Assembly (NCBI GenBank): GCA_036785375.1
Contig: JAWMAR010000293.1
Location: forward strand, 1,922,001-1,986,000
DNA length: 64,000 nucleotides
Direction of reading: 5' to 3'
DNA from: Leucoraja ocellata
Lineage: Eukaryota
Shown: positions 1 to 64,000 of the stretch, piece by piece
How the letters are laid out: every line of letters begins with the position of its first letter
Numbering within the stretch: position 1 is the stretch's first letter
The notes under the pieces: generated by a model
Told to the model about the DNA's origin: nothing
What the model saw: only the letters and a program-made list of their open reading frames with translations
Databases searched by the model: none
Translations under genes and position numbers: made by a program

Positions 1-108
1 GGGTAGATTGATGATAAAAAAAAAGATTGAACCCATTTTAAAATAAGGCTGTAACATAACAAAATGCGGAAAAAAGTGAAGGGGTCCGAATACTTTCAGA
101 ATGCACTG
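1..108. mobile_element. Tc1/mariner element end (terminal repeat)
   Basis: Ends ...gaatactttcagaatgcactg followed by TA, a typical Tc1 terminus and target site. Confidence 0.7.
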
Positions 109-194
109 TACATCAAGTGCATTAAGGAACCAAAGTTAAAGTTAACAAGCATTAGAGGGAATCCATATCTCCAGATCAAAAGACCAGGCATGGA

Positions 195-800
195 AAGTAG
201 GGCCATGAAATGGCCATTCAGCTCTTCAAGTTTGCTCCACCATTCAACATGAACACGGTTGATTCTCTATCACAATATTATATTCCTGCACCCTCCCTGT
301 GCCCGCCGATGCCTTTTGTATCTATCTGCTGTTGATCGTCTTTTGAAAGATATTCAGTAACTTGGACTTCGCCACCTTCATGGCAGAGAATTTCTAAGGT
401 TCACTATCCTCTGAATGAAGATTCAGAGTCCTATGACCTTGGTCCTGCGACTGTGAACTCTCGTTCTGAAACATCCTTCCCTCATCAAGCTTGTCTAGCC
501 CTTTTAGAATTTTGTTTGTTTTAATTCCCATTCTTCTAAAATCTAATGAACACAGTTCACAGTGAAGTAGTTAATCCAATCTTTCCTCATATAACCATTT
601 TAGCATCCCAAGAATCAGTGTGTTGAATCTTCGCTGCACTGCCTCTATGGCCGATAGGACTCCAGTTGCGGTTTCAGCAAGGTCACCGATAATCTTCTGC
701 ACTCATAACCTTTTTCAATGATGTCCAATGTATCACTTTGCTTCATCACTGTTAATCAGTTTGATTTCAGTGATCGAGTTACTTGGTAAATCAATATTTC
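195..800 (-). mobile_element. Old, degraded CR1 LINE 3' fragment
   Basis: Diverged match to the CR1 3' region repeated through the window (ggccattcagc...cattcaa...agagaattt...tcactatcctctg). Confidence 0.6.
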
Positions 801-1356
801 TCAATATCTTGTCTTATACTTTACGTTTCTGCGTTTCCTAATTTACATTTATCCAGGTTGGATGTGAAATAACTGAAGCAGACTTCCAATGGACATAACA
901 AGGACGGAAAGTCACAGTGTTACTGATTTTTCTTCTATGCCAATATGGCTCTGTTCTTCACGCCCAATCTCCAAGACCCCAAACTTTCATCTCAGTGCTC
1001 CATTATAATTTCCCACAAACCTTTGCTTTTACATACATTCCCCATTCACAACCTTTCCCAAAACATGCCTCTTGGAGGTGGATGTGTATATAGGGGAAAT
1101 ATTGGATCCTTTGCCCTGAAGGAGCAGCAAATTGGTGGAAGGTGCACAATAGGTTAGTGAGATTAGAAAAGGTTGGGTATGTGGAAATGCAGTTTAACAC
1201 AATTAGGACTTTGGAACGGTAGCCTGAGAGATCTCAGGACACTGGTCTATTTTTCGAGTGGTGCGACTATCTGGATACCATAAGTGTAAGAACATTGTTG
1301 CTGGAAGAATAATGTGAAATTGTAATTGTAGGGTCACTCTGATATGAGGACACTTA

Positions 1357-1590
1357 TGCCCCTGTCCAACTTAGGAAACCTGAGCGGAAACCTCTGGAGA
1401 CTGTGCCCCACCCAAGGTTTCCGTGCGGTTCCCGTAGGTTGCAGGTGGTTGCCGGAGGTGGCAGGTAGTGGAAGCAGGTAGGGAGAATGACAAAAACCTT
1501 CGGGAACCTCCGGGAACCGCATGGAAACCTTGGGTGGGGCGCAAAGTCTCCAGAGGTTTCCGTTCAGGTTTCCTAAGTGGGACAGGGGCA
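1357..1590. mobile_element. PIF/Harbinger-type MITE, near-palindromic
   Basis: TTA duplication at 1354-1356 and 1591-1593; termini tgcccctgtccaacttaggaaacc / ggtttcctaagtgggacaggggca; arms pair for about 85 bp. Confidence 0.88.
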
Positions 1591-1775
1591 TTAGACTACA
1601 AGAATATTCTGAGTGTAAGGGCAGTAATCCCAGGCTATTTTGTGAATGTATGGACTGCATGATTCAGGCACTGTGATTGTGGGCAAACTGCAAGTGTGGG
1701 GACACTGTGTAACAATAGGGGAAATGTGAAGCTGTAAATAATGAAAAGTTTGTAGATTGAGAATACACTCCTTAC

Positions 1776-1946
1776 CATTGTTATACTGGACAATGTGACT
1801 GGTGCGGCATTTGGCGGCAGGAGGATGATATTCATGCGAGCGCTGACACTGGCAGTGATCCCTGACGGCTTGATTGTGCAGCGAGGAGCCGATGTCACTT
1901 CCAACTTGAGCAGCAAAGGAGCTTCCTTGGCTGATGATGTTGGGGT
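1776..1946 (-). CDS. PLTP: PLTP coding exon, 171 bp (TPTSSAKEAPLLLKLEVTSAPRCTIKPSG...LSSITM)
   Basis: caccaag|ACC...ATG|gtaagg; PRCTIKPSG motif. The acceptor position is less certain than the donor. Confidence 0.92.
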
Positions 1947-4900
1947 CTTGGTGTCAGGGATTGTGAAAAGAAGTAGACAGTTAAAAGATTCAAGCATTTT
2001 CTGCATCAAAATGTAGTTTGGTTGCATCTCATTACAATAGGCGTTGTTAAGGAATTCATTTCAAAATGAACCCTTTACAGCATTACAAATTACAAAATAG
2101 ATTATTTAAAGGTCATGAAACATAGAAAATAGGTACAGGAGTAGGCTATTCGGCCCTTCGAGCCTGCACCGCCATTCAATAAGATCATGGCTGATCATCC
2201 AACTCAGTATCCCGTACCTACCTTCTCTCCATACCCCCTGATCCCTCTAGCCACAAGGGCCACATCTAACTCCCTCTTAAATATAGCCAATGAATAACTA
2301 TGGTGTTTCGCTTTGTTATTAAACTATGTATTCTGACAAGGGGGATAGGTAATCTATTGCATTTAATGTAACCATATGGAGGATTATTTGTACCAGTCCC
2401 ATTACTGGACAAACAGATATTTCCTCCTAAAACACATTTTGCCAGACTGAGCCAGGATAGTCAGATTTTGGCACAAATTCTCTCTGGCAACTATTTCTCT
2501 CTCTGTTCTCAGCAAATGTCATGAGCCACACTGTTCACAATCTAGATATATTCGAGTCCAAAACAAAAATATGACACCGTGTTCACAAGATCAACAAGAT
2601 TGTCTACTTTCACTTCCATAACACTGCCCTTCTCCACTCCTGGCTCATCCTATTTGCTCGTGAAACCCTCAACCAGGCATCTTTTACTCATGGACTAGTC
2701 ACTTCCAAAAAAACGGGCCAAATATTGAAGAGCTAGAAAACAGACAACAGTCCCCACAAAGACTTCCGTGCACAGCCTCCTAACCTCGTTAATGTGTTTG
2801 GTGCTCCATTTGTGAACTGCTCTATGTCGGCAAGACTAAGAGCAGATTAGGTGACTGATTTGCAGAGCCCTTGTGCTCTGTTCGCAACGACTACCCCAAG
2901 CTCCCGGTTGTAAGCTTTTCAATTCCCCTCCCCATTCCCACGCTGTCTTGGCCATCTCACTGCCAGGCCGAGGCCAAACACAAACTACAGGAACAATAGC
3001 TCGGATTCTGCCTGGGTAGTCTGCAACTAAATGATATAAACAAGAGATTTTTCAATTTACCTCCCGAGTTCCCTCTTTCTCTCCTGATCCTCCCATTTGT
3101 GTTCCCTTTCCTATTTAGCTCCCTGTACAATTTCCCTCCTCCTCCTTCTTCCATCCATCTATTACCCACACATTTCACCCACTGAATCTCCTCCACCAAC
3201 TGGCTACATGTGCTCATCACCTTTCCGTTAAAGGATTCGCATTATCACCTTCCTTACTATTTAGATTACAGCACGTGTACCATTGGTGTCTTCATTGTCA
3301 CCCTCCAGCCTGTCCCCACCCTCCCCCAATCAGACTCCAACTGCCCCTTTTGTTTCTTGTTTGTTTCCACCTATCACCCACCTGCCTTGGGCACAATGAC
3401 AGCTTCAAGTTTCCCAGTCAACTACATTTACACCTTGAATGTTCAAACCCTCTACATCTCCATCCGACTCCCAAACTGTCTGTGAATACTTTGCTTCTTC
3501 TGCCAACAAAAGCTCAACCCACTCATCTCCTCTCTCCTTCACTGGGCAGAACCTGTCTTTAAATTCCATTCACTTCCTCCAAATCATCAGAGCCATCATG
3601 AAGAGAAAGAGGGAGAGAGAAAAGAGATGGGGAGGAGAGAATAAACAAATTGGAAATGTTGCAACAGAGAGGGGAAGGAGAAAGACAGATGTAAAGATAA
3701 TCAGAAATTAGATAGCAAGGTGGGGAAAGAAAATGAGAGAACAACAGAAAATTAGTAGAAAAGGAAGGGAGTAATAATAACATATGCCATCATATTCATA
3801 CTTACCATCAAGATGATTAATCCAAAGAATGTAGTCCTCAGTAAATAAGCAAGATCCATGGGCATCTGGTACAAATTGTCAACAGGGATTCATTAGTAGC
3901 CAACAATTTATTTCACATGAAAAATGTCTGTAATGACCATGAACCCACCTTGCTCTCAGGAATATCAGCCTTTAGTGTTCCAGCTTTATAATAAGAGTAC
4001 ATGGCAGAGTCAAAGAAGTACTCGGATAAACAGATGTACACCATGCGATCCTTGCTCTTCAAATCAGGCATACTTACAGTGTTTGGCAGTGTGTCATTTT
4101 CATTATGAAGAGGGTAGAACATTCCCTGAAAAAAATAGCCGGAACCTCTCAGTAACACTGGAGTATATGTACTCCAGGCCCACCCCATGTGGTTGACTCT
4201 TAAAACCATTTGAAGTAGCCCGTTAAGACACTGAGCTGTACCATTAACACTGCAGCTGCTATTTGGAACACCAAGCTAAAGTGATGGCGAGTCCATCAAC
4301 AATAATGTTGTGGTGCTGAAGAAGCTCTGAATACATTGTGGAACAATCAATACGTATATTCGTACATCAAACTCGCACAAAATGGTAAATCGTTCCCTAA
4401 ACTCTTCCAGTTCACTGTCGAATAAATCACATTTTATCTCTGTTCTGATTCCTATGGATATTAAAGGAGGAAACCTTTGCATTCTCACAGAGGCAGTGAA
4501 GTGATTATACAGGCATGAGTGAAATTAAAGAAAAACAAATGTGCTTATGTAAAGTGGTTTATCTTGGCTCTAAGTGGAAGCATTTCATCAACAAAAAGAA
4601 CTCCATTATAGAGAGTATTGGAACTGTTTCTCTCATGGGAATGGTGCAATCTTGTGCATCTTTTCAAGTGGATTTGTCAATGGTATTTTTTTGCTGCTTC
4701 AACATTTATTATCTGAAGTAAAGGGCAATTGAGTGGTTTTGATTTGGAAGATAAAATTAGGCAGTGAAGCTAATTTATAATGACACCAGCCAGGAATTAA
4801 GGTTTAGTGGGTGATGCTACAAGCTATTGCCATGGGGCAGTTATCCGACTTGCAAAGGATGATGACCATGGAAATGCATAACCCATTGGATTTTTCTCCC

Positions 4901-7900
4901 ATTCATTAAGAGCATGGCATACATTTAACCTCGCTGCCCCTTTTCTGCCTTTGGATTCCTTTAAAATTAAAAAAAATCTCTGATTTTCATGTAGAATGTA
5001 TGAATGTAATCAGGGACTGAGCTTCCACGCCCCTCTTCAGTAGAGAATTGTAGTTTCACCTCCCAAGGAGGGGTAGAAATCTCTTCCCATCTCTGTCCTG
5101 AGAGACTAATTCCTTACTTTAAGATTGTGACTGCTTGTTCCAGACACACCTTTACTATCTTTGCTTTCCCTCCCTCCCGAGCAGCAGAACACACCTAGGT
5201 CACCCTCCGTCTCAACAATGTTTCAAGCTGGTCATGAACAAACACCCAATCTCAGTGCAGGGCCAGATGGGGAAATTGCAAGGTTAAAAGAGGTACCCTC
5301 ATCCCAATCTTCAATGCAGTCCTGGCCCTGCCTTTCCCCAAAGGCGAGTCGCTCGGGAAAGGTCTGATAATCACAGTGAAGACATGTACTGGGCAGCAGG
5401 GAGAAAACTGTCATTATTTCTCACAGAGTCTGCACCTGCTTATGGTCCTTACCTTGAAGTCCATGTCCATCCACTCAGATTTAACATCGGGGTCACTGAG
5501 GAGGGAATAATCGATCCCTACGTCTTGATCCACTGCTGTTCGCACTTTGTGAGGAAGGCACAGACATCCACAGAGGCGCACCAATTAGTCAATATAGTGA
5601 TCATTGAAAAACATAATCAATTGTTGAACTGCAAAAGACTTTCAATCCTATAGCCTAGATCAACATCACTCAGACTTTAGAAAATCATAAACTCGCCATC
5701 AGTGTTATTACAGTGGTGTAGCTAGTAGATCTGTCATACAGCTCCAGCGACTCTAATTCAACCCTGACCTCCAGTGCTGCCCATGTGAAGTTTGCGCATA
5801 ATCCCTGTGACCATGTGGTTCTCCTCTGAGTGCTCCGGTTTCCTGTCCAAATGTCTTTTAAATATTGTTATAGTACCAGCTTCAACTACCCCGTCTGGCA
5901 GCTCATTCCATATACCCTCTGTGTGAAAGATTTGCTCAACAGGTTCCTATTAAATATTTCTCTCTTACATCTTAAACCTATGTCCTCTGGTTCTTGATTC
6001 CCTAGCTCCGGGTAAATGACTCTGTGTATCTACTCTATCTATTCCTCTCAAGATCTCGTACACCTCGACAAAATCACCCTTCATCCTGCTGCCCTCCAAG
6101 GAATAAAGTCCCAGCCCCCACCTCTCCCTATAGCTGAGGCCCTAAAATCTTGGCAACATCCTCGTAAATGTTCTTTGCACTCTTTCTAGTTGAACAGAAT
6201 CTTTCCTATAGCAGGGTGACCAAAACTGAACACAAGACTGCAAATGTGGCCTCACCAATATCTTGTACAACCGTAACATAACATCCCACCTACTATACTC
6301 CATACCCTGCCTGATGAAGGCGAATGTGCCAAAAGGCTTTTTGACCACTCTATCTACCTGTGAAGCCACTTGCCATGTAGTATGTAGCTACACTCATAAT
6401 TTCCGCTGTTCTACAACACTCCTCAGAGCCTGCCATTCACTGTGTTTGTATAGCCTCCGAGAATGTTGGATGAATTTTTTGCACGGTCCATGTATTGTAT
6501 ATATTTATTACTTGGATAAAATCTATTTTGAAATTTGCAAAAGAAAAAGGTCCTGTGCTGGTTTGACTTCCCAAAATGCAACACCTCACACTTATCTGCG
6601 TTAAACTCCATTAACCATTCCTCACCGTCTCCTTGCCCAACTGATCATGATCTCTTTTTTTGGAAACCTGCATCTGCAGTTCCCTGTGTCTCCAGATTAG
6701 AGTTAGAATCGGGAACGAGAGATTTGCAGATACTGTGCATCTAGACTGACTGGTCTAAAAAGCCGACAGCTGGCAGTGAAGCAGTCTGCAACCTGAAATC
6801 TTGTGGAAGCTTGCTGTGCAAACATAGGCTGACGCTTTCCCTCCTCTTACTTAAGTGAACAATATAATTTGTCAAAAATAGCGGAGGTTAATCTGGAGGT
6901 ATGATTCAAATTTTAGTTTAGTTTCGAGATACAGCTCGGAAACAGGCCCTTCGGACCACCGAGTCCACACCGACCAGCGATCCCCACACACTAACACTAT
7001 CCTAGGGCCAATTTTACATTTATACCAATTAACCTACAAACCTGTATGTCTTTGGAGAGTGGGAGGAAACCGAAGATCTCGGAGAAAGCCCACGCAGGTC
7101 ACGTGGAGTACGTACAAACTCCATGCACCTGTAGTCAGAATCGAGCTCAGATCTCTGCCGTTGTAAGGCAGTAGCACTACTGCTACGCATTTGTGCTGCC
7201 CTGCTGTGCCACAGTGCCGCCCTGCTGTGCCACAGTGCCACCCTGCTGTGCCACAGTGCCGCCCTGCTGTGCCACAGTGCCGCCCTGCTGTGCCACAGTG
7301 CCGCCCTGCTGTGCCACAGTGCCGCCCTGCTGTGCCACAGTGCCGCCCTGCTGTGCCACAGTGCCGCCCTGCTGTGCCACAGTGCCGCCCTGCTGTGCCA
7401 CAGTGCCGCTGTGGGATGCCATTTGTCATTGAGAGCAGTAAATCCACTGTTGGATTTCTGGAATGAAGAGATTCACCTAGCTCTGATCAGTGGTTGAGCA
7501 CTAAGATGGGGGGGGGATGTATTAGAGTCATAGAGAGGGTGGTATCAATATCTATGAGTGGTGGGTTGGAATACCTTGTCTCAGGGAATTAGGACAGACA
7601 CCCATTGACTGTGCTTTTCCCATTTCCTTTAGCTTCCTTGGCCAATTCCCTGCAATTGTCATGCACAGCAATTAATATCAATTTCCAGTGACAAACAGTA
7701 CCCTTTCTTTAAGTGGAGGGGACAAACTTTCATAGTTAACATGACTTGTTTCAAGATCTTTCCCAACTGATCGAAACAGAAACATGAAACAGAAGCATCA
7801 TAGCTTGGCCAGATGTCTCCCATTGGAACTCTGGGACAGGTGGTTGTATCCAGGAAAGCATACCTCAAGAATGCTAAGCATTTTATCCTAGAAACATGGC

Positions 7901-10900
7901 ACTCTCCTTGTAAATGCAGCTCCAAGCCCTACAATCAGGAGCCACACGTTTAACAAGGCACTTTGCATTCACTGTAAGTATCCTGTATCGGAATACCCCA
8001 CCACCCCCAACTTTCACCAAATTCCCCCAATGCGTTTAATGGTTGACGGTTTTCAATTCAAGGGTCAGCCCAGATGAGGTGGTGAGAATACTAAAAACCT
8101 CCACACAAAAAATGACACCTGCCCTTATCCTGCTCAGCCCCCACTCTTAGCGAAGGGTGGAAACACAACAGCAGTGCACAGTATGAAACAGTTCACTGCA
8201 TGGACATGTACTCACCTGGTACGGTCGCCAGCAGCGAGTTCAGCAGCACCAGCCCTGAGTGCTGTAAGGCTGGGCAAATCTACAAAAGTAGAGAAAGGGA
8301 ATAATTGAGACAGAAAAGACAATGTTGCTCCTCAATTATTTTCAAAAGTTCAAGCTAACCACAGGAATCCAATGTCCATAGTGCAATATCTCAGTTTTTA
8401 AGAAGGAACTGCAGATGCTGGAAAATCGAAGGTACACAAAAATGCTGTAGAAACTCAGCGGGTGCAGCGGCATCTATGGAGCAAAGGAAATGGGCAACGT
8501 TTCGGCCCGAAACGTTGCCTATTTCCTTCGCTCCATAGATGCTGCTGCACCCGCTGAGTTTCTCCAGCATTTTTGTGTACGTGCAATATCTCAGAATGCT
8601 TTCAATCGATGTATGCTGAGAACGCCCATTGGGGTTAGAATATTAGAATATACACCACATGTTTCGGTGCCTGCTGATCCCTCTGGTGATGTTGACTGTG
8701 TTGTCTTTTATTCAATTACGTTTAAGTAATTTCACCCGTATATCATCATTTGTGTTACCCATAGAGATCCCTATTTAACTGCTGATGTTTGGCTTGGATT
8801 TTTTTCCCCATGCAGAGCTTGTTGTTCAGGACTTTCTCATGCTGAACCTTATACTCTTAGTCATGGAGTCATAGAGTGATACAGTGTGGAAAAAGGCCAT
8901 TCGGCCCAACTTGACCACACCGGCCAAAATATTCTAGCTACACTGGTCCCACCTGCCAGCATTTCATCCATATCCCTACAAACCTGTCCTATCCATGTGC
9001 CTGTCTAACTGTTTCTTAAATGTTGGGATAGTCCTTGCCTCTGTTACCTCCTCTGGCAGCTTGTTCCATACACCCACCACCCTTTGTGTGAAACAGTTAC
9101 CCCTCAGATTAAATATTTCCCCATCACCTTAAACCTATGTCCTCTGGTCCTCGATTCACCTACTCTGGGCAAGAGACTCTCTGCATTCGTATTTATCAGA
9201 GTTCTAGTAAAAGCCTTCTTGAGTTTAACTTACTTCCGGCTCCTATGTGTTCCCTGTGCTTGGGTCTACTCATCTCTCAGCATTGTTACACCAGGATAAA
9301 TCCACACACTTGACAATCTATATTCAAAGAATAACCAAACCCTAATACTGACATTGTGTGCCATGTGTGATTATCTTAGATCATGAGGTCACGTCTTCAA
9401 GGAACAGCCTGGTTCCCTCAATACAACCAGCTCAGCATTACAACAAGAAGCTACATGTATTACCAGCATTCTCACTACGATTAGAGGGCATGCTTTGTGC
9501 TGGGATAGAATATTTGCAGGTGAACATTGTTCACAGCTCACGCATACCTTTTCTTTTCCAGGAGGTGAACTCTGAGCCATAGTTAACAGCCCAGAGCAGC
9601 TACAGCAGTCACTTGCATTAATGTAGAAGATGGTGCCACGATCAAATAGTCAGTCCACACAGAATACCTGGTCACAAATTGGTACCCGGAGAAAAATATT
9701 TAATTAGAAGGGCACATTTGTTGAGGGGAGACACTAGGTCATGGTTGACTGGAAGAGTATGGAGTGGAGTGGAGTGGAGTGGAGATCAGCTCCACTTACA
9801 TTGAGTCAAGTCAGTGGTGTCCCGGATGGAAATGAGTGCCTCGAGGGGAAATATTAGGACAAGGTTCTTGGCTTTGTACTCTTCCATGCCCTGAGTCAAG
9901 ACCAACCATCAGTTTAGTGGGGACGCAGGGGATTCCAAGTACGTATTCCTGCAAAATTGCTGTAGAACCAGGAAGTTTTCACCTCCATATGGAATGATTT
10001 GCGATGGAAATAACACGGAATCTTGATGCCTGATGGAGCAGTTAACTACCCAACTGCAGCCCACTCTCAATGCTCTGAACACTGAAGAAATTCAATAGAA
10101 AATGGCACAGATGAACATTACCCCATCCACCACCCTCAACATTTGTTCTGTCCACCACTAGTGCACCTTGGCTGTTGTATGTACCACCTACAAAATGCAA
10201 TTATGCACCAATGCTATTCCAATAGCACCTCCCAAATCCATGATGTCCACCATCAAGAGAGACATTGAGCCCAGGGGAACACTATCAAATAGAGGCTTTG
10301 CTTCAAGTGATAGACCATACTGATCAGGACATAAATTATTCATTTGTAGTGGCACCTGCTGGTGCCTTGGGGTAGTCGAACCCTCGGATTGGCTACCCCA
10401 GTCACGTGGGTGCGGGGTGGAGGTTTTGCGCACTTTTGATCGAGCCCATTCATTCGGAGCACCACCCTTGTGGCAACAACATCGTTAATTTAGCCGTCTC
10501 ACAGACTCGCGTTGTTCTTTATTTAACCGTTTGCAATAAATCTCGTTAAATCAACTCGCGGTCTCGACTCCACTAAACATTCATCCTTATTTGGTCTAAA
10601 CCCTAGCAACTGTTCTGTGGGATACTTTCATTAGGAGGACTGCAGTGTTCAAAAAGACAGCTCACCACCAGTCACTTAAGAATGGATAATGTATTTACTT
10701 CCTGAAAAATGAATAAAAACCGTTGCACATGTATATAGAATGCGAATTACCTGCTGGTTTATTAGGAAGCGCAAGCCGGTTGTGAGAATTGTTGCGAATA
10801 TTTCATAAAAGCCCCTGTAAAAAAAGTAGCATAAACTTAGGAAATCACCTAGAACATTAGAGAGAAGCTAATGGTTTGCGGAGAACCACCATGCATATGT

Positions 10901-13900
10901 AATCAATATTTGGCATCAACCAGCAAGAAGATTGTATTTGGAATTAAAACCAGACCTAAGGCTGAGCCCAAGCATCCACTCATCCTGCAGTGATAGCAGC
11001 CCTAAGGTGCAGAGATACAAGGATTTCTTCACATAGTCATAGAGACATACAACATGGAAATAGGCCCTTCAGTCTAACGTACCCCATACATTTCCTGTTG
11101 GATTCCTTGGGGACTTATAGTGACGTTTCTGTTCATCGCCAGATTGGATTGAATGGCACTGTTTTCTTGTGAGCAAATTGCAACTGAATTTTATCAATGG
11201 AAGTGGTAAATTGTGAAAATGCTGTGAAATTGCATAGCTTGTAGAATGTGGCCAGGCACTTTGGCCATGGTGAACACATGTATAACATTTCACAAGTAGA
11301 GTAACTGTCCCCTTTCCCCAGAGTAATGTTTGTTTGGGACTTCTACAGTTAACATTTGGGCATAATTTTCTGCTTTAGATACGCAATTGGGAGATGCTGT
11401 CAGCAAAATTGGGAAAGTTATCTTTCCATGGGTATGAAGTTTGGGTGATTTCCCTAATGCAGCAAAGTGAGAAATGGCATATAGATTAGTAACAGCAGCC
11501 AATGTAGTGAGTGTCGTGGATGTTTCCATTTGACATTTTATTACATCTGTGTAATGAGACTGTTGTTCCCATAATTAAACCTATTCTTAAGCACACCATG
11601 TCTCATAATAAAATAAATCTTTACCGAAAGTTCCCATTAAACTTTGCTTTCATTCCGGCAATGGAGGCTTTGCAGGACACCTTGTTTATCATCATCTGCC
11701 CAAATTCACCCTTGGACAGATGTAGTACAGTCCAGATGTTGACTCCTTCAGCAGAGGCATTAATCTGGCCATAGTCCTTCCTGAAAAAAAAATGTTTCAG
11801 TAGTGGCGGATCAAACTCCAATCATGCACTGTATCCAATCATGCCCCCCTGGTTATAGCCCTTCACCAACGCAGTACCTGAATACCTTGCCCCTACCCAA
11901 TCCGGTTGGCCATTATCAGACCCTTGACCAACTTCCTGGTCACCACTCGATCCTTGACCAGTATTAACTCTTATCCTACATTGACACCAACAGCTCACTG
12001 ACACATTACTCATAAGGTCATAGTTAGGCGCAGAATTAGGCCATTCAGTCCATCATCTATTCCGTCATTCAATCATGGCTGATCTATCTCTCCATCCTAA
12101 CCCCATTCTCCTGCCTTCTCCCCATTACCCCTGATATCCATACTAATCAAGAATCTATATATCTCTGCCTTAAAAATATCCATTGACGCAGCTTCCACAG
12201 CCCTATGTGGCAAATAATTTCACAGATTCACCTTCCTAAAGGAATGTCCTTTAATTCTGAAGCTATTACTTCTAGTCCTAGACTCTCTCACTAGTGGAAA
12301 CATCCTCTCCACATTCACTCTACCCAAGCCTTTTACTATTTGTATTTTTCAATGAGGTCCCCCTCATTCTTCTGAACTAGTGAGTGCAGGTCCAGTGCCG
12401 ACAAACGCTCATCATAGGTTAACCCACTCATTCCTGTGATCATTCTTGTAAACTTTCTCTGGATCAGCTCCAGAGCCAGCACATCCTTCCTCAGATATGG
12501 TGCCCAAAATTGCTCACAATATTCCAAATGCGGCATTACCTGTGCCTTATGGACCCTCAACATTACATCCCTGTTTTTGTACTCTAGCCCTCTTGATATA
12601 GATGCTAGCATTGCGTTTGCCTTCTTTACTACTGATTCAACTTTCAGATTAACTTTTTGGGAATCCTGCACCAGCACTCCCAAGTCCCTTTGTACCTCCG
12701 ATTTCTGGATTCTCTCCCCATTTAGAAAATAGTCTACTTTTTTATTGCTATCCATCATTATCCAAATTCTCAATATCCCCAACCCTTAAAAAAGTCTGAA
12801 TCTAGTAGCCTTGGTGATGCCTCTAATCATATCCTACACTACAATCCCATGTTACCTCATTCTATTCCCAGTATATCGGTTGTTGAAAGATTACTTGCCT
12901 CCTCGCCCACCTACTCATCCACGTGACCACGGATAATACCATAACCAGTCCCCCATTACTTGACTTTGGTCACACCGCTAATCCCCGCCACCCTATTCTC
13001 AAACACTGATCACACCGCTTCCCATGGTTACCACATCCACGGCACCACAGGTCACACCCCCCCCCCCCCCCTTCCCCCAATCCCCACCATCATCTGCAGC
13101 CCCAGTGACAACATCTACCTCACTGATCACAGATACAACTAAATGAGCTCCATTAGCAATCCAGATTTCAATCCTCAATATTATTCATTAGAAAGTGTGA
13201 AATCAAACCGTCTGCACATAATACAATTTCACCCGCAAGAACATGACATTGCCAAGATGAGAGGCAGTTTCAAGGATAAACATGTGAACTGCCAGCAGTG
13301 CCAGCACTGACTAACTGTTGGTCTACCACTAACTGTTGGTCAACTACCAACTGTTCATCAGAACTGTGTTCGCTTCTTATTCAGGAGTATTTGTGGGTGT
13401 TGAATGGGAGTCCTATCCACTGAAGGAGAGCAATTTATGATGCCTGCACTTTGAGAAGACTTTGCAATGTAAGATATTTGACAAGGTTTCAGATGGGAGG
13501 CTGGACCAGAACATTAAGGCATGTGGGTTCCGAGGCAAACTGGAAAATTGAATCCAAAATTGGCTTGGTGAAAGGAGGTGGAGAGTAGAGTGCTGGGATC
13601 AGTGGTGGGATCAGTGCTGGGATCAGTGGTGGGATCAGTGCTGGGATCAGTGGTGGGATCAGTGGTGGGATCAAATCAGAATTTAATCCCAACAAGTGTG
13701 AGATGATGCATTTGTGTAAGTCAAATATGGGTAGGACATATACAATAAATAGCAGGATGTCACAGAATGTTGATGAACAGTGAGACTTAGAGATCCAAAT
13801 CTAAGTTTCCCTGAAAGTGGTAACACAGTGTAGTGAAGATGGTATATGGCAGACTAAAGAAGGGTCCTGACCCCTTAACATCACCTATCCATGTTCTCCA

Positions 13901-16900
13901 GAGATGCTGCCTGTCCTGCTAAGCACTTCCTGTCCTATTTTATGGCATATGGCATGTTTTGTTTTCATAGTTTGTAAGCATAGAATGTAAGATTTTGTTG
14001 CACAGCTGGAGGAGGTAGAAGGATCAGATGTAATCACCACGTTATACATGTAAGAGATATTTAGACATAAATAGACAAGGCACGGGAAGATATCCTATTG
14101 TGGGCAAATCAAATTAAGTGTAGATGAGCCGAGTGTCACTGAAATTCCTGGCAGTAATCACATTTATCCACCGGGAGGACTTTAAACTCACTTTTTGTAG
14201 AATGTATAGCAGGAACAGTTTTTGTGCTGAACAACTCAGACTCTATGATAAGCTCCAGCATGGCCTGATAGGGATAAATGTCCATTTCTCTGCTGTACAT
14301 TTGACGTAAAGTGAGTTTAAACCACCCCCAGGTGAATATATGTGATACCTGCAAGGAATTTCAGCGACACTGGGGTCTCAAAACCTGGCCAATGATGCAA
14401 GCGGGTGAAGCACAGGTGCTGGGATATGTAACACAGCGTGACAGCACAGATCATGCAGGACACGGTAGGAATAAAAGGCACTCACAACAGCCAGTACATC
14501 ATGTCCCTCTGGAAGGTGATGCTGATGGATGAGTTAATTGTTTCAAAGAGTAGACCAGTGCCATTTTGGAAGCCAAGGGTGGCACCAGATAAATCCAGTT
14601 CATTGATATTCACCCTGTAGGATATCAAAAAGTACAAATCTCAGTGTTCCTGGTCCACAAGCAAGCAGCAGCAAGGTCCAAGAAGATACTTACCCATTAA
14701 TGGAATACTGGAATGGACCCTGTTTCCCAGATACATCCGAAATTGAGATATTTTCAAGTTCTTCAGCAACAAATTTCAATCCTTCATACTGAACTATAAA
14801 AAACAAAAGAATATTCAGACTTGGTTTTGTGCAGCACGGCTTGAATTTCCAATAATATCTGCCCTGACTTGTGTTCAAATTTGTATCAATTGCAATTGTC
14901 TAGGAAATGAGTCAGCCCACCGTGTCATTCAGTGTCTATATACTGTATATATTAAATGTGGGTTTGTGTATATATATGTTTGCATGCATGTGATTGTATC
15001 ATGTGTGTGTGTGTGTGAGATGTGATTGTGCATGTGAATGCACAGAAGTGTGAAGTATGCATATATGTGTTTTGTGACAATGTGTCGGTGTGCATATGTG
15101 TGTGAGTGCATGAGTGATGTGATTGAATGTGTGTGAAAGTGTGCACACCTATTGGAGTTGTGTGTGCAAGTCCCCTGCAGGTTACAACAGGTCACCCCAT
15201 TTCTGAGAACTACTTATGACCAGAACAGTTCACGTCAAAAATATTGTGGACTGCCAATGTACTTAAATAAAAACAAAAGCCATCCAAGGGCAATGTGTAG
15301 TTGAACCAGGAGATTCAACTTAACCATTCAGATATTGCCACATGGCAGAACATGTCCACCACCCCGCAGTAGCTGTAAAATCCGTCATGCCAGTCTCCCA
15401 AACACTGAGTCGTATATACGGGCCATGCAAGTCAGGCATTTGTAACCTGGAAAGGACCCGGATATGAAAATAAAGAACTTGCATTTGTGAATCTCCATTC
15501 ATGACCTCAAGCTACCCAAACATTTCCAACCGGCACACTCCTCAGTGATGTTGGTTCACAGTGAACGATAGGGACCTGGGGAGTGCTGTAGAACTGAGGG
15601 ACTTGGGGGTGCAGGTACTTAATTCCCAGGATGGCATCGCAGGTGGACAGAGTGGTGAAGAAGACTTTTGGCATGCTGTGCTTCATCAATAAGGGCATTG
15701 AGTACTGAAGTTTGGACACTATAATTGTAGTAGTACAGAATCATTATGATCCACTCTTGTGTTCAGCTTGGTCACCCTGCTATAGGAAAGATGCAATTAA
15801 GCTAGAAAGAGTTCAGAACAGATTTATGAGGATGTTGCCAGGATTTGATGGACTGAATTATAGGAAGGGATTGGGTGGGCTGAGACTTCATTCTTGGAAC
15901 GTCAGAGATTGTAAAGGGGTGGTCTTATGGAGGTATATAAAATCATGAGGGTCATTGATAGGGTGAATGCACGCAGCATTTTCCCAGGGTAGGGGAATCA
16001 AAAACTAGAGGGTATAGGTTTAAGATGAGAGAAGAAAGATTTAATAGGAATCTGACGGGGAACTTTTTGTCATAGAAGGTAGAAGGTGATACATGTAGGG
16101 AACAAGCTGCCAGAGGAAGTGGTGGATGCAGGTGGAATAACAATATTTAAAAGATATTTGGACATACATGGAACGGAGAGGTTTTAGAGAGATATGCATA
16201 AAATGTGAGCAAATGGGATTAGCGTAGATGGGCATCTTGGTTGGCATGGATGCGTTGGTCCGAAGGACCTGTTTCCAATGCTGCTTGACTCCATGTGTGC
16301 CCACTGCCATTATATGAGAAAGGTAGTTTATATGTTTTTTGTTACCTGCTCCTGGAATGAGGCTATCTCTGGCAAATCTCCATCTGTTCAGGAGAGATGG
16401 TGATAAAGCTCTGGAAAGTGTCACACTCCTCATGGCGAAGCTGTTACCAAATTACTGCCAAAATATAGATCCAACGATTATGTAGAAGCAACAATCGACT
16501 TCCAAGACGTGTGAGAGTTTTTTGGCTGGCAGTGTTTCCATGTGCCTGCTGCCAGGTGTCAGAAGGAGCCGGGCTGATTAATGCATTTAATTTAATCTTT
16601 ATTTGTGACTGCTCTGACTCCAGGCAGTGGAAAGTTTCCTTTTTAACTCTGTTCAACGTGTACTCACAAAGCTGTGTATATTGGAGTGTGCATGTGCTGT
16701 TGTGTGTAGATACACGGATTCTGTACAAGTACATCGCTTTTTGTTCTGCTGCGTCTTTGTGTGGATGTGTGCAAGGTCAGTTTATGTGATTGCATATGTG
16801 CAGAGGGGTGGAGGCAATGCAGAGATTGCATGTGTGTGTGGAAGCCTTTAGCTTGAAATGCATTGACAATGCGTGTGTGTTTTTCACCAGTTTTTCACCA

Positions 16901-17518
16901 GTGTTTTTCACCAGTGCACAGAGCAGTTGTGTGTGATAGAGCACACGGATAGTATAAATGCATTGATAGTGTCTGACATAAATAGATGGGCAACATATGT
17001 GTATGTCACTATTGGTTATAATTGGTGTAAAAGATCTGTGTGCACACGAGCCTGTAGGTATTTGTATATAGGGCATGCTTCTATCAAGCGTGTGTGTGTG
17101 AATGGATAGGTTCTGATATATGGTTATGTCCCTTTAGTCTGTTGAGCTGAAACACAATCGATGTTATGTATAGATATCCACCCTGTGAGATACGGTGAGT
17201 TCCCTCCTTCATCACTTGCAGCTACTGGCCCACAAACAATGATAGGCTGACAGTGAAGTGTATCAGCTCCTCCCCTCCCCCCCTCCCCCCCCTCTCCACC
17301 TCCCCCCCTCCCCACCAAACATTCAGAAAGTTGCACTTTCATTGTTCGCAAAGTAAGCTGTGTGTTTGTTTGGTGAGAAGCGACCCGGGAATGTGAGGCT
17401 GCGGGATCTTACTCAGCGTCAGGCCTCTCTCAGTGATGCGAACACGGCAGCCAGGGTTGGAGCTTGTTGTGGTGCTCAGTCCCATCAGGAGCAACAAGCC
17501 AGTGCTCCAGCGAGCCAT
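1776..17518 (-). CDS. PLTP: Phospholipid transfer protein (BPI/LBP/PLTP family), 5' ten coding exons, 3'-partial: join of 17413-17518, 14694-14793, 14486-14614, 11625-11780, 10751-10814, 8216-8279, 5453-5544, 3949-4125, 3806-3865, 1776-1946
   Basis: Spliced translation MARWSTGLLLLMGLSTTTSSNPGCRVRITERGLTLI...INASAEGVNI...VSCKAS...ICPAL...GIDYSL...RMVYICLSEYFFDSAM...APRCTIKPSGITASV...LSSITM matches recalled vertebrate PLTP motifs. All introns are GT-AG with compatible phases; exon sizes 100/129/156/64/64/92/177/60 agree with the human gene as I recall it; the N-domain Cys pair (VSC, ICP) is kept. Confidence 0.97.
2116..2295 (-). mobile_element. Young CR1 LINE 3' end
   Basis: (catagaaa)n tail; almost identical to copies at 52790-52967 and 61866-62110. 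Confidence 0.88.
2770..3060 (+). mobile_element. Penelope-like element, degraded GIY-YIG endonuclease fragment
   Basis: Reads LYVGKTKSRLGD*FAE...; homologous to the fragment at 62110-62345. Confidence 0.7.
3806..3865 (-). CDS. PLTP: PLTP coding exon, 60 bp (MPMDLAYLLRTTFFGLIILM)
   Basis: gtaccag|ATG...ATG|gtaagt; preceded by an 83-bp intron; similar to human VPHDLDMLLRATYFGSIVLL. Confidence 0.94.
3949..4125 (-). CDS. PLTP: PLTP coding exon, 177 bp (GMFYPLHNENDTLPN...RMVYICLSEYFFDSAMYSYYKAG...ESK)
   Basis: tttttcag|GGA...AAG|gtgggt; RMVY..SE.FFDSA motif. Confidence 0.97.
5453..5544 (-). CDS. PLTP: PLTP coding exon, 92 bp (RTAVDQDVGIDYSLLSDPDVKSEWMDMDFK)
   Basis: cacaaag|TG...AAG|gtaagg; GIDYSL motif. 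Confidence 0.96.
5708..5845 (+). mobile_element. tRNA-derived SINE head (HE1-like)
   Basis: cagtggtgtagctagtag (A box)...ttcaaccctgacc (B box)...tgtgaagtttgc...gtgaccatgtgg...tgctccggtttcct. Confidence 0.7.
5846..6645 (-). mobile_element. CR1 LINE 3' fragment (end of RT)
   Basis: ORFs read LYKILVRPHLQSCVQFWSP..LERVQR.FTRMLP and MEFNADKCEVLHFG. Confidence 0.9.
6910..7192 (-). mobile_element. HE1-like SINE, nearly full length
   Basis: (tttag)n tail, CR1-like 3' segment, core GFLRDLRFPPT and tRNA-like head; same family at 21800, 27112, 46660, 61420. Confidence 0.85.
7193..7410. repeat. 21-bp tandem repeat, 10 copies (ccgccctgctgtgccacagtg)
   Basis: Seen directly; near-perfect copies. Confidence 0.97.
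8216..8279 (-). CDS. PLTP: PLTP coding exon, 64 bp (ICPALQHSGLVLLNSLLATVP)
   Basis: tttgtag|ATT...G|gtgagt; similar to human ICPVLYHAGTVLLNSLLDTVP. Confidence 0.96.
8400..8580. repeat. About 150-bp palindrome made of two head-to-head Penelope-type terminal repeats
   Basis: gtacacaaaaatgctg...gcaacgtttcgg-c-ccgaaacgttgc...cagcatttttgtgtac (8432-8580). Confidence 0.9.
8858..9190 (-). mobile_element. CR1 LINE 3' end
   Basis: agtcatagag tail; matches 17915-18100, 22495-22850 and 35130-35367. Confidence 0.85.
10345..10577 (+). mobile_element. Short solo LTR (Gypsy-like), 233 bp
   Basis: CATT duplication at 10341-10344 and 10578-10581; termini TGTAGTGG...CCACTAAA (one mismatch); AATAAA at 10535; CpG-rich. 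Confidence 0.75.
10751..10814 (-). CDS. PLTP: PLTP coding exon, 64 bp (GFYEIFATILTTGLRFLINQQ)
   Basis: tttacag|G...CAG|gtaatt; similar to human GMRFLLNQQ. Confidence 0.95.
11625..11780 (-). CDS. PLTP: PLTP coding exon, 156 bp (KDYGQINASAEGVNI...VSCKASIAGMKAKFNGNFR)
   Basis: tttttcag|G...CG|gtaaag; INASAEGV motif. Confidence 0.96.
12012..12750 (-). mobile_element. CR1 LINE 3' fragment
   Basis: ORF 12336-12782: QRDLGVLV..VVKKANAML..PHLEYCEQFWAPYLRKDV. Confidence 0.92.
13435..14125 (+). mobile_element. Degraded CR1 RT fragment containing a 12-bp tandem expansion (gggatcagtggt/gct, 13590-13672)
   Basis: FDKV and EFNPNKCEMMH motifs; the repeat unit corresponds to the QGSVLG-coding segment of RT. 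Confidence 0.7.
14486..14614 (-). CDS. PLTP: PLTP coding exon, 129 bp (VNINELDLSGATLGFQNGTGLLFETINSSISITFQRDMMYWL)
   Basis: ctacag|G...TT|gtgagt; preceded by a 79-bp intron. Confidence 0.95.
14694..14793 (-). CDS. PLTP: PLTP coding exon, 100 bp (QYEGLKFVAEELENISISDVSGKQGPFQYSING)
   Basis: tttatag|TT...GG|gtaagt; similar to human KQEGLRFLEQELETI. Confidence 0.95.
15560..16295 (+). mobile_element. CR1 LINE 3' fragment
   Basis: WSPCYRKDAIKLERVQNRFMRMLPG plus 3' UTR. Confidence 0.88.
17413..17518 (-). CDS. PLTP: PLTP first coding exon (signal peptide + NPGCRVRIT); exon acceptor at 17533
   Basis: ccccgcag|GTACGTGGGGAGACG ATG GCT CGC TGG...CTG A|gtaaga; hydrophobic leader followed by the family NPG-x-RIT motif. 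Confidence 0.92.
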
Positions 17519-18489
17519 CGTCTCCCCACGTACCTGCGGGGCAAGGAACTGGCATCTTAAATATCGTCAAGCCCTATAACAACAGACACAGGCACAACAG
17601 AGAACGATCGCTGTCCCCACTGCTACTGCCCAGGCCAGCAAGTCCCGTCTCGGGAGGAGACCATTCAACCCTTCAAGCCTGTTATCCAGCAATAGGAATT
17701 AGTCACTGGAAGGGGCCACTGAGACACTCAAGTCTTTTACACAAGAATATTCAGCCCTTTGCCCTGATGGAAAGGCTTCAGATTTCAAGAGCTTGATCGA
17801 CAATGACGGATTAAATCAATAATGATCATACTGCCAGAATTGGAGGAGTGGACATTTTTCAGCGGAGTGAGACTGGGGGAAGCATAGAATGCAGCAAAGC
17901 TCTGGAGGACATACAAACGGTGGTGGGTGTATGGAACAAGCTGCCAGAGGGACTTTCCCAACATTTAACAAACAGTTGGACAGGTACATGGATAGGAGAG
18001 GTTTGGAGGGATATGGACCAAATGCGGGCTGGGACATTTGGTAGCTGGTGTGGGTAAATTGGGCTGGAGGGTCTGTTTCCACACTGTATCACTCTATGAC
18101 ACTTTGACATTGAAAATGAGACTTAAAACTACTGTTTACTATGAGTCATTGAGGGTTCAACAGGCACAGAGAAGATAGGTTAATAGGTGATGGTCAGTAT
18201 ACACAGGTGTAATGGTTTCATGGTTCAGTTAAGCAACTACAGGATGACCTTTTAAAATCTAGTCTCACCAGTGCATTCACATTTTCATTAACCTATGATG
18301 TGACCCAGATACTCTCTGTCCTCGGTCAGTGGGACATTAATACTCTCTCTCTCTCTCCTGACTCGGTGTGATAATACTGTGTGGAATGGGGGGGCTTGAA
18401 TCACACCGTGGGAACACTGAGCTCGGCCCTGTGGCGGAAACTCCCTGTTCCCGGGGAAACTGCCCAGGGCCCAACACCAGGATACTCTG

Positions 18490-19210
18490 TACTCCCTGTC
18501 CGGGTCAATGTGACCCTGGTCCTTTCTATCCCTGGTCAGTATGATCGTGATAACCCTGCCCTGTGTCAGTGTGACCCTGGTACTCCCTATGTGGGTCAGT
18601 GTGACCCTGGTCCTTTCTATCCTGTGTCAGTGTGACCCAGTACTTTCTACCTGGGTCAGTGTAACCCTGGTCTTCTGTATGTGTGTCAGTGTGACCCTGG
18701 TCCTTTCTACCCTGTGTCAGTGTGACCCAGTACTTTCTACCTGGGTCAGTGTCACCCTGGTACTCCCTGTCATGGGTCAGTGTAACCCTGGTCCTCTGTA
18801 TGTGGGTCAGTGTGACCCTGTATTTTCTATCCCGTGTCAGTGTGACCCTGGTCCTTTCTATCCTGTGCCAGTGTGACCCAGTACTTTTTACCTGGGTCAG
18901 TGTAACCCTGGTACTCCCTGTCCCGGGTCAGTGTGATCCTGGTCCTCTCTGTGTGTCAGTATGACCTAAACTTTCTATCCTGGGTCAGAGTGACCCTGGT
19001 ACTCCCTGTCCTGGGTCAGTGTAACCCTGGTCCTCTGTATGTGGGTCAGCGTGACCCTGTATTTTCTATCCTGGGTCAGTGTGACCCTGGTCCTCTCTAT
19101 GTGTGTCAGTGTGACCCTGGTTCCTTCTATCCTGTGCCAGTGTGACCCTATACTTTTTACCTGGGTCAGTGTAACCCTGGTACTCCCTGTCCCGGGTCAG
19201 AGTGAACCTA
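18490..19210. repeat. Minisatellite, about 24 units of 30-31 bp, core (g/t)gtcagtgtgaccc, with a partial four-unit higher-order pattern
   Basis: Seen directly. Confidence 0.95.
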
Positions 19211-19779
19211 GTTCTGTCTGCCCCGGGCGAGTGACTCTGCTGTGTCCTTGCCTTTCTCCAACAGCCTATTATTGAACGTTGAGCTGATTGTTCAAAGCTT
19301 TGTACAATGTACCAAATAACATTATCACGCTGTCTCTCTACTCTGCCGCTGCTGGAACCAATTTGTGGCCGAGTGCCCTCAATAAACCCGTTATCCTGGT
19401 GTTGAGCCCCAGGCAGTTTCCACGGGAACAGGCAGTCTCCTCTACAAGGCCGGGCTCAGTGTTCCCAAGGTGTGATTCAAGCCCCCCCCCCCCCCCCATT
19501 CCACACAGCCCCTCACTCATCACACCACTGCCCGATTGTAAACGCACCCCACAAAATACAGCCGGAGAATGGGTTTGAAAATCATACTTATCACAGTGAA
19601 CAGTGTCAGTTCCTTCTCCTTCGAAAAGGCTCTGTTGTGAGAGGATTGCCGATTCAGGCAGCTCTGCAAATGAACAGCAGGGGCTGATCTCTCAATTGAA
19701 AACACAAGAAATTGTTGATCATCGCCCCCCCCCCTCTCCCCAGTCTTGGCCGGACGTTCACTAAACCCGAGCTGTTTGA

Positions 19780-19792
19780 TGACCTTTGACCC
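19780..19792 (-). promoter_or_regulatory. Perfect DR1 nuclear-receptor element GGGTCA-A-AGGTCA upstream of PLTP
   Basis: Plus strand tgacctttgaccc in unique sequence 2.26 kb upstream of the PLTP ATG; function is inferred. Confidence 0.55.
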
Positions 19793-20885
19793 TTCCCCTC
19801 CCTCCCCATTCCTCCTCTGTTTGGTTGTCAGAACAAATGACATCAAATCAACCCATTTTTCAGTCAACACTGCAGTGTTACTGTTGCCCTGTGTACCGCG
19901 GAGTGCACTCACCACAGGGCGGGGAGGCTACTGCTGGAATAAAAAGGCCGATTGTTCTGCTGAATGTCGTCACACTGCAGCGGTCGGTACAGCAATGTTG
20001 TGCCAGTTCACACACACACAGAGTTCTCCGTGGGAGGCTGGGTGCAGAACACGTCAACAAGAGCAGTAATTGGAGAGCACGGCTGCAAAGTGGTTGATCC
20101 CGTAACCCTTGCTGTGTGTCATCCCTTGTGTGCTGGGGCCTGGCTTTGAGTTTGTGTCAGACCCCAGATGACTGTCGGGGTTCTGGCCAATGCCGGCTTC
20201 TGGTGAAGCCACAGGTTCTTCAGGGACCCAGTGCCAGTGGCCGGTGTATTGTCAATTCTGATCGGAAGTTTTTGTTACTTGACTCTCCCGAAACAGTCCA
20301 CACTTGCTTTCCTGACTGTGGGTGAGTCCTTTATGGACTCCCCTTCCTCACTAATCCAAAAGCAAGCAGTCCTCATTACTCAACTCAATCAGCTGGCTGC
20401 TCTCATTTCCAGTATGTGTAATTTCTCACTCATGGCGAACGCTGCTAGTGATCTCTCAACAGCACAAGTACAGTGAGGCACCTGGTTACGATGCATCCTG
20501 GCTGTGAATGGGAACTCTTCCCGTCCGTCCACTGACACCTTCACACCCTTCTGTATAAATGGATTCAAACAGCCTGGAAATGGTGCCCGTAAGTTTAAAA
20601 GGAGCAGGGTAAGAGAGATCCAGAGAGTTAAAGGAGTGTGGGAAGCATATTACCGGTGTAAAAGGAATGAATGAAACAATCCCTGTGAGTACAAAGAGTG
20701 TGGAAACACAGACCTAGTGAGTAAAACGAGTGTGGAACACAGACCTGGCGAGTAAAATGGATACAGGACACACATTGGGTGCGTGGAATGTGGAGGCAGG
20801 AGTGGTGGTGGAAGCAGATACGATTGTGGGTTTTAGACAGGCACGCGGATATGTAGGAAACGGAAGGATCTGGATTTTGGGATTA

Positions 20886-21495
20886 CAGTACACTCCACAA
20901 TGTTTGGGATAAAGACCCATCATTTATTTATTTGCCTCTGTATGTCACAATTTGAGATTTGTAATAGAAAAAAATCAAATATGGTTAAAGTGCACATTGT
21001 CAGATTTTAATAAAGGCCATTTTTATACAGTTTGGTTTCACCATGTAGAAATTACAGCAGTGTTTATACATAGTCCTCCCATTTCAGGGCACCAAATTGT
21101 TTGGGACACAGCAATGTCATGTAAATGAAAGTAGTCATGTTTAGTATTTTGTTGCATATCCTTTGCATACAATGACTGCTTGAAGTCTGTGATTCATGGA
21201 CATCACCAGTTGCTGGGTTTCTTCTCTGGTGATGCTCTGCCAGGCCTGTATTGCAGCCATCTTTAGCTTATGCTTGTTTTGGGGGCTAGTCCCCTTCAGT
21301 TTTCTCTTCAGCATATAAAAGGCATGCTCAATTAGGTTCAGATCGGGTGATTGGCTTGGCCATTGAAGAATTGACCATTTTTAAGCTTTAAAAAACTCCT
21401 TTGTTGCTTTAGCAGTATGTTTGGGATCATTGTCTTGCTGTAGAATGAACCGCTGGCCAATGAGTTTTAAGGCATTTGTTTGAACTTGAGCAGAA
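20886..21495. mobile_element. Tc1-like transposon end and adjoining fragment
   Basis: TA|cagtacactccacaatgtttggga terminus with inner repeat tgtttgggacac; same terminus at 54169-54222. Confidence 0.75.
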
Positions 21496-21796
21496 TGATG
21501 AGTAATTTTGCATCATGAGCCAAACGACCTGTCCCTGTGCTTTCCTGTTCTATGTTCAGCCTGTACACATATGTTCAGCCTGACACACTGTGCCTGCCAG
21601 TACGTATTAATCATCTGCGCACAAGATTTTGTCAATAAACAAGAAATTGTGGCGACGAATTGTTTATACACCGAGTATAATCAATACAAATTGCAGCTAC
21701 CCATACAGAATGAACCTTGACATAACATTCTCAGCCTTGCCTACCCACGGCGTCAATCCATAAACCTTGTATTTGGTTTAAACATTGATACCTTTT

Positions 21797-21950
21797 TAGT
21801 TTTTTTAGTTTAGAGATACAGCACAGAAAACCCACGCGGTCACGGGGAGAATGTACAACTTCTGTACAGACAGCATCTGTAGTCGGGATTGAACCCGGGT
21901 CTCCGGCACTGCAAGCGCTGTAAGGCAGCAACTCTACCGCTGTGCCGCCC
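21797..21950 (-). mobile_element. HE1-like SINE, internally deleted
   Basis: Head ggcggcacagcggtagagttgctgccttacag...gggttcaatcccgactac. Confidence 0.8.
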
Positions 21951-22197
21951 AACTAGTCTGCATACACTGACACTCTTCTTTAGTCAACATTGCTGATTCT
22001 GAGATTGGGAAAAGTGTTGGGCAATCGTGTTTTACACATGTTTCCAATCGGAATGTTTCTGTTGTAGACTTGTTGGTTAATGGTGCCTGCGTGCCAGTTT
22101 AAAGCAACCATACACCAATGCCATTCATATATATTGACAGCTGCCTGCACGCACTGCCCTATTTCTGTGCAGCCGCTGCTTGGACTAAAAACCTTGG

Positions 22198-22300
22198 ATA
22201 GACACAAAAAGCTGGAGTAACTCAGCGGGGCAGGCAGCATCTCTGGAGAGAAGGAATGGGCGATGTTTCAGGTCGAGACTCTTCTTCAGACTGCTTAGAG
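22198..22300 (-). mobile_element. Penelope-type terminal repeat with hammerhead-like core
   Basis: Minus strand agtCTGAAGAagagtctcgacctGAAAcatcgcccattcc...gatgctgcc. Confidence 0.7.
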
Positions 22301-24996
22301 ATAAGGGAAATGAGAGATATAGATGATGATGTAGAGAGATAAAGAACAATAAATAAAAGATATGCAAAAAAGTAACAATGAAATGGAAACAGGTCATTGT
22401 AAGCTGTTTGTTAGGTGAGTACTATTTTCATACTTCAGGGGTATCCAACTTGCAGTTCTTCCATTGATGCTCTAATGTTACAGTTTTACTATTAGAATCA
22501 GAGAGCATGGAACCAGGCCCTTCGGCCCAACTTGCCCACGCTGACCAAGATGCCCAAACAACACTAGTCCCGCCTACCTGCATTTGTCCCATCTCCCTTC
22601 AACCCTTTCCCATTCATGTACCTGCCCTTTTAAATGTTGCAATATAGTCACTGCCTCAACTACCTAATCTGGCAGCTTGTTCCATATACCCACCGCCCAC
22701 TGTGTGAACAAGTTACCTCGCAGGTTCCTATTAAATCTTTCTCCTCATGCCTATATCCTCTGGTTCTAGATTCCCCTATTCTGGGTAAAATACTCTATAC
22801 ATCTACCCAATCCATACCCCTCGTGATCTTATACGCCTCTAAAGATCACCCGATTGTAGGCTAGTTTCACCTTCCAGGGGTACATTTCTACACTTGCTGG
22901 GATGCAGTTTGATCATTAATAAAGAGGTACAGTTCCATCATTGCAAGATAGAATTCCACTAATGATGGGTACGGCTCTACCACTGCTAAGATACATTTCT
23001 ACGATCGTTGACCTACAGTGTACTCACTGCAGGGGTACAACTATGATTATTTTGGTACTGTTCCACCATTTTCATTTCCAGTTACAATTCGACCAATGGT
23101 GAGCTGCAATATGGTGCCCAGGAATTGTACCTCCATGTTGCAGAACAAATTGCTTTTCCCCCATTCTGTGGATTTGAAAGTGATGGATGATCCAGAATAT
23201 GTGTACTCACAGACTCTGTCATATGTATTGCTAATAGGATGGGTGGGTTGTTCATTTGGACTGTTGCTCCCGCCTTCTGTAGTTTGTATTCCAGCTCCAT
23301 GTGTTTCTGCTGCCGATACACAACATAAACAGTGCTTTCCCAAATGTTTCTCCCTCCACTTTCAGCAGTGTAGACCTGGGATGAGGCAGTGAGAACGGTA
23401 CATGTTCTATCGGAGGCTTTGAGGACGTCCTTCGAGTGATATCCCTGCCTTCCTGAAAATGGCTTGGCATAATGGAACTGGGAATAATGCCTGTTTTTGT
23501 AGTATGTTTAAGGACGATATGACCCCCTTTGTTGGAGCTGTATGGAGGGCCCTTATCTCCCAAATGTTTAGCGTGAAATTTGCCCTCATGGAGGCTTCAG
23601 TGTGGAATTTGGTCTTTGAGTGTGCGAGTAGGCAAATGTCACTGCGCACTTTAACACTTGTTGGAGTGTCCATGGTTCTGGACTGGAGGAGGCAGAGGAT
23701 GAGTAGATCCCCTTGTCCACTTCAAAAGCTTGTTGGAGATGAGGGGCCATTTTGCAGTGAGGAAAATTGAATAGTGGGTTAGGGCAATATGTAGCCTTGC
23801 TTGACTCCTCTATGCGCTGGGATCGGGCCTGTGTTGGTAAGGATCACAGCTTACACATCATTATGGAGAGAGAAGAAGATGATACATTTTTACAGGCTGC
23901 CAACTTTGAGATCTTCCATAATCTTTCTCAGTTGACAGCACTGAGGCTTTTGTGAGTCAAGCCATGGACAACAGTCGCTATTACTCCCCACACTTTAATT
24001 GCCGTGCTGAGGTCCATTCAATATCCCACTGATTTGGCAGTATAGTTCCTCAATACTGCATGCAGCTCTCCTGATGATGTGTTGACATTGGTGCTTGGTT
24101 AATTTAAAATGAAATAAAACCCAGAAAATGCTTGAAATACTCAGCAATCTGGTCACATCTATGGGAAGAAAACGGACAACATTTCAGGTCAAAGACCCTT
24201 TGTTATTAGTTTGGCTGCTGGTTGGTTACCAGTTTATCATCATTTGTACAATTCCACTGTAATGTTGTATAGTTCAACTGACATTTATATACACGTTCAC
24301 CTCTGTTGGGTAACATACCAACTGTTACTGACTTACTATTGCTGTTATGCAGTAACACTGAAATAGTGGGTAACTATTTCACTGAACAGAAATACTGTTT
24401 TGCCACCATTGGATGATTTTTATTGTTGCTAGGATACATACTTTCAACTGAGAAGAGATGGTTCAATGGCTCCTCAAAGTGAGGGCGACCCATGACTAGA
24501 TCAAAGACCCATCGTTGCTGGGGATTGTGTTTGTTACTTTTGAGGTGCAGTCTTACCATCTATGATCTTATATAAGATCACCCCATTGTAGGGTAGTTTC
24601 ACCTTCCAGGGATACATTTCTACACTTGCTGAGATGCAGAATACAGTTGTTCCCTCATTGGGAGTACAGTTTTAACGATACAGCTTATTTCTCCCAATCT
24701 TTTGGCTTACGGCTCGATTTGAAGATGTTTTAGAAACGTAGAAAAAAAACAACAGAAGTAGGTAACCTGGCTCAACCATCCAGCATGCTCGTAGACTTCA
24801 GTACCCTGTTCCCTCTTTACCGCCAAATCCCCCGATCCCTTTAGACACCACTGCCTATTCTAGTTGAGGATTTCACACGTTCATCTGTATTAGCTGCACC
24901 TCATCATGCACTAGTGGTGCAACGATTGTACCACAGCCTCACTGCTCCCGCAACTCAGGTTCAGTCCTGACCTCTAGTGTTGTCTGTGTGGAGTTA

Positions 24997-25209
24997 AGGG
25001 CCTGTCCCGCTTGGTCGTCATTTGCACGTCACGCAGATGGCGCGTGAAGATTTTGTACATCACAAAATCTTGGGATGCTGCGCACAACCACGAGTCGCTG
25101 CCTATGTCACCACGCACCATGCGCGCATCACGTGCGTGTCACGACGCGTCTCATGCATCATGACGCGTAAATGATGTCGCATAAATGACGGCCACGTGGG
25201 ACAGGCCCT
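24997..25209. mobile_element. PIF/Harbinger-type MITE inserted in a SINE (24912-25320)
   Basis: TTA duplication at 24994-24996 and 25210-25212; termini agggcctgtccc / gggacaggccct; flanks rejoin as SINE core gtgtggagtt(a)gcatattc. Confidence 0.88.
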
Positions 25210-25764
25210 TTAGCATATTCCCCTTGTGATCTTGTGGGCTTCCTCGGTGCTCTAGTTTTCTTCCACATCCCAAAGTATACAGAACATTAGGTTAAATAAC
25301 TACCGTACATTGCCCCTCTCTTTCTTCAGTTTCAGTTTAGATTATTGTCACACGTGTCGAGGTAGAGTGAAAAGCTTTTGTTGCGTGCTAACCAGTCAGC
25401 AGAAAGACAATACATGATTACAATCGATCCGTTTACAGTGTACAGATACATGATAAGAGAATAATGTTGAGTGCAATGTAAAGCCAGCGAAGTCTGATCA
25501 AGGATAGCCCGAGGGTCACCAAAGAGGTAGATAGTAGTTCAGTTTTGCTTTTTGGTTGTGGTAGGATGATTCAGTTGTCTGATAAAAGCTGGGAAGAAAC
25601 TGCTGTTATCAGCAACTGAATCATCCCACCACAACCAGAGAGCAATGCTGAACTGTTATCGATCTCTTGGTTCAATTGCAGTGGTGATGGCAGGTAAGCT
25701 GGTACAATGGTCCTCCTGCAGCATGAGGAAAGTTAGGGAAACTGCTCGTGTTCATGTTCCAGGG

Positions 25765-26462
25765 TACATAGAGTGCAGGTATGTAGTTCCTTGAAAGTTT
25801 GGTCATGGGTAGATAGGGTGGTCAAAGATGGCTTTCGGCACATTGGCCTTCATCAGTCAGAGTATTGAGTAGAGACGTTGGGAGAACATGTTGCTGTTGT
25901 ACAAGACTTTGGTGTGGCCACTTTAGAGTATTGTGTTCAATTTTGGTCACCTTGTTATAGGAAAGCTGTTGTTAAGCTGGAAAGGGAGCTGAGAAGATTG
26001 ACCAGGATGTTGCCAGGTCTTAATGGCCTGAGCTATAGGGGGAGGTTGAGCAGGCTAGGACTTTATTCCTTGGAGTGCAGGATGAGGAGGGGTGATCTTC
26101 TTAAGGTGTATATGATCATGAGAGAAATATTTAGGGTAAATGCACAGTTTTTTACCCAGAATAGGCAAATCGAGAACCAGAACGCATAGGTTTAAGGTGA
26201 GAGGAGAAAGATTTAATAGGAAACTGAGGGGTAACTTTCTTTATTCACAGGGTGCTAGGTCTATGGAACAAGCTGCCAGAAGAGGTAGTTGAGGTACTAT
26301 CATGATGTTTAAAAGAACATTTGGACAGGTTCATGGATAGGATGGGTTTAGAGGGATATGGGCCAAACACTGGCTGGTGGGACTAGTGTTGGTCGGCGTG
26401 GGCAAGTTGGGCTGAAGAGTCTGTTTCCAAGCTGTATGACTCAATGGCTCTATCTATGACTG
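25765..26462 (+). mobile_element. CR1 LINE 3' fragment
   Basis: LEYCVQFWSPCYRK..KLER..RRLTRMLPG..RGDL. Confidence 0.9.
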
Positions 26463-27111
26463 TATGCATGGGTAAGTAGTACAATATGGGGTGGGGATGG
26501 GTGGGGAATTGACAGAAATACAGGGAGAATAAAATCGGATTAGTGAGGTATAGTTCTTTTAAGACTAAGAAATAGTCTCACATTACTGGGGTCTTATACC
26601 ATTCTGCTGTTACTGTGGGACAGCTCTTTCATTTGTGGTGTACAGTGTTATAGTTGCTGCGTTTTGATTTGATATTGTCAATTCATTCCTTTAGTTAGGT
26701 ACTGTTCTACTTTTCTACCTTTCCTGGAGTCCATTCCTATATTTGTGGTGGTCCACTCCACGTTACTGAGACAATCTTCCACTTCAACTTGGGATGACAC
26801 CTCTGCAATGTTGAGTCAGTATCACCACGGCTGACGGTCACTTCTTCATTGATTCTTAAAACGCCTGTGTTAGAAATTTGTGAAATGGTCCTCAGCAGTG
26901 AGGGAGTGTGAAAGGTGGGTGAATCTGCTGGGATATCTGGATATGGTGAGCCTGCAGCATTGCCAGAGGATGAGAAGCTTAAGGGTTGCTGCCTGCCCTG
27001 AAGTCTGTCAGCATTAAGCAGCTTAGATCCAGGCATGAACTGCTTGAAAACAAGGGTGGGGAAGAGAGCCGCAATTTTCTACCATCTCAGCAGGAACAAA
27101 TCACCTCCCAT

Positions 27112-27380
27112 TTAGTTTTATTTTAGTTTCAGAGATACAGCATGGAAACAGGCCCTTTGGCCCACCGAGTCTGCACCAACCAGCAATCCTCACACAACTA
27201 TCCTACACTTATACCAAGCCAATTGACGTACAAACCTGTACATCTTTGGAATGTGGGTGGAAACCAAAGATCTCGGACAAAACCCACGGGGTCACGGGGA
27301 GAACACACCAACTCTGTATAGACAGTACCCATAGTCGGGATCGAACCCGGGTCTCCAGTGCTGCGACACCGTGACGCCCA
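27112..27380 (-). mobile_element. HE1-like SINE
   Basis: Same structure as 6910-7192. Confidence 0.82.
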
Positions 27381-29134
27381 TTAGACTCTTATCCACACGT
27401 GCTACTCCATATTGAACTAATCAATCCCTTCATAAATAAGCATCAGACAGAAACTATTTAATTTTGAACTACTTCCCTCTCTGCAGATAAATATTGAATG
27501 AAACTGAATCAAGTTTCAAAATCGATAGAGTGTATGCACAGACATATTATTTCCAAGGCAGCTTTTTTCTACTTGTAAATTTCCAAAATAACTTTTGAGT
27601 GGTTCTCTGGTTCCCAGTGGAAATGGCATTTTAAACCAAATCAGCCCCCGTAATACAAGTAGTATTCACCAATTCATCATTCACGTTATATCCAGGTGGC
27701 GCTACGGAATCACGCTCATGTCCCCTTCATACTTTCAGTCCTGATGCAGGGTCTCGAGCTGAAACGTCGCTATTAGCCTCCACTGATGCTGTCTGACCCT
27801 CGAGTTCTTCCGGCAGCTTGTTCTTTGCTCTAGATCCCAGTATCTGCAGTCTCTTGTGTCTACGCAGGCTTTCTTCCTTTCTCCAACAATGTTTACAACC
27901 ACTTAATCTCACAATGTAAAATGGAAGCAGCAGGTAGGTTTTTGATAACACTATTATATTTATCCATGTTGCTGTCTGCAGGGTCATACATCCTTGGCAA
28001 GTGGTGCCGATGCAGGAGGGCTGGAGGCACTGAGCTAAGAGCAGCCCTGGTCTGATCGAATGAATGAATGTGGTCAGGTGGCTAAACAGTCTCTTCCTGT
28101 TCCCAATTGTGAATCTGTCTCTGATTCAGAAGGCTTGAGGTCTGATCCCATCTCTTTGAGTGAAGAACCTCAAACTATGAGTCCGGTGCACCATTGACAG
28201 TATGTTGTGCCGTTGAAGGCGCAGTCATATGGTCAGGATGTCAAACTGAGACAGTCTGTTCTCTTTGGTGGGTAAAAGATTTATTTATCAGAAGAGCAGG
28301 GAGGTTATTCTGGTGCCCTGTACACTATTTGCCCTTCATTCAGTATAAAAGAAAACAAAATCCGATCAATGGAACTGCTTGTGGGGGTCATCCATTTGTT
28401 GTACACCTGCTTCAAGTAATCCCAAAAGGGATGTAAATAATGCAACATAAATGCAAGACTTTCTTTTTAATCATCCACTTAAGAGAATTTGTCCTTACCT
28501 CTTCCTTCCTGCTTTCTTCAGCCGGTTATCTTGAACAGATGTGATCCCGGTAGTGCTCTCCCACCAGGAAGTCTGTGGAATACTATTTGAAAGACATAAA
28601 GTGGACAAGCAGCCAGCTGTTCCCTTACAACATCCACACTCTCTCTGCTTATCTAAGCTGAGCTGTGCTGAGTATGAATTGTGATTAGTGCCCGGGAGTG
28701 AAGATTCTTGATGTTATTTAAAGCCAAGAACCCAGCCCAGTTTTTACTAGTTGGCATATACACAGTTCTATATATGTATAATTGTAGCTCTCAGTAAGAG
28801 ACTGGCCTTTAGATCTTCCTACATTGTCTATATCCTGTGCAAAGTTGACCTGAGGATACTCACTGCCAATGCACCCACTCAACATACTTCAGTTGTCTGC
28901 TTCCAATTTATTTAATGGTTCGTGATTGTGCTGTGTTTTAGGAATAATGACCAGAATCAGCTTTGAGCATATCTGGGATCTGGGCGTTGCTGCCAGCACT
29001 TACTGCCTATCCCTACTTAGCCTAGAGAAGGTGATGATGAGTTGTAGTCCTGAACCTCTGCAGTCCTTTTGGTGAAAGTACTTACTTCCACAGTGCTGTT
29101 AGGAGGAGAGTTTCAGGATTTAGGTTAGGATACT

Positions 29135-29993
29135 AGGGTGGCGTGATCAAGAGTGGCAGCCTCACCAGCAGCTGTCTGTCCTTTCACCCTTTTTGTTATT
29201 TATGTGTATCTAAAAGTATGTTTTTAAAGGTTTCTTAGTCTTTTTTATGTGTGTGGGGTGAGGGGGTGGGGGTGGGGTGGGGGTGGGGTGGGGGGGGGGG
29301 AATAGGTGGAAACCGTTTCCCAGTCACTTACCTGGACGGAGATGCGTCTTTACTCCGATTTGCATCTTTTCTCCCCCTCGCAGCCTACCAACTGGATTGG
29401 CGTGGCCTCTCCTGGAGACCGGCCAGAGCTTCAGCAGTGGCAAAGCACTGAATTCCATCGCGGAGTGGGGATCGCCTGTGTTGGAGCTCTGGAGTGTTGG
29501 GCCTGCTGATTAACACTGCGGAGCTGTGGTTTGTGGAGCTTCTAGCCGCGGGCGGCGCTGACTTTAACATCGCGGAGTCCTGGGTTCTTTTGCCGAGGGT
29601 CGCCAGTGTTGAAGCTCCGCCCAGCTCGGCCTGTGGACTTGGAAGCCGTGGTCTCTGGTAAGAAGTGGCCGATTCGGAAACTCCAAGCCGCTGAGTGTGT
29701 TCTTCCATTCCGACGCCGGAGCTCCGATCATCCCGGCGGGAGGGCCTGAACATCGGGCCGCCGTAGCGGCGACTGCGGAGGGTTCAAAGGCCCTGAACAC
29801 GGGTGAACAAAGAGGACGATGACTGAACTTTATTGCCTTCCCTCACAGTGGGAAATGTTGATTCCACTGTGTGGAGATATTCATGTACAAATTCTATCAT
29901 GTATTGTGTTCTTTTTAATCGTATGGCTTTATGGTAACTCAAATCTCACTGTACCAAGTGGTGCATGTGACAATGAATGTAAGTTGAACTTGA
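29135..29993 (+). mobile_element. CpG-rich non-autonomous interspersed element, family uncertain (LINE-derived tail)
   Basis: Abrupt GC/CpG-rich block ending in caatgaatgtaagttgaacttga-type tail; no coding motif. Confidence 0.45.
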
Positions 29994-30504
29994 TTTAAAG
30001 AACCCTTCAGGGTGAGCAGTTCCAAGACAAATGGTTTCCACTAAAACTGTTTTTGAGAGAATAGAGCCTATTTCCCATCCCACTGCGTTTCTCATCAAAT
30101 CCTGATTCGAGTAATATTTCATTTTTATACTCTTTTTTCCAAAGCAAATAACCCTGCACTCTGCATATTACAATCCAACTGCCATTTTTGACCACTTAAT
30201 TTGCTTCAATACCACATTCTCCTTTTTCTATAGAGATGCTGTCTGATCCGTTGAGTTACTCCAATACTTTGTATCTATCTCATCCACAGCATCCTGATTT
30301 GGAAACATACCATTGCTTCTTCAACACTCCTGGGTCTAACTCGTGCTGTGGGAGGATCTTCAACATGACTGCAGTGAATCAAGATGCCTGCTCACCATCA
30401 CCTCAAGGAGAATAATGGATGGGCATTAAATGCTGGTCTTGTTGGTGATGCCCAGAGATCCCAGAACTGTTCATGGCCAGTCACATCTAATCATTCCCCT
30501 TCCA

Positions 30505-30722
30505 CTCTTCAGTACAAATTGGGGCCTTCCCCTTCCAGGCTTCAGTACAGGCTGGACCCTATCCTGCACTCCAGTACAACTCTGGGCCCTATCCTGCACT
30601 CCAGTACAACTGTGGGCCCTCCCCTCCCACATCAGTACAACTCTGGGTCCTTCTCCTCTCGTGAGGTCCTGTACAACTCTGGGCCCCTCTTCTCTCATGC
30701 TCCAGTACTATTCAGGGCCCCT
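30505..30722. repeat. Degenerate ~31-bp tandem repeat (cagtacaactctgggccct...)
   Basis: About 7 recurrences of cagtaca..tgggcc. Confidence 0.8.
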
Positions 30723-30744
30723 ACCTTCCTAGAGGTACCACATT

Positions 30745-31325
30745 TTTAGTTTAGTTTATTATTATCACATGTACTGAGGTATAGTGTCACGTTTTTTTGT
30801 TGTGTGCTGCTATCCAGCCAAAGAAAAGTCTATATACGATCGCAATCAAATGGTCCACAGAGTACAGATAAAGAATAAAGAGTAAAACATTTAGTGCAAG
30901 ATAAAGTCCGATTGAAGGTAGTTCAAGGTTTCTAATGAGGTAGACGGGAGGTCAGTGACCCACTCCAGTTGGTGAGAGGACGGTGCAGTTGACTTATAAA
31001 AGCTGGGAAGAAACAATCCCGGAATCTGCAGGTATGCATTTTCAAACCTCTGTACCTCTTGCCTGATGGGAGAGGGAGAAGAGGGAGTGACCGGGTTGAC
31101 ACTGGTCCTTGATGATGCTGGTGGCCTTGCCGAAGCAGTGTGAAATAAAGATGGGGTCAATGCAGGTTAGTTTGCATTCTGGTTTGGGCTATGTCCACAA
31201 CTCTCTGTAATTTCTTGCAGTCTTGGATGGAGTTGTTCCCAATCCATGCAGTGATGCATCACAACAAATTGTTTTCTGCAGTGCATCTGTAGAAGTTGGT
31301 GAGGGTTGCTGTGGGCATGGTAAAC
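30745..31325 (-). mobile_element. Rex1/Babar-like LINE 3' fragment
   Basis: Frameshifted YRCT.E...CITAWIG...LQRVV..AQ motif; (tttag)n tail. Confidence 0.7.
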
Positions 31326-31494
31326 TTGGGTTTTGGAATAGGTTTTGAGCCAGAGCCTGGTAACACTGAGATAAAAGGCACAAAAGAAACGACAAACTTT
31401 CTCACAAAAGAAGAAGCACAGACTTTAGTTTAGTAGCTCAAACAAATAGTGTTAAATGGACCCAGCTGAGCTATAAATATTTCAATCACTGCCA

Positions 31495-32892
31495 TCTTTC
31501 GTCTGTCTATCCATAACTAAAGCTCTGATCTTGTTATCTTCCGATTTGCACGGTCATTCTATTTGCGCAAAAAACGGTACATGTACGAGCTACAATTTTT
31601 CGCCAGTTTACTCACCGTTCTCCTGTGCTGCGATTGCACCAAGTTTCGTTACGATCGGTGGTCTAATGTAAAAGTTTGCGAGGTTTAAAAATCTTCAAAA
31701 CCGCACGTGTGCAGATCGATCTCCTCTCCTGCCGTTCAGCGCCGCGTGGATTGGTCTTTTCTCCTGTCACTCCGCGGGACGGTCCATCCCTTTCCTGCGT
31801 CATCGCATCTTTACTAGGGCTGAGGATAGCTGGCGGAGGTTTCCAACCAGACACAATTTTCGGAGGGACCGGAGGCCCGGAGCGGCACGGGAGATGTCTC
31901 CAAACGGAAAGCGGAGAATCTGATCCCAGCGGAAGAGAACGTCCAGCGACTATGAGTCCCCATCGCAACGTCAGCTCCAGCCCCTTCCTCTCTGGTCCCC
32001 CTCGCTGGCTACTGACCCCCTCCCCCGTGATATCCCCCTCTCCCCCACAATCTTGTCTATTCTCTGAGCTCTCCCCCCACCCACACAACCCCACCCCCAG
32101 CACTCCCCTCCCCCACCCCCACAGGCACTCCCCTCCCCCTCCCCCACAGGCCCCCAACAGGCCCTGCCTAAAGCCGTCCCACCCTCCTTGGCTGCAGGAT
32201 GCTCCCGGCTGAAGCCGTCCCCGTTGCCCGGCTACCGAATAATCCTGCCGGCCCCCGCCTTAAGCAGTCCCCGACACCCACTGTAGGACGCTTCCCCTTC
32301 CCACCAGACCCCGCCTAAATCCGTCCCCCTCCCCCGGCTGCAGGACCCTCCCCGCCGGCCCCCGCCTGAAGCTGTTCCCGGCTGCTGAACACAAGAGACG
32401 CAACAAGAAAGAATGGACTGAATAAATCTCATCTTTAACGTTATTCACATTTTAAGCTTTAATAAATCCCTTTTCCACTTGCCATGCCAGTCAGCTGCAC
32501 CTGCGCAGTAATATCTGCATGTTCTATGTCACAATGGGAACCCAATGGGCAGGAATGGCTGCGCAGTCAGAGAGCCGCAAAGAGTGGATGGGGAAGGGGG
32601 GGTTTGAAGGGCGGGAAAAGCAAGGGGCGGAGTGGGGGGTGGGGTGAGGGAGGAGGGGGGTGAGGGGAGGAGGGGTGTGAGGGGAGGAGGGGGAAATCGG
32701 GCGTCACAATGGGAACCCGTCAGCCGCGCTTGCGCAGTTAAGGGCTATGGGTGAGTGGTGGAATATTGTATTGGAGGGACGGGTTGTGTTGGGGGAATGG
32801 GTGAGTGGTGGAATATTGCTTTGGGGAATGGGTTTCGTTCGGGGACCAGGCCTCCAGTGTGACTGGGACCCAACGGTTCCCACTTAGTCTAG
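31495..32892 (+). mobile_element. Non-autonomous Helitron
   Basis: 3' end gggacccaacggttccc (hairpin) acttagtCTAG|T; 5' end A|TCtttcgtctgtctatccataactaaagctctgatcttg resembles the 5' end at 63712; no duplication. The 5' boundary could instead be 31506. Confidence 0.8.
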
Positions 32893-33047
32893 TACTTTGT
32901 ACCCACCAGTCACAGGAACAGCATAGTGCTGCCCAGAGTTGAAATGTCTTCAATGATTAAAGGCTTCCTGAGTGTGTGTGAGTCAGGAGTTTCACACTGA
33001 AGTATATAGAACATACAACAATAAAGGAATATGCCCTCCGACCCTAA

Positions 33048-33420
33048 CTAGCTGGAGTTTAGAAAGATGAGGGGGACCTCATTGAAACTTACAGAATAGT
33101 GAAAGGCCTGGATAGAGTGGCTATAGAGAGAGTGTTTCCACTAGTGGGAATAGCCTCAAAATTAAAGAACGATTCTATAGGAAGGAAATGAGGAGGAATT
33201 TATTTAGTCAAGTGTGTGGTGAATCTGTGGAATTCATTGCCACAGAAGGCAGAGGAGGCCAAGTCAATGGATGTTTTAAAGCTAGAGATAGATAGATTCT
33301 TGATTAGTATGGATGTCAGAGGCAATGGGGAGAAGGCAGGAGGGGGAGATTGATCAGACATGATTGAATTGAGTTGACTTGATGGGCGGATTGCCTAATT
33401 CTACTCCTATCGTTTCTGAA
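33048..33420 (+). mobile_element. CR1 LINE 3' end
   Basis: LEFRKMRGDLIETYRIVKGLDRV plus 3' UTR. Confidence 0.85.
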
Positions 33421-34129
33421 TTTATGAAAATGATGTTAAGCTAATCTCCTCTGAATGTGATCCAAATTCCACCATTCCCTACATACCCATGTGCCTATCT
33501 AAAAGCTTCTTAAAGTCTCATATTTGTATCTGCTATACCTGGCAGTGGTCAATTTCTTACTCCCCCCATTTCAGTAATTCTTGGAAATGTTTTGTTATTC
33601 TTGGAAATAGAGAAACAACATTAGAAGGAGCTCATCCAGGAATGTGAGTACGTCTCCCGCGGTTTCTGCAGCTGGCCTTTGCGATTAGCAAATCTTCCCT
33701 GTTCCCAGATGCTCATGGTGAAAGTCCCAATCCAGAGGATGGGTGAGAAAGAAAAACAAACAATGTCAAGTGAGTACAACATTCCCGTCAGAGTTCAGCA
33801 GGCTCCAGACCAATTCCAGCCACAGATGCTGCCTGATCCACTGAGTTCCACCAGCGGGATATTTTGCTTTGCTCCTGATTCCAGTTCTGAAGTATTTTGT
33901 GTCAAAAGTGAATCAGCGTCACTAACCACTTTTATTTGCACCTGGAAAGCATTTAGAAACTTGATTACATTTGAATATCTTTGCAACGACACCGTTATTT
34001 CTCATTAGTTCTAAATATTAGACGAGTTTTAGTTGAAACAGCCAATTATTTATTTTCTTCGTAATCTAATTCGATTCAGAGATGCATGGTATATATTTTC
34101 TAGTTACTGTCTGAAAGATAATTGGGAGT

Positions 34130-34480
34130 GTGCTGTATTCGCCAAGTCCCCAGACTGAGCCGGAGAGCCCGCTCCTTCATAGCGTCCCCCTCGGATGTCC
34201 AGCGGCCCAGAGCAGCCGGAGAATCTCGCTGGAGTTGGATGGGCAGCAAGGACCTGCATTTACCGGCGATTCGCCGCTGCGCACCCCCTATCTCCGAATT
34301 AGTTGCGTTTCCGCCGGTGGGTTGGTTGTGAGTTTCAGCCCGTAGTGAGCTCCAGCGAGTGCAGGCGTCGGGCGGCATTGCCACTCGGTGGCAGGCAGCC
34401 GCCACAACATGATCATTCATAAAATATTGCAGAGGCTGGATATCCGAAACACAAAAAACAGGCAGCGTCAATAGGTTAAC
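34130..34480. promoter_or_regulatory. CpG-rich unique island, candidate promoter, with CTCF-like motif CCACTCGGTGGCAG (34381-34394)
   Basis: High CpG density without transposon termini; direction and target gene unknown. Confidence 0.45.
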
Positions 34481-34718
34481 GTTGCATAGTGAAGACATGT
34501 CGTCAGAACTGGGTAATGGGAATCAAGGTCGGTTTTACGATGAATAAAACGAAAGGAATATCTTTCAGAATGAGCAAAACGCAAAGTGCTGGAGTAAGTC
34601 GGCAGGTCAGTCAGCATCTGTGGAGGGAATGGATAGGCGACGTTTCGGGTTGGACTCTTCTTCAGACTGCAGAAGTCTAGAGTCTGAAGAAGGGTCCCAA
34701 CCCGAAAAGTCGCTTATC

Positions 34719-37067
34719 CTGGGCTGCCAACATTGGGTGAGAGTTGGGAGTGAGACACTGCGAGAGACCAAGCCCGAGGGAGCATAGCAACGGGGGGGGG
34801 GGGGGGGGGGGGTGGTATCCCCCTCCCATTGGAATTGTGCGATATGGTGCATACTGCAGCGAGTCTTTTAACTTACACTTGAATACAATATATATGCTTT
34901 AAATTGGATTGGAGCGTTTTTGAAAGGGGGGAGGCTGTGCGAACACTGATCACTGGCCTTGGGGGTACCTGGTGAGGGAGTGGAGCAACTGAGTGGGGAG
35001 AGGGTGTGGAAGAAGGGGGTCCTCCCTCCAAGGGTAGAAACTTATTGAAATTTGATGTATTAAAATCATGTTTTAATGCCCTGTAGAAGTATGATTTCAA
35101 TGTTTTTTGTATGAAGTATTTTTAAGAGGTAACTTTTTAAGGGGTAACTTTATCCACACAAAGGGTGATGGGTGCATGGAACAAGCTGCCAGAGGAGGTA
35201 GTTGAGGCAGGGACTATCCCAATATTTAAGAAAATGTTAGACTGATACATGGATAGGACAGGTTTGGAGGTATGGACCAAAAGCAGGTAGTGTAGCTGGG
35301 ACATGTTGGCGGGTGTGGGCAAGTTGCGCCGAAGGGCCTGTTTTCACACTGTATCACTCTATGACTACATTATACCTCCACCATGCATGAATGCTTCAAA
35401 ATCAAGTGATCGAGTTTTATTGCCATATACTCAAGCATAGAAACATAGAAAATAGGTGCAGGATTAGGCCATCGGCCCTTCGAGCCAGCAATGCCATTCA
35501 ATATGATCATGGCTATTCATATAAAATCAGTACCTCTTTCCTGTTTTTCCCCATATCCCTTGATGTTGTTAGCCCCAAGAACAAAATCTAACTTTCTCTT
35601 GAAAACATCCGGTGAATTGGCCTGCACTGCCTTCTGTGGCAGAGAATTCCACAGATTCACAACTCTCTGGGTGAAGAAAGTTTGTCCTCATCTCAGTCCT
35701 AACTCCCCCCCCCCCCCCTTTATTCTTAAACTGTGACCCATGGTTCTGAACACCCCCAACATCGGGAACATTTTTCCTGCAGTTACAGTAAGTGAAAATC
35801 TAGCAGGCAAGCAGGATGCTTTCACCAACCACCCCCATTTGAAGTCCACTATCTTCCACCGTTTCTACCCAGTGCTTGGTACTTACTTCCAGCAGCCACT
35901 GGTTGTCCTCCAGGATGCACTCTCTATCCTCTCAACCCCCCTCTCTCAACCCCCCCCCTCTCTCCCCTCCATCTCTCTTTCCTCTCTGTCTCTCCTCTCA
36001 CCCCTCTCTCTCCCCTGTCTCCCCCCTCTCACTCCCCTGTCTCCCCCCTCTCACTCTCTCCCCTTCCCTCTCTCTTCTCTCTCCCCCCTCTCTCTTCCCC
36101 CTATCTCCCCCACCTCACCTCCCCCCTCTCTCTCGTCCCCTCTCCTCTCTCTCCCCCTCCTTCCCTCTCTCCCCTCTCTCTCCCCTAACTCTCTCCCCTC
36201 ACCCTCTCTCCCCTCTCTTCCCCCCCCTCTCTTTCTTCTCTTTCCCCCTCTTCTCTCCCTCTCCCCCTCTCTCTCTCCCCCTCGCTTCCCCCTCTCTCTC
36301 TCTTTCTCCCTTCCTCTCTATCTCTCCCTCTACACACTCTCCCCTCTATCTGTCTCTCCTCTCACCTCTCTCCCCCCACCTCATCTCTCTTTCCTCATCT
36401 CTCCCCTCTCTCTTTCTCCTGTCTCTATCTCCTCTTTCTCTTTGCCCCCCCATCTCTCTCTTTCCCACTCTCTCTCCCTCTTCCCCCTCTCTTTTACAAC
36501 CCCTCTCTCTCCCATTCCCTCTCTACCCCCTCCCTCTCTACCCCCTCCCTCTCTACCCCCTCTCTCTTCCCTCTTTCTTCCCTCTCACCCCTCTCTCTCT
36601 TCCCACCTCACTCTCCCCCCCTCTCTCCCCTACCTCTTTCCCCCTCTCCCTCTTCTCTCTCTCCATTCACCACCCCCCCCCCCCCTCTCTCTCTCCCCCT
36701 GTCTCCTTCCCCCCCTCTCTCTCCACCTCCCTTTGAGAGTCTGTCCCTTCGGCACAGAGACTCTCGCGGCAGCGGCGCTTCCGACGGCCCGGGACACTCG
36801 CACTGTCTGGAGCTGCTCCATGGCCGAAGCTGCAGCGAGCGACTCGCTAGCCGCGCAAATACTCGTCAGCCCCGCAAGCTCACCAGCCCCGGCGCCCCGC
36901 ATCTGTATCCGCCCGCTGCTTCCATCCCTCCCGCAGCCCCTGCTCTCCAACACCCGCGGACCATGCAGTTTATCCGAGTTTTTAAATTTTTGTTGAAAAA
37001 TTTCTGATCAGCGTGAGGGCGTGAGAGTTTGCTTGAGGGCTCTCAAGCGTGAGAGTTGGCAGCCCTG
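34719..37067. mobile_element. Non-autonomous hAT-like DNA transposon with 6-bp duplication, carrying two CR1 ends and a CT-rich tract
   Basis: Termini ctgggctgccaac / gttggcagccctg; CTTATC at 34713-34718 and 37068-37073; subterminal gtgaga repeats; the flanking Penelope-type repeat rejoins across it. Confidence 0.82.
35930..36732. repeat. About 800-bp C/T low-complexity tract
   Basis: Seen directly. Confidence 0.95.
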
Positions 37068-37670
37068 CTTATCCATTCCTTCCACAGATACTGCCTAACC
37101 CGCTGAGTTTCTCCAGCACTTCGTGTTTTGCAGCATCTGTCTCTCGTGTCCCTCTCTTTTCTGGTGAGCCAGGGCTACCTTGAGGGCCTGTTATAGTAAT
37201 CCATTGACGAGAGCTATGGATTATGCAATGGGGGCAGATAGCGAGTGAGAAGAGAGAAAGGCAAAAAGGCATTACATAGAAACATAGAAAATAGGTGCAG
37301 TAGTAGGCCATTCGACCCTTCAAGCCAGCACTGCCATTGAATATGATCATGGCTGATCATCCAAAATCAGTACCCCTAAGAGCCCTAAGAACAATGCAGG
37401 GCTGTAGAAAATCCCACGGTCAGATTCTGCCAATCCAGAGACGAAATGCCACAACAAATGCTTTGATTTATTTCTGGAACGTGAGCCTCACCGACAAAGC
37501 TAGAATTTATAATTTATCCCCAAGTTGCCTGTAAGTAAGTGGTGCTGGGTCACCTTGCTGCATTACTGCAGTCTTTTTGATGCAGTTACCCACCACTGCT
37601 TTTTGGGAATTGCAAAATTTAGACCGAATAATGATGAAGAACAGGTGAAATATTTCCGAAAGGACATTAT

Positions 37671-38503
37671 TATTATAATAATAATATATTTTATTGTCAT
37701 TGCACATAAGTGCAACGAGATTTGGGTATGCAGTTTACATCCGATGTCATAACTTAAATAACTAATACAATTTAGATTTAGATACCCCGAGAACATGGTT
37801 TATAAAAAGAACATTAAAACAGTAAAACAGTCAAAACAGACTAAAGTGCAGATGTGTCTGTGTGACGTGACCATCTGAGGGAGACAGTCCATGGGGATGG
37901 GGGGCACTCAGCAGGGCTGGTTCAGAGCCGCTATAGTTCTGGGAATGAAGCTGTTCCTGAGTCTGGAGATGCGGGCGTAGAAGGCCTTGTAACGTCTGCC
38001 GGAAGGAAGTAGTTCGAGCAGTCCATTACAAGGGTGTGAGGAGTCTTTACGAATGCTGACGGCCTTCCTGAGGCACCGTGTGTGGTAGATGCCCTCCAAG
38101 GCTGGTAGCTGTGTCCCAATGATATTCCGTGCTCTGTGGACGACGCGCTGAAGAGCTCTCCTCTCCGCCTCCATGCAGCTGAGATACCACACAGAGATGC
38201 CATACGTTAGTATGCTCTCTGTCGTGCAGCGGTAGAAGGTTGTCAACAGCTGTTGGGACAGACCAGTCCTTTTCAATGTTCTCAGGAAGAACAGTCGTTG
38301 CTATGCCTTTTTGACCAGCACAGCGGTGTTGGTGGACCATGTGAGGTCCTCTGAGATGGGAGTGCCCAGAAACTTAAAGCTGGACAGTCTCTCCACACTG
38401 TCCCCGTAGATGGAGATTGGTGCGTATTGCCCATTCTGTGTCCTCCTGAAGTCGATAATCAGCTTCTTGGTCTTGGCGGTGTTTAGTGACAAGTTGTTCA
38501 CTC
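37671..38503 (-). mobile_element. Rex1/Babar LINE, 5'-truncated insertion
   Basis: LNTAKTKKLIIDFRR..FKFLG..ISEDLTW and FYRCTTESILTYGISVWY; AT-rich tail; TAT duplication; empty site visible in the paralogous copy near 42925. Confidence 0.9.
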
Positions 38504-38599
38504 TATGTGGCTCGGGAAACCCACAGCTAGTACATTAACAATGTACCTGTTTCCCCTGTGTTCCTTTGATGTTGCAGCTATTCTGGAGACTTAGTTACA

Positions 38600-41200
38600 A
38601 GTGGGACATGACTGGCAATTCAATGTTCTAGGGTTTCGAGGTTTCAGATGTGACAGAGAAGGAGGTAAAATAGATGGGGGAGTTGCTTTACTAATCAGTG
38701 CAGCCACAGTGGCATTCAGAGTGAACATATCGGAGGATTGTCCATCAGGCAATATGGGTACAGCCCAAAAATAAGACAGGTGCGATCACACTGATGGGAT
38801 TGTTGTTTCGGCCTTCCAATAGCCAGCGGGAGATAGAGGTACAGATATGTGGGCAGATTACAGAAAGAAGCAACAGGGTTGCCATAGTGGGTATCTTTAA
38901 CTTGCCCAATATTGACTGGGACTTACATAGTGGAAAAGACTAAGACAGGACAGACTTTCTGAGGTGTATCTTAAGGGTTTCCTAAAATGGAATGTGGATA
39001 GTCCAACTCGAGGTGAAAAAGCTACTTTTATAACTACTAAACCAGGTTCGCTTCTTAATAAACAGACACCACACAAACTGTTTGGTAGACCAGTTCAAAA
39101 CTTTACTTAACATCGGCCAATGGAAGGGAGGGAGTACTCCAGTCAAGTGACCAACACAGACACTTGACTGTGCTCAGCCACCTTTCCTTAACAACAGAAT
39201 TACATTGCCTTAAATAGGGTTTTTTTGTCCCCTTAGCACATTCCACAGACATTAGTCATGGTCAGAGGTACAGGAAAAGGTTTCCACAGAATGCATCACA
39301 TCAAACCTTTTGTTTACATGGTACAAGATATACTAAAAACATTGGCCATTTGCTTTAGGTCATTTTATCTCCACTTCCCTGGTTCTTCTTTGTCACTTGG
39401 TCCCTCATAAACATAGGCCATCTGCTTTATTGCCTCTTGCTTCAAAGATGTGACCAACTATGTCTCTCTTCCTCTATCACCTCCTCCCCCATAAACATAG
39501 GCCATTTTATCTCCACTTCCCTGGTTCTTCTTTGTCACTTCCTCACTTGGGAGACAATGTTATGGTATTTATTATCCCACCCACTGCAACCTGAGACAAG
39601 CCTAATTTGACACTAAATATAAACTGTAAGCTAGCCTAGAAACCAATTTAATATCTTCTTATATTTTTAACTAAAATTCGGCTTCATCAGAGGGACCCTA
39701 CTGGACCTGGTATTTGTGAAACAAGCCTGCCCAAGTAACTAGTGTGGGCAGGTGTTTTGAGGATAGTGATCACAACTGCATACATTGTAAGTTTGTATTG
39801 AATAGGGATAGGTCTGGAGTTTGGAGGAGGAAATCATTTGGAGATTACAAGATTATTAAGCAGGAACTAAGGAGAGTAAATTGGGAGCAGTTGATATTGG
39901 GATCTGCTGATGTCCACATCTGACTTTTAAAGGCCAGTTAAGCAAAATTCAGGACTGGCATATTCCACTAAGGAGGATGGATATGGATGGTAAGGTAAGG
40001 GATCACTAGATAACCAAATAAGTAAATTTGATCAAGAAGAGGAAGTGTATGTAGTTTTAAAAACATGAAAATTGACAAGACCTTTGTGAAATATAAAGCA
40101 AATGGGAAACAACTTAAGCGGGCAATTAGAAGGTTCAAACAAAGCCATGATATGTATTTGACGAGTTGGATTAAAGAAAAGCACAAGGGTTTTTATATAT
40201 ACATTAAAAACAAGGGGGAACCAGGGAGAACGTGGGGCCACTCAATACTAAAGGAGGGAATTTGTGTTTGGAGTCAGAGGATGTAGGCAATATACTAAAC
40301 AATGCATCTGTATTCACTAAGGAGAAGGACATAGAGGACAATGAGATCAGTGTGGAGAATTCTAATATGCAAGAAAAGTTTGAGATCAAGAAGGAGATCA
40401 TTGAGCATTATATCTCAATGAGCATTAGAGTGGATAAATCCCCAGGGCGTGATGGGATCTATTCCAGGTTATTCAGAAAGGCAATAGAAGAAATTGCAGG
40501 AATCTTGACAAAGATCTTTGCATCTTCTCGAGCCATTCATGAGGTCCTGCTGGTCTAATTGGTAGCAAATGGTGTTCCTTTGTTTAAGAAGGGAAGTAGA
40601 GAAAATCTAGGACATTCCCAGTATTCCCATAGGGAAGCTAGTGGAGAAGATGTTTTTGGAATAGGATTTAATCCCATTTGGCAGAGAATGGGTTAATTAG
40701 GGACAGTCAGCATGGCTTTGTATGTTGCAGGTCACATCTTACTAACGATCAAATCTTTTCAGGAGGTGACAAAAATAATTGTAGGGTGGTGGATGGTGTT
40801 AGGGTATTAACTATTGGGCGAGGTTACACAAATTTGGATTGCTTTCTCTGGAATGCTGGAGGTTGAGAGATCTATTTATGAGAGCATGGTTAGGATAGAC
40901 AGTCAGAACCTTCATCCCAGGGTGGAAATGTTAAAGCGTAGAGGGCATAGCTTTACATAATGGGGCACATGTTAAAGATGTGTGTGGGTAGGTTTTTTTT
41001 TACACAGAGTGGTGGGTGCCTGGAACACAATGTCTAGGGTTGCGGCACAGACAGATATGATAGTGGAATTTAGGAGGCTTTTTGATAGGCACAAGGACGT
41101 GCAGGGAATGGAGGGATATGGATCAGGCAGATGAGATTTGGTTATCTTGGCATCATGTTTGCATTGTGGGCCGAAGAGGCTGTGTAGTACTGTTATTTGT
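38600..41200 (+). mobile_element. Degraded CR1 LINE (endonuclease to 3' end, internally deleted)
   Basis: DWQFNV.GFR..R.DR, G.FNLPNIDW, DKSPGRDGIY, IRDSQHGFV motifs. Confidence 0.85.
39014..39689 (-). mobile_element. Solo LTR, 676 bp (ERV- or Gypsy-type), inserted in CR1
   Basis: GAGG duplication at 39010-39013 and 39690-39693; termini tgaaaaagc...gcttcatca; internal direct repeats at 39360 and 39502; minus-strand TATTTAA and AGTAAA. Confidence 0.8.
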
Positions 41201-41616
41201 TCTTTGTGATAGTGGTTGCAGGTTCAGGTGAAGCAGTTAGTGTAGCCTAAGCAAGTAACAGCAGTGCATTTGGTAAATGATACACTGCTGGAGTGGTGCA
41301 TGGATGTGGACAAAATGAATGTTCATGGTCGGGGTAATATACCAGTCAAGCCAGTTGTTTTGTTCTGGTGTTGAAGTTCTTGTAAGTGCTTTTGGAACTA
41401 AGGTGACATCCAGAATTTGATGGTGTGCATTTTGGCAACGGTATTGCCATAGAATGGGGAGGGTAAAAGAGTTGATGAATATACGAGAGAAAATAGATTA
41501 CAGAAAAGAACATGGGAAAATGGAACTGATGGGAGTGCTCTCAGACCACGTGTAGCAATGATGCGCCAAATGGCCTCCTCCTGTGATCTAAGAAAATATA
41601 AAATAACATAATGTCA

Positions 41617-44600
41617 AGGTCATAAGGAATAGGAATAGAATTAGGCCATTCGACCCATCAAGACTACTCAGCCATTGCTGATCTATCTGTCCCTCCTAAC
41701 CCCATTCTCCTGCCTTCTCCCCATAACGTCTGACACCTGTACTAATCAAGAATCAATCTATCTATCTAGCTCTGCTGTAAAAATATCCACTGACTTGGCC
41801 TCCACAACCTTCTGTGACAATAAAATCCACAGGTTCACCATCCTCTAGGCTAAATAAATTTCTCCTCATCTCCATTCTAAAAGAACATCCTTTAATTCTG
41901 AGGCTGTGACACCTCTAGTCCTCGTCTCTTCCAGGAGTGGAAACATCCTCTCCATATCCACTCTATCCAATCCTTTCACTATTCTGTATGTTTCAATGAG
42001 GTCCCCCTCATTCTTCTAAACTCCATCGATTACAAGTCCAGTGCCGACAAACGTTCATCATAGGTTAACCTACTCATTCCTGGGATCATTCTTGTGAACC
42101 TCCTCTGGATCCTCTCCAGAGCCAGCACATCCTTCCTCGGATATGGTGCCCAAAATTGCTCAGAATATTCTAAATGCGGTCTGACCAGCGCCTTATAGAG
42201 CCTCAGCAATACATTCCTGTTTTTGTATTCTAGCCCTCTTGAAATAAATGCTTGCATTGCATTTGCCTTCTTTACAACTGATTCGACTTGCAGATTAACT
42301 TTTTAGGAATCCTGAACTAGCACTCCCAAGTCCCTTTGCACCTCCGATTTCTGGATTCTCATCCCAGTTAGAAAAAAGTATTACTTTATTCCTGCTACCA
42401 AAATGCATGACTCCACACTTTGCTACGCTATATTCCATCTCCCACGTCTCTGCCCACTCTCCCAATCTGTCCAAGTCCTTCGGCAGAGCTCCTGCTTTTT
42501 CTACACCACCTGCACAGAAGGCAGTGGAGGCTACTTCACTGGGTATTTTCAAGAGAGAGTTAGATTTAGCTTTTAGGGCTTAGGGAATTTTGCTTCTGTA
42601 ATCTGTCCTCTATCTCCCGCTGGCTATTGGAAGGCTGAAAGAACAATCCCATCAGTGTGATTGCACCTGTCTTATTATTGTCTGAGGGACAATCCTCCGA
42701 TATGTCCACCCTGAATGCCACTGTGGCTGCAATAATTAGTAAAGCAACTCCACCATCTCTTTTACCTCCTTCTCTGTCCCACCTGAAACCTCGAAACCCT
42801 GGAACATTGAATTGCCAGTCATGTTCCACTTGTAACTAAGTCTCCAGAATAGCTGCAACATCAAAGGAACACAGGGGAAACAGGTACATTGTTAATATCA
42901 CTAGCTGTGGGTTCCCCGAGCCGCATAATGTCCTCATTTGGAAATATTTCAGCTGTTCTTCATCATTATTTGGACTAAATTTTGTAATTCATAAAAAGCA
43001 GTGGTGGGTAACTGCATCAAAAAGACTGCAGTAATTCAAAGAGGTGACCCAGCACCACTTACTTAAAGGTAACTTGGGGATAAATTATAAATTTTAGCTT
43101 TGTCGGTGAGGCTCACGTTCCAGAAATAAATCAAAGCATTTGTTGTGGCATTGGCTCAGATTTTGTCTCTGGATTGGCAGATCTGACTGTAGGATTTTCT
43201 ACAGCCCTGCATTGCGTTTACGGCTCTTAGGCCTAAGGGACTCAAGGGTTATGGGGGGAAAACGGAACGGGGTACAGATTTTGGATGATCATATTGAATG
43301 GCGGTGCTGGCTCAAAGGGCCGAATGGCCTACTCCTGCACCTGTTTTCTATGTTTCTATGCTCCTCCACCTATCTTTATATCACCCGCAAACTTTGCCAT
43401 AAAGCCTTTAATCCCCTCGTCCAAATCATTAATATACAACGTGAAGAGTAGCGGCCCCAGCACCGACCCTTGCAGAACTCCACTAGTCACTGGCAGCCAA
43501 CTAGTAATAGCCTCCTTTATTGCCACTCTTTGTCTTCTGCCATCCAACCAACCTGCTATCCATGCTAATATTTGAACTGTGGGCTCTCATCCTCCTAAGC
43601 AGCCTAACGTGTGGCACCTTATCAAAGGCTTTCTGAAAATCTAAGTAACCAACATCTACTGACACTCCTTTGTCCTGTTATTTACTTCTTCAAAGAATTC
43701 CAGCAAATTTGTCAAGCAAGACCTCCCTTTCACAAAGCCATGCTGACTTCAGCCTATTTTATAGTGAACTTCTAAGTACTCCGTAACCTCATCCTTTATA
43801 ATGGACTCTAAAATCTTACCAACCACTGAAGTCTGACTAACCAGTCAGAATACAGCTGCTCCTCGACCTACGATGGGGTTACGTTCCAATAAACTCATCG
43901 TCAACCAAAAATATCGCAAGTCGAAAATGCATTGCGATATATCGCGATCACGTGACCGGAGGTGACGTGCGACTCGCTGCCGTTGCTGAGTGTTTGCTGA
44001 TTGTAAAGTCGAAATATCGCGTCAAAGCATCGTAAATCGGGGAGCACCTGTAGTTCCCACTGTTCTGCCTTGCTCCCTTTTTGTGTAGTGGGGTAATATT
44101 GGCAATTTCCCCATCATCTGGAACCACTCCTGACTAGTGATTCCTGAAATATCACTATCAATGCCTCCACAATCTCTAAAGCCACCTCTTTCAGATCCCT
44201 AGGGTGCAGTCCATCCGGCCAGGTGACATCCACCTTCAGCCCTTTCAGCTTCCCAAGCACCTTCTCCCTAGTAATAACCAATTCACTAACTTCCACCCCC
44301 CCGACTCTCTTGAATTTCAGGCACATTGCTGGTGTCTTCCACTGTGAAGACTGATGCAAAAGTTATTCAACTCCTCTGCCATTTCTTTATTCTCCATTAT
44401 CACATCTGTATCATTCTTCAGCGGTCCAACATCCACTCTTGCCTCTTTCTATTATATTACTGAATAAACTATTGCTATCCTCTTTTATATTATTTGCTAT
44501 CTTACCTTCATATTTTCTCCCCATATTATCTTTTTAGTTAACCTCTGTTGTTCTTTAAAAGCTTCCCAAACCGCTGGCTTTGCTGCATTATTCGCCTTCT

Positions 44601-45310
44601 CTTTTATTTTTATACTGTCCATGACTTGCCTTGTCAGCCATGTTCGCCTCTTATTCCCCTTAGAATCTTTCTTCCTCTTTGGAATGAAAAAATCCTGCAT
44701 CTTCTGGATTATTCCCTGAAATTCCTGCCATTGCTGTTCCACTGTCATCCCTGCTAGGGTCCCTTTTCAGTCAACTTTGGCCAGCTCCTCCGTCATGCCT
44801 CTGTAGTCCCCTTTGCCCAGCTGCAATGCTGACACATCTGATTTCACCTCCCTCTCAAATTGCAGATTAAAATTTATCATGTTATGGTCGATACCTCCTG
44901 ATGGTTCCTTTACCTTCAGTTCCCTTTTCAAATCCAGTTCTTTACATAACATTAAATCCAAATTTGCTTTTTCCCTGGTCTGCTCCACTACAAGCTGCTC
45001 TGATCCATCTCAGAGGCACTCTACACATTCTCTTTCTTGGGGTCCAGTACCAACCTAATTTTCCCGAACTACTTATTGAAATCCCCCATGACCACCAGAG
45101 CATTGCCTTTTTTACATGCCAATTTTATCTCCTGATGTAACTTGTACCCTATATCCTGGCTACTTTTTGGAGGCCTATAAATAACTCCCATTAAGGTCTT
45201 GTTACCAATATAATTTCTCAGCTCTATCCACAATGATTCTCCATCTTCTGATCCTATATCACCCCCTAACTAAGGACTGAATTTAATTCCTAACTAACGG
45301 AGCAACCATC
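41617..45310 (-). mobile_element. CR1 LINE ORF2 remnant, about 3.7 kb including insertions
   Basis: GPD-like WPDGLHPRDLKE, SGVLQGSVLGPLLFTLYINDL..KFAGD, RPHLEYSEQFWAP motifs in correct order. Confidence 0.93.
43853..44050. mobile_element. Tigger/pogo-type MITE
   Basis: TA|cagctgctcctcgacctacgatg...catcgtaaatcggggagcacctg|TA. Confidence 0.85.
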
Positions 45311-46659
45311 AAGCGTATGCCCTTTAGAGTTGGTAATTACCTGGCATTTTTGTGGCATTATTATTACTTGCCACTTTATCACCAATGCCTGGATGTTTTA
45401 TATGCTTTGTTGCATGTAGGCGTGGGGTATTGGGAAGTTGTGAATGGATTTTGAAATTGTATAATAATCTGTGAACATCCTGATTTCTGTGGGAGGAAGA
45501 TCATTGATGAAGAAGACGAAGATAGAAGGGCCTTGGATACTGCCTGGAAAAACTCTGCAGTGATATTCTGAGATGGGATGATTGACTTCAAATATAATCA
45601 TTTTCCTTTGAACAGGGAGTGACTCCAACCATTGGAGTGGATTCTCCATATGTCATTGGGGAGGAAACTAATATTGCATGCATTGTTATTGTCATCATCT
45701 GTATATATGATGCCAGGATTGCTTTGTACCTAGAGAATGATATGGATCCAATTTCCTGACAGATAGGCCTTTCAATAGAAAAATGGGCACAATTACTTCA
45801 GAACAGGTACAAGATGATTTTGGTGCATGATTTTTGCACAAAAAGTGGGGACAAATGGGTAATTTCCTTAGGCACTGAAATATTTTTTAAGTGATGCTGA
45901 AGAATTGTTGCAATGTGGGAAATGCAGCAGAGAATTTGCACTGTCCATCTTCAATAATAAACATATTTATGAGCTGATATGTAGCCAGTGGTCATTTTCT
46001 TTCACAATTACTGCTTGTGTATCCCTGGGTCATTTTATTACCTACATAATCATTTTAGACGCGGTCTTCCTGTGAGGGTTTTGCTCTATGCTCTTGGAGA
46101 GGATCTTACAGTTCAGATTTACCAATGAGCTGGGTCTCCAATTCCTGGTGTCATCTCTCTCCCCTTCTGCTTGTAGATAAGGGTATGATGCCCTTACACA
46201 TGGATTCTGACCTGCTGCCAGCCAGAAGTATAGTGTTGCACATTTCCAACGGGTCCAGGCAACTATGTAATCCTCTCGGGCTCACACATATATCCAGCCA
46301 CCAATCAGCCTATCAAGAGACCTCCTTCCCTAAGGACATCTGTTGCTGGCCGGATTGGTTGTTTTTTCTTTGCTTCATTTTCTTTTCCCCGCTCTCCCTA
46401 TTATGATCGGTATGAAGAAAGGTCCCGACTCAAAACATCACCTATCCATTTTCTCCAGAGATGCTGCCTGACCTGCTGAGTTACCCCAGCATTTTGTGTC
46501 TATCTTGAGGTATTTACCAATCACTGCCCACCATTTTATTATCCTTTTAATCATCTAAATTATTAAGTAGTTTAGTACAAAAAATAATAATTCCTTCTGG
46601 GCCTCGTATACACAGTGAACAGATATGATTTCAAAGTAGAACAACATGAGCAGTGTGGG

Positions 46660-46965
46660 ATAGCACAGTGGCATATCGGTAAAGTTATTGCCTCACAACA
46701 TCAGAGACCAGAGTTCGATCCTGACTATGGGTGTTGTCTGTGCAGTTTGTATGTTCTCCCAATGACCGTGGGTTTTCTCCAGAGCTCCGGTTTCCTCTCA
46801 CATTCCAGAGTCCTGCAGGTTTGTAGGTTAATTGGCTTCTGTAACTTGCCCCTAGTGTAGGATGCGAACCTGGGATAACATAAAACTAGTGGATGGGTGA
46901 TCGTTAGTCAGCATGTACTCGATGGGAGGAAGGGCTTGTTTCCACGCTGTATTTCCAAACTAAAC
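46660..46965 (+). mobile_element. HE1-like SINE, full length
   Basis: A and B boxes (gagttcgatcc), core, aaactaaac tail. Confidence 0.85.
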
Positions 46966-49900
46966 ACTTTCCACTTCCAGTAATTCAAAGAAACGACTTG
47001 TATTTTTTCTGTCCCTTCTAATCAATTTGTAATCCATTTTGACATTGTATATCTAATTCAATGTTTATTAGTCTTTTTCTAGGGTAGGGCACAAGATATT
47101 TTTTCATCGACCATGTATGTTCTTTGTGAAGCATAATCTTCCCTATTTGTATGTGGTTTTTTACATGGCCTTTATCTAGATTTATTATAATTTTGCCCTT
47201 TATAGCGGGCTTAAGTGGGCTAGTCAGTAGTTAAGGAGCTAAGTAAAGAATATGAGTCAAATCTGTAATGCAAATACAGTAATTTTTACCATGCAAGATT
47301 GCGACAGTTGTATCAATGAACCATCAGGATTCTTCGTTGTTATATTTTAATCAGACTCTCTCAGTGCATTAAAAAGCAGTTATAAAATTCTATGTCTATT
47401 CTTCAAGCAAAACGTATCCATTTGTATTCTTCCCATGAATTATCAGATGTACAAACTCCTCTCTCGGCACTGAACTACTGAGAGTGCACGATGAATCATG
47501 GCTTGCACCATCATTATTTGGTTAATTCTAAAATAGCTGGAAATGTATTTGTGCTGTTTACATTGAATGTGCCTGCAAAACGGTAGTAAGAATGTTATTG
47601 TTCCAGTCCCAGTACACGTGGTAATTAACCATTCTCGACTGTCTTTACTCTTGAATTGCAGCATTTTCCAAACATTTGCCTATCCTGATCACCAATTTTA
47701 TATCCCCCCCCCACTACCCTGAACTTAGTGCTTCTCAATCCCTGATAAAAGTCCTCTCTTCCTGCACCTCACGCCCATCAAGATTTACAGTCCTCTTCCA
47801 TCTCTTAATATTGTAATTTTCTATACCTAATTTCCCACAATATAGTTCTCTGCTTCTGCAGACAGCACTTCTCTCCTAGGTCGCTGTACTCCTCTCTTCC
47901 ACACCTAGATCACAGACCACTCAACTTTTCCTCTGTGTAGTCTTCTCCTGGTTTGTGGTTCGCTTGCATCATCTCCCATTGTAGAAACCTTCTCCATATC
48001 TGGTCCTTCCAGAATGTCTTCCACTTTACACCCCAAAGCTCCGAGCCTTCCTCGACTGTTGATTGGAGACATATTAACCCCACTCCCCACAAACACTCCT
48101 TCCCCAGTGGAATTTGTAGGATACAATTGTTCCAATGACAACATTGGAATTTAGACAATCAGCCAAATGGGTTTATAAATAAGAGCCATTTAATGATTTA
48201 AGAGACATACAATCATAAAGGAAATCAAAACATTGAAGCATTAAGTTGGATAACAGAGTAGAGACAATAATGATCATCTCCCTCATCGGTCCTGACGATC
48301 TCTTCATTTTGTTAGGCATTATCCTCGCAGGTGAAGCTTCTGTGATAGCAAACCTTCCCTGATGTCCCATTTCTATGATTTCTCATTTTGGCAATCGATG
48401 CACTGGGCTGAGTGTGGTGTATTGGGCCTTCCTTCCACATTAAGCCCTGCCACCGTTTGAATCTGCTGTCAAACATATGACCAGCTTCTGAACTTGTAAA
48501 CAGTTTTTCACAAGAGCCAAAGACCTGTGCAAGCTTCTTAGGTTTTTTACATTGTTGCCTTTGTAGTCTAATGCAGAAAAACAGGGTGAAAGCAGGTGCT
48601 TAAATTCACAATGTCCGACTAGCATAGAATTGTCTAATTTCAGCTCAAAATGATGCTTTGGTTAATTTGAATTTAAGCGATCGATTATGGGAAGAGAGTA
48701 GGAATATAGCATTGTAATTATATTGAATGGTGGAGCAACGCTTAAAGTACCAAATAGCCGACTCATCTTCCTAACTTTTTATTTGAATCTGCAATGAAGT
48801 ATTAAACATAAACATGTCTTCACCGAGGTATATGGAACAAGCTGCTGGAGGAGGTAATTGAAGCAGGTACTATCGCAACGTTTAAGAAACATTAAGACAG
48901 GTAGCTGGGTAAGATAAGTATAGAGGGATATGGGCCAAGTGTAGGCAATTGGAACGAGTGTAGATGTTGGTTGGCGTGGGCAAGTAGAGCCAATGGGCCT
49001 GTTTCCATGCTGAATGACTTTATGACTCTATGAGTGCTGCTTTGTGCAACCATTTTGAAGCTGTAAATGTGAGTTCCATACTCCACTGGAAGTGTGGAGT
49101 ACTCTTCTTGTCACACAGTGCTACATGCTGGATTGATTGGGTATCAGTGAATAGCAAAACAGATTCTGGAGACTCAGATGGAGGAGCTATAGAAAAGGGG
49201 TGCCCCATACTTGTCGGTATAAAGGGCACCTGGTCAATTCTATGCCTCATTACTCATCTCTTCCCAAGTCACTGCCACTCTAGTGAGCACCGTGCCTTCC
49301 ACCCACTCCCTATCCGGAACGGGCAGAAACACTAATGATAACTACGAACAAGCAACCCCCTTCTCCCGGTGACCATTATATTTAAAATGAAAATCTAATA
49401 CGCTGTTAAGGAAATCAGACTGAATTCTCATGAAGGGTCCCAGTCCTGAAATGTTCTCCGTCTACACAGATGCTGCCTTACTTGCTGAGTGTTTCTAACA
49501 TTTGATGTTTCTATGATCATTTTATCACCTTTAGTAAGATACTGTAGGACGGCATTTACTTTTTGTAGATAATTTCCTCAAGAATTTGCAGGATAAATGT
49601 TGATTGAGCATTGGTAATGTCTTGATAAGGTGTCCGAGAAAGACATGTATATGCTTCTGAGGTCCTCATCATAACAGAGACGGAATAGGATGTGGTGAGT
49701 GTTCCTTCTTAGCCACATCTCTACCAGACTGATTCCCATCTTGTGCTTTTGTGCCAAGAACAAAGGCTAGCCATCAACCTTTTTAATAGATGCTAGTGGA
49801 ATGGGAGAAATTTGAGTAGTGGAAGAAAGGGTTTCAATTCATGGGTCATTTGGCAGCAGTTCTGGAGGAATTCTATTCCATTGAGACTGCTTCATTTAAA

Positions 49901-50182
49901 GTGGGAGGGACCAGGTGTCCCATTGAATTGGATAAACAGGTTGAAAAAATAGATTTAACCAATAAAAGGATATGTGAAGGAATGGTGATAGATTTAATGG
50001 CAGCCACATGGCAACACCAAGGCACATCATAATAATTGTCAAGAAATTTGATTACAGTAAGCAAAAGCGTTTTCATGCCATCTGCTACAGTAAACATTGT
50101 CAGCAGCATGCTCCACAGCTATCTTCTCCCCACAGCCACAGAGCTGTCCCCAAACTGCAGAGTGGATTTTGTACATCTAGTG

Positions 50183-50436
50183 CAGGGGTCTGCAACCTTG
50201 TTCTGCAAAGGGACCAGGACCTATGTCTGTGAGCAGATGGTGGGCCACATCTATGAGGTGGTGCCATCCGCACACAGATAGATGGCGCCACCTCATAGAT
50301 AGATCCACATCTATCTGTGAGCGGATGGCATGTCCCGGGACTGGCTGCAGTTCCCAGGTCGCGAAAACGAATAGAAAAAAAATACGCCTGCGGGCCGGAT
50401 GATTTTGGGTTACGGGCAGTAGGTTATTGACCTCTG
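50183..50436. mobile_element. hAT (Charlie-like) MITE
   Basis: 8-bp duplication ATCTAGTG at 50175-50182 and 50437-50444; termini caggggtc / gacctctg. Confidence 0.9.
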
Positions 50437-50509
50437 ATCTAGTGGCATAATGGATATGATATTCATCTTCTCTCCAAAGTCTTGGAAAGTCAATCAAGAT
50501 GGATTATGG

Positions 50510-50960
50510 AGCAATCTTCCCAAATTAGTTTGTTCACAAGAAATTCATCTTCATTTTATGCCTGCTTGATGACACGCATTAAGTACTAAGAGCATTACAG
50601 ACATGATGTCAGTACAAACCAGTATCATGCAAGGTTGCCTCATCAACCCAACTCTTTTTCCAAGCAATCTTGATAAATGCTGAGCCTCACCACCAAAATG
50701 CTTCCCAATGGAATGGGGCTAATCTACTGAAAAAAATAGAGCACCTCCACTCCAGCGCGAAGGGCTTCCCAGCTTTAATTATAGAGCTGCTTTGCGCAGA
50801 TGATTTTTGTGCATGTTCATATACAGAGGCTAGGTTGCAAGTCACTGTTGACTCCTTCACTGAAATATACGAAAGAAAAGTAATTATGCTAAATATTGGC
50901 CAAACTCCCCTATTTTGTACAATACACCCTCCAACAATTAAACCCCACACGAAAGCCATG
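50510..50960 (+). mobile_element. Old RTE-clade LINE RT fragment
   Basis: ELLCADD..C..TEARLQ..VDSF...LNIGQT; upstream QGCLI.PTLF. Confidence 0.7.
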
Positions 50961-51517
50961 GGAGATACCTCAATGAAGTGATTGTTAGGAATTATTCAAT
51001 AGTTATAAAATTATGTGGGAGTAGCAGCCTTCAATTCAAAACAAGTCAGTCCTTAGAATATATGCTCCAAAGTACATTGAAAGCAGTAATCAGTTTGAAA
51101 GTAAAAAGACACCTTTGCAAACAGACTTGATTAACAAGAATGGTGTTCTACAAAAATCCCCTAAAGTGCTGGAGTAACTCAGCAGGTGAGGCAGCATCTC
51201 TGGAGGACATGGATAGGTGACATTTCAGGATGGGACACTTCAATATATGTTAATTGGGCATATATCAAACCAAAATTCTTCATCACAAGTTCAAACCATT
51301 GTGATATTCGTGAAGGACCTTTCCAGACCAGAATTATTTTGTCATTTGCAAATCAAACATGGTCATTGGCATATTTGTCTATCAATAATTGGGATGTTTG
51401 TGTACTCAAGAGAGTCAGCCCTCACAACAGTAATTTGGGCTTTCACATTCTCTGCCCTTGGAAGCTCTTAGATCATCCATATGAATTACTGTGCCCCAGC
51501 AAAGGTGTTTAAATATT

Positions 51518-51733
51518 CAGACAAAAACCTCGACACACTGCAGTTCGCTTACCGCCACAACAGATCAACGGTGGATGCAATCTCACTGGCTCTCCACTCC
51601 GCTCTGGAACACTTGGACAACAGAAACTCATTTGTCAGGCTGTTATTCATTGACTTTAGCTCGGCGTTTAACACCGTCATCCCCTCCAAGCTGTTTACCA
51701 AGCTCTCAGATCTGGGTCTCTGCGCATCCCTCT
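51518..51733 (+). mobile_element. Rex1/Babar LINE RT fragment
   Basis: [18 protein letters not shown]...[17 protein letters not shown]. Confidence 0.88.
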
Positions 51734-51759
51734 TAGCGATAAACTTGCAAAGATTGATC

Positions 51760-53865
51760 GGGAGAGGTTACTTGCATGTAAAATAACACCTAGCAAGTGG
51801 GAAGCTTTTAAAGATGAGATGGGGAGAGTTGGAGTGAAGACAAGGATGACTGGATTAGGGAACCCTGATTGATAAAGGATATTAAGCCTGTGATCATGCA
51901 AAAGGAGTTATGACAGGTACAGGCAGCTGGGATCAAGTGAACCCCTTGAGTATAAGCAGAAAATCAGGAGGCACAAAGAAGACATGAGATAGCTCTGGCA
52001 GATAAGGTAATGGAATCCTAAGGGATTCGACAAATATTTTAAGAATAAAAGGATAATTAGGGAGAGAATAGGTTTCCTTAAGGATCAATGTGGCCATCTA
52101 AATGTGGAGCCACAGGAAATGGGCAAGGTCTTAAATGCATATTTTTCATCTGCATTTACCCTGGAGAACATTACGGAAATCAATGAATTAAGGGAAATTA
52201 ATAGTGATGCCTTGGAACATACCCACATTTAAAAACAGTAGGTGCTGACAGTCTTAAAGCTTATAAAGATGGATAAATCTCTGGGGCATGCCAATGTGTA
52301 TCCTATTACATTGTGGGAAGTTAGGGAAAATTTACATTGGGTTGGCAGAGATATTTACATCATCTTTATCCACGGACAAGGTACTGCGAATCATGGCCAA
52401 TGTGCCTTAATTTAAAAAGGCTGCAAAAACAAGCCAGGAAATTATAAGTCAGTGAACCTAACTGACATCAGTTGTGGGAGAGTTACTGGGGGAAGATTCT
52501 GAGGGACTGGATCTACCAGCATCAAGGACTGATTAGGGTTAGCCAGCATGACTTTGTCCATGGGAAATTATGTCTCATAAATTTGATTGTAACTTACAAA
52601 ATTCTTAAGGGGTTGGACAGGCTAGATGCAGGAAGATTGTTCCCGATGTTGGGGAAGTCCAGAACAAGGGGTCATAGTTTAAGGATAAGGGGGAAATCTT
52701 TTAGGACCGAGAAGAGGAAAACTTTTTTCACACAGAGAGTGGTGAATCTCTGGAATTCTCGACCGCAGAAGGTAGTTGAGGCCAGTTCATTGGCTATATT
52801 TAAGAGGGAGTTAGATGTGGCCCTTGTGGCTAAAGGGATCAGGGGGTATGGAGAGAAGGCAGGAACAGGATACTGAGTTGGATGATCAGCCATGATCATA
52901 TTGAATGGCGGTGCAGGCTCGAAGGGCCGAATGGCCTACTCCTGCACCTATTTTCTATGTTTCTATGTATTGTTTGAAGAGGACACAAAAAAGATTGACG
53001 AGGCAGGGTGATGGACATTTGGATGTTGTCCACGTGGACTTTAGGAAGGCCTTTGAGAGGATGGTAGTGGAAGGTTGTTTTACACATTTTGGATGCCTGT
53101 GACCAAGTGATGTGCAGTAGGGATCGGTGCTGTGTCTGTTTTCCTCTCCTCATCTACATTGTTTGAATGACAATGTAACTGATATTAATTGATGTTAACT
53201 CGTAACTGATGAATATGATTGTGGACAACACCAAAAGTGGTATAGTGGATAGTGAAGAGGGTTCTCGTAGATTACAATGGGATGTAAGTCAAATGGGGAT
53301 GCAAGTCAAACAATGGCAGGTAGAATTTAACTCGGACAATTCTGAGGTGCTGCACTTTAAGTTAAACTAAGGTAGCTCTTACACAGTAAATGGTAGGTCT
53401 CTGGAGAGTGTTGTTAAACAGAGACCCAGGTGTACTGGTATAGACACATTATGCTGGAGTAACTCAGCAGCACAGGCAGCATTTCTGGATAGAATAGGTG
53501 GTGTTTTGGATCGAGATCTTTAAGTTCCCCGAGATCGGCGTCGCAGATAGACAGGGTGCTGAAGCAGCATGTTGGCATACTTGCATTCATTAGTTAGGGA
53601 ATTGAGTATAGGAATTGGGAAGTCATGTTACTAGGACAAGCTGTTACTGAAACCACACTTGCAGTATTATGTAGAGTTTTAGTTGCACAGCTATAGAAAG
53701 GATGTCATATCTGGAAAGGGTGAAGAAAAGATTCACACAGATATTTCCGGGACTGGAGGGCTTGACGTGCATAGAGAGGCTGGGATATTTCCCCAGAGTG
53801 TAGGGAGCTGAGTAGTCTTCTTGTAGAGGTATATGAAATCATGATGGACAGAGATCAGGTCAATT
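51760..53865 (+). mobile_element. Degraded CR1 LINE with a young CR1 3' end inserted at about 52590-52967
   Basis: KPGNYK.V.L, SQHDFV.GK.CL.NL, DVVHVDFRKAF motifs; insert reads TYKILKGLDRL..RTRGH. Confidence 0.85.
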
Positions 53866-53970
53866 AAAGCACGTAATAATTGATGAGTTTTTAACCTCTA
53901 TATTTGTTTACAATCTCCTTTAGGGCATACATACACGTCAGTGCCATGTTTAGCTTTAAAACCAAACTGG

Positions 53971-54113
53971 TTATCTACTATCAGTATAATGAACCCTTTT
54001 AGGACCAGTTTTGAGTCTACACCCACATTGGGGAGCTCAAGGCATAGCTTGTCAAACTTCTCTGGATTAAGCTTGTTCAAAATGCCTTTGACTTTCCAGA
54101 AGATTCCATCTTG
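53971..54113 (-). pseudogene. EIF4G2: EIF4G2 (DAP5/p97) MIF4G-domain fragment, apparently processed
   Basis: QDGIFWKVKGILNKLNPEKFDKLCLELPNVGVDSKLVLKGFIILIVD versus recalled human HDAIFRKVRGILNKLTPEKFDKLCLELLNVGVESKLILKGVILLIVD; no splice signals; flanked by retroelement sequence. Confidence 0.88.
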
Positions 54114-54223
54114 CTAGGGGAGGATTCCATTTTCTCCAGGGGAGGAGAGTCCAAAACTAGAGAGAATACAGTTTCCCTCCATAATGTTGGGGACAAAGAT
54201 CTATCATTTATTTATTTGCCTCT

Positions 54224-57200
54224 TTATTATTATTAAACTTTATTTCAGACTCAAGGTGCAGACAAGAGACAACATTACATAAAATACATTGCATATAAAA
54301 CACTATAAAATACATATAGTGCATAAATTACTTATGAGCATCATAAAATATACAAAAGCACAATACATGATTTAAAATCCAGAATTAAAAGAGAGGTCAG
54401 TATCCTACGACGAGACAATACCAATGTCTCCACAACTGGCATTAGTGTAGTGTTATACCTTATGTTTGGTAAGACCAAGATAATTATATTTTCAGAGTCA
54501 TTAATCCTGCAAATAAATGTATACATATGATTTCTTAGGATAGCTTCTAAAGTACTGACTCCTGCAGCCACAAACATTTCACCAGCACTACACCATCTAG
54601 GCTTCCTTAGCAGTGTTCTCATTGCATCATTATAGGCCACCTTTAGTCTCTGTGAACTTGTCTTTCTGTAGTTAGACCACAGGTGTGCAGTATTGAGTGA
54701 TGCACAATATGCTCTAAACAGAGACATCTTCACCACATCTGTACACGCACCAAACTTACGTAAGAGAATATTCACCTGTACATACATCATCTGGCGTTGC
54801 CTATAAATATCCTCATCATCTGTAATTTGTTCTGTAATAAAATGTCCAAGATATTTTACCTTATTACAGACACTAAGATTATTGTCAGACAATTTAAAAT
54901 CAGGACATTTTAGACATTTACCCCCTTTGGTTCTGCAGATCATAACAGCACTCTTACCAGCATTATATTTGATATCATGTTCTACACCATACACAGAACA
55001 TATAGTAAGGAGCTGCTGGAGACCAGCGCTAGGTGGACTAAAGACCAGAAGATCATCTGCATACATAATATGGTTCACTACGGTATTACAAATCATACAC
55101 CCAGTATTACAGGTTTTCAATTGCTTGGACAGATCATCAATATAAAGATTAAAAATGACTAGGGACAAAATCCCCCCCTTGTCTGACACCATTGCTAACC
55201 CCAAATGGGGCTGACACCCTATGGCCCCATTTTACTTGCATAATCTGATGGGCACACCAGTAAGCCAGAATTCTCACAATGTATTTAGGCACCCCTCTTC
55301 GCCTCAATTTAACAAACAACTTTCTATGATTAACACGATCAAAGGCTTTGGAAGCATCAATAAAGCACATAATAATTGATGAGTGTTTACCTCTATATTT
55401 GTTTACAATCTCCTTTAGGGCATATATACACGTCAGTGCCATGTTTAGCTTTAAAACCAAGCTGGTTATCTGTGGAGTTAACAAACTCATTTAATCTATC
55501 CAGCAGAATTATTTCTAGGATTTTTGACAACATGCTGGCTAAAGCTATGGGCCTGTAATTATTTAGGCTGCCTACTTTACCAGCTATGTCCTTAATAACC
55601 GGCACTAGCAGAACAGACAACATTGAGTCTGGTAACAAACCATGAATCATAAAGCCAGTAAAAGGGCTTTCTCACGGTGCGACCTGAAGCAAGACTTAAC
55701 AAGACTTAACATCGTGGGAACCTCCTGCGATAACAGTACGGCATTCATGGACCACCGAGGATCTCCGTGGCGCTAACGGCAGGTAGTCGTGTAACTTGTT
55801 AAGGTCGGGACAAAATTCAAACATTTTTGAATTTCTTCAAGAGTGACTTGAGCAGCATTGCAACATTGTATGAACGCAGATGCCAGTGCGATATCCGTAA
55901 TGACTCTTGCGGGTACCGTGGGAACTCCTGCGAACGGTAATATGGGTTGAGCACAACACCGGCTGAAAGGAGGCCATCGAGAAGCAGATGTACGCCTTTG
56001 AAAATTTTTTGGCATTGGCTTTTTTAAATGTTTTATGTAATTTATGTTTTTATGTGTCTTGAGTTCTATGTGCAAATCCTTTTCAGTTCCAGGTATCAGA
56101 GCGTTGGAAGCAGGATGCCAGAGGCCACTCAGCCACTCTTCGGGCCAGTGCAGGGGTGCGAGCGGATGGCCAGCGTAGACCACTGGCAGCAACGTTACCC
56201 CACCCACGTGGCCGATGTGGCCCTGGTCTGCCGGCAGCTGTCCGAGCGATGGCTACAGGTCAGTGCCCCCCTCCCCTCCCTCTCCAACGCTCACACACCC
56301 CCCCCCCCCCGTCACTCCCCTCCCCTCCCCATTCCATCACTCACGCCCCCCCCCCCATCACTCAATCCCCATCAACGTGCCTTGATGTGTCAGCAGCTGT
56401 CCGAGCACCACCTGTGGGTGTAGAGCTCCAACCCCCGATCCCCTCCCTCTCCCCCACCCGGGAGAGAGGGAGGGGAGGTGGGTGGGAGTGGGGAAGTGAG
56501 CGAGGGGGAGAGATGGGAGGGGGGGGGGGGTAGAGGGAGAACAGTTGACTGTAAACTATCACAGCTGGAATCTTGCTTTGCTTTACTGTGCGCTCCCTCT
56601 GCTGATGCGGAATACCTCCCTACTGGACTCCTCGGTCAGTGGGGTTTTCCACTGGTCTGGCAATGAGCAGATGACCAAGTTCCAGATGGCTTGCACCATG
56701 GCAGACGCCTTCAGACTCCCCAATGCCCACCTGCGCCCAGTAAGTGTGTGTGGGTGGGGGGGCGGGGGGCAGGCTAGAGTGGCTGAGTGGCCTCTGGCAT
56801 CCTGCTTCCAACGCTCTGATACCTGGAACTGAAAAGGATTTGCACATAGAACTCAAGACACATAAAAACATAAAACATTTAAAAAAGCCAATGCCAAAAA
56901 CTTTTCAAAGGCGTACATCTGCTTCTCGATGGCCACCTTTCAGCTGGTGTTGTGCTCAACCCATATTACCGTTCGCAGGAGTTCCCACGGTACCCGCAAC
57001 AGTCATTACGGATATCGCACTGGCATCTGCGTTCATACAATGTTGCAACGCTGCTCAAGTCACTCTTGGAGAAATTCAAAAATGTTTGAATTTTCTCCCG
57101 ACCTTAACAAGTTACACGACTACCTGCCGTTAGCGCCACGGAGGTCCTCGGTGGTCCACAAATGCCGTACTGTTATCGCAGGAGGTTCCCACGATGTTAA

Positions 57201-58039
57201 GTCTTGCTTCAGGTCGCACCGTGAGAAAGAGCCATAAAACAAATAACAAGGAGAGGAGTTATCCTCATACTCGCATACTTAAGATGTTCAGCAGAAATAT
57301 GATCTAAACCACTAAACCAGTTGGACCGCTTGTTCATGGCATGATACACCTCATGTGACATAATCATCATTGAATCATTACTCTCAATATTGTCCACCCT
57401 ATAGAAAATCACCTTGGACACAGTTGAATAAAGTACTATAATGTTGTCACCATAACTCCGCAATATTAGCTGTTCCGGAGATTCCATCTACAGTGCATGG
57501 TAGAGATGTTTTGCAGCTGTTAAGAGCACTCACTTCCCAAAAATCAGTATCGTTGTTACTTAGCAGCTTCATAGCCATGGATTCAGCCCTCATAGCTTGC
57601 TCATTTTTACAGATGAAGCAAACGGCATACTTATTTCTTGCAAAAGTGAGAGCTTATGCAAGATATAACACAGGCCCCTGTCTGGGCCTACCTGCCATAG
57701 CCCATAATTTAGTGGCTTCACGGGCTTCAGCATGACACTCAGCTACATATTTACTCCAGCCAGGCCTGATGTTATGTGTCTTATTTTTATGGTTGCAGTA
57801 GGGCTTACTGCCTACATATAAAGCACTTACTATATCATTATACATGGAGCAGATATCTCTCCTATGCTTCATATCCTTACAATTAACATTAATACACATT
57901 ATTGCATCTTTAGGTAGATGAATATTGCTTAAGGAGTTATCTGTATGAGCATAATAGGCTAAGATGTCTTCCCTTGTGAGGGTTGACCAGTCCAGTTTTT
58001 CTGTGTTAAAGCTATTTCCATCTCTGGATACCACAGGTA
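54224..58039 (-). mobile_element. RTEX-like LINE ORF2 remnant, frameshifted and split by a foldback element
   Basis: NNYRPIAL, QLGFK..HGT, CFIDASKAFDRVNH, GVRQGG, YADDL, KYLG, KVAYN motifs; aataaa plus (taa)n tail at about 54225-54245. Clade assignment is tentative. Confidence 0.85.
55662..57234. mobile_element. Non-autonomous foldback element with about 470-bp inverted arms (PIF/Harbinger-like)
   Basis: Arms 55662-56139 and 56776-57234 are reverse complements; TAA duplication at 55659-55661 and 57235-57237; the host RT frame (ICF-TGF-MIHG) rejoins across it. Confidence 0.9.
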
Positions 58040-58598
58040 CTGGGATCGAAATGAACAGTTGCCCGGTTGCCAATGGCCACCTAAAGTCCTGCCGGGCAAC
58101 CTAAAAGCCGTGTCATTTTTGCCCGGCTTAGCACCCCTCTCTATTTCGCTCTCTGTGCCACTCTCCGTCTCCACCCGCCATTCGTGTCCGGGCTGCCATG
58201 TCTCCGCTCTCCAGCCACTCATCCACTGGCACGGCCAGCCGCCTTGCACATGTGCACTGCCATGGCCAGCACATCATCGGCCGCTCTGCACATGCGCACT
58301 GCCACGGCCACTGGTAGGCACCAGGTACTTTCTCCCTCCCTTTGCATTGTGGGAGATTTGACCGCCATTGCTGTCCGGTCGCCACGACCCTTGAAACCCA
58401 ACGCAGAATCACTCCCTGGAGCTGGAGTAACTCTTGCTTCTTGGTTTCCTGGTCCTCCAAAAATATTCCAAATGGAATTTTAAATGGACGTGGTGGAGGG
58501 TTAAACATAGTAGAGGGTTAAACATAGTACTCTGTAAACAATGTTATAAACGAGAATACAAAACTGTGTATTTATATATAAATATATAACCATATAAA

Positions 58599-60880
58599 TA
58601 TATATAATTAAAAGCGTCACCTTGACCCTGTTTGCACTGTGCTTTGATTTTAGAAAAAAGCTACCACTTACGGCTGTGATTTTTGGCCATCTTACTCAGT
58701 TCCCCTCCGCTCATCAGGTGCCGAGGATTTTTCCCATCGATGAAAAATAAGAGTTATTAGTGTTTAAAAAATGTTGAGATTCTCTCTCCTGTCAATCACC
58801 GCCATGAAGGCCAGGGGTGGGGGAGGGGCTATAAAACACGGAAGTCTGGACGTGGCTCAGTCTGTCTGTAAGATGGCGAGGCCACGACTCGGTCTGGGCT
58901 GGGAATCTACACAACACTTAGTGTCTACTGACCTGTGAGTGCCCTTTATGTGGTTTTAAATGTGTTTTTAATTGTTTTTCTTGATGTGAGCTTTGTGGTT
59001 TTATGTGCTGTTTGTGGTTGTTGTGCTCTTTGTGGTTTTATGTGCTGTTTGTGGTTTTATGTGCAACTGTGTTTGGAAGGAATAAACGCTTTATTAAATC
59101 CGACTGTATTTGGTTCAAAAGTCCTGCTCATTTAGTGACCCGTTTAGTGGACATGTCGCGCTGATTGTATAATTTCCGATGAGTTCAGTAGTCGTGCTGA
59201 ACGCGGAAGTGTTGTTGACTGCGGAAGGCCCACTGTGGAGACGCCGCGGTCAGCCATTTGAGTATAGAAGAAAGTTTACTGCCATACGTGTGCGTGAATG
59301 TGTGTGGGGTAGAGGATGTGTGTGATAGTCTGTGTGTGAGTGTGTAAGGTGGAGGGTGTGTGTGTGTGTTCAATAAATAACAAATAGTACAAATAATAGT
59401 CATTTGTAGTTCAGAGCTTATTCGCTGTTTAATAGCCTGATGGCTGTCAGGAAGCTGTTCCTGAATAAGTGTGTGAGTGACTGTGTGTGTGTGTGTGTGT
59501 GTCATCTGTGTGTGTGTGTGTGTGTGCATGTATCTGTTTGAGTGTATGTGAGTGTATATATGTGTGTGTGTGTGCTTGGAGTGCTGCGAGCTTGGACTTG
59601 GTGCCTGCACTCTGCTTGAGTGCTGCGAGGTTGGACTTGCTGCCTGCACTGTGCTTGGAGTGCTGTGAGGTTGGACTTGATGCCTGCAATATGCTTGGAG
59701 TGCTGCGACGTTAGACTTGCTGCCTGACTTGGAGTGCTGTGAGGTTGGGCTTCCTGCCTGCATTTTGCTTGGAGTGCTGTGAGGTTGGACTTGCTGCCTG
59801 CACTCTGCTTGGAGTGCTGTGAGGTTGGATTTGTGGCCTGCACTCCGCTTCGAGTGCTGTGAGATTGCATTTGCAGCCTACACTCCGCTTCGAGTGCTGT
59901 GAGATTGGATTTACAGGTCTGCACTGAATGATGACGAGGTAAATTCTCAGATTTTCTTTGTTAAAATGTGGCCGCGCAATCTCTCTATATTAATTTTTTT
60001 TATTTTATCAACAGCAAAGAGGCATCAAGAGGCAGTGAGCAGCAGAACACAACAAGAGACACAACAAGAAATAACTTAATAAATCTCATCTTTAACATTT
60101 AAATTGTTGTTATATTTTAAGACATTCACATTTTAAACTTTAATAAATCCTTTTTTCACTTGCCATGCCTGCGTGTTCTTCATCACACTGGGAACCTAAT
60201 AGGCAGGAATGGCTGCGCTGTCGGAGAGCCACTAAGAGTGCATGGGGGGAGGTTGTGGGGAGATGGACTGAATGTGTGGGGGGAGGGGAATGGCAAGTGG
60301 GGAGGTGAAGGGAGGAGGGGAGACTGAGTGAACTGCCACCACACCAGCCATAAGTGACTGGACTTCAAGCACACCAGCCATGACTCACTGAACTGCAAGT
60401 CCAAGAATCCATTCAGTCCACAATGTCCATACCAGCCCTCTAGGAACCAGTCCTTCAGCACACAACACCCACACTAGCTCTCCAGAGATCCACACAAGGA
60501 TAGACTTTCCTGCTTCATTGCTGTGATCTGTAAAAAAAGATGAAAACGTCTGAAATTGATTGTCCATTCTCTCCTCCTTCTCTCTGAGTCTGTCACCTGT
60601 TTTCGGCAGAATTTCTGGCAGTTTCTTAGCTGCCAGCCCGTCAGGCCCGAGTTACTGAGCTGCCAGCCTGCCATGCCCAAGTGACTGAGCTGCCTGGACT
60701 GAGTGAATGAGCTGCCTGGCCTGAGTGAATGAGCTGCCTGGCCTTAGTGAGTGAGCTGCCTGGCCTGAGTGACTGAGCTGCCAGCCCAAGAATCCATTCG
60801 GCCCACAACACCATATTAGCCCTCTGGAAACCAGTCCGTTCAGCCCACAGCACCCATGCTAGCGCTCCAGAACACCCTTT
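58599..60880 (+). mobile_element. Helitron-derived composite, 3' end not seen
   Basis: 58599-58815 matches the Helitron 5' module at 62890-63109 in inverted orientation; 60075-60240 matches 32420-32585; 60400-60450 and 60785-60835 match 62558-62610. Confidence 0.7.
59574..59925. repeat. 40-bp tandem repeat, about 9 copies (gcttggagtgctgtgaggttggacttgctgcctgcactct)
   Basis: Seen directly; preceded by (TG)n-rich sequence. Confidence 0.92.
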
Positions 60881-61023
60881 CACAGTGTTTGAGGAGTCTG
60901 GCCCGGGGTAAAGTTGCGGGGAGGGCAGGAGTGTTGTGAAGGAGGGGATTGGGGCCAGTAACCCACTTACGACGCTCCACCGCAACCTCTCTCCTGCCGC
61001 TCGCCGGCCTCGCTCATGTCAGC

Positions 61024-61114
61024 CACTTCCCGCAAATCCTTAAATTCCGACAGCGTGCTCAAGGGACCAATTGAGGTTATTTGGCTGTCGGAATTTAAGG
61101 ATTTGCGGGAAGTG
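61024..61114. repeat. Perfect 31-bp inverted repeat with 29-nt spacer
   Basis: cacttcccgcaaatccttaaattccgacagc (61024-61054) / gctgtcggaatttaaggatttgcgggaagtg (61084-61114). Confidence 0.95.
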
Positions 61115-61419
61115 CCCCCCACCCATTTAGTAATTAAAAAATGAAGGAGATTTAGAAGCCTTGGGAAAATTGAATTGTTACTTATTTTTATTTTTTACGG
61201 AGAGAACAATCTGGGTATCCGGGTTTAAGATTTTTTTTAAAGCCGACTGACTGCCTACCTTGAGTAATTACTTATGGCACGGGCCTGATTATAACATACA
61301 GTAGCTGTAAAGGGGGACATAGCGTCACTTAGAGATTTAAGACTGAAATTGGATAGTTTCTTTTTTTTTTAGTAACCAAAGTTATCAACGTATAATTTTT
61401 TGTATGTTGGAAAACAAAA

Positions 61420-61650
61420 TATAGTGGTACAGCTGGTGGACTTGCTGCCTCACACACCAGAGATCTGTGTTCGATCCTGTCCACGGGAACTGTCTGTGTT
61501 GAATTTGCGCATTCTCCCTGAAAGCATGTGGGTTTCCTCCCACATCCCAAAGACTCATTGGCTTTGTAGGTTAACTCGTCTCTGTAAAATTGCCCTTAAT
61601 GTGTAGGGTGTGGGTGAGGAAAGTGGGATAACAGAACTTGTGTGAATGGG
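61420..61650 (+). mobile_element. HE1-like SINE, truncated
   Basis: tagtggtacagctggtgga...gttcgatcctg...gggtttcctcccacatcccaaagac. Confidence 0.78.
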
Positions 61651-62345
61651 TAGACAAAAATGCTGGAGAAACTCAGCAGGTGAGGCAGCGTCTAAGGAGC
61701 GAAGGAAATAGGCGACGTTTCGGATTGACACCCTTCTTCAGACTGATGTGAGGGTGGGGGGGGGGGGCGGGAAGATGAAAGGAAGATGCGGAGACTGTGG
61801 GCTAAGGGAGAGCTGGGAAGGGGAGGAGAAAGCAGGGACTACCTGAAATTGGAGAAGTCAATGTTCATAGAAACATAGAAATTAGGTGCAGGAGTAGGCC
61901 ATTCGGCCCTTCGAGCCTGCACCGCCATTCAATATGATCATGGCTGATCATCCAACTCAGTATCCCGTACCTGCCTTCTCTCCATACCCTCTGATCCCCT
62001 TAGCCACTAGGGCCACATCTAACTCCCTCTTAAATATAGCCATTGAACTGGCCTCGACTACCCTCTGCGGCAGAGAGTTCCAGAGATTCACCACTCTCTG
62101 TGTGAAAAAAGTTCATACCGCTGAGGTGTAAACTGCCCAAGCGAAATATGAGGTGCTGCTCCTCCAATTGACGGTGGACCACACTCTGGCCATGGAGGAG
62201 GCCCAGGACAGAAAGGTTGGATTTGGAATGGGATGGAGAGTTGAAGTGCTGAGCCACCGGGAGATCAGGTTGGTTATTGCGAACCAAGCGGAGGTGTTGG
62301 GCGAAGCAATCGCCAAGCCAACGCTTGGTCTCACCGAGGTTGATC
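61651..62345 (-). mobile_element. Penelope-like element 3' end (GIY-YIG C-terminus, 3' UTR, hammerhead core), split by a CR1 insertion
   Basis: GETKRWLGDCFAQHLR..PVAQHFNS..LEEQHLIFRLGSL..GMN|IDFSNFR*; CR1 insert flanked by GTTCATA at 61863-61869 and 62111-62117. Confidence 0.9.
61711..61748 (-). ncRNA. Minimal type I hammerhead ribozyme motif
   Basis: CAGU-CUGAAGA-A-GGGU(GUCA)AUCC-GAAA-C-GUC-GCC: intact core boxes and stem II, palindromic ACGU stem III, weak stem I; activity untested. Confidence 0.65.
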
Positions 62346-62401
62346 ATACGTTGAATAATCCAACCACATTTTTGTTTGGAAGTGGAAAGAAATAATAGAA
62401 A

Positions 62402-63712
62402 CTAGACTAAGTGGGATCCTTTGGGTCCCAGCATCACACAGGAGGGCTGGTCTCCCAACGCAATATTCCACCTCTCCACCAATTCCAATATTGGTGTACA
62501 CCCCAGCTGTATGAACATTGATTTCTCCAATTTCAGTGGGGGGGGGGGGGGGGGGATGGTTTCCAGAGGGCTAGTATGGACATTGTGGGCCGAATGGATT
62601 ATTGGGCTGGTGGCACAGTCACTTAAGCCTGTTGTGCTGGCAGCTCGCTCACTCACAGCTGGTGGGCTGGCAGTTGACTCACGGCTATTCCTTGAAATTC
62701 CATTTCAAGCAGGGTGCAAGGCCACCAAATTCAAGTGCAGTTTCATTTTATTTCAAGCAGGGTGCAAGGCCACTAAAGACAGCAAGTCGTGACCTCTTCC
62801 TCCTCCTCCTCCAACTTGCAGAGACTGAGCCACTCCCACACTTCTGGGTTTTATAGTCCTCCCCCCCCCCTCCCACCAGAAGGGGCATTGCCTTCATGGC
62901 GTGATTGACAGGAGAGAGAATCTCAACGTTTTTTAAACACTAATAACTCTTTTATTTTTCATCGATGGGAAAAATTCTCGGCACTTGATGAGCAGAGGGG
63001 GACTGAGTAAAATGGTCAAAAATCACAGCCGTACGTGGTAGCGTTTTTTCTAAAATCAATATAAAGTGCAAACAGGAAGTGGTCAAGATTAGACTTTTAA
63101 TTATATAGAAGGCAAGACAACTTTAATTAGGCAAGGCAACTTTAATTAGGCAAGGCAATTTTAATTAGGCAACACAGCTTTAGCATTTCCAAACCAAAGG
63201 CAACACAGCTTTGGCATTTCCAAACCAAAGGCAACACAGCTTTAGCATTTCCAAACCAGAGGCAACACAGCTTTAGCATTTCCAAACCAATGGCAACACA
63301 GCTTTAGCATTTCCAAACTATATTTTCCAAACCACATTAAGGGCACTGACAGGTCAGTAAAACCACTCACAGTTTAGTAGACATGTGTTCAGCGTTATTC
63401 ACAGCTCAGACTGAGAGACATGATCCTCTCGCTCCCCCATCTTGCAGAGACTGACTGAGGCACTCAACACTTCCTGGTTTTATAGTCGTCCGGAAGGGGC
63501 GCGGCTTTCAGGAGAGACAATCTCAACATTTTTTAAACACTAATAACTCATTTATTTTTCATCGATGGGAAAGATCCTCTTGTCCTGCGCAGCAGAGGGG
63601 GGGGGGGCTCCGAGTAAGATGTCCAAAAATCACAGCCGTAAGTGGTAGCGTTTTTTCTAAAATCAATATACAGAACAGGAAGTGGTCAAGATCAGACATT
63701 TAGTAATATAGA
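62402..63712 (-). mobile_element. Non-autonomous Helitron with two 5' modules
   Basis: Minus strand A|TCTATATTACTAAATGTCTGATCTTG...gggacccaaaggatccc-acttagtCTAG|T; second 5' end TCTATATAATTAAAAGTCTAATCTTG at 63109; internal 19-bp and 31/32-bp tandem repeats at 63110-63320. Confidence 0.88.
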
Positions 63713-64000
63713 TTGCATTCATTGCAATGTGTAAAAAGAGTTGAGATACTGTATTATAATTTTGCTGCATGTCATTGTGGTTTATATCATGTCTTGATTG
63801 GTGAATATGTTTAGTTTTTGACTTTCGTTGAAGCAGAAATAATATGTGAATGCTTCATTGAGCATAATTCCGACTGCTATGTACTTCGTCCGAGCACATT
63901 ATCGCACGCGTCATGCAAGCCATCTTAAATGACCACATAAACTGTCATTTGGCAACCTTAAAAGCTGCCTAGATTGCCCGGCTGATAACAAGGGAAAAAA

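Follow-up and report, generated by a model that had tools for sequence, protein, structure and literature searches.

The first intron of the PLTP gene in the 64,000-nucleotide stretch of skate DNA analysed here (the window) carries a 30-bp minisatellite of 24 units, nearly all of which contain a perfect or near-perfect estrogen response element (ERE), and we judge the chances to be about even that this array acts as an estrogen-responsive intronic enhancer of PLTP. This reading draws on the site content (22 of the 24 units lie within one mismatch of the ERE, the densest ERE cluster found in our genome searches) and on the location within the first intron, close to the 5′ end of the gene. It is further supported by the presence of the array in related species, by half-sites with less variation than is seen elsewhere in the unit, and by the low divergence from a duplicate copy, as well as by an ESR1-like exon and vitellogenin EREs in the same genome, a low chance of finding such an array near a transcription start site (TSS), and links between PLTP and estrogen in mouse and trout.

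The array has the anatomy of a minisatellite, with head-to-tail units in the 10–100 bp range at a single locus (Table 1). Its contiguous units, 28–31 bp long, each consist of a 15-bp palindromic core and a pyrimidine-rich linker of 13–16 bp, and Tandem Repeats Finder detected higher-order periods of about 90 and 239 bp. The core is an IR3-type ERE, i.e., the GGTCAnnnTGACC palindrome with its 3-bp spacer, which was perfect in 6 of the 24 units, had one mismatch in 16, and two mismatches in 2. The one-mismatch units comprised 7 TGTCA, 5 TAACC, 2 TGATC, 1 TCACC, and 1 TGAAC variants. An earlier sequence-only reading of this DNA, which had counted about 24 units with many TGTCA/TAACC variants, was thus confirmed, and the six perfect EREs, all flanked by GGGTCAnnnTGACCC, were found close to where it had placed them. 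The window contains no perfect EREs beyond these six (mean of 0.07 in shuffled sequences, 0 of 100 shuffles reaching 6), although this test overstates the excess, since copied units are not independent of each other. Of the 23 window sites within one mismatch of the ERE, 22 fall inside the array, which holds about 40 near-consensus half-sites. The same reading had also suggested a 30–31 bp spacing close to three helical turns. The actual spacing of 28–31 bp corresponds to 2.7–2.95 turns at 10.5 bp per turn and the perfect sites are scattered, with gaps of 91, 211, 178, 61, and 30 bp between successive ones and one adjacent pair only, so that helical phasing provides no evidence here.

Transcript contigs define the position of the array within the gene. 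Protein P0001 places PLTP on the minus strand with its ATG at 17518, and the exon translated from 3949–4125 matches elasmobranch PLTP (10 of 11 candidates; sawfish, 83%). In contigs from X5 and X7, two runs guessed to be RNA that stem from two studies and two organisms, 17413–17533 is spliced to 19585–19640/19665. As these contigs join the flanking exons across the array, the array sits in PLTP intron 1, and an upstream promoter element is ruled out. The earlier placement of the array 1.0–1.7 kb upstream of the ATG accordingly holds for the distance (984–1690 bp), but the array lies within the intron, past the non-coding exon. It is located about 430–1160 bp from the 5′ ends of the transcript contigs, ends that cannot prove a start site. 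Upstream of these ends, we found a single DR1 motif, an HNF4/PPAR-RXR/COUP-type site. None of the sequence differences listed for X17 and X20 falls within it, in a list that omits 22 rows of substitutions and 6 of indels. The X5 contig carries 19 extra letters past 19665, at an acceptor-like site. These found no placement in the window, in 104 further loci, or in C293:1882001-2216000 or C293:1645001-1775000, and they hint either at an artefact or at a possible further exon far upstream. The raw-read runs X21 and X24 (6% and 1% of reads sampled) hardly covered the ATG exon, and a PF01273 search of the genome gave one match, on C80, missing the PLTP locus. Elsewhere in the window, LINE-type reverse-transcriptase/endonuclease fragments were recognized by eye at 54341–55671 and 57209–58100, together with an inverted duplicated stretch near 55700–57200.

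Table 1. Features at and around the PLTP array, in window coordinates.
Feature	Position	Strand	Basis and remarks
Further PLTP coding exons	1776..14797	-	8 tblastn pieces; gene end about 19 kb beyond window start
PLTP exon with ATG (17518) and signal peptide	17413..17533	-	Protein mapping, transcript contigs
PLTP intron 1, holds the array	17534..19587	-	GT at 19587, AG at 17534; X5 and X7 contigs join flanking exons
Decayed unit-like sequence beyond left inverted-repeat arm	18296..18376	.	Best core match 11/15 at 18323; direct reading
Left arm of locus-specific inverted repeat, abuts unit 1	18377..18484	+	Arm matches 4 places, two per copy of the locus
30-bp minisatellite, 24 units	18502..19208	.	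Tandem Repeats Finder (end ~19209) and unit splitting
Perfect ERE, unit 1	18503..18515	.	Motif scan
Perfect ERE, unit 4	18594..18606	.	Motif scan
Perfect ERE, unit 11	18805..18817	.	Motif scan
Perfect ERE, unit 17	18983..18995	.	Motif scan
Perfect ERE, unit 19	19044..19056	.	Motif scan
Perfect ERE, unit 20	19074..19086	.	Motif scan
Three GRE/PRE/ARE-like linkers, one mismatch off consensus	18910..19193 (18910, 18998, 19179)	.	Copies of one linker variant; weak, post hoc
Right arm of inverted repeat	19392..19508	-	97 nt at 89% and 18 nt at 100%
Non-coding exon 5′ of ATG exon	19588..19665 (end approximate)	-	X7 contig starts near 19640, X5 matches to 19665
DR1, only one in window	19780..19792	-	Motif scan; 115–140 bp 5′ of contig ends

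The PLTP unit is confined to this locus. Genome searches found a 19-mer of the unit only at the array and at C293:1.725 Mb, and the same two places were the only ones with the variant-pair pattern and with perfect ERE pairs 27–33 bp apart. A common dispersed minisatellite family is thereby ruled out for this unit, and the check for the same array at many unrelated loci returned only the array and its probable haplotype duplicate. That duplicate lies within an inverted copy of at least 125 kb (alignments of at least 400 bp), where C293:1645001-1775000 matches 1891806-2025753, which includes the window, at about 97–99% identity; one of the copies has a 200-N gap. Over 15.6 kb, the duplicate differs from the window by 1.5% substitutions, and its array likewise contains 24 units, with 5 substitutions and no indel. 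The vitellogenin genes and several other loci are doubled in the assembly as well, and P0001 mixes residues from both PLTP copies, which makes uncollapsed haplotypes likelier than paralogues and disfavors an array-bearing second PLTP gene. Both haplotypes are probably present in the assembly. Across the array and promoter (18502–20165), 8 of 1664 sites differ between the copies where about 24 were expected, which could also reflect a low-divergence block. The proposal that repeat number tunes the gene did not fare well: both assembled copies have 24 units, and a difference appears only between species, with about 16 units in organism C. We therefore regard a tuning of PLTP by copy number within the species as quite unlikely.

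A comparison of the orthologous PLTP region, suggested in the sequence-only reading, located the array at the matching place in two related species. In organism C, an 854-nt contig extends from one arm to the other and holds 441 nt in place of the 678 nt of the window, a shortfall of about 8 units. The depth of this contig (19.8, versus 18.6 in the flank and 23.8 expected if collapsed) argues against an assembly collapse. For organism D, the left arm is linked to unit-like sequence by a contig of low depth. The flanks of the related species differ by about 3%, so the conservation is close-range only. Within the array, parsimony on a tree of the 24 units (2 gappy columns and decayed edge units left out) assigned 8 changes to the 10 ERE columns, 6 to the 3 spacer columns, and 33 to the 14 linker columns, a deficit in the ERE columns relative to the 17 spacer/linker columns (8 versus 39 changes; binomial P = 0.002). 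Across tests, P values for half-site constraint ranged from 0.004 to 0.07 (0.004 given six or more perfect units, 0.047 by minimum changes), the ERE mask tied for the lowest of 29 placements, and all indels fell in linkers, with none in the core. These data, from tests that treat non-independent unit copies as data, suggest lower variability in the half-sites than in the remainder of the unit. The support that they lend to constraint is modest, because duplication and conversion shape the units and two half-site variants have come to occupy 9 and 5 of them.

The strongest alternative, which we consider a real though lesser possibility, is a neutral minisatellite in which the hairpin-forming palindrome arose by chance or itself caused the amplification, and which may bind ER in vitro without any selected effect on PLTP. 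Simple expectation speaks for it. At the observed density of 30–79 minisatellites per Mb, 2–5 perfect-ERE arrays are expected by chance per genome, about the number seen, which is 4 (PLTP, C5, C76, and C1578). For the 1.5 kb around any TSS, the expectation falls to about 0.05–0.13 such arrays per genome, a rough figure that favors the enhancer reading (both estimates assume a 2.5-Gb genome and 20,000 TSS). An ERE array somewhere in the genome is thus unremarkable, and it is the density and the position of the PLTP array that constitute the signal. The warning that tcagtgt-type minisatellites may be common in this genome was justified to the extent that unrelated repeats with ERE-like cores occur on C5, C76, C1578, and C2246, but it does not apply to the PLTP unit itself. 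The C5 repeat (C5:3880419-3880935) is an unrelated minisatellite with 18 copies of a 29-bp unit, holding 3 perfect and 6 one-mismatch EREs; that on C76 (~7690320-7690630) has 11 copies of a 27-bp unit with 1 perfect and 3 one-mismatch EREs; and that at C1578:110117-110526 has 2 perfect and 3 one-mismatch EREs. At C2246:69414-70287, 33 one-mismatch cores are separated by (CA)n; nearly all are identical to the PLTP variant, sharing the 15-bp core of seven PLTP-type variants. The recurrence of the core GTCAG(T/A)GTGACC in the C5 and C2246 arrays, with linkers that differ from those of the PLTP unit and with no gene identified near either array, also fits a neutral origin. Among 150 of the 222 open reading frames of at least 75 amino acids around the C2246 and C1578 arrays, a Pfam scan found Ig domains near C1578 and otherwise transposon pieces; exons with immunoglobulin domains are close to both the C1578 repeat (by Pfam) and the C76 repeat (by eye). 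The C5 array is located about 550 kb 3′ of an ESR1-like first exon on the same contig.

Across the genome, perfect 15-bp EREs numbered 811 against 705 for controls (50 of the matches were listed), and ERE pairs were not enriched relative to reversed-pattern controls (2 versus 1, 3 versus 22, and 39 versus 57). The 39 matches of the last pattern, a perfect plus a near ERE, comprised 14 at PLTP, 3 at C5, and 22 others, 16 of which were inspected: one was an array (C76), five formed a group in which the two that were translated proved to be Tc1 transposase copies, and the rest were single sites. In the coding region of some Tc1-like transposase copies (C35, C158), a perfect ERE and one with a single mismatch are spaced 24 bp apart.

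The DNA structure at the locus also speaks for the neutral alternative. The array strand folds as single-stranded DNA into unit hairpins (z = −5.75; 20 shuffles), and an inverted repeat, overlooked in the first reading, encloses the array. Its arm matched 4 places only, two per copy of the PLTP locus, in a genome DNA search in which common words may be skipped, and the arm motif had 0 matches in a metagenome scan. Such confinement indicates a local inverted duplication rather than a transposon end, and a MITE or foldback transposon is ruled out, as the arm showed no dispersed multi-copy family in that search. The local inverted duplication points to template switching. In the PLTP pre-mRNA, base pairing between the two arms could also place the array in a loop. 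Species about 3% apart in their flanks can, moreover, share a neutral array. What a neutral origin accommodates less easily is the location of the array close to the 5′ end of a lipoprotein gene that mouse and trout data connect to estrogen, half-sites that are less variable than the 3-bp spacer or the linker, and the few differences between the two copies over array and promoter.

The hormone machinery that the enhancer reading calls for is at least partly visible in this genome. An estrogen receptor gene is represented by the ESR1-like first exon on C5 (PF02159 match, E = 1e-31), while a search of the genome with the ESR1_C profile came back blank. A divergent vitellogenin pair has one perfect ERE per gene, 3.4–4.6 kb 5′ of the first matched exon, and no array; two other vitellogenin-like regions had no perfect ERE in 20 kb each. 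Tandem vitellogenin genes (C126:5103474, 5117359 and C2011) were seen with one perfect ERE each 5′ of the first matched exon, and between the two divergent genes there is a 30-bp minisatellite that has no EREs. According to the literature, the Pltp mRNA level in mouse liver follows the oestrous cycle and depends on liver ERalpha, for which the authors suggest indirect control (PMC4835581), trout gonad pltp is up to 6-fold higher under ethynylestradiol (PMC4574709), and elasmobranch vitellogenin is driven by estradiol, with progesterone antagonizing vitellogenesis (PMC4081646). Other papers describe a single level of plasma PLTP activity for wild-type mature hens, immature hens, and roosters (PMC3521959), ER binding at 51 of 2310 perfect human EREs in MCF7 cells (PMC2853111), and conserved EREs that can be inert (PMC2568806). 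The literature searched, which misses most subscription journals, yielded no report of a natural ERE minisatellite and, among the elasmobranch papers listed, no mention of PLTP.

The case for an enhancer is correspondingly weakened by an array count at the chance level, by ERE pairs that are not enriched, and by the perfect state of only 6 of the 24 units. It is also weakened by the spread of two half-site variants, by conservation tests that use non-independent copies, and by vitellogenin genes that here have single EREs instead of arrays. The literature adds that most perfect EREs are unbound in a given cell, that control in mouse may be indirect, and that chicken plasma activity is described at a single level.

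Two further alternatives assign the array to other receptors. ERR and COUP-TF bind EREs, and such GGTCA half-site/IR3 receptors might mainly bind the array and set basal or repressed PLTP levels independently of estrogen, to which the roughly 40 half-sites beside a DR1 promoter would lend themselves. We consider this improbable, as the conserved geometry, an IR3 palindrome with no indel in the core, is the ER arrangement. Least probable is a composite hormone unit, with progesterone/androgen/glucocorticoid-type linker sites interspersed among the EREs and progesterone opposing estrogen at PLTP: three linkers lie one mismatch from the GRE/PRE/ARE consensus (RGnACAnnnTGTnCY), and the progesterone antagonism in elasmobranchs (PMC4081646) would fit, but the three are copies of one variant in the most variable part of the unit, the motif was noticed post hoc, and of 14 such matches in the window, 4 lie in or beside the array and 10 elsewhere.

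If the array is an estrogen-responsive enhancer, slippage and block duplication would have multiplied an ancestral single ERE in intron 1, several units would be occupied by ER dimers carrying estradiol, which would raise PLTP transcription, and this ER input would add to a promoter driven through DR1, probably in liver. That the array serves yolk-lipoprotein supply is a weaker and more tentative proposition. The boldest version appears unlikely to us, namely that a 24-site ER array, kept in skates or rays with a length that differs between species, turns PLTP into a vitellogenesis gene under strong estrogen induction in liver, with progesterone-type linker sites as a brake. To our knowledge, few direct estrogen targets are known for yolk-lipid supply in cartilaginous fishes, and a functional array would make PLTP such a target. 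It would also represent a natural counterpart of laboratory multimerised ERE reporters, and the contrast of about 16 versus 24 units between species offers a ready test of whether repeat number scales the hormone response.

The vitellogenin EREs of the skate genome share the GGTCAnnnTGACC consensus with the PLTP array, as do the classical Xenopus and chicken vitellogenin EREs; the skate vitellogenin genes differ in having a single perfect site each and no tandem repeat. By anatomy, the PLTP array resembles two human repeats, in CDH2 and TRIB3, and tandem repeats of steroid-receptor sites are already known from CDH2. The CDH2 VNTR (PMC12064536) also lies in intron 1, combines a steroid-receptor palindrome and a linker in each of about 24 units, and was amplified at one locus, just as every PLTP unit holds a perfect or near-perfect steroid-receptor site. 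It differs in its ARE/GRE site, its 22-bp unit, its restriction to humans, its demonstrated single-copy ancestor, its range of 22–24 copies between people, and its demonstrated receptor binding, whereas the PLTP array has an ERE in a 30-bp unit and occurs in three species. The 33-bp TRIB3 VNTR with C/EBP-ATF sites (PMC7425993) is likewise a promoter-proximal unit of ~30 bp that multiplies one site, but it has 1–5 copies, lies upstream of the TSS, carries a non-hormone site, and has a copy number shown to set expression. Last, the ER-bound EREs supplied by repeats (PMC2853111), mostly Alu elements and one simple repeat, likewise come from repeated DNA, and several imperfect EREs can cooperate. 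Those EREs are dispersed, with one or two sites per repeat, whereas the PLTP locus presents them as a head-to-tail array of 24.
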